This document shows positions 1 through 64,000 of a stretch of 64,000 nt of DNA, piece by piece. How positions within the stretch are numbered: the stretch's first letter is position 1; each line of letters begins with the position of its first letter. The position numbers and the translations under genes are program-made. The DNA comes from Octopus vulgaris. Taxonomy: Eukaryota. The stretch lies in contig OX597843.1 in NCBI GenBank assembly GCA_951406725.2, positions 806,001 to 870,000 on the forward strand. Direction: 5' to 3'. The notes beneath the pieces were generated by a model, which saw only the letters and a program-made list of their open reading frames with translations, had not been told where the DNA came from and ran no database searches.

Positions 1-23
1 TATATATGTATATATATATATTA

Positions 24-275
24 GGCGGTGAGCTGGTAGAAACGTTAGCACGCCGGGCGAAATTCGTAGCCGTATTTCATCTGTCGTTACGTTCCAAGTT
101 CAAATTCCGCCAAGGTCGACTTTGCCTTTCATCCTTTCGGGGTCGATGAATTAAGTACCAGTTACGCACTGGGGTCGATGTAGTCGACTTAATCCCTTTG
201 TCTGTCCTTGTTTGTCCCCTCTATGTTTACATCCCCGTCACCTAGCAGTTCGGCAGACCGATAGAATAAGACTGA
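24..275 (+). mobile_element. tRNA-derived SINE, family A; its 3' end switches into a family B segment
   Basis: Pol III A-box-like GAGCTGGTAGAAACGTTAGC and B-box-like GTTCAAATTCC. The body GACTTTGCCTTTCATCCTTTCGGGGTCGAT recurs at 29655, 39380 and 50129. Confidence 0.85.
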
Positions 276-618
276 AACATAGTATATTTGGTAAAAGCGT
301 AAATAGTCAAATGAAAATATATTATATGTAGAAAAGTACAAACTGGGACAAGAACGTAAAACATTTAGAAGACGATACAAAAAACACGGACGGGACATTC
401 GAAGCCTTCAATCTTCAGTCAAGAACCGGATCATCCTCGCAATTTTGGCTGATTAATCTTGAGATTGCTCCGATCCGGCCAGCCCCAAGGAATAACTAAG
501 CTATGAGCATTAGATTTCTTGGAAAAAAGATCGAATGTATACGAAAACAAGGACAGAAAAACGGACGATGCCACATGAATATAAAATGCAAAAAACAATA
601 ATAGTAGTATATAAATGT

Positions 619-938
619 GGATGCGCAATGGCCCAGTGGTTAGTGTAGCGGACTCATGGTCGGAGGATCGCGGTTTCGATTCCCAGACCAGGCATTGTGT
701 GTGTTTGTTGAGCGAAAACACCTAAAGTTCCACAAGGCTCTGGCAGGGGGTGGTGGTGGTGGTGGTGGAGACCTGCTGTACTCTTTCGTCACAACTTTCT
801 CTCTCACTCTTTCTTCTGTTCGCCTGCTCGCTTAGCCAGCGGGGTGGCGTCATTTGAAGGCTAAAACAATGCGAAGTGCATTGTGACCAGTGATGTGTAG
901 CAACATCTGATAGCCTGGATGGTCACGTGATCACGTGA
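619..938 (+). mobile_element. tRNA-derived SINE, family D1 (resembles octopus OR-type SINEs)
   Basis: tRNA-like head TGGCCCAGTGGTTAG...GGTTTCGATTCCC. Its 5' half is shared with the element at 22985-23287, but the 3' tail differs. Confidence 0.75.
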
Positions 939-1007
939 GATATATATATATAGATATATATATAGATAGATATAATATATATATATAGTATATATATATC
1001 ATACATA

Positions 1008-1046
<39 letters not shown>

Positions 1047-1137
1047 ATATATATATATGTATATGTATATATGCATACATACATACACACATGCATATAT
1101 GTATATTATATATATTATATATATGTATATAATATAA

Positions 1138-1203
<66 letters not shown>

Positions 1204-1234
1204 CTAAACTGGCAATATGACCATTCCGAAATAT

Positions 1235-1301
<67 letters not shown>

Positions 1302-1508
1302 TGCACATATTCTGCATATATATACAGACCTCCGTCTTCTGTTGTCTGGCTTTCCACTTCTTTTAATGACCACAGATTTTATTATTTATGAGAAATGCGC
1401 AAAGAAAATCAGATTAAAATGGGTGCTGTGTGTATAGGTAGATATTGATACCATTTATTAGTCTTTATCTTAGAATACTCAGTCACAAGTGTGTGTGTAT
1501 GTGTGTGT

Positions 1509-1550
<42 letters not shown>

Positions 1551-1593
1551 TTATACCTGTTTATGTGTATATGTATATATATGTATATATATG

Positions 1594-1681
<88 letters not shown>

Positions 1682-1835
1682 TATATATATATACATATAT
1701 ATATATGTATATACATATATATATACATATATATATATACACACACACACATATACATAACTATACATATATATATATATACAGATAGATAGATACATGT
1801 GCACAAATATATATATGCATATATATATATATGTA

Positions 1836-1886
<51 letters not shown>

Positions 1887-2030
1887 TTTACACACTTGTA
1901 TATATGTATATATATACATATATATGTGTATATACAATATATATATATATATATATATACATATATATATAAATGTTAGATAAAGCCAACTTATATATAT
2001 ATCGATAGATAGATAGATAGATAGATATGT

Positions 2031-2091
<61 letters not shown>

Positions 2092-2397
2092 TATAGTGGT
2101 AGTATATATATATATGCATATATATATATATATACGTTTATATATTCATATATATATATATAAATCTCTATACATACATATATATATACACACACATATC
2201 TACAACATATAGATACATGAATGTATGTGTGTTTGTGTGTGTGTGTGTGTGTGTTAATTCTAACTTTAAATATTTAATGTACTTGTTGTCAGCGTTACCT
2301 TGGCAACTTTGTGTATGTATATATTATAATTTTAATGTTTCCGAGTGTGTGTGAATGGGTGTATATATATATATGTATACATACACACACACACATT

Positions 2398-2448
<51 letters not shown>

Positions 2449-3416
2449 ATCCCTAGAAGCTCACATCATCATTTATGTGTGTGTTATGTATATGGTACAT
2501 GTTAAATTTTGTAATATTAATATATTAAAACTTATCTACATTCTCTACTGACATATTGCCTAGACTAAGCTTGTCTATTATTACACCAAGATACACACAC
2601 ACACTCACACACACACACACACACACACACACAAATACACAAAGACACACTCACATACACACACAAACACACACACACAAATACACAAAAACACACACAC
2701 ACACACAAACACACACAGACACTCACACACACATACGCTCACACACTCACACACACACACACAAACACACACACACTCACACACACACAGACACACACTC
2801 ACACAGACACACACACACACACACACACACTCACACACTCACACACACAAACACTCACACACTCACACACACACACTCACACACACACATGACAGTAGAT
2901 ATAGATTGATATACACATACGCATTATATACATGCATACTTTTATATATATATGTAGAAATTTATTTATGCATATGGATATTATATATATGTATGTATAT
3001 GTATCTTATATACATATATGTGAGAGAGAAAGAGAGAGAGCGAGAGAGAGAAAGAGAGAAAGAGAAAGAGAGAGAATATTGCCATAGTAGCTGTACATAG
3101 TTATATGTACAACTACTACTGGTGAATTGAGAGAACCACATAGAGCATCATTTGGTCTCCATCAAGTATAGTTGTGTTGTTATTACTGTCCTTAAGAGTG
3201 TTGCTGGTTATCGTATGCAAAGCATTTGATCTGTGTAAAAATAATACAAGGAAATGTGTTCCCCTGAAGAACTGTTGCGGTATGGCATCCAATTGCACAT
3301 GGAACATCCATTGTGAACGACACATATAACAAGAATGAGGAAATGGACAGAAGGGATAAAGGATATAAACAGCATCTTGTGTTTATGATAGTTTTATGCA
3401 TACACACATATGCATA

Positions 3417-3494
<78 letters not shown>

Positions 3495-3763
3495 CATTTT
3501 CTATTTGTTTCTCTCTCACCCTCTCCCTCCCTTCTTTCTCTTTTTCTCTCACTCGTTGCTCACATGTGACCATTGTCCATCTTTCCTTTCTTCACATGAC
3601 TATCTTTCTTTTCCTGCATGGACGTTCAAAGGTCTGGACATTTTTTTCTCTCTCATCTACTTCTCTTTTGAAAGAAAATATTTCTCCTAGCATTCACTAT
3701 TTTCCTCTCGTTCTGGTCCAACGGATCTCCATGTTTGTTATCATTTGGAAACTGAAAGAAACC

Positions 3764-3804
<41 letters not shown>

Positions 3805-3883
3805 CGTGTGTGTGTGTCTTTGTATGTATTTTGTGTGAGTGTATGTATTTTGCTGTTCTGCTAAGTTACAGGTATGTAAATAC

Positions 3884-3916
<33 letters not shown>

Positions 3917-3924
3917 TGCGTGTG

Positions 3925-4078
3925 TGTGTGTGTTTGTTTGCCCACCATCGCTTGACAACCAATGTTGGTGTGTTTACATTCTCGTAATTTAGCAGTACAG
4001 CAAAAGAGACTGATAGAATAAGTATCAGGCTTACAAAGAATAAGTCCTGGGGTCAATTTGTTCGACTAAAGGTGTTGC
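3925..4078 (+). mobile_element. SINE family B, 3' half
   Basis: GCTTGACAACC...GATAGAATAAGT...GGCTTACAAAGAATAAGTCC matches the full copies at 13640 and 32469. Confidence 0.8.
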
Positions 4079-4094
4079 ATAGATTGCATAGGTT

Positions 4095-4540
4095 ATGGAC
4101 ATTTCCTGAATCCTGGACTTTCCAGATGATGTAGGAGAGGGAGGTGGAGTTCTTCTTCTCTATATACCTAAAGGAATGATTGTGTTGTCTAAATTTTTCT
4201 TTGAAATCATTGCCTGTTATGCCATTGTAGTGATAGGAGTGCACTTCTATAGACAACACTCTTTGAAAGGCAGGATATTCCCATTGGGCAGTAGGCAGGA
4301 TTTTGGCAGTCACAAGTTGGAGTATGGAGTGAAACTTGTGGTTTTGTTGTGAGTGTTTATTTTCATTGTAGTATGTAATGTTCAAAACAAAATTATCTAA
4401 GCATTTTATGGAAATTAAAGAGTTTAAGAGTTCTTGGGAAATGCTATCTATTTAGCCCTCCAAGAAACCATCAAGCTATATTATTGGAAGCATCAGAGTT
4501 GAACAAAGGATTAAACCAAGTGATCTTTTCCTTCCGAATT
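4095..4540 (-). pseudogene. Penelope-like retroelement relic (linker plus GIY-YIG endonuclease)
   Basis: Minus-strand translation with stops and frameshifts gives RKEKITWFNPLFN..HFPKN, TCDCQNPAYCPMGISCLSKSVVY and HYNGITGNDFKEKFRQHNHSFRYIEKKNSTSLSYIIW. These match the PLE motifs IIWFNPP, CxCxxxxxCPxxxxCLxxxxVY and YIGxTxxxFKxRxxxHxxSF..TxLSxxIW. Confidence 0.85.
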
Positions 4541-4559
4541 CACTTTAGGCTTGGAGTGA

Positions 4560-5430
4560 AAAAATATTTTAAAGAATGAAATAAGAAACCGTTAATAAAT
4601 ATATTCAGATAACAAAAAGATTACATAGATAGATTTAGAAAATATATTTTATTCTTCACTGAATGTCATTTTAAACTCCTGTCAAGCGTACACTTTGTGA
4701 AAGTTAATTTTTAAAAGATAACATTAAATTTAAAAGTTAATGAGTTTTCCCCTTATCATAAACCTAAAAGGCTATTTATTTTTTAATACTCATTCTAATC
4801 ATCTTCTAATAATCTCCATAATTTAATCTTGAATGCTAGCAGACATACATCATCTTTATCCTAAGATGTAATTGCTTTCACAAAAGCATTTAACCGTAGT
4901 GGATATTTTAGATAGGATAAACTTTATGACACAAAGCTAGAAATAGAAATAGGAAAATTCTGTGGTATAATTCAATTTTTTAGCTCTGATGTTTGTACAA
5001 ATATAACAAAGGATTTTCTTGAGTTAGTGTTACTTCACTTTACCAAATAAAATAAATGCAATAAAATTTTTAATAGAAATTCTATTAACATTGCTTACTC
5101 TTGTTGCAAACATTTTGTCAGATCTGTCTATTTCATTAATGCAAGAACATCTATCAAACATTGGCATCATATAAAGCAAAAACACTTGGAATTTTATAAA
5201 CACTTCTAGCTGTTCACTTCTCAAAAACCGCCTTGTCAGTCTCTTATTATTTGGTTTATTGTGCCAATATAAATCTAAGGAGAAGTCTAAACCAAATCCC
5301 ACATAGGGGAAACAGCAAGTAAATTTAAGCTGAGATATTACTTGCATAGAGATTCATTAATCAACCTAAACAGAAAATGTTTGATCTGTCTAGATATATC
5401 ATGAGACTGATATATCTTATAGCTTATGAC
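4560..5430 (+). pseudogene. Second Penelope-like relic (RT C-terminus/thumb, linker, GIY-YIG)
   Basis: Degenerate plus-strand translation gives VNF*KITLNLKVNEFSPYHKP..NTHSNH, RNRNRKILWYN..VCTNITKDFLELVLLHF and HIGETASKFKLRYYLHRDSL..DLSRYIMRL, collinear with the PLE motif order. Confidence 0.75.
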
Positions 5431-5589
5431 AGCATCATCACCGTCAATACAACTTTATTTATTCTTGCTTTTATGCCTGCTTACAAATATCATATTGTTA
5501 ACTTTGCTTATCTCGCTGGTTGTGAAGCTGTGGTGGGGGACAAACACAGACATAAAAATGCACACACACACACATACACAAATGACAGT

Positions 5590-5676
5590 CAGCGGAATTT
5601 GAACTCAGAACATAACGGCAAACGAAATACCGCTAAGCATTTCGCCCGGCATGCTAACGTTTCTGCTAACTCGCCA
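5590..5676 (-). mobile_element. SINE family A head fragment
   Basis: The reverse complement reads GGCGAGTTAGCAGAAACGTTAGC...GAGTTCAAATTCCGC. Confidence 0.75.
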
Positions 5677-5677
5677 C

Positions 5678-6140
5678 TTTTCTGCTCAATCAAATCCATA
5701 CTTATTGCAAAAATGCTCAACAGACTGTCCTTGCTATATTACCATGTTGCCTCGTATATTCCTTCTGAGCCATCAGTGTACATTAACCAGTAATATGCCA
5801 TAGAGCTTCACCATTCTCTCCACAAATCCTACACTTATTGCTTTCTACTGTGTTGTCCATTCTATATTTGATGTAATTAATCCTTAATGCCTGCTCTTGA
5901 GTAGCAACAGAATAAGACTTCCATTTCCAGTTTTAAATCACTTTCAGCCATCCATAACCACCTTTTCTCTTTGTCCATCCCATCCTCAATATTTCTATGG
6001 AACTCTCCATGCATTCATTCTTGTCTCAATCCATCTATTTTCACTTTCATTCATCCTCAAAAGCTCATGCAGCATTTTATTTTTGCAATGTTCAATTGTG
6101 CACAGGACTGACCTTCTTACCACCAACAATAGTGATTCTA
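5678..6140 (-). pseudogene. Degenerate Dong/R4-clade non-LTR retrotransposon fragment (CCHC zinc-knuckle region)
   Basis: The minus strand gives MHGEFHRNIE..KRWLWM..ATQEQALRINYIKYRMD..CRICGENGEALWHITG*C..AQKEYTRQHGNIA. This is homologous to the ORF at 48431-48847. The fragment abuts a large (TAA)n tract. Confidence 0.8.
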
Positions 6141-6154
6141 TGGCATTTAAAAAA

Positions 6155-6712
<558 letters not shown>

Positions 6713-7062
6713 ATTATAGCACTATATATTCCATTAATTGTTTTGTCAATTTCTGATCTTATTTCAGTCTTTCTGGGGTTTTTTTTTCATAACACAGTAT
6801 TTCATAGTATTTGAGCATCATTAGCATTTTCTTAATTACTACAAATACCTGTAATTAATGTAATTAAATTGCACCATTTATTTATTTCATTCTACCTCAG
6901 TTCATTTGTTTTTTTCAGTTGATTTCATCTTGGCATATGAATCCAATTCAAATAATTTTTTTGTTCATTTGATCACTTATTTGACATTAACATTACACAT
7001 GACACCCAATCCAATCAATGCTCTTTGCTTTCATTGCATAAATAGACATAACCATATTTTAT

Positions 7063-7472
7063 CTCTTTACTCTCTTTTACTCTTTTACTTGTTTCAGTCA
7101 TTTGACTGCGGCCATGCTGGAGCACCGCCTTTAGTCGAGCAACTCGACCCCGGGACATATTCTTTTGTAAGCCCAGTACTTATTCTATCAGTCTCATTTG
7201 CCGAACCGCTAAGTGACGGGGACGTAAACACACCAGCATCGGTTGTCAAGCAATGCTAGGGGGACAAACACAGACACACAAAACACACACACGCATATAT
7301 ATATACATATATACGACGGGCTTCTTTCAGTTTCCGTCTACCAAATCCACTCACAAGGTTTTGTTCGGCTCGGGGCTATAGCAGAAGACATTTGCCCAAG
7401 GTGCCACGCAGTGGGACTGAACCTAGAACCATGTGGTTAGTAAGCTACTTACCACACAGCCACTCCTGGGCC
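7063..7472 (-). mobile_element. SINE family B, full length
   Basis: Head AGGAGTGGCTGTGTGGTAAG, CORE-like CCTTGGGCAA, internal TA/TG microsatellite, and tail CATGGCCGCAGTCAAATGACTGAAAC followed by AAGAGTA repeats. Confidence 0.9.
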
Positions 7473-7474
7473 TA

Positions 7475-7946
7475 TCGTTTCATTATTTAAATTTGGTTTG
7501 AAGATTGGCAACGAGAAACTTGAAGCCGACCAAAATTTTTGAAGCCCCGGTTTAACGAGTGCATATCTGATTCTCTGTTTTTAATATTGGTTTTTAATAT
7601 TGTTTATAAAGTTGTTTATAAAACATCTTTTTCTCTTGGCTTTATTGAGAAAATTCTATAGTTTGTAAGATATTTGTTGTATTTTTTCTTCAATTTCTGC
7701 AATTTCAACCAATCACTGACGTCTATTGAGGTAAAAAAACATTCTGTGCCATATGAATATATCCCTCGTTTAAGAAACAGATTGGGTTTATTTACATTTG
7801 AGAAGAAAATAGATACCCTTCCCCCAACCCTAACCCTAATCCTAAAACAGATTGAAATGCAATAGATCGATACTAGGGTCATAATTATGGGTGACAATTT
7901 CATATGACATCGCTAGAAAAAACTGCCGTTCAAACTGAAAAGATCC
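7475..7946. mobile_element. Unclassified probable repeat containing a short CCCTAA run
   Basis: CCCAACCCTAACCCTAATCCTAA followed by a GTCATA..TATGAC inverted pair. It abuts and appears to truncate the mariner relic. Only one copy is in the window. Confidence 0.35.
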
Positions 7947-8676
7947 CCATTTTGTTGCACAATGCATCTTCCTCTTTCCTTTAACTTGAAAATACCCTCT
8001 TCCCAGAATTGAGGTGGTTTCATGGCAAAGAATTCATCAAGGTATCTTTTTACGTCATCCAAGGAATTGAAATTTTTACCATTATGACTATTTTGCAGAG
8101 ACCTGAATCAGTGGAAATCCAAAGGAACAATATTTGGTGAATATGGAGGGTGGGGTAACACATCCCAGCCGAGCTGCAGCAATTTTTGTCTGGTTCCCCA
8201 AAGCATCAAGTGCCAAAAATGAACTTTCTTATCTTCCATTTTAAAGGGTTACAGAATTAACACAGGTTATAGAAACATAAACCTTCTTCCACGAAAAGAT
8301 AGCTCAAACTGTGCTCTAAATGGAGAGGTAGTCAAATCCTATTTCATGGACTCAACCATGTTCTAAAATAAGTCGAAAGGTAAGCTGCTATAAATCGGCA
8401 CGAACTTTCCGGACATCCCAGCCAAGCTGCAGCAATTTTTGTCTGGTTCCCCAAAGCATCAAGTGCCAAAAATGAACTTTCTTATCTTCCATTTTAAAGG
8501 GTTACAGAATTAACACAGGTTATAGGAACATAAACCTTCTTCCACGAAAAGATAGCTCAAACTGTGCTCTAAATGGAGGTGTAGCCAAATCCTATTTTAT
8601 GCACTCAACCATGTTCTAAAATAAGTCGAAAGGTAAGCTGCTATAAATCGGCATGAACTTTCCCGGCAACCCAATA
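7947..8676 (-). mobile_element. Internally deleted mariner transposon with a 253-bp tandem duplication
   Basis: The minus strand gives TRQKLLQLGWDVLPHPPYSPNIVPLDFH*FRSLQNS..FWEEGIFKL..CIVQQNG (mariner HPPYSPDLAPSD motif). The terminus TATTGGGTTGCCGGGAAAGTTC is at 8676. Positions 8161-8413 are duplicated at 8414-8666. Confidence 0.88.
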
Positions 8677-8721
8677 TATCAACTACCACACTCAGCTTTC
8701 TGAACATCAAAAGGACAAAAG

Positions 8722-9058
8722 GTAAATAAGGAGAAAGTAGAGAGGTAGTTAATACAATTTTGTATTAAATATGATAACAATCCCAGACAGCTGTTTCGCT
8801 TCAGAAATCTTTTGATAATTAATTTATAAAATTAAAATCATTATCAGATGAAGCTCTTCAAAGGTAACAAAGATACAGTAATTATAAAAAATATGTTGAG
8901 ATAATGACTGTGAAGAGATTCATCTTATAATGATTTTTAATTTTATAAATTAATTATCTAAAGAAATTTCTGAATCGAAACAGCTGTCAAACATGTTGTC
9001 ATATGTTATAATTAATAAATAATTTTATCAATTATCTCTACATGTTCTCTTTATTCTT
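8722..9058. mobile_element. Inverted repeat of PLE pseudo-LTR-like sequence, each arm with a degenerate hammerhead motif
   Basis: Arms ~8722-8862 and ~8908-9058 are imperfect reverse complements. Each reads NUGAAGA-stem II-GAAACAGCUGUC. Confidence 0.7.
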
Positions 9059-9237
9059 CAAATATATCAATATATGAATCATGGTTTATATGGTTATCTT
9101 ATAGCTGAACTTTCTAAAGATTCTTAACTAACCAGTATTTTCATTGGATTTATTATCCCTTGGTGAGGTTTATAACCTTTATTTGAACATATATATATAT
9201 ATATATGTAGCTAGATAGATATACATACCTACCTACA

Positions 9238-9272
<35 letters not shown>

Positions 9273-9578
9273 TCATATGCATTCATATATGTATATTTAT
9301 ATACATACATATATATGATATGTGTATATATGCATATATGTATAAATACACACACACACACGCATATATATAAATATATAATACACATATACATGATCTA
9401 TATCTATTTATTGATGCACCTACACAAGTGCATGTGTATATGTGTATGTATGTGTGAATGTTTGTGTACAATAAATATATATATATATCATCATTGTTTA
9501 AATATATAAGCATTAATATAAATAAGTTTATGTATATATTTGTATGTGTGTATATATATGTGCATGTATGTATGTATG

Positions 9579-9612
<34 letters not shown>

Positions 9613-9878
9613 TGTATGTATATGTGTGGATAGATAGATAGAGAGATAGAAAGATAGATATATACATACACACACATATATACATATACATATATCTACA
9701 TGTATATATATGCATATATATATATACATATATATACATACATATATATATATATATATTTACAAATATATACATAAATATAAATATATATATATACATA
9801 TATATAAATATATACATATTTACATATATGTATATATATAAATTCATACATATTTTCATATATACATATATGTATATA

Positions 9879-9928
<50 letters not shown>

Positions 9929-10871
9929 AATATACACTTTTATATTCATTCACACGCATACACGAGTGTGTGTTTGTATAGTCATTAAACACACAATTCC
10001 TATACAACCTAAAACCAAAACACACACACACAAACACAAACACCAGTCTCTTGAATACAAGCTAGTCAGCCATCTTATAATGAATTGTCGTTGTTGTCGT
10101 CTATAGAACCTAACAACAGCTGCCAAAGTATTCTCTAGGAAAGTGCAAGAGAGACACTTTGTTTCTAGTGGTGGTGGTGGTCGGTGGCGCGGGTGGTTAG
10201 TGTTGGGGTGGCAGAGGCAGTGGTGGTGGTGGTGGGTGTTAGCAATGATGATGGTGGTTGTGTTGGTGGCTGTGTTGGTTGTCGTGGTGGTGGTGGTGGT
10301 GGTGGTGGTGGTGGTGATGGTGGTGATGGTGGTGGTCGTGGTGGTTGTGGTGGTGGTGGCTATGTCGGTTGTCGTGGTCGTGGTCATGGTGGCATTGATG
10401 TTGCTGTTGGTGTTGGTGGGTGTTAGGTGTGGAAATGGTAGCGGTGGTGGTGGTTGTGGTTGTGGTGGTGATGGTGGTGGTGGTGGTGGTGGTGATGGTG
10501 GTAGTGGTGGTTGTGGTGGTGGCTGTGTTGGTTGTCATGGTCGTGGTCGCATTGTTGTTGCTGTTGGTGTTGGTGGGTGTTAGGGGTGGCAGTGGTAGGG
10601 GTGGTGGCGGTGGTGGTGGTGGTGGTGGTGGTGGTGGTGGTGACAGCAGTGGTAGGTGTGGAAATAACGGTGTAGGAAGCGTGTGAGAAATGGTGACGCA
10701 CGCACACACAGAGGCACACGCACATATATGCATTTGTTAGGGTCTTTGTGGGTTTGGGTGTTGTTGTTGTAGGCAGTGATGGTGGTGATGGTGGTGGTGG
10801 CGGAAATATTGCTGTAGGAAGTGTGTGAGGAAATAGGTGTGTGGAGAAATGTAACACTGACATTATATATG

Positions 10872-11430
<559 letters not shown>

Positions 11431-11432
11431 TA

Positions 11433-11516
<84 letters not shown>

Positions 11517-11523
11517 CACATAC

Positions 11524-11553
<30 letters not shown>

Positions 11554-11554
<1 letters not shown>

Positions 11555-12358
11555 AGGTGCGATGGTTAAATTGTCGCAATTTCATATTTTCAATTTTGTG
11601 CATGCGCATTCTTTGTTTTTGATTTTGACAACTGCACCTTACGGTAGGATCTGTTCAGCACCGTCTGTGAGAAAAACAGCACCATGATGCAATTCACTCT
11701 GCCAGAAATTTGGAATCGGCATGCTGTACTGCTTGGAATTCACACTGGAAGTTCCAATATGAACACTTCAGAGTGTTTGGGTGTCAACCTGAGGACACAT
11801 TTGCAATCTGAGGACATGTAGCGAGAGTGATCAAAATCAAACATCCAGTCGACATCATGGTGTTTGGAGTGATCACTAGTGATGGAGACGTTATGCCTCA
11901 ATTCATCTTCTCACACAACCTCAGACTCAACATGAAGGCCTACATCTGGAGGAGGCAGTGCTGCCCCGGGTCTAGAGAGTGGCTGCTGGAAGACCCTGTG
12001 TCTGGCAACAGTACTCTGCATCATGCCACAGAAGCAGGAGAACCCAGTCAGGCCTGTCAGACAATTTCTGCGACCACATCACCCCTAACATCTGGCTACT
12101 AAACTCCCCAAACTGCAATTCCCTTCATTATTATGTATGTGGCTCAGCTGAGTGAGAGACCAACAAGACTCCTTGTAACACCAAAGATGAACTGAATGCA
12201 AGGATTATGGCAGCATTCATCAACTTAAAGAAGGAGACCATCCAGAAGAGTTGAAGAAGATTCTGAAGTCATCTGGAGGCCAAAGTTGAAGCCAATGGCG
12301 ATTTTATTGAATAAATTTACCCTTTAGTATTTCAAGATATTTATATGTAATTTTGGTA
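11554..12358 (+). mobile_element. Tc1/mariner-superfamily (maT-like) transposon relic
   Basis: IKHPVDIMVFGVITSDGDVMP..FIF, TPNIWLLNSPNCNSLHYYVCG (decayed WPPNSPDxNPLDYxVWG) and C-terminal ..EANGDFIE*. Frameshifted and inserted in a TA tract. Confidence 0.82.
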
Positions 12359-12559
12359 ATTTGCAGAACTACACACCAGACATCAACACGAGGTCGAAAA
12401 TGCATGCAGTTCTACCCATTACACTTGTGGTTATTTTTCAAAAGCCTTCGTGTTGGCTCGTTAAAGTACCAGAAATAATACTGCATAAAATAATTTACTG
12501 CAGTAGCCTTTGCTGGTTTGAGAACGTATTAATTTAAAATTTGAATTAAAATTATATAT

Positions 12560-12897
12560 ATATATATATGAATAAAAAATGGAGTTAACGCAGGTGTAAT
12601 CAAATATTTTTACTTTCGACACATGTTTCGAAAATTCCACTGATACTATTCAAAAGAATAAATGGTATAAACAATGCAATCTTCTCCTCAGGAAAGTGAA
12701 AAAAACGAAACTCGTCAATAAGACATTTTAGCCTTATTCGGTTGATGAATGAATTAATCTTATTGACAAGTTGTTTAAGGAAAACATTCTTAGGTGGAAT
12801 AGGAATGTCCTTAAGAGATGCGTTAATATTCAATAACTCCATATGCTGTAACTATTCAGTTAGCAGGTTAATTGTTAACAAGGTAAAAATACACTCA

Positions 12898-12900
<3 letters not shown>
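12560..12900 (-). mobile_element. Penelope-like pseudo-LTR / ORF 5' fragment
   Basis: The ORF from 12842 reads MELLNINASLKDIPIPPKNVFLKQLVNKINSFINRIRLK, resembling the PLE N-terminal motif SLKNIPIP..L..LI.KI.SFI.R.RWK. It is followed on the same strand by a hammerhead. Confidence 0.78.
12612..12697 (-). ncRNA. Type I hammerhead ribozyme, intact core
   Basis: ACUUUC CUGAGGA GAAGAUU..AAUUUUC GAAA C-AUGU-G UC GAAAGU: 6-bp stem I, 7-bp stem II and GUC cleavage triplet. Confidence 0.85.
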
Positions 12901-12940
<40 letters not shown>

Positions 12941-13639
12941 ACACACACGTATATACATACAAATATACATATATGTAGAGGAAAGAATCTTCACAATATT
13001 CAAATTAAAACTAAACAGTTGATAAAAGTTTGAATGCTTTCAAATGTAACCACAATACTTTAAGTTAACCATATGACCCTATGACCTCTGATATCATTTT
13101 CTATTGTTAATTATGCATGAGAACAGTTCGTTATAAAATTCATGAGAGGTAAGTTGCTCATGTGACACCAGGCTGAAGTGAGTTCATTTCCTATTATTCA
13201 GGATTGGTGAAGGTGTGGTAAATAATATGAAGTTTCTCTGTGATGCAGAGGTCACAGGGTTGGGGACCTTCTCGGAAGGATGGTGATGAACCTCTTACTC
13301 ACTAGTTAGTGGTTGTGGCTTTTGTTGGGTGCAGAAAGTCACAGAATTCTGAGCCATTCCTTAAACGATGTTAACATATCTAGCATCGTTAGTTGGTAAT
13401 TGTTTGTGGTAATCATTATAGTGAGGATGGATTGGGAGTTAGATATAAGAAACAGATGAGTTAGGAAATAAATGGATAGAGAGAGAGAGAGGGGGAGAGA
13501 AGAGAGAGAGGAGGGAGAGAGAGAAGAGAGAGAGATAGAAAGTGGAGTAAATATTGGGAAAGACAGCTAGCTTGTTATAATGATAGATCAAGAGACAAAC
13601 AGATAGACAGACAGACAGACAGATACATATATACATATA

Positions 13640-13802
13640 GGCGCAGGAGTGGCTGTGTGGTAAGTAGCTTGCTAACCAACCACATGGTTCCAGGTTCAGT
13701 CCCACTGCGTGGCATCTTGGGCAAGTGTCTTCTGCTATAGCCTCGGGCCGACCAATGCCTTCTGAGTGGATTTGGTAGACGGAAACTGAAAGAAGCCTGT
13801 CG

Positions 13803-13851
<49 letters not shown>

Positions 13852-14060
13852 ATGTGTAGTGTGTGTCTGTGTTTGTCCCCCTAGCATTGCTTGACAACCG
13901 ATGCTGGTGTGTTTACGTCCCCATCACTTAGCGGTTCGGCAGAAGAGACCGATAGAATAAGTACTGGGCTTACAAAGAATAAGTCCCGGAGTCGAGTTGC
14001 TCAACTAAAGGCGGTGCTCCTGCATGGCCGCAGTTAAATGACTGAAACAAGTAAAAAAAA
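13640..14060 (+). mobile_element. SINE family B, full length
   Basis: GGCGCAGGAGTGGCTGTGTGGTAAG head through the ACTGAAACAAGTAAAA tail, with an internal (TA)n(TG)n tract. Confidence 0.9.
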
Positions 14061-14277
14061 AATACATAAATAGACAGATAGACAGACAGATATATCATCA
14101 TAACCCTCATCAGCATTTAATGTCCATTTTGCATGCTAGCAGGGGCTACTCAACTGTTGAGCTGACCAGGTTTCATTTTGTCTTTCGACAAGATTTCTAT
14201 GGCTGAATGCCCTTCCTAATGCCAGCCACTTTACAGGGAGTACCGGATGCCTTTAATATGACACCAACACAGATGCT

Positions 14278-14342
<65 letters not shown>

Positions 14343-14357
14343 ATAGATAGATAGATG

Positions 14358-14397
<40 letters not shown>

Positions 14398-14421
14398 TAA
14401 ATATAGATATATATATATATT

Positions 14422-14840
14422 ATACTCTCTTACTCTTTACTCTTTTACTTGTTTCAGTCATTTGATTGCGGCCATGCTGGAGCACCGCCTTTAGTCGAGC
14501 AAATCGACCCCGGAACTTATTCTTTGTAAGCCCAGTACTTATTCTATCAGGCTCTTTTGCCGAACCGCTAAGTGACGGGGACGTAAACACACCAGCATCG
14601 GTTGTCAAGCAATGCTAGGGGGACAAACACAGACACACAAACATATACACACACACTTATATATATATACATATATACAACAGGCTTCTTTCAGTTTCCA
14701 TCTACCAAATCCATTCACAAGGCATTGGTCGGCCCGGGGCTATAGCAGAAGACACTTGCCCAAGATGCCATGCAGTGGGACTGAACCCGGAACCATGTGG
14801 TTGGTTAGCAAGCTACTTACCACACAGCCACTCCTGCACC
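14422..14840 (-). mobile_element. SINE family B, full length
   Basis: Reverse-complement match to 13640-14060. Confidence 0.9.
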
Positions 14841-14893
14841 TATATATATAATGTTTTTTTGTGAATTCTTCCTATATAGAGAGAGAGCCAGAG

Positions 14894-14952
<59 letters not shown>

Positions 14953-14966
14953 AAGACAGATAGATA

Positions 14967-15104
14967 CAATTCTGTGAAGGCAAGATCAACCAAAAGAAGT
15001 ACGCCATCTGGTGAGAGATAAATATTATTTAATAAACACACAAACTATATGTACTGTTTATTAAATTATATACGTGTTTTTATAATATATGTATATACAT
15101 AAAC

Positions 15105-15174
<70 letters not shown>

Positions 15175-15353
15175 GTATATGTATATGTATATATATATAT
15201 ATGTATGTATGTACATATGTATCTATATATATATTATAAAAAACATATATAATTTAATAAACACACTATATATAGTTTGTGTGTTTATTAAATAATATTT
15301 ATCTCTCACCAGATGGCGTACTTCTTTTGGTTGATCTTACCTTCACAGAACAG
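14967..15353. mobile_element. Foldback element / MITE with ~120-bp terminal inverted repeats around a TA-rich spacer
   Basis: TTCTGTGAAGGCAAGATCAACCAAAAGAAGTACGCCATCTGGTGAGAGATAAATATTATTTAATAAACACACAAACTATA is mirrored almost exactly at ~15270-15350. Flanked by TA. Confidence 0.85.
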
Positions 15354-15859
15354 TATATATATATATATATAAATAAATATGTTTGTGCGTATGTGTGTGT
15401 GTGTGTTTGTATATACATATGTATACACCCACACACACACACACACACACACATATCATCATCATCATTCAAAGTCTGTTTTTCATACTAACACGGGTTG
15501 AACAGTTTCATAGGAGTGGGCAACGCACAGGGCTGTGCTTAACTACAATGTCAGCTTTGACATGGATTCTACAGCTGGATGCCCTTTTATATCACAGACC
15601 ACTTTACAATGTGTACCTGGTACATCTTTGTGCCAATAACTTACAGGAAAGAAAAAGAATGGAAAAAATAACTACTAGGCTTACAAAGAATAAGTCATGG
15701 GGTCAATTTGCTCAACTAAAACGCGGTGCTCCAGCATGACCACATGACTAAAACAAGTAAAATGACTGAAACAAGTAAAAGGGTAAACTGTATGGGTAAG
15801 TCAAAAAGTAATGCCATTTTGTTTAGGACAGGTATAATTACCAACACAAGATCATGTAT

Positions 15860-17220
15860 CATCATCATCATCGTTTAGCGTCCGCTTTCCATGCTAGCAT
15901 GGGTTGGATGGTTCAACTGGGGTCTGGGAGGCCAGAAGGCTGCACCAGGCCCAGTCTGATCTGGCAATGTTTCTAGGGCTGGATGCCCTTCCTAACGCCA
16001 ACCACTCCATGAGTGTAGTGGGTGCTTTTTACGTGCCACCGGCACAGATGCCAGACGAGTCTGGCAAATGGCCACGATCGGATGGTGCTTTTTATGTGCC
16101 ACCGGCACGGGGGCCAGTTGATGCTGGCAACGGCCACGAACGGATGGTGCTTTTTACGTGCCACCGGCACAGATGCCAGACGAGTCGGCAAATGGCCACG
16201 ATCGGATGGTGCTTTTTATGTGCCACCGGCACGGGGGCCAGTTGATGCTGGCAACGGCCACGAACGGAAGGTACTTTTTACGTGCCACCGGCGCTGGTCT
16301 GGCAAATGGCCACGATCGGATGGTGCTTTTTATGTGCAACCGGCACGGGGGCCAGTTGATGCTGGCAACGGCCACGAACGGAAGGTACTTTTTACGTGCC
16401 ACCGGCACAGATGCCAGACGAGTCTGGCAAATGGCCATGATCGGATGGTGCTTTTTATGTGCAACCGGCACGGGGGCCAGTTGATGCTGGCAACGGCCAC
16501 GAACGGAAGGTACTTTTTGACGTGCCACCGGCACAGATGCCAGACGAGTCTGGCAAAGCGGCCATGATCGGATGGTGCTTTTTTATGTGCAACCGGCACG
16601 GGGGCCAGTTGATGCTGGCAACGGCCACGAACGGAAGGTACTTTTTACGTGCCACCGGCTGCACAGATGCCAGACGAGTCTGGCAACGGCCATGATCGGA
16701 TGGTGCTTTTACATGTGCAACCGGCACGGGGCCAGTTGATGCTGGCAACGGCCACGAACGGAAGGTACTTTTTACGTGCCACCGGCACAGATGCCAGACG
16801 AGTCTGGCAAGCGGCCATGATCGGATGGTGCTTTTTATGTGCAACCGGCACGGGGGCCAGTTGATGCTGGCAACGGCCACGAACGGAAGGTACTTTTTAC
16901 GTGCCACCGGCACAGATGCCAGACGAGTCTGGCAAACGGCCATGATCGGATGGTGCTTTTTATGTGCAACCGGCACGGGGGCCAGTTGATGCTGGCAACG
17001 GCCACGAACGGAAGGTACTTTTTACGTGCCACCGGCACAGATGCCAGACGAGTCTGGAAAATGGCCATGATCGGATGGTGCTTTTTATGTGCAACCGGCA
17101 CGGGGGCCAGCCAGTTGATGCTGGCAACGGCCACGAACGGAAGGTACTTTTTACGTGAATGCCCCGCAACGCCATGATCGGATGGTAGCTTTATGTGCAA
17201 CCGGCACGGGGCCAGTTGAT
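15860..17220 (-). mobile_element. SINE-like family C element with an expanded internal minisatellite
   Basis: The tail GGTTGGCGTTAGGAAGGGCATCCAG..CATGGAAAGCGGACGCTAAAC(GAT)n is shared with copies at 22468, 32940, 35420, 36615, 38310, 44805 and 59552. Confidence 0.85.
16020..17220. repeat. About 20 copies of a 62-63 bp unit arranged as an A/B dimer (~125-bp higher-order repeat)
   Basis: A constant part, CGGAWGGTRCTTTTTAYGTGCMACCGGCAC, alternates with AGATGCCAGACGAGTCTGGCA and GGGGGCCAGTTGATGCTGGCA. Confidence 0.95.
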
Positions 17221-17549
17221 ACCTGTCCTAAACAAAATGGCATTACTTTTCGACTCACCCTCGTACATTTGATTCCTCCCTGTGCATAAGTTTTCTCCCA
17301 ACACCTTAGCAGTTTGGTGTGTGTGTGTGTGTGTGTACATCTTCCATCCCATTTTTTATTAATCGAATACACTCACAGTACATTAACTGGTCTGAGGCAA
17401 TAGTCGAAGATGCTAGCCGAAAGTGTCATGAAGTGGTTGGGACAGAACCTGGACTTATGCAGTCAGGAATCAAACTTCATACCACATAGACATACCTGTA
17501 TATGTATAATATGTATATATGTGTATATATATAAATATATATATATGTA

Positions 17550-17598
<49 letters not shown>

Positions 17599-17701
17599 GT
17601 ATATGTATATGTATGTGTATATGTATGTATGTATGTATATATGCATGTATATATATATGCATATACATATACATACATATATATATATATATATGTATAT
17701 A

Positions 17702-17760
<59 letters not shown>

Positions 17761-18195
17761 GAATATACATGTATATTATATATATAAACACATGTATGTG
17801 CGAGTATGTGTGTGTGTGTATAAGCATACACATACATGCATATATTTGAATGCACTTATTGATTTTAGTCATTGAATTATATACGGAAATATATGCATCA
17901 CACATATGTGAATTACATACATGCATACATGGTTACATATATACAATCACATACACAAACATACATACACACATATATACATACATACATACATACATAC
18001 ATACATAAATACATACACACATACATACATACATACATATTTATCATATCAATGTCGCTTTCTACTTTCACTTTTACACTTAGCTTTCATGCAGCCTATT
18101 GAGTTTTATACCACATAATGTTTGCACTATGTAAAAATATATTATTGAAATATTTTATTACTCTATATTACAAAATATATATATATACATACATT

Positions 18196-18229
<34 letters not shown>

Positions 18230-18298
18230 TACATATATATATATATATACATACATATATATGTGTATATATATATGTATACGTATATGTATATATAT

Positions 18299-18329
<31 letters not shown>

Positions 18330-18462
18330 TATTTACATATACATATATATATATGTATATATATGCCTGAGTGTGTATGTTTATGTCTGTAACAGACTTA
18401 TATTCCTTTGTTTGCATGTATGTGCATCATGTGCACGTATCTCAATTTATGCATGTAGAAAC

Positions 18463-18497
<35 letters not shown>

Positions 18498-18773
18498 TAT
18501 TTAGTTATTTATATATATATATATATATATATAGTTATAATTTTATATATATAAAGTTATAATTTCATGCAAAAAAATCAATATACAAATATATTGATTA
18601 TCATTCATAATCTCATACAAATGAGTGTGTGTGTGTGTGTGTGTGTGCTTGTGTGTGTGTGTGTGTGTGTATGTGTGTGTGTGTGTGAGTGAGAGAGAGT
18701 GTGAGACGTGTGCACAAAAGAAAAACATACATTCATGATTTCATACAAAATATTACATAATTACACTTAGGAA

Positions 18774-18831
<58 letters not shown>

Positions 18832-18943
18832 GTGTGTGTGTGTGTGTGTGTATGTGTGCATAGAAATGTAACAGCAGTAGAATATATCAATAATATATTT
18901 TGCATAATGCAAACATTATCTGGAGTAGAACTCAATATATAGA

Positions 18944-18983
<40 letters not shown>

Positions 18984-19107
18984 CAAACATATTTATGTCT
19001 ACGTAAATATGTAGATATAAATATACATATATAAACTTATATATATATGTGGGTGTGTGGGTGTCTATGTGTACATATATGTGTATATATATATATATGT
19101 ATATGTG

Positions 19108-19142
<35 letters not shown>

Positions 19143-19351
19143 ATTAAAAAATGTTGATGAAATATATATATATATGTGATGTGTGTGTATATGTATATAT
19201 GCACTAACACAAGTACACATACATACATATACACACAGATATACACACATATATATATATATCAATCTATTTATCTGTCTATCTAACTATATCATATATA
19301 TATATATATATGTATGTATATATGTGTGTATATATATATATACATATATAT

Positions 19352-19447
<96 letters not shown>

Positions 19448-20330
19448 GATATACATATATACATACATATATATATATATATATATGATATAGTTAGATA
19501 GACAGATAAATAGATTGATAGATAGGCAATTAACAGGCACTCAAGCACACTTACGCATACACGAAATGCACTCCCCCTCAACATCACACACACACACACA
19601 CACATACACACACGCACACACACATGCAGATATACAGTCACAATAGTCATATAGAAAAAATAGGCAATGATGACGATGACGATAATCGTCGCAGTAGTGT
19701 CCTCAAGGATGGTGGGGTGGAGGACAAAACCGCTCGAGATGAGATTCGTAAAGAACCAGTCAGTCACAGACAAATCAGTCGTAGATAAACCGAAAGACAA
19801 ACACACACACACAAACCAACATAGACATACATACTTATACATACACACAAACACACACACATACGCAGATTCTTTGACAGTCGGACATGAGGACAGACAG
19901 CTCTTGGTAGCTGGCGTGACCTTTTTCTAAAGGAGCCGTGTTCTTGCAGTAAGTGTCGTCTGCTGATCGAATAAAAAAAAACCGGAAAAACTTCTTTATA
20001 AAAACCAACATTAATGGCAAAGCTTGGATGGATTCTGTTGGTTCCGAATACAATGCGGAATGTCTTGGCATCGCGTTTGACGTTCGGTTATCGTGTTATG
20101 ATGTCTTTTGTGTGTGTGTGCGTGTGTGTGTGTGTATGCACGTGTGTGTGAGAGAGAGAGAGAGAGTGTGTGTGTGCACATGTGTGTGTCTGTGTTCTTG
20201 TGTGTGCCTCTGTGTTTATGTTTGTATGTCATGATATATATATATATATATATACACATATATACACACATATATATATATATATACATATACAAATGTA
20301 TATATGTATGTATAAATATATAGACTAATA

Positions 20331-20392
<62 letters not shown>

Positions 20393-20487
20393 CATAGGTA
20401 CATATGTTTTATTTATGTTCCTTTTATGAGACCCTCTTAATATATCTGTTCATTTGAATGTCTTTTGTGTATATATATGACAAAATG

Positions 20488-20528
<41 letters not shown>

Positions 20529-20560
20529 GTATATATATATAAATATATATGTATATATAT

Positions 20561-20682
<122 letters not shown>

Positions 20683-21143
20683 GTATGTATATATATTCAC
20701 GTATATATATATATATATATATATGCATATATGTGTGTCTGTAAGCTGCATAGAAAAAGTTTGGTAGGTACATAGAGAGAGAAAGGCAATTAGACAAGCG
20801 GAGATGTAGAAAAGGTTTTCTTGTGCACATACACACACACACACACTCACATTCACATATATATATCTATATATACACATATGTACATAAGTGTGTTTGT
20901 GTACATATGTATTGCTAGAGACCCTCTTAATATCTGTAATGTCTCTCTGTTTGCCTTCCTGTCTCTTCATTCATACATCTGTATGTTCCTATGTTCACTT
21001 TTCTGTGATGTCTGCCAACAAATTGGTTTTACTGTCTATTTATCTATCCACCTACCTATCTATCTATCTATTTGTCTATCTATCTATCTATTTATCTGCC
21101 TGACTATCTATCTATCTATCTATTTATCAGTCTATCTATCAAA

Positions 21144-21183
<40 letters not shown>

Positions 21184-21234
21184 TTATCTGTCTATCTGTA
21201 TATCTATCTATCTGTCTATCTATCTATTTATCTG

Positions 21235-21293
<59 letters not shown>

Positions 21294-21473
21294 GCCTGTC
21301 TATCTATCTATCTATCCTTTTGATCAAAAACCTACCCCACTTTTTTTTTCTCTCTCCAAAAACAAATACTCTACTTTGTAATTTGTTCTGGCTCTGTCCA
21401 GCCCTGTGTCACTAATAAAGAAATATATCTATCTATCTATCTATCAATCAATCTATCTTCCTATCAACCTATG

Positions 21474-21554
<81 letters not shown>

Positions 21555-21669
21555 GCCTATCTATCTATCAATCTTCCTGTCTATCTATGTATATATCTGT
21601 CAATCTATTGATTTATCTATCTGTCCATTATCTCTATCCATCTACGCATCTCACTTTCACACTCTCTCT

Positions 21670-21739
<70 letters not shown>

Positions 21740-22169
21740 CTTTCTCTTTGTATCTATATATCTAACTATCCATCTGAATCATCTCCAATCTTCCATGTAT
21801 GTCCAACCATGGGAAAAACATTAATTTATTTGGAAGCAGGCGAGGCTTGGCAACAGGAAGAGCATCCGGCTGTAGAAAATCTATCACATCAGATTGTATC
21901 TGACCTATGCAAACATGGAAAAAAGGATGTGGATGGTGGTGGAAAAACACATATATATGCATACAATACCCATTGCTCAGTTGTCCACCCTTTTCCTCCT
22001 CTGCATCAATCATATTACTTTATAACTGATTGAAAAGCCCCTTAACCCCTTGGCGGTCGTTGGGGTACTGCAGACGTACAGTGTATCTAGGGCAAGAAAG
22101 CCTGATGGTGACCATCCCTCTCTAGGCTAAACTCATTTTTACAGCTGAGTGGACTGGAGCAATGTCCCC

Positions 22170-22468
22170 TCATTGAGAGAGGGCTCCAGCACTGATGTCA
22201 TCTACCTTGATTTCAGCAAGGCCTGCGATAGGGTTGATCATAAGATCCTCTTGAAAAAACTATCCAGCATTGGTGTCTCTGGAAAGTTACTACAACGGAT
22301 CAAGTGTTTCCTGACAGACTGGACCCAACACATTGTAGTTGAAGGAGTAAAATGAAGCCCAGCCAAAGTCAGTAACGGTGTTCCACAAGGTGCTATGTTG
22401 GGCTCACTTCTTTTCATCGTCTACATCAATGACATTACTGACATCGTCTAGGACAGCAACATAAGAAT
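22170..22468 (+). pseudogene. CR1-group LINE reverse transcriptase fragment
   Basis: DVIYLDFSKACDRVDHKILLKKL..GVPQGAMLGSLLFIVYINDI (RT motifs) with in-frame stops. Confidence 0.9.
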
Positions 22469-22900
22469 CATCATCATCATCATTATCCTCATCATCATCG
22501 TTTAGCGTCCGTTTTCCATGCTGGCATGGGTTGGACGGTGCAACTGAGGTCTGGGAAGCCAGAAGGCTGCACCAGGCCCAGCCTGATCTGGCAATGTTTC
22601 TACGGCTGGATGCCCTTCCTAACGCCAACCACTCCATGAGTGTAGTGGGTGCTTTTTACGTGTCACCGGGCACAGGTGCCAGACGAGGCTGGCAAACGGC
22701 CATGAGCGGATGGTGCTTTTTACGTGCCACCGGCACGGGGGCCAGGCGAGGCTGGCAATGGCCATGAACGGATGGTGCTTTTTACGTGCCACCGGTATGA
22801 GGCCAGTAGGGGCGGCGCTGGCAATGGCCACGTTCGGATGGTTCTCTTACGTGCCACCGGCATTGGTAACTCAGCTGCAATTTCCATTTATCGATTTCGA
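22468..22900 (-). mobile_element. Family C element with 4 internal units, nested in the LINE
   Basis: Same tail and repeat units as 15860-17220. Confidence 0.85.
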
Positions 22901-22984
22901 TTCTGATTCTGATTCATATAAACAGCAAAGTTGACATGGCTTACAGAATGTGTTCCTGGATTCTCAGAACTTTCCGGTTTTTTC

Positions 22985-23287
22985 GTTTTTGTTTCTTCTC
23001 GAGCCATGCCTGGCTCATAAGGGCCGGTTTTCCGGTTTCTTGGCGTATAGGTTCCCCACCTGGACGGGACGCCGGTCCGTCGCAGGTGAGCTGCAAGATG
23101 CAGGAGGAAAGAGTGAGAGAAAGTTATGGCAAAAGAGTCAGCAGAAGTTTCGCCATTACCTTCTGCAGGAGCCGCTTGGAGCTTAGGTGTTTTGCTCATA
23201 AACACACACATCGTCCGGTCTGAGATTCGAAAACGCGATCCCTCGACCGCAAGTCCACTGCTCAAACCACTAGGCCATGCGCCTCCA
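22985..23287 (-). mobile_element. tRNA-derived SINE, family D2
   Basis: Head GGAGGCGCATGGCCTAGTGG..TTCGAATCTC. The 5' half is shared with 619-938; the distinct 3' part is GCGACGGACCGGCGTCCCGTCCAGG..GGCTCGAGAAG. Confidence 0.8.
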
Positions 23288-23320
23288 CTGAGTTTCACAT
23301 CCATAAAGTGCTTAGGTTTA

Positions 23321-23419
23321 CAGTGTTTCTTCAGACCTTAAAATCCATTGGCCTATGGCCTCTCTAGCAGATGACCCCTAGAGTGGCCATAGGCCAATGG
23401 GTTTTCGGGTCTGAAGAAA
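23321..23419. mobile_element. Small palindromic MITE (Tc1/mariner-type terminus TA-CAGTG)
   Basis: 42-bp arms at 23326-23367 and 23378-23419. The same terminus occurs at 63671-63697. Confidence 0.75.
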
Positions 23420-23490
23420 GGCTGAGATTCAAACCTGCAATCCCTCGACAGCGAGTCTGCTGCTCTAACCACTAGGCCATGTACCTCCAC
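23420..23490 (-). mobile_element. Isolated tRNA-like SINE head (family D)
   Basis: The reverse complement reads GGAGGTACATGGCCTAGTGGTTAGAGCAGCAGACTCGCTGTCGAGGGATTGCAGGTTTGAATCTC. Confidence 0.7.
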
Positions 23491-24112
23491 AGAACTTTCC
23501 AGTTGAGAGATATTCACACCATTGTCCTTCTCTTCTCCACTTTTACCCGACCCCACCTTGAATAGTCTACTGTGGTCTCCCCACATGAAACAAAGTATTA
23601 TGAAAGTTGAAGCACCTCAAAGGTCAATTACAAAAAAATAGATGACATGACAGGCCTTGACTATTGGAGTCAACTAAAAAAAAGCTCAAGCTTCATTCAC
23701 TCCTATGCTGCTGAGAGCACTACATCATCTGCAAGATGCTGAAAATATTACATCACTGTTACCCAAATGATGTTGGCATCGCCTTCAAGATACACCCAAG
23801 ACTTGCGCTCAAGCTATCCGGCCACAACATAAATCACACTCACATCTCATAACAATACGGCACAATTATTTCACCTCAATTGGCCCCGCTCCTTTTAGCA
23901 TTACACCAAAGGACATTGAAGCAGAAACAGAACCCATAAAATCCGAGAAATCCTGGATAAACCTCCGGCAGCCGGATATGTCTCCGTAACCAATAAGTCT
24001 CAACTTGCGTGGGCCATGTTGTCCAATTCCTGATTTGAATGGCTTTGCCTGGTGGTGCTTTTAAGTTAGACATGGCCTGGGCCAATACTGGCTGAAACCT
24101 ATCAAAGTAAAG
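23490..24112 (+). pseudogene. CR1-group LINE ORF2 C-terminus and 3' UTR
   Basis: RTFQLRD..LLFSTFTRPHLE*..WSPH..KVEAPQRSITK..LDYWSQL..LKLHSL, typical of the CR1 post-RT region. Likely the continuation of 22170-22468. Confidence 0.8.
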
Positions 24113-24126
24113 TATATATACACGTG

Positions 24127-24160
<34 letters not shown>

Positions 24161-24162
24161 TG

Positions 24163-24193
<31 letters not shown>

Positions 24194-24319
24194 CTGTGTG
24201 TGTGTGTGTGTGTGTGTACACATATATGTATAAATGTGTATATATATATATGTATATGTGTATATATATGTATGCATGTATATATATATATATATATATG
24301 TGTAGGTATATACATATGT

Positions 24320-24358
<39 letters not shown>

Positions 24359-24412
24359 CAAACATATATGCATACATATGTATACATATATATACATGTA
24401 TGTATTTGTGTA

Positions 24413-24795
24413 TCTCTCTATATATAAACGGCAGTTTGTCTGTGCGTGTTTCTGTGTGTCTGTTTGCTTGTACCCTCACCCTGACCACGGCTTTCAACCG
24501 ATTCTGATGAAACTTGACACACACATAGCCCAATGTCATAATTCAAAACTAACGCAGCGAAAATTTTGAAAAGTTCCCCCAGTTCTGAAAAAAATCGATA
24601 AATTCGACATGGGGTCGAGAATCAGAAACACAAACCGCAAACTCTCTAGGGGACGCAACTCCACCTTTGTTAACTAAAAATAAAATTTACCATCATTTTT
24701 TTCCATTTTTTTGCTATTTTTTGGCTATAACTCTCTAAAAATGCTTTATAGTTATTTCTCTTACAAACCTGAGCAACGCCGGGCGATACTGCTAG
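24413..24795 (+). mobile_element. Non-autonomous Helitron
   Basis: 5' TC (TCTCTCTATATATAAA), subterminal hairpin CCTGAGCAACGCCGGG, 3' CTAG. Inserted between A and T with no target-site duplication (TSD). Confidence 0.85.
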
Positions 24796-25071
24796 TATAT
24801 ATATATATATGAGTGTGTGTATATATATGTATGTATATATATATGTGTGTATATGTATACGTATACATATATATATATGTAATACATATACTTACATATA
24901 TATATACATATAGATATAGATATAAGTATGCATATGTGTGTAACATATATATATATATATACATACATATATATATAAATATACAAACATGCAAACATGT
25001 ACATATACATATATATAATGTATATATATATATACATACACACACATACATGCATATACATGTCTGTCTGC

Positions 25072-25136
<65 letters not shown>

Positions 25137-25489
25137 TTTATATATGGATGTATGTATGTATACATACATGTGTGTGTGTGTGTTTTGCAAATGTGATGAA
25201 TAAAAAAGCGAAAGGACAGCAGAGGAGGGACATGTTTTTAACAAATATTGTATTAGTTTAACACTTAAAAAGGAAAGGGAAAAAAATCGAGTTTAACATT
25301 TCTGAAGCTGGTCCTTCATCAAAAGCGAGAGACAGAAGGGGAGTAAGAGGAGGAGAGTGAAAGGGGAGAAGTGGTTGAGTAGAGAGAGAGAGAGAGAGAA
25401 AGGGAGATGGAGAGAGATTGAGAGAGAATGAGAGAGGGGACAGAAAGAGTGAGAGAGAGAGAGAGAGAAAAAGAATAGCAGGAAGTGAC

Positions 25490-25500
25490 ATGATGATGAC

Positions 25501-25560
<60 letters not shown>

Positions 25561-26070
25561 GGTGGTGGTGGTGGTGGTGGTGGTGGTGGTGGTGATGGTG
25601 GTGGTGATGGTGGTGGTGGCGGTGGTGGAAATGAAGGTGGTAGTAATAATGATGGAGATTTCGATGAGGATAATGATGATGATGGTGATGATGATGTTGG
25701 TGGTGGTTGTAAGGATGATGTTGATTGTGGTGGTGGTGGTGGTGAGGATGGTGGTGGTGAGGATGGTGGTGGTGCTGGTGGTGTTGGTGCTGGTGGTGGA
25801 AGTGGTGGTGGCAGTGATGATGCTGGTGGTGACAGTGGTGGTGGTGGTGGTGGAGATAGTAGAAGTGATGATGGTGGTGGTGGTGATGATGGCTATAATC
25901 ATAGTAATGGTAAGGAAGCCGGTGGTGGTGATAACAAGGATGGTGATGACGGTGATGACGTTCGGTGATAGAGACTGCAGTGATTACAAGAATGGCGATG
26001 GTGGGGGAAGCTGTATATTAACGAGGACTGATGATGCTGTGGATGATGATGTGGATGATGATGATGATGG

Positions 26071-26137
<67 letters not shown>

Positions 26138-26245
26138 GGTGGTGGTGGTGGTGTGGTGGTGTGGTGGTGGTGGTGGTGGTGATGATGATGATGATGATGA
26201 TAGTGATAATGATGATGATGATGATGATGATGATGATGGTGATGG

Positions 26246-26289
<44 letters not shown>

Positions 26290-26333
26290 GTGATGATGCT
26301 GATGATGATGATGATGATGATGATAATGATGAC

Positions 26334-26393
<60 letters not shown>

Positions 26394-26427
26394 GATGGTG
26401 ATGATGATGACGACGATGATCATGATC

Positions 26428-26470
<43 letters not shown>

Positions 26471-27065
26471 CCACATTATGGCTCCCACTTCCCTCATTCA
26501 ACACTAACTACAACAACAACTCCATCCAATAAAACTCTTCCTAATTGACTATAAACTTTTACGTTTGTCATAAAATTGTCACAACTCAGTAAGTTGCTCT
26601 TGTTGGTTGTTGTGGTTGTTGTTGTTGCTGTGGTGGTAGTGGTGGTGGTGGTGGTGGTGGTGGTGGTGGTGGTGGTGGTAGTGGTTGGAGAATTAGCAAC
26701 AGCACCAATGGCGGCAGCAATAGTTAAGGACAATGTTGTGGTGGCCGTGGTGCTTGGTGGTTGTAGCAGTGGTGGTGGTAGTAATAGCAGTTATAGTAGT
26801 AGTGGTAGTAGTAGTAATAGTTATTGTTGTAGTAGTAGTAGTAGTAGTAGTAGTTGTAGTAGTAGTAGTGGTGGTGGTGGTGGTCGTCGTCGTCGTCGTA
26901 GTAGTAGTAGCAGCGGCGGCATTGGTGGTGGCGACAGTAATAGTAGTAGTAGTAATAGTTATTGTTGTTGTTGTTGTAGTAGTAGTAGTGGTGGTGGTGG
27001 TGGTGGTGGTGGTGGTAATGGTGGTAGTAGTAATGATGGTGGTGGTAGTGGTGGCTGTGGTAGTG

Positions 27066-27118
<53 letters not shown>

Positions 27119-27159
27119 GGTGGTGGTGGTGGTGGTAATGGTGGTGGTTGTGGTAGTGT

Positions 27160-27205
<46 letters not shown>

Positions 27206-27243
27206 GGTGGTGGTGGTGGTAATGGTGGTGGTTGTGGTAGTGT

Positions 27244-27283
<40 letters not shown>

Positions 27284-27324
27284 GGTGGTGGTGGTGGTGG
27301 TAATGGTGGTGGTTGTGGTAGTGT

Positions 27325-27366
<42 letters not shown>

Positions 27367-27610
27367 CAGCAGTAGTAGTAGTAGTAGTGGTGGTGGTGGT
27401 GGTGGTGGTTGTGGTAATGTTAGCAGTAGTAGTGGCTGGGCAGCGGTGTTACTGGGATTGGATGTGGCGGTAGTGGTGGTGGTCATAGAAGAGGTATTTG
27501 ATTTCGGAGCGAGAAATCTTTCAGTACCACCACCACCACCACCACCACCACCACTACTACTACTACTACTGCCTGTACCACAACCACCACCACCACCACC
27601 ACCACAGCCA
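25490..27610. repeat. Mosaic trinucleotide region (GAT/GGT/AGT)n with short unique islands
   Basis: Seen directly in the sequence. Confidence 0.9.
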
Positions 27611-27709
27611 GCACTACAGTTGCTGCTGCTGCTGGTATTGTTACAACAGACTGCCGTTTTCATGGAATCGAAGATATTTTTCATGTCGCTCTTATTGTAA
27701 ACATCATCT
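26959..27709 (-). other. Candidate low-complexity coding exon (unverified)
   Basis: Minus-strand acceptor-like GTGTTTCTCTCATAG precedes the open frame [37 protein letters not shown]. No recognisable domain. Confidence 0.25.
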
Positions 27710-27984
27710 CTATGAGAGAAACACACAGACACAGACACACACAAAGACAGCTACGAGCCAGCATGTACACACAGACGCACGCAGACGAACACACAGACAG
27801 ACAGGCAGACAGGCAGGCACGCATGCAACACAGATATTGATAAAAACAGGGACGATTAGATGGGAAAATAGTGCTCACAAAGTGTATATATTGATGTAAG
27901 TATGAAAGTAAATATGTGCGTGTGTGTGTGTGTATATATATATGTATGTATGAATGTATATATAAATATATATATATAGGTATG

Positions 27985-28055
<71 letters not shown>

Positions 28056-28188
28056 GTGTATGTGTATGTATATGCATATGTATATGTGTATATATACATA
28101 TACATGCATACATATACAGACATATACATATGCATATATATATATATATATATATATAAAGATAGATAAATATACATATATATCTTTA

Positions 28189-28222
<34 letters not shown>

Positions 28223-28364
28223 TAAAGATATATACACAAACCACACACATACACATGCATGGATGTATGTATGCATATATATATATACATACAAACATCC
28301 ATACATATACACACACACACGTACATATATACATATATATATATGTATGTATGTATATATATAT

Positions 28365-28402
<38 letters not shown>

Positions 28403-28403
28403 C

Positions 28404-28435
<32 letters not shown>

Positions 28436-28577
28436 TAGATATATATTGATATACATATAGGTACACATACATACACACACACACATACACATATATATAT
28501 ATATATACATGCAAAGAAAGATAGATAAACAGATAAATATATATACATATACATATATACAAATACATATATATATG

Positions 28578-28608
<31 letters not shown>

Positions 28609-28774
28609 GTATATACAAATACATATATATGCACACACACATATATATACATATACATATATACAAATAGATATATATGCACACACATATATATATACAT
28701 ATGTATATGCAAATACATATATATGCACATACACATATATATACATATACATATATATGCACACACACACAAAT

Positions 28775-28807
<33 letters not shown>

Positions 28808-29654
28808 CATATACATATATACACATATACACATATATAACTCAGACTTAATGCTGAATTCTTTATCCTAAGTGGCCAAACTGTGTTCCTATGTTCCCAA
28901 CCATGTTCCGCTTCATTTCTGTCCAATAGATGATAGACACAGCACTGAACACTTTTCATTTCTCTCTAAATACTTCATTGAGCACTTTTGAATAGATTTG
29001 CCTCAATTTAATATGAATCACAATGTATCCCAGGCAGTCACAAGTGTATATATTACCTTATATACAAAGATTTGCCTTTGTATATAAGGTATTTATTAAT
29101 TTATAAATATATCTATAAAACCAAATTATTGGCTTAGAGACCTTAAATTATCCTCCTGGTGGAAAATGCTTGGAGTTGATGTGTTTCGGCATGTGATTTG
29201 TGGTGCAAATATGGCTGTCTGGTTCGGATGGAGATTTGCTTTGCGATCACGTGGTTTTGGGTTCGGTCTTACTGCATCGTTTCTTGGGCGTTTGCTGCGA
29301 TAGGTTTGTGTCTGCCAAAGTTTGCCGTATGAGAGAACTTTGTAAACAGGAACTGTGGCAAGTTCTACACACAAACACACATGCAGATAAATAGATAGAT
29401 AGGTAGATAGATAGATAGATAGATAACTAGATAGATACATAGATAGATGGATAGATAGATAGATAGGTAGATAGATAGATAGATAGATAGGTAGATAGGT
29501 AGATAGGTAGGTAGATAGATAGATTAATAGGCAGACAGACAGACAAAGACAGACAGGTAGATAGATAGGTAGATAGATAGGTAGATAGATAGATAGGTAG
29601 ATAGATAGGTAGATAGATAGGTAGATAGGTAGGTAGATAGGTAGATAGGTAGAA

Positions 29655-29888
29655 GGCAGCGAGCTGGCAGAATTGTTAGCACGTCGGGCGAAATGCTTTG
29701 CGGTATTTCGGCTGCCGTTACGTTGTGAGTTCAAATTCCACCGAGGTCGACTTTGCCTTTCATCCTTTTGGGGTCGATAAATTAATTACCAGTTACGCAC
29801 TGGGGTCGATGTAATCGACTTAATCCGTTTGTCTGTCCTTGCTTGTCTCCTCTGTGTTTAGCCCCTTGTGGGTAGTAAAGAAATAGGT
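29655..29888 (+). mobile_element. SINE family A, full length
   Basis: GGCAGCGAGCTGGCAGAA head to GCCCCTTGTGGGTAGTAAAGAAATAGG tail. Confidence 0.9.
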
Positions 29889-29975
29889 AGATAGGTAGGT
29901 AGGTAGGTAGGTAGGGAGGGAGGGAGGGAGGGAGGTATGTAAGTAGGTAGGCAGATAGATAGAAGGATGTGGATG

Positions 29976-30014
<39 letters not shown>

Positions 30015-30170
30015 GATAGACAGACAGACAGCTGTAGAGACTTTGCCAGATCAGATTGAACCTAGTGCAGCCTTTGGCTCACTAGTCCTCAGTCAAACTG
30101 TCCAACCCATGCCAGCAGGATAAGTGAACGTTAAACAATGATGATGATGATGATGATATATATATATATA

Positions 30171-30742
30171 GGCACAGAAGTGGCTGTGTGGTAAGTAGCT
30201 TGCTTACTAACCACATGGTTCGGAGTTCATTCCCATTGCGTGGCACCTTGGGTAAGTGTATTCTACTATAGTCTCAGGCCGACCAAAGACTTGTAAGTGG
30301 ATTTGGTAGATGGAAACTGAAAGAAGCCTGCCGTATATATGTATATATGTATGTGTGTGTATATGTTTGTGTGTCTGTCTTTGTACCCCCGACATCGCTT
30401 GACAACTGAGGGGGTGTGTTTACATCCACTGTAACTTAGCAGTTCGGCAAAAGGAACCAATAGAATAAGGACGAGGCTTCCAAAGAATAAGTCCTGAGTC
30501 GATTTACTCGACTAAAGGAGATGTTCCAGCATGGCCGCAGTCAAATGACTGAAATAAGTAAAAGAGTAAAAAAGAGTATATATATATATATATACAACGG
30601 GCTTCTTTCAGTTTCCGTCTACCGAATCCATTCACGAGGATTTGGTTGACCTAGGGCTATAGTAGAAGACACTTGCCTGAGGTGTCCTGCAGTGGGACTG
30701 AACCCGGAACCGTGTGGTCGGAAAGCAAGATTCTTACCACAC
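30171..30742. mobile_element. Family B SINE (+, 30171-30578) followed by an inverted 5' half (-, 30597-30742)
   Basis: Matches to the family B consensus on both strands. Confidence 0.85.
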
Positions 30743-31182
30743 ACCGACAGCAGGGGAAAGAGAGCTCTTCTGGAAGAAAAGAAAAATACTCTGGCATAAA
30801 ACTTGTAGTGGAAACCGGCACCAGACGTCTTGCAATGTTTGTAACCGGAACCTTCTACGGTAAGCAAGAGAGAGGCGAGATTGTTGTGCGAGCTGTCTGT
30901 TCTCTGAATCCAATGACAACACAGTTGTCTCACTCTGCCTTACTTGATTCCTTTTGTATGTTTTTCAAGTCTTTTGGTGATGGATGCGTGGTGACATAGG
31001 TCACTGGCTGACCCCCCCCCCCGAAAAGTTAGATCTGTTGGCATGCAACGATGGAAATAAACCAGAACAATCACCCCGAATGAAAGCTGGCTGTCATCTT
31101 CTAAGACGAAGCAACCTTCATCATCATCATCACACACACTCTCTCACTCTATATATATATATATAAATGTGTGTGTATATAA

Positions 31183-31244
<62 letters not shown>

Positions 31245-31258
31245 GTGTGTGTATATAA

Positions 31259-31302
<44 letters not shown>

Positions 31303-31320
31303 GTGTGTGTATATAAATAA

Positions 31321-31383
<63 letters not shown>

Positions 31384-31534
31384 TAAACCAATACATGAAT
31401 AACAAATAATATAAATATAAATATATTATATTTATATTTATATTTATATCTATATTATTTGTTATTTATGTCTATCACTGTTTGAGTTGCCTAATAGTGG
31501 TTTTATCTCTAATTCATATTTTATATATCTATAC

Positions 31535-31741
31535 CAGTGGCTTTCAACCAGGGTTCCGCGGAACCTTAGGGTTCCGCCAGTATGGTCCAGGGGTTCCGCA
31601 ACAAGTTACAAAACTGCTAAAATCAGCAGTAATTTTTAATTCTCCTGTGCAGAAGACTATTAAATTATTGCACAGGGGTTCCTCGAGCCAGTGGAATGTT
31701 TCCTTGGGGTTCTGCTCCAGCAAAAAGATTGAAAAGCACTG
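31535..31741. mobile_element. hAT (Charlie-like) MITE, 207 bp
   Basis: Terminal inverted repeats CAGTGGCTTTCAACC / GATTGAAAAGCACTG and a perfect 8-bp TSD, ATCTATAC, at 31527-31534 and 31742-31749. Confidence 0.92.
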
Positions 31742-31837
31742 ATCTATACTGTGAAATTTGATTTAATACTAAATCTAAATCTAATTTTTCCCTATAAGTT
31801 TGAAGCTATACTCCCTAACATTATTATTATTATTATT

Positions 31838-31872
<35 letters not shown>

Positions 31873-32350
31873 CATTTGTTAGACAATAGTCTCAATATTT
31901 CATATTAGTTTTATCGTTATTGTCTTCCATAATTTTTGATGTTCTATTTAAATATTGATTTTGCATTCTTGAAATGCTTTATCAAGACTTTAGTATTTAA
32001 CGAAGATTTTCTTTCACCTGAAGACTTAGCTTAATTTCTGCATTGTTTTAAATGTTTTTTTATTTTTTTGCATTTTGCCTAAATGCTCACATGTAAGTAA
32101 TTTATTTATCATTAAATATGATAATATAAATTATCGTTACATGCTTTAAGATATGAAACAAATTGTTGTGATATTTGAATTTTCTTATAATTAAATAAAA
32201 TTTCGTCAAACTATTTCTATATCATTTAGAACTTTATACACTCCTTATCATTTTATCTTCTTTCATACTTATATATATTCTATATGCTTTGTAGAATGAT
32301 ATATTAAGGAGATTTTTTTAGGAGTACTGCCAGAATCGATATATTGTGAC

Positions 32351-32939
<589 letters not shown>

Positions 32940-32940
<1 letters not shown>

Positions 32941-33288
32941 GAGTGTGATCGTTGACAGAGCGGCTAAGCGGCTTCCGTGCCAGTGGCACATAAAAGGCAC
33001 CATTCAACTGTCATCGTTACCAGCGTCGCCTTACTGGCACTTGTGCTCCATGCTAGTAGGATGCTAAGAGCACCATCCGAGCATGATCGTTGCCAGAGCA
33101 GCTAACTCGCTTCTATGCCGGTGGTACATAAAAGCACCCACTACACTCTCAGAGTGGTTGGCGTTAGGAAGGGCATCAAGCTGTAGAAACTCTGCCAGAT
33201 CAAGATTGGAGCCTGGTGCAGCCATCTGGTTCGCCAGCCCTCAGTCAAATCGTCCAGCCCATGCTAGCATGGAAAGCGGACGTTAAAC

Positions 33289-33320
<32 letters not shown>
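32940..33320 (+). mobile_element. Family C element
   Basis: GTGCCAGTGGCACATAAAAGGCACC units, the GGTTGGCGTTAGGAAGGGCATC tail and (GAT)n. Confidence 0.8.
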
Positions 33321-33321
<1 letters not shown>

Positions 33322-33645
33322 ATATATATATAAGAATGGACCAAAAACACAATAGAAGGCATTAAAACGTTCAGACAGATAGACGATATAAGGGCAGACA
33401 AGAGAAACAACAATTAGAAGGACAGGCAAAAAAAGACGAGTCATTCTTGGCTTTCTTTCATCAGTCAAGTTACACTTGAGATGGTTCGATCTGGTTGTCC
33501 CCCACCAAAATTCTAAGCTAAGAGTATTAGACCCCTTTGTAAGGAAGCTAGCGAATGCGTATGGTAACAAAGATGAAAAAAAAACAAACAAAAAAACGGA
33601 GAACATGGTACACAATTATGAATACAACAACAAGAAATAACAACA

Positions 33646-33807
33646 GGCGCAGAAGTGGCTGTGCAGTAAGTAGCTTGCTTACCAACCACATGGTTCCGGT
33701 TTCAGTCCCACTGCATGGCACCTTGGGCAATTGTCTTCTACTATAGCTTCGGGCCAACCAAAGCCTTGTGAGTGGATTTGGTAGATGGAAACTGAAAGAA
33801 TCCCATC

Positions 33808-33839
<32 letters not shown>

Positions 33840-34230
33840 CTATGTTTGTCCCCCAAACATCGCTTGACAACTGATGCTGGTGTGTTTACATCCTTGTAAC
33901 TTAGCAGTTTGGCAAAAGAGACCGATAAAATAAGTACTAGGCCTACAAAGAATAAGTCCTGTGGTCAATGGATTTGGTAGATGGAAACTGAAAGAAGCCC
34001 ATCATAAATGTGTGTGTGTGTGTATGTTTGTGTGTCTATGTTTGTCCCCCTCAACATCGCTTGACAACTGATGCTGGTGTGTTTACATCCTTGTAACTTA
34101 GCAGTTTGGCAAATGAGACCGATAAAATAAGTACTAGGCTTACAAAGAATAAGTCCTGGGGTTTAATTTGCTTGACTAAAGTTGGTGCTCCAGCATGGCC
34201 ACAGTCAAATGACCGAAACAAGTAAAAGAA
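33646..34230 (+). mobile_element. SINE family B with an internal tandem duplication of its middle part
   Basis: TGGATTTGGTAGATGGAAACTG..AAAGAATAAGTCC occurs twice (~33773 and ~33969). Confidence 0.85.
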
Positions 34231-34262
34231 TATATGTGTGTCCGTGCGTGCATGTGTGTGTG

Positions 34263-34307
<45 letters not shown>

Positions 34308-34926
34308 GTGTGTGTGTGAGCATCATCGTTCCACAGTATGTGCTTAAAGGAAGAAAAATATGGGGAAACATCAATACATGTCAGAGTGACAAAGAAACAT
34401 GGAAGGTATCAGGTGGTCATGTGATGTGCTAGAAACAACAGCTAGACCCCTATTACATCACACGCTCCTTTTCATCTAAAATTTATTTTGAAATCAAAAA
34501 CACAAAGAAATTGCAGATTTGAACTGTCTCTCTTTTAAAACAGATTAAAAAAGAATTCAAAGAAAAGTCGAAATTCTAGGATTTATGGAGGAGTAGAGTT
34601 AATGAAAAAATTTTTTTTAGCTTCATTATTCTTTTCAAGTTTAATTCCATTTTCTGTTTGAAAATAAAAGAAGTGGGAATTGTAATGGTGAACACTGATT
34701 TCCCAAAAATTTTTCAACATCAAGGCTTCTCTCATCGTTTTTAATGTGGGCAGGGGGAAAAAAATTTTGGCCAAAATTGGTACTGAATGGGAGACCAGGA
34801 TATGAAAAATTCATAAGCTGCCGAAAATTTTCACTCAGAACGTTTGTTATGGTTTTTAAGCGCCTTCTGTATAAAGGATTTTGTGAATTCCATTTTCTGT
34901 CTCTTGTCTGTTTATATACATATATA

Positions 34927-35089
34927 GGCACAGGAGTGGCTGCGTGGAAAGTAGCTTGCTTACCAACCACATGGTTCCAGGTTCGGTCCCACTGCATGGC
35001 ACCTTTGGCAAATGTCTTCTACCATAGCCTCGGGCCAACCAAAGCCTTGTGAGTGGATTTAGTAGATGAAAACTGAAAGAAGCCAGTTG

Positions 35090-35145
<56 letters not shown>

Positions 35146-35379
35146 TGTGTGTGTGAGTGTGTGTTTGTGTGTCTGTGTTAGTTCCCCCACCATTGCTTGA
35201 CAACCGATGTTGGTGTGTTTATGTCCCTGTAACTTAGCAGTTCGACAAAAAAAACCAATAGAATAAGTGCTAGGCTTATGAAGAATAAGTCCTGGGGTTG
35301 ATTTGTTCGACTAAAAGGTGGTGCTCCAGCATGGCTGCAGCCAAATACTGAAACAAATAAAAGAATAAAAGAATATATA

Positions 35380-35421
<42 letters not shown>

Positions 35422-35689
35422 ATTGGTCCAGTGCTGCCTGACTGGTTCTTGTGCTGGTGGCACGTAAAAAGCACCATTCAAGCGTGGTCAATGCCAGTAT
35501 CACCTGACTGGCTCTCGTGCAGGTGACATGTGAAAAGTACCCACTACACTCTCAGAGTGGTTGGCATCCAGATGTAGAAACCTTGCCAGATCAGACTGGA
35601 GCCTTGTACAGCCATCTGGCTTGCCAGCCCTCAGTCAAACCATCCAACCCATGCCAACATGGAAAGCGGACGTTAATCAACAATTATGA

Positions 35690-35690
<1 letters not shown>
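34927..35690 (+). mobile_element. Family B SINE (34927-35375) followed by a family C element (35420-35690)
   Basis: Matches to the other copies in the window. Confidence 0.8.
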
Positions 35691-35742
<52 letters not shown>

Positions 35743-35831
35743 TAATCCAAACAAGAAAGCACAAAAAAAACACAACAACGCAAGGACGTGGAACAAATAT
35801 AGTATTATTGGATGCTCAGGAAAGAAGGCGG

Positions 35832-35866
35832 GTTTAACGTTTCGAGCAGAGCTCTTCGTCGGAAAC
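35832..35866 (-). ncRNA. Minimal hammerhead-like motif (U4C core variant) in a ~200-bp element, 35740-35935
   Basis: GUUU CCGACGA A GAGC-UCU-GCUC GAAACGUU AAAC. Confidence 0.6.
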
Positions 35867-35942
35867 ATAGAAGGAAAGATCCAGAGAAGGGAAGACAGAG
35901 GAAAAACAAATTGCCAACGGTACACACGCGGTCACATTTTGA

Positions 35943-36077
<135 letters not shown>

Positions 36078-36089
36078 ATTATTATATAA

Positions 36090-36124
<35 letters not shown>

Positions 36125-36614
36125 TATATGTATGTATGTATAACAAAGTGTTAGCGCTAAGCAGTGTTGAGGCATGAGTAGAATTTAGGTTAGTTGAAGT
36201 ATGTTTGCGATATATTTCAACAACTAAAAGACATATACATTGCAGTTACCATGGAGACTATATCTCTCTTACAGTAGAAAGGTGTGAAAACACCCGGTTC
36301 GTTCAGTGTCACCATCTATTAGAAATCCCAGACATTGGCGTTTCACACTATTGGACATAGTCATACAATGCTGGCCACAAATGTGCTTTGAATTATTTCT
36401 TAGCTTTCAAATGATGTCACTCCACTGGCTGGGCAAATAGGCCAACATCTCCCATGATCAGAAGGTTAGGTTGTGACGGGGGTGGCTGACTTACGACTGA
36501 GTGGAGTGGAACAACATGAACTGGAGTGTTTTGCTTAATAACACATGACACAGCCAGTCTTGGAATTGAAACTGAAATTTTGCAATCGTGTGTACAACAC
36601 AGCTATAAACTAGG

Positions 36615-36930
36615 CTGGCACGTAAAAAGCACCATCCGTACGTGGCCGATGCCAGTGCCGCCTTGACCGGCTTCCGTGTCGGTGGCACATAAAAACCGCC
36701 AACTAATCGTGGCTGTTGCCAGCCTCCCCTGGCACCTGTGCCGGTGGCACGTAAAAAAAAAAACCCACTACACTCACGGAGTGGTTGGCGTTAGGAAGGG
36801 CATCCAGCTGTAGAAACACTGCCAGAGCAGACTGGAACCTGGTGCAGCCTCCTGGCTTCCCAGACCCCAATGGAATCGTCCAACCCATGCTAGCAAGGAA
36901 AACAGGCATTAAACGATGACGATGATGATG
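36615..36930 (+). mobile_element. Family C element
   Basis: Three GGCAC(G/A)TAAAAA units plus the conserved tail. Confidence 0.82.
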
Positions 36931-37299
36931 AAGATGTGTGTGTGTACATACGTATGTATGTGTGTATGTATGTATGTGTGTCTGTGTAAATGTGTGTATG
37001 TAAATGTGTAGGTGTGTGTGTGTGCATGTATATGTATGTATGTAAACATGTATTTATATTGCTTACATTATAAGTATTAAAAAACCTTGAGAGACATGGA
37101 AGGAAGGACTTTTAATGGTGGAACATGGAGTAAAGCTATAAATAATAACATGGAAATATTTGGTTAAAATCCTGCTTCAATTGAAGGCATCCATTGACTT
37201 TTACCATCCAATGGCGTTTTTAAGCCAATGTTTGCATACCATTATTTATAGCTCTATCTACTTCAAGTTTCACCTTTAAAAACAATTTATAAATATATG

Positions 37300-37383
<84 letters not shown>

Positions 37384-37462
37384 TGATTGTGCTTCTTTTC
37401 CAGATATATCATTCACTAACTATATATATATACATACATACATACATATACATATATATACA

Positions 37463-37496
<34 letters not shown>

Positions 37497-37791
37497 CATA
37501 CATACATGTATACATACATACATGTATACATACATACATGCATACATACATACATGCATACATACATACATGCATACGTACATACGTACATACATACATA
37601 CGTACATGCATACATACATAAAAACATACATACATACATACATACATACATTACGTACGTACATACATACATGTATACATACATGCATGCATACATACAT
37701 ACATACATGCATACATACATACATACATACATACATACATACATACATACATACATACATACATACATACATACATACATACATACATACA

Positions 37792-37825
<34 letters not shown>

Positions 37826-37993
37826 CATACATGTATACATACATACATGTATACATACATACATACATACATACATACATACATGCATGCATACATACAT
37901 ACATACATATATATACTTTTTATTAAAGCCCAAAACATCTTCACACGCACACACACACATTTTCACACGACACACACACACATACATACATGT

Positions 37994-38026
<33 letters not shown>

Positions 38027-38309
38027 TATACTTTTTATTAAAGCCAAAAACATCTTCACATGGTTTTAATGAAAAACTTATTACTCTGCTTTTAGTATTT
38101 TAGTACTATTTTTTCAACCTTGTTTTGCATTTATGTGCTTACAGGTGTGTGTGTATGTGTGTGTGTGTGCGTGTACTATATTAAGATTCAGGTGAATAAG
38201 GCATTTAAATGGTAAGGTACCAGGTCAGGTCAAACTTGAAATGCATACACAGCAACTATAGAAGAATGCAAACATTGGTACTGAAGTACAGGCAGAAAGA
38301 TATTCAAAT

Positions 38310-38878
38310 TCATCATCATCATCATCATCGTTTAACGTCCGTTTTCCATGCTAGCATGGGTTGGATGGTTCGACCGGGGATCTGGGAAGCCAGGAGGCTG
38401 CACCAGGCTCCAGTCTGATCTGGCAGTGTTTCTACAGCTGGATGATGCCCTTCCTAATGCCAACCACTCCGTGAGTGTAGTGGGTGCTTTTTACATGCCA
38501 CCAGCACAGGTGCCAGACGAGGCTGGCAAACGGCCACGATCGGATGGTGCTTTTTACGTGCCACTGGCACAGAAGCCAGTCAAGGCGGCACTGGCATCGG
38601 CCACGTTCGGATTGTGCTTTTTACGTGCCACTGGCACAGAAGCCAGCCAAGGCAGCTCTGGCATCGGCCACGTTCGTATGGTGCTTTTTACGTGCCACTG
38701 GCACGCCAGCCAAGGCGGAGCAGGCATCGGCCACGTTCGTATGGTGCTTTTTACGTGCCACTGGCACGCCAGACAAGGCGGAGCAGGCATCGGCCACGTT
38801 CGGATGGTGCTTTTTGCGTGCCACTAGCACAGAAGCCAGTCAAGGCGGCACTGGCATCGGCCATGTTTGGATGGTGAA
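38310..38878 (-). mobile_element. Family C element with ~7 internal units
   Basis: 62-67 bp units, GGCCACGTTCG(G/T)ATGGTGCTTTTTACGTGCCACTGGCAC. Confidence 0.88.
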
Positions 38879-38959
38879 ATTATGTATATAATTATGTATA
38901 CAATTATGTATACAAATTATGTATACAAATTATGTATACAATTAGTTGAACCCAACTGA

Positions 38960-39606
38960 TCATATTTTTTCTAATCTAGGCACAAGGACCGAAATTTGGG
39001 GGGAGGGGGCCAGTCGGTTAGATCGACACCAATACACAACTGGTACTTAATTTATCGATCCCAAAAGGATGAAATGCAAAGTTGACCTCGGTGGAATTTG
39101 AACTCAGAACGTAAAGATAAACAAAATGCTGCTAAGTATTTCGCCCAGTGTGCTAACGTTTCTGCCAGCTCACCACCTTCTCCCCCAACTGGGTATATTT
39201 CCAGCCCTTGGGCTAATTCAGAAACACACATTGTATTAAATATACAGTTTATAATATACTTTAGAACACATGAGAAGCAGGTTCCAAGAATGGTGAATCA
39301 TAAAGGAAACATTTTTTATCGTGGTGTAATGATGTAATGACACTACCAGGCAAAAGTCCGAGCACATATAAAATATATATATTTCTTTACTACCCACAAG
39401 GGGCTAAACATAGAGGAGACAGTCAAGGACAGACAAACAGATAAAGTCGATTACATTGACCCCAGTGAACTGGTACTTACTTTATCAACCCTGAAAGGAT
39501 GAAAGGCAAAGTCGACCTCGGCAGAATTTGAACTCAGAACGTAATGGCAGATGAAATATGGCTACGTATTTTGCCCAGCGTGCTAACGTTTCTACCAGCT
39601 CGCCAC
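38960..39606 (-). mobile_element. Two family A SINEs (38960-39175 with a variant tail; 39380-39606)
   Basis: Reverse-complement matches to 29655-29888. Confidence 0.85.
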
Positions 39607-39616
39607 CTTTATATAT

Positions 39617-39723
<107 letters not shown>

Positions 39724-40223
39724 ACAAAATAAGAAAATGGAGAAATACACCTTAATCAATAATCAACTACCAGATAATACCCAATCACATAATTTATTAA
39801 CCCACTACATATGAACATCAAGGTCAAACATAATAGTACAGAACAATACGGTGCACATCAATGAGTAATATGATACAATAAGTACAATATGTATAAGTGA
39901 ATATAAATAAATATAAATATAGATAATAATTAAATTAGAGATAAAACCTCTATTAGGCAAATAAATTTTTCCCTGTAAGTTTGGATTTACTCCCTAATAT
40001 TATTATTATATATGTATATATATATATATATAAGATGGGCTTCTTTCAATTTCCATCTACCAAACCTATTCACAAAGCTTTGGTTGACCTGAGGCTATAG
40101 AAGACACTTGGCCAAGGGGCCACGCAGCAGGACTAAACCCTGAACCGTGTGGTTGGGAAGCAAGATTCTTACCACACAGCTATGCCTACAACTCCATACA
40201 ACCACAGTTGTATATGTATATAC

Positions 40224-40261
<38 letters not shown>

Positions 40262-40536
40262 ATGTGGAGGCACGTGGCATAGTGATTAGGGTGTTGTACT
40301 CATGATTGTAAGATTGTGGTTTCAATTCCTGGACTGCGCAATGTATTATCCATGCTCTCGAGCAAAACACATAATTTTCTGTTGGGACAGTCCACTCAGC
40401 TGGGAAAAATCAGTAATCCTGGAACTGACCAGCACCCTGTCCTGAAAGGAGATACACACACCACAGAATTTTGGAAACTGGGTTTAGGGGCTTACAGCTT
40501 CATAAGGCGAGCCTTTAACATATATATATGTATATA

Positions 40537-40735
40537 ACGGGAAGGTTTACGAAAATAAACAAAAGATGAAGACAGGTGGAGTACAAACAAACAATTGTAT
40601 TAGTATGGCGCTCAGGAATAGAAATAAAACAAGTCTTTTACGTTTCGAGCCTACGCTCTTCGACAGAAAGATACACAGAAAAGAAACAAGGAGAGAAACA
40701 AACAGAGAAAAAAATGTGTGTAGGAGCTAACGGTC
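40537..40735 (-). mobile_element. ~200-bp element E carrying a minimal hammerhead variant at 40635-40670
   Basis: CUUU CUGUCGA A GAGC-GUAG-GCUC GAAACGUA AAAG. Near-identical copies at 44400, 59273 and 63820. Confidence 0.8.
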
Positions 40736-40828
40736 CTATACAAACATAAGTATTTTTGTGTCTATGTGTGTGTGTATGTTTTAGTGTCTATCTCTATTTC
40801 TTTCTGTGTATATGTGAATATATATGTG

Positions 40829-40887
<59 letters not shown>

Positions 40888-40897
40888 GCCTGCATAA

Positions 40898-40937
<40 letters not shown>

Positions 40938-41078
40938 GGTGCATACATATACACACATATGCAAATAAAAAATATGTGTGTATTTCTAAATAGAAGGCCA
41001 GGGTGTATGAATTGTCTATGTGCATATGTGTGTGCATGTGTGTGTATGTGCATGCATGTGTGTGTGTGTGTGCATGCA

Positions 41079-41136
<58 letters not shown>

Positions 41137-41367
41137 CTCACAAAGGATTCCAAAGACACAGAGTCTGGAAGAGGTGTAGCAGAGTCTGGGGGAGGTGGGT
41201 TAGGATGGGTCGGGGTGAGGATGGGGGTGGGGGTGGGGCTGTGTGTTAAAGCAATACTCAGCGGTGGCCACGAGCCAGCCATGTTAGTTATGGTGATAAA
41301 GACCACAACAACAGCAGCAATGATGATGATGCTGATAATAACAACAACAACAACAATAATAATAATG

Positions 41368-41398
<31 letters not shown>

Positions 41399-41559
41399 GG
41401 ATGATGATGATGATAATATTAACAATAACAAAGTTGATAATGGTGATGGTGATGATGGAGATGCTGATGATGACATTAATACCAACTTGCTGATTGCTGA
41501 GGTCTCTGGGTGGGGCTTGGAACGGTTCATAAGTAACAAAAGCAACAAGGCCAAAGATG

Positions 41560-64000: not shown

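What the first reader, a model, noticed from the sequence alone, without database searches (positions are those of the whole stretch)
40537..40735. Recurrent ~200-bp non-coding element carrying an ultra-minimal hammerhead with a shared non-canonical core (CUGUNGA)
Seen: four copies in 24 kb (motifs at 40635-40670 -, 44490-44525 -, 59364-59399 -, 63846-63880 +), each set in TA-rich microsatellite. All fold as CUUU | CUGU(C/A)GA | A | GAGC-GUAG-GCUY | GAAA-YG-UA | AAAG (the last copy lacks one A). This is a 36-nt type I hammerhead with stems I and II, no real stem III, and an extra A after A9. The normally invariant A6 is U in all four copies while the free position 7 varies. Established: minimal HHRs lacking stem III occur in Penelope-like pseudo-LTRs and can cleave as dimers. 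Inference: a non-autonomous, PLE-mobilised, retrozyme-like mini-element that amplified with an A6U core. Either the variant still cleaves or cleavage is not needed for its spread. I cannot tell whether the family has been described.
Basis: partly seen in the sequence, partly recalled or inferred. Interest (0 to 1): 0.78.

Follow-up and report, generated by a model that had tools for sequence, protein, structure and literature searches.

The report
Active Penelope retrotransposon with mutated hammerhead
The repeated 200-base piece is the broken-off tail of a recently multiplied jumping gene whose small self-cutting-RNA motif has a normally fixed core letter changed in about 96% of exact genome matches, while the rest of the motif has been kept, so it likely still works weakly or with help, which is untested.

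Summary
The four motifs are real and read as described. They are not a separate mini-element. They are the 3' pseudo-LTR of a Penelope-like retrotransposon (Neptune-type features), left behind by 5' truncation. Long copies run through an RT + GIY-YIG ORF. All 20 long-ORF loci checked carry the U6 core at the 3' end, 14 also at the 5' end, and 18 are about 99.3-99.8% alike. Genome-wide, position 6 is U in 15,730 exact matches, C/G in 422 and A in 180. Across subfamilies only N7 and H17, the two positions catalysis leaves free, have changed (2 of 30 motif columns against 32 of 83 flank columns), which points to selection on the hammerhead fold despite A6U. A sister family (60% protein identity) carries a different core change, U4C. 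The extra A, missing stem III and dispersed single copies are published features. I found no natural A6U in print, but could not read the key 2017 survey. Cleavage is untested. The scan has noted other Penelope hammerhead variants (mostly U3-A8) on other DNA; none listed was A6U. Verdict: new variant of a known kind.

The parts
40537..40735 (-). 3' pseudo-LTR remnant of a 5'-truncated Penelope-like element (family A, N7=C subfamily), ending at a TA repeat
   Evidence: 88% identical to both terminal repeats of long copy L086; same subfamily runs into RT-EN in L051/L052
40635..40670 (-). Minimal type I hammerhead motif: stem I CUUU/AAAG, core CUGUCGA (U6 at 40663), extra A, stem II GAGC/GCUC, GAAA, palindromic ACGU, GUA triplet; predicted cut between 40639 and 40638
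   Evidence: numbering by homology to the min-HHR consensus
44401..44598 (-). Second family A remnant (N7=A subfamily); motif 44490-44525 with a CpG-type change at 15.2
59274..59457 (-). Third family A remnant (N7=A subfamily), TA repeats on both sides; motif 59364-59399 with a CpG-type change at 11.1
63822..63960 (+). Fourth family A remnant, more deeply 5'-truncated; motif 63846-63880 lacks one A at H17/stem I
35740..35943 (-). Remnant of sister family B; motif 35832-35866 with core CCGACGA (U4C), stem I GUUU/AAAC, same stem II with a 3-nt loop

Best explanation
The 200-bp element is the 3' pseudo-LTR of an autonomous Penelope-like retrotransposon with Neptune-type features, left as a short 5'-truncated insertion at TA repeats, and its hammerhead has carried a U at core position 6 through all sampled subfamilies and likely survives as a weak, dimer- or protein-assisted ribozyme. 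Shown: identity with the terminal repeat of long RT + GIY-YIG copies; U6 in both repeats of near-identical long copies; a fixed 3' end and a variable 5' end; change between subfamilies confined to N7 and H17. Inferred: the element's protein nicks TA-rich DNA and starts reverse transcription inside its RNA at the short UA-rich junction just after the repeat, which would fix the 3' end about 105 nt downstream of the cut site. Most cDNAs would stop early, many 60-90 nt upstream of the core, giving the 200-bp unit. Because the cut site lies between the priming site and the body of the element, templates must be uncut or re-ligated, so fast cleavage would be costly and a slowed core tolerated. Untested: any cleavage at all. 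Odds: PLE terminal repeat 0.97; selection on the hammerhead fold 0.85; residual cleavage as the selected function about 0.55.
For: Long copies: L052 has a 409-codon RT-thumb + EN frame ending about 730 nt before a U6 motif. A 987-aa ORF from L084 hits RVT_1 (E 3.9e-8, above cut-off) and GIY-YIG (E 0.0056, below cut-off). Of 20 loci picked for the longest frames (1024-1214 codons stop to stop) among 150 scored hits, 20 have a 3' motif with U6 and 14 also a same-strand 5' motif with U6. 18 of 20 have median identity 99.3-99.8% over 2 kb. In the 14 tandem loci the unit is 4.4-4.6 kb and the junction carries the same short TA stretch. Position 6 counts: U 15,730, A 180, C/G 422. In a sample anchored on the tail rather than the motif (73 rows kept of 90), position 6 is U in 72; N7 is U35/A21/C12/G5; H17 is A52/U19/C1/G0 with one gap. 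Columns with a second allele in 6 or more copies: 2 of 30 in the motif (N7, H17) against 32 of 83 in flanks, Fisher p 9e-4; p ranges 1.6e-4 to 6.5e-3 over four thresholds, and columns are not independent. On a tree from flanks N7 changes about five times and H17 three times. Families A and B are 60% identical in protein yet share GAAGAGC..GCTCGAAACGT, with one compensatory stem I pair, C-G to G-C. Papers: a lizard PLE hammerhead cleaves only with the element's protein present, and reverse transcription starts internally (PMC11167929). A natural A6C core keeps low activity in Mg and good activity in Mn (PMC7151607, PMC3088659).
Against: No cleavage data. Single changes in the CUGA turn gave low activity in a full pairwise scan of a canonical hammerhead (PMC9901934, passages). 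In the lizard PLE, catalytic mutants did not affect insertion in vitro and no RNA-seq reads ended at the cut site (PMC11167929). In that element priming was at a site not homologous to the target, unlike the TA pairing I infer. [quoted passage not shown] The young family B adds a U-U mismatch in stem I to U4C, and two older B copies have G17, which fits relaxing catalysis. The fold is not dominant in RNAfold. Covariation rests on one pair and does not clearly beat shuffles (25 of 500). Copies do not pile up at the cut site: 2 of 90 start within 5 nt of it. I could not show a clean A6 ancestor: the oldest subfamily is already U6 in 78 of the first 100 listed, C6 in 15, A6 in 6, G6 in 1.
Confidence: 0.55

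Rival explanations
1. The motif no longer cuts but is kept as a folded RNA handle (binding site for the element's protein, dimerisation or packaging signal). A6U in family A and U4C in family B each removed catalysis at no cost.
For: N7 and H17 could also be the positions a fold-reading protein tolerates. Cleavage is dispensable for insertion in vitro (PMC11167929). Two lineages carry different U-turn changes, and young family B also has a stem I mismatch. CUGA mutants have low activity (PMC9901934).
Against: G8 (72 of 73), G12 (71 of 73), A9, A13 and A14 (73 of 73 each) are all kept, and H17 moved only among cleavable bases in family A (0 G in 73). In the lizard PLE the minimal RNA needed for insertion did not include the upstream part of the core (PMC11167929). 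Two other hammerhead families seen in the same genome keep A6.
Confidence: 0.3
2. The motif is a dead relic, conserved for a DNA-level or splicing reason: an internal promoter, or a pyrimidine tract plus AG acceptor that runs into the core, which both A6U and U4C leave pyrimidine-rich.
For: A long pyrimidine tract directly precedes the core in both families. In Drosophila Penelope the promoter lies in the pseudo-LTR and an intron ends at helix I (PMC2377424 passages; PMC4209133). 42 of 90 copies end at -60 to -90, possibly a transcription start.
Against: It does not explain why the 3' half (stem II, GAAA, ACGU, H17 not G) is kept across families 60% apart, nor why N7 took G and A freely.
Confidence: 0.1
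3. One reading: a stand-alone, non-autonomous retrozyme-like mini-element moved in trans by PLE proteins.
For: Most copies are short, and 42 of 90 share a 30-nt zone of 5' ends. None of 14 upstream partial copies of long elements ends in that zone, so short copies may come from a different RNA end. Animal retrozymes are proposed to derive from pseudo-LTRs (bioRxiv 10.64898/2026.07.22.740005).
Against: Short copies share subfamily-diagnostic letters with coding copies. 14 of 90 extend more than 150 nt upstream, some into the ORF. No head-to-tail arrays of the 200-bp unit were seen in the loci examined; two head-to-head inversions were (L024, L043).
Confidence: 0.05

Closest known systems
Minimal hammerheads of metazoan Penelope-like elements (Cervera and De la Pena 2014, PMC4209133; main text parts 1-2 of 4 and supplement parts 1-2 of 3 read)
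   Same: Type I, no stem III, extra nucleotide after A9, G10.1-C11.1, palindromic 15.2-16.2, sits in pseudo-LTRs, mostly dispersed single copies of truncated elements. The Acropora Neptune motif in Fig. S3 has the same layout with a 4-bp stem II.
   Different: Every core listed in Fig. S3 keeps A6 and U4 (their descriptor required the core, so variants would be missed). The variant they report is the compensated U3-A8. Here the change is uncompensated and sits in young long-ORF copies.
Neptune-clade EN+ Penelope-like elements (features as given in Craig et al. 2021, PMC8557442, passages)
   Same: Single ORF with RT then GIY-YIG, CX4CxxC linker, partial tandems, 5' inversions, (TA)n insertion bias.
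   Different: Non-canonical hammerhead core. Clade placement was not tested on a tree, and I could not check Repbase, Dfam or the library of Bonar et al. 2026 (PMC13282606, passages), where the family may already be listed.
Natural A6C hammerhead of phage Bcep176 (Perreault 2011, PMC3088659 section 8; Naghdi 2020, PMC7151607 part 1 of 4)
   Same: Natural substitution at position 6 of the core.
   Different: A6C, a single phage locus, with measured low Mg and good Mn activity. Here A6U, more than 15,000 copies, in a minimal motif, activity unmeasured.
Poseidon PLE of Anolis (Frangieh et al. 2024, PMC11167929, parts 1-2 of 4 read)
   Same: Hammerhead in the repeat, AT-rich targets, 3' end set by internal initiation.
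   Different: That paper shows protein-assisted cleavage and priming at a non-homologous site. Here neither is tested.
Non-LTR retrozymes of animals (bioRxiv 10.64898/2026.07.22.740005, part 1 of 5 and passages; PMC7761336, passages)
   Same: Short non-coding hammerhead-bearing sequence related to a pseudo-LTR.
   Different: Retrozymes are tandem, non-coding, non-autonomous units. This is the end of a coding element.

Membership tests
EN+ Penelope-like element | Single ORF with RT domain | tested here: met
   RVT_1 E 3.9e-8, 33.7 bits against cut-off 29.6; YIDD and DKG motifs visible
EN+ Penelope-like element | C-terminal GIY-YIG endonuclease with CCHH | tested here: met
   GIY-YIG E 0.0056, below the gathering score; IIYCISCSLC..LYIG and two downstream His seen directly
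EN+ Penelope-like element | Partial-tandem pseudo-LTRs, 5' truncation and inversion | tested here: met
   14 of 20 long loci have a 5' partial copy; variable 5' ends in 90 copies; inversions L024, L043
EN+ Penelope-like element | Intron in the 5' region (found in some PLEs) | not tested
   no RNA evidence obtained
Neptune clade | CX2-5CxxC linker before the endonuclease and (TA)n target bias | tested here: met
   CSRPRCRTC in the ORF; 3' ends abut TA repeats; definition from PMC8557442
Neptune clade | Placement in the Neptune group on an RT tree | not tested
   no reference PLE proteins were fetched
PLE minimal hammerhead | Stems I and II, extra nucleotide after A9, palindromic 15.2-16.2, NUH triplet | tested here: met
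   96% of cells paired, one compensatory pair against family B
PLE minimal hammerhead | Core CUGANGA | tested here: not met
   U at position 6 in 15,730 of 16,332 exact matches and in 72 of 73 tail-anchored copies
PLE minimal hammerhead | Self-cleavage as a dimer or with protein | not testable with these tools
   needs a bench assay
Rfam hammerhead families | Match to a covariance model | tested here: not met
   0 matches at E<=10 for 40530-40745
Non-LTR retrozyme | Non-coding, non-autonomous unit | tested here: not met
   continuous with an RT-EN ORF in long copies
Non-LTR retrozyme | Head-to-tail tandem arrays of the short unit | tested here: inconclusive
   none in the loci examined; no genome-wide tandem search was run
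Non-LTR retrozyme | Circular RNA intermediates | not testable with these tools
   only assembled contigs were offered

The most novel reading that the evidence does not exclude
Two recently active Penelope lineages in one genome have independently weakened the hammerhead U-turn (A6U and U4C) while keeping every other catalytic base. Their hammerheads are protein-gated ribozymes in which the element's own RT-EN protein makes up for the lost contact, and weakening is selected because the cut site lies between the priming site and the coding body. PLE hammerheads with broken cores would then be a large class invisible to current descriptors, and some PLEs reported as lacking hammerheads would hold them.
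Probability: 0.3. Interest if true: 0.75.

Novelty: new variant of a known kind. Interest (0 to 1): 0.55.

Why it matters
What hammerheads do in Penelope-like elements is an open question: the papers read call the role unknown, and one suggests they may only parasitise the element. This lineage is a natural experiment. It multiplied to more than 15,000 copies, including near-identical long ones, with a core change expected to cripple cleavage, yet kept the rest of the motif while N7 and H17 turned over. A simple assay of U6 against A6, with and without the element's protein, would tell whether selection acts on slow cleavage or on the fold alone. It also shows that searches requiring CUGANGA miss whole high-copy families.

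Tried and rejected
Rfam on the whole window gave only microsatellite-driven miRNA hits among the 150 shown of 523, and none on the element. The repeat finder was swamped by microsatellites. Pfam on the C-terminal 387 aa alone gave no family. RNA cofolding of two motifs paired the stem II strands across copies and did not show the ACGU dimer, so it is no support for the dimer model. An alternative register (GAAGA read as G5-A9 with a 3-nt insertion or a changed C3/U4) leaves stem II with one pair, and A6 copies in the same context fix the register; rejected. My first reading, that the oldest subfamily is canonical A6, did not hold: it is mostly U6, and many A6 matches sit in the flanks of U6 subfamilies, as back-mutations would. 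No excess of copies starts at the cut site. Sequencing runs: no RNA holder listed. Contigs of four runs under four organism codes covered the repeat, with summed depth about tenfold higher over the motif than over the flanks. They listed no other letter at position 6, but none at N7 either, so that is not evidence. The intron and splice question stays open. Literature: Lunse et al. 2017 and a hammerhead mutagenesis review sought by an id I recalled were not held. Searches for A6U (1 listing, a twister paper, not opened), for CUGUNGA-type strings (20 of 34 listed, none on PLEs by title, none opened) and for octopus + hammerhead + Penelope found no report of this variant. Supplements of the bioRxiv paper are closed, and the Roberts 2023 and Bonar 2026 supplements were not read; they may bear on A6U activity and on prior annotation.

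Full report
Observation. A local search found a fifth, more distant relative at 35832-35866 on the minus strand with core CCGACGA. The window lies in a 2.8-Gb genome of 227 contigs. It looks like an octopus genome; that is my inference from recalled repeats and size, and comes from no call. The 27-letter motif with T at position 6 has 15,730 exact matches, with A 180 and with C or G 422; reversed controls gave 0. A pattern in the tail, independent of the motif, has 16,530 matches. Rfam does not recognise the motif, and RNAfold does not favour the hammerhead fold in a single copy.

What it is. The 50 loci showed a fixed 3' end running into TA repeats, variable 5' ends and two head-to-head inversions. 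Four of them continued upstream for more than 1 kb into an RT-thumb and GIY-YIG frame. A search with 200 aa of that frame gave 14,051 candidates, of which 150 were scored, most with the same score. I fetched 20 of the longest-frame loci. All 20 carry the motif 500-730 nt after the frame with U6, and 14 carry a second same-strand copy upstream, also U6. A 987-aa ORF hits RVT_1 above the cut-off and GIY-YIG below it, and has the CX4CxxC linker and CCHH that Craig et al. (PMC8557442, passages) give for Neptune elements. Eighteen of the 20 are 99.3-99.8% alike over 2 kb; one is an older chimera (97%) and one was mis-cut by my script. The 200-bp element is therefore the 3' pseudo-LTR of a recently multiplying, autonomous Penelope-like element.

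Why about 200 bp. In 90 tail-anchored copies (90 of the first 100 listed), 5' ends range from +56 to -1266 relative to C3. Forty-two fall between -60 and -90, 14 reach beyond -150 (five of these cut by the edge of the fetched DNA), and 2 lie within 5 nt of the cut site. For old copies the ends depend on imperfect references. In long elements, 13 of 14 upstream partial copies reach 500 nt or more and none stops in that zone. All 14 junctions contain the same short TA stretch, so it is part of the element. I infer internal priming there and frequent run-off or stalling near -80, perhaps at a pseudo-LTR transcription start as in Drosophila Penelope (PMC2377424, passages). Internal initiation is shown for a lizard PLE, but at a site not homologous to the target (PMC11167929).

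The core. Of the 90 copies, 13 lacked a recognisable motif (truncated, deleted or decayed) and 4 failed a substitution filter; 73 were aligned. Position 6 is U in 72. N7 takes all four bases by subfamily, and H17 is A, U or C, never G. Excluding CpG sites and anchor columns, 2 of 30 motif columns vary at subfamily level against 32 of 83 flank columns (p 9e-4). The filter slightly favours conserved motifs and columns are not independent. The two variable columns are N7 and H17, the positions left free in the consensus quoted by Naghdi et al.; two random columns would be these with odds of about 1 in 630, or 1 in 30 if loop II and the extra A also count as free. A tree from flanks gives a ladder on which N7 changes about five times and H17 three times. 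The root is a midpoint, direction is inferred from branch lengths, and the oldest group was chosen by a pattern that fixes most columns. The oldest subfamily is already mostly U6 (78 of 100 listed), so A6U predates or coincides with it, and I could not resolve the ancestor.

A parallel case. The fifth copy belongs to family B. A pattern for other loops gave 16,724 matches; 85 of the first 100 listed have the 3-nt loop and 61 of those have C4. In 14 long-frame B loci the motif is present in all 14, with CCGACGA in 13, and in both repeats in 10. The B protein is 60% identical to A. Stem II and GAAACGU are unchanged between families, and the outer stem I pair is swapped. Young B copies also have a U-U mismatch in stem I, and two older ones have G17, which argues for relaxed catalysis. 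Two other hammerhead families met in the fetched DNA keep A6; one is canonical and one has U3-A8.

How it likely works. The element's protein would nick TA repeats and copy its RNA from an internal site about 105 nt downstream of the hammerhead cut site. Every copy that contains the whole motif must come from uncut or re-ligated RNA. In the lizard element, cleavage needs the protein and is dispensable for insertion in vitro. A natural A6C core keeps low activity in Mg and good activity in Mn, while CUGA single mutants are weak in a systematic scan. My best reading is a slowed, assisted ribozyme still under selection (0.55). A non-cutting fold kept for protein binding is the main rival (0.3), then a promoter or splice constraint (0.1) and a stand-alone mini-element (0.05).

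Comparison and novelty. The missing stem III, the extra A, the palindrome and the dispersed single copies are all in Cervera and De la Pena 2014. Every core in their Fig. S3 keeps U4 and A6, though their descriptor required that. My searches found no natural A6U, but Lunse et al. 2017, the largest survey, was not available. A 2026 repeat annotation lists 31 recently active PLE families in Octopus vulgaris and does not use the word ribozyme, so the family itself may be catalogued. Earlier notes of this scan describe other PLE hammerhead variants as ordinary; none was found for this genome or sequence. The element works like, and on the tested features is, an EN+ Penelope-like element. The motif descends from the PLE minimal hammerhead but fails the core test. 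Verdict: new variant of a known kind, interest 0.55.

Noticed in passing
window 35740-35943 (-); L254-L267: Sister Penelope family B, recently multiplied (many copies with the same protein score), with a U4C core and, in the young long copies, a U-U mismatch in stem I; its 3' UTR is about 2.9 kb against 0.5 kb in family A.
   Followed up: yes
L094 (G000:C2:77210758-77220757) and L052: Chimeric long copy: young-subfamily 5' repeat, older-subfamily 3' part. The older part appears again 37 kb away with the same private stem II change.
   Followed up: partly
L103 and L261: Full head-to-tail tandems of the whole element: three motifs 4.47 kb apart in L103; three adjacent family B ORF hits about 6.2 kb apart around L261.
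   Followed up: no
L013:2553(+), L038:2532(-); L072:872(-), L104:1266(-): Two further minimal hammerhead families in this genome: one with a canonical core and a 10-nt loop II, one with a U3-A8 core.
   Followed up: no
L222: A third related family with core CCGACGA, stem I CUUU/AAAG and loop AAU, with an RT fragment upstream.
   Followed up: no
L252: Family B copy in which the RT thumb is followed about 300 nt later by the terminal repeat, so the endonuclease and most of the UTR appear deleted.
   Followed up: partly
window 48165-48901 (-): C-terminal fragment of a non-LTR retrotransposon in two frames (zf-RVT E 2.3e-6; restriction-like endonuclease motif by recall).
   Followed up: partly
window 11812-12099 (+), 12603-12851 (-), 4056-4451 (-): Short frames that by recall resemble a Tc1/mariner transposase piece, a Penelope N-terminus and a Penelope endonuclease piece; Pfam gave no hit for any.
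   Followed up: partly
oldest family A subfamily: Position 6 is C in 15 and A in 6 of the first 100 listed, which looks high for decay alone; position 6 may have been in flux before U was fixed.
   Followed up: partly
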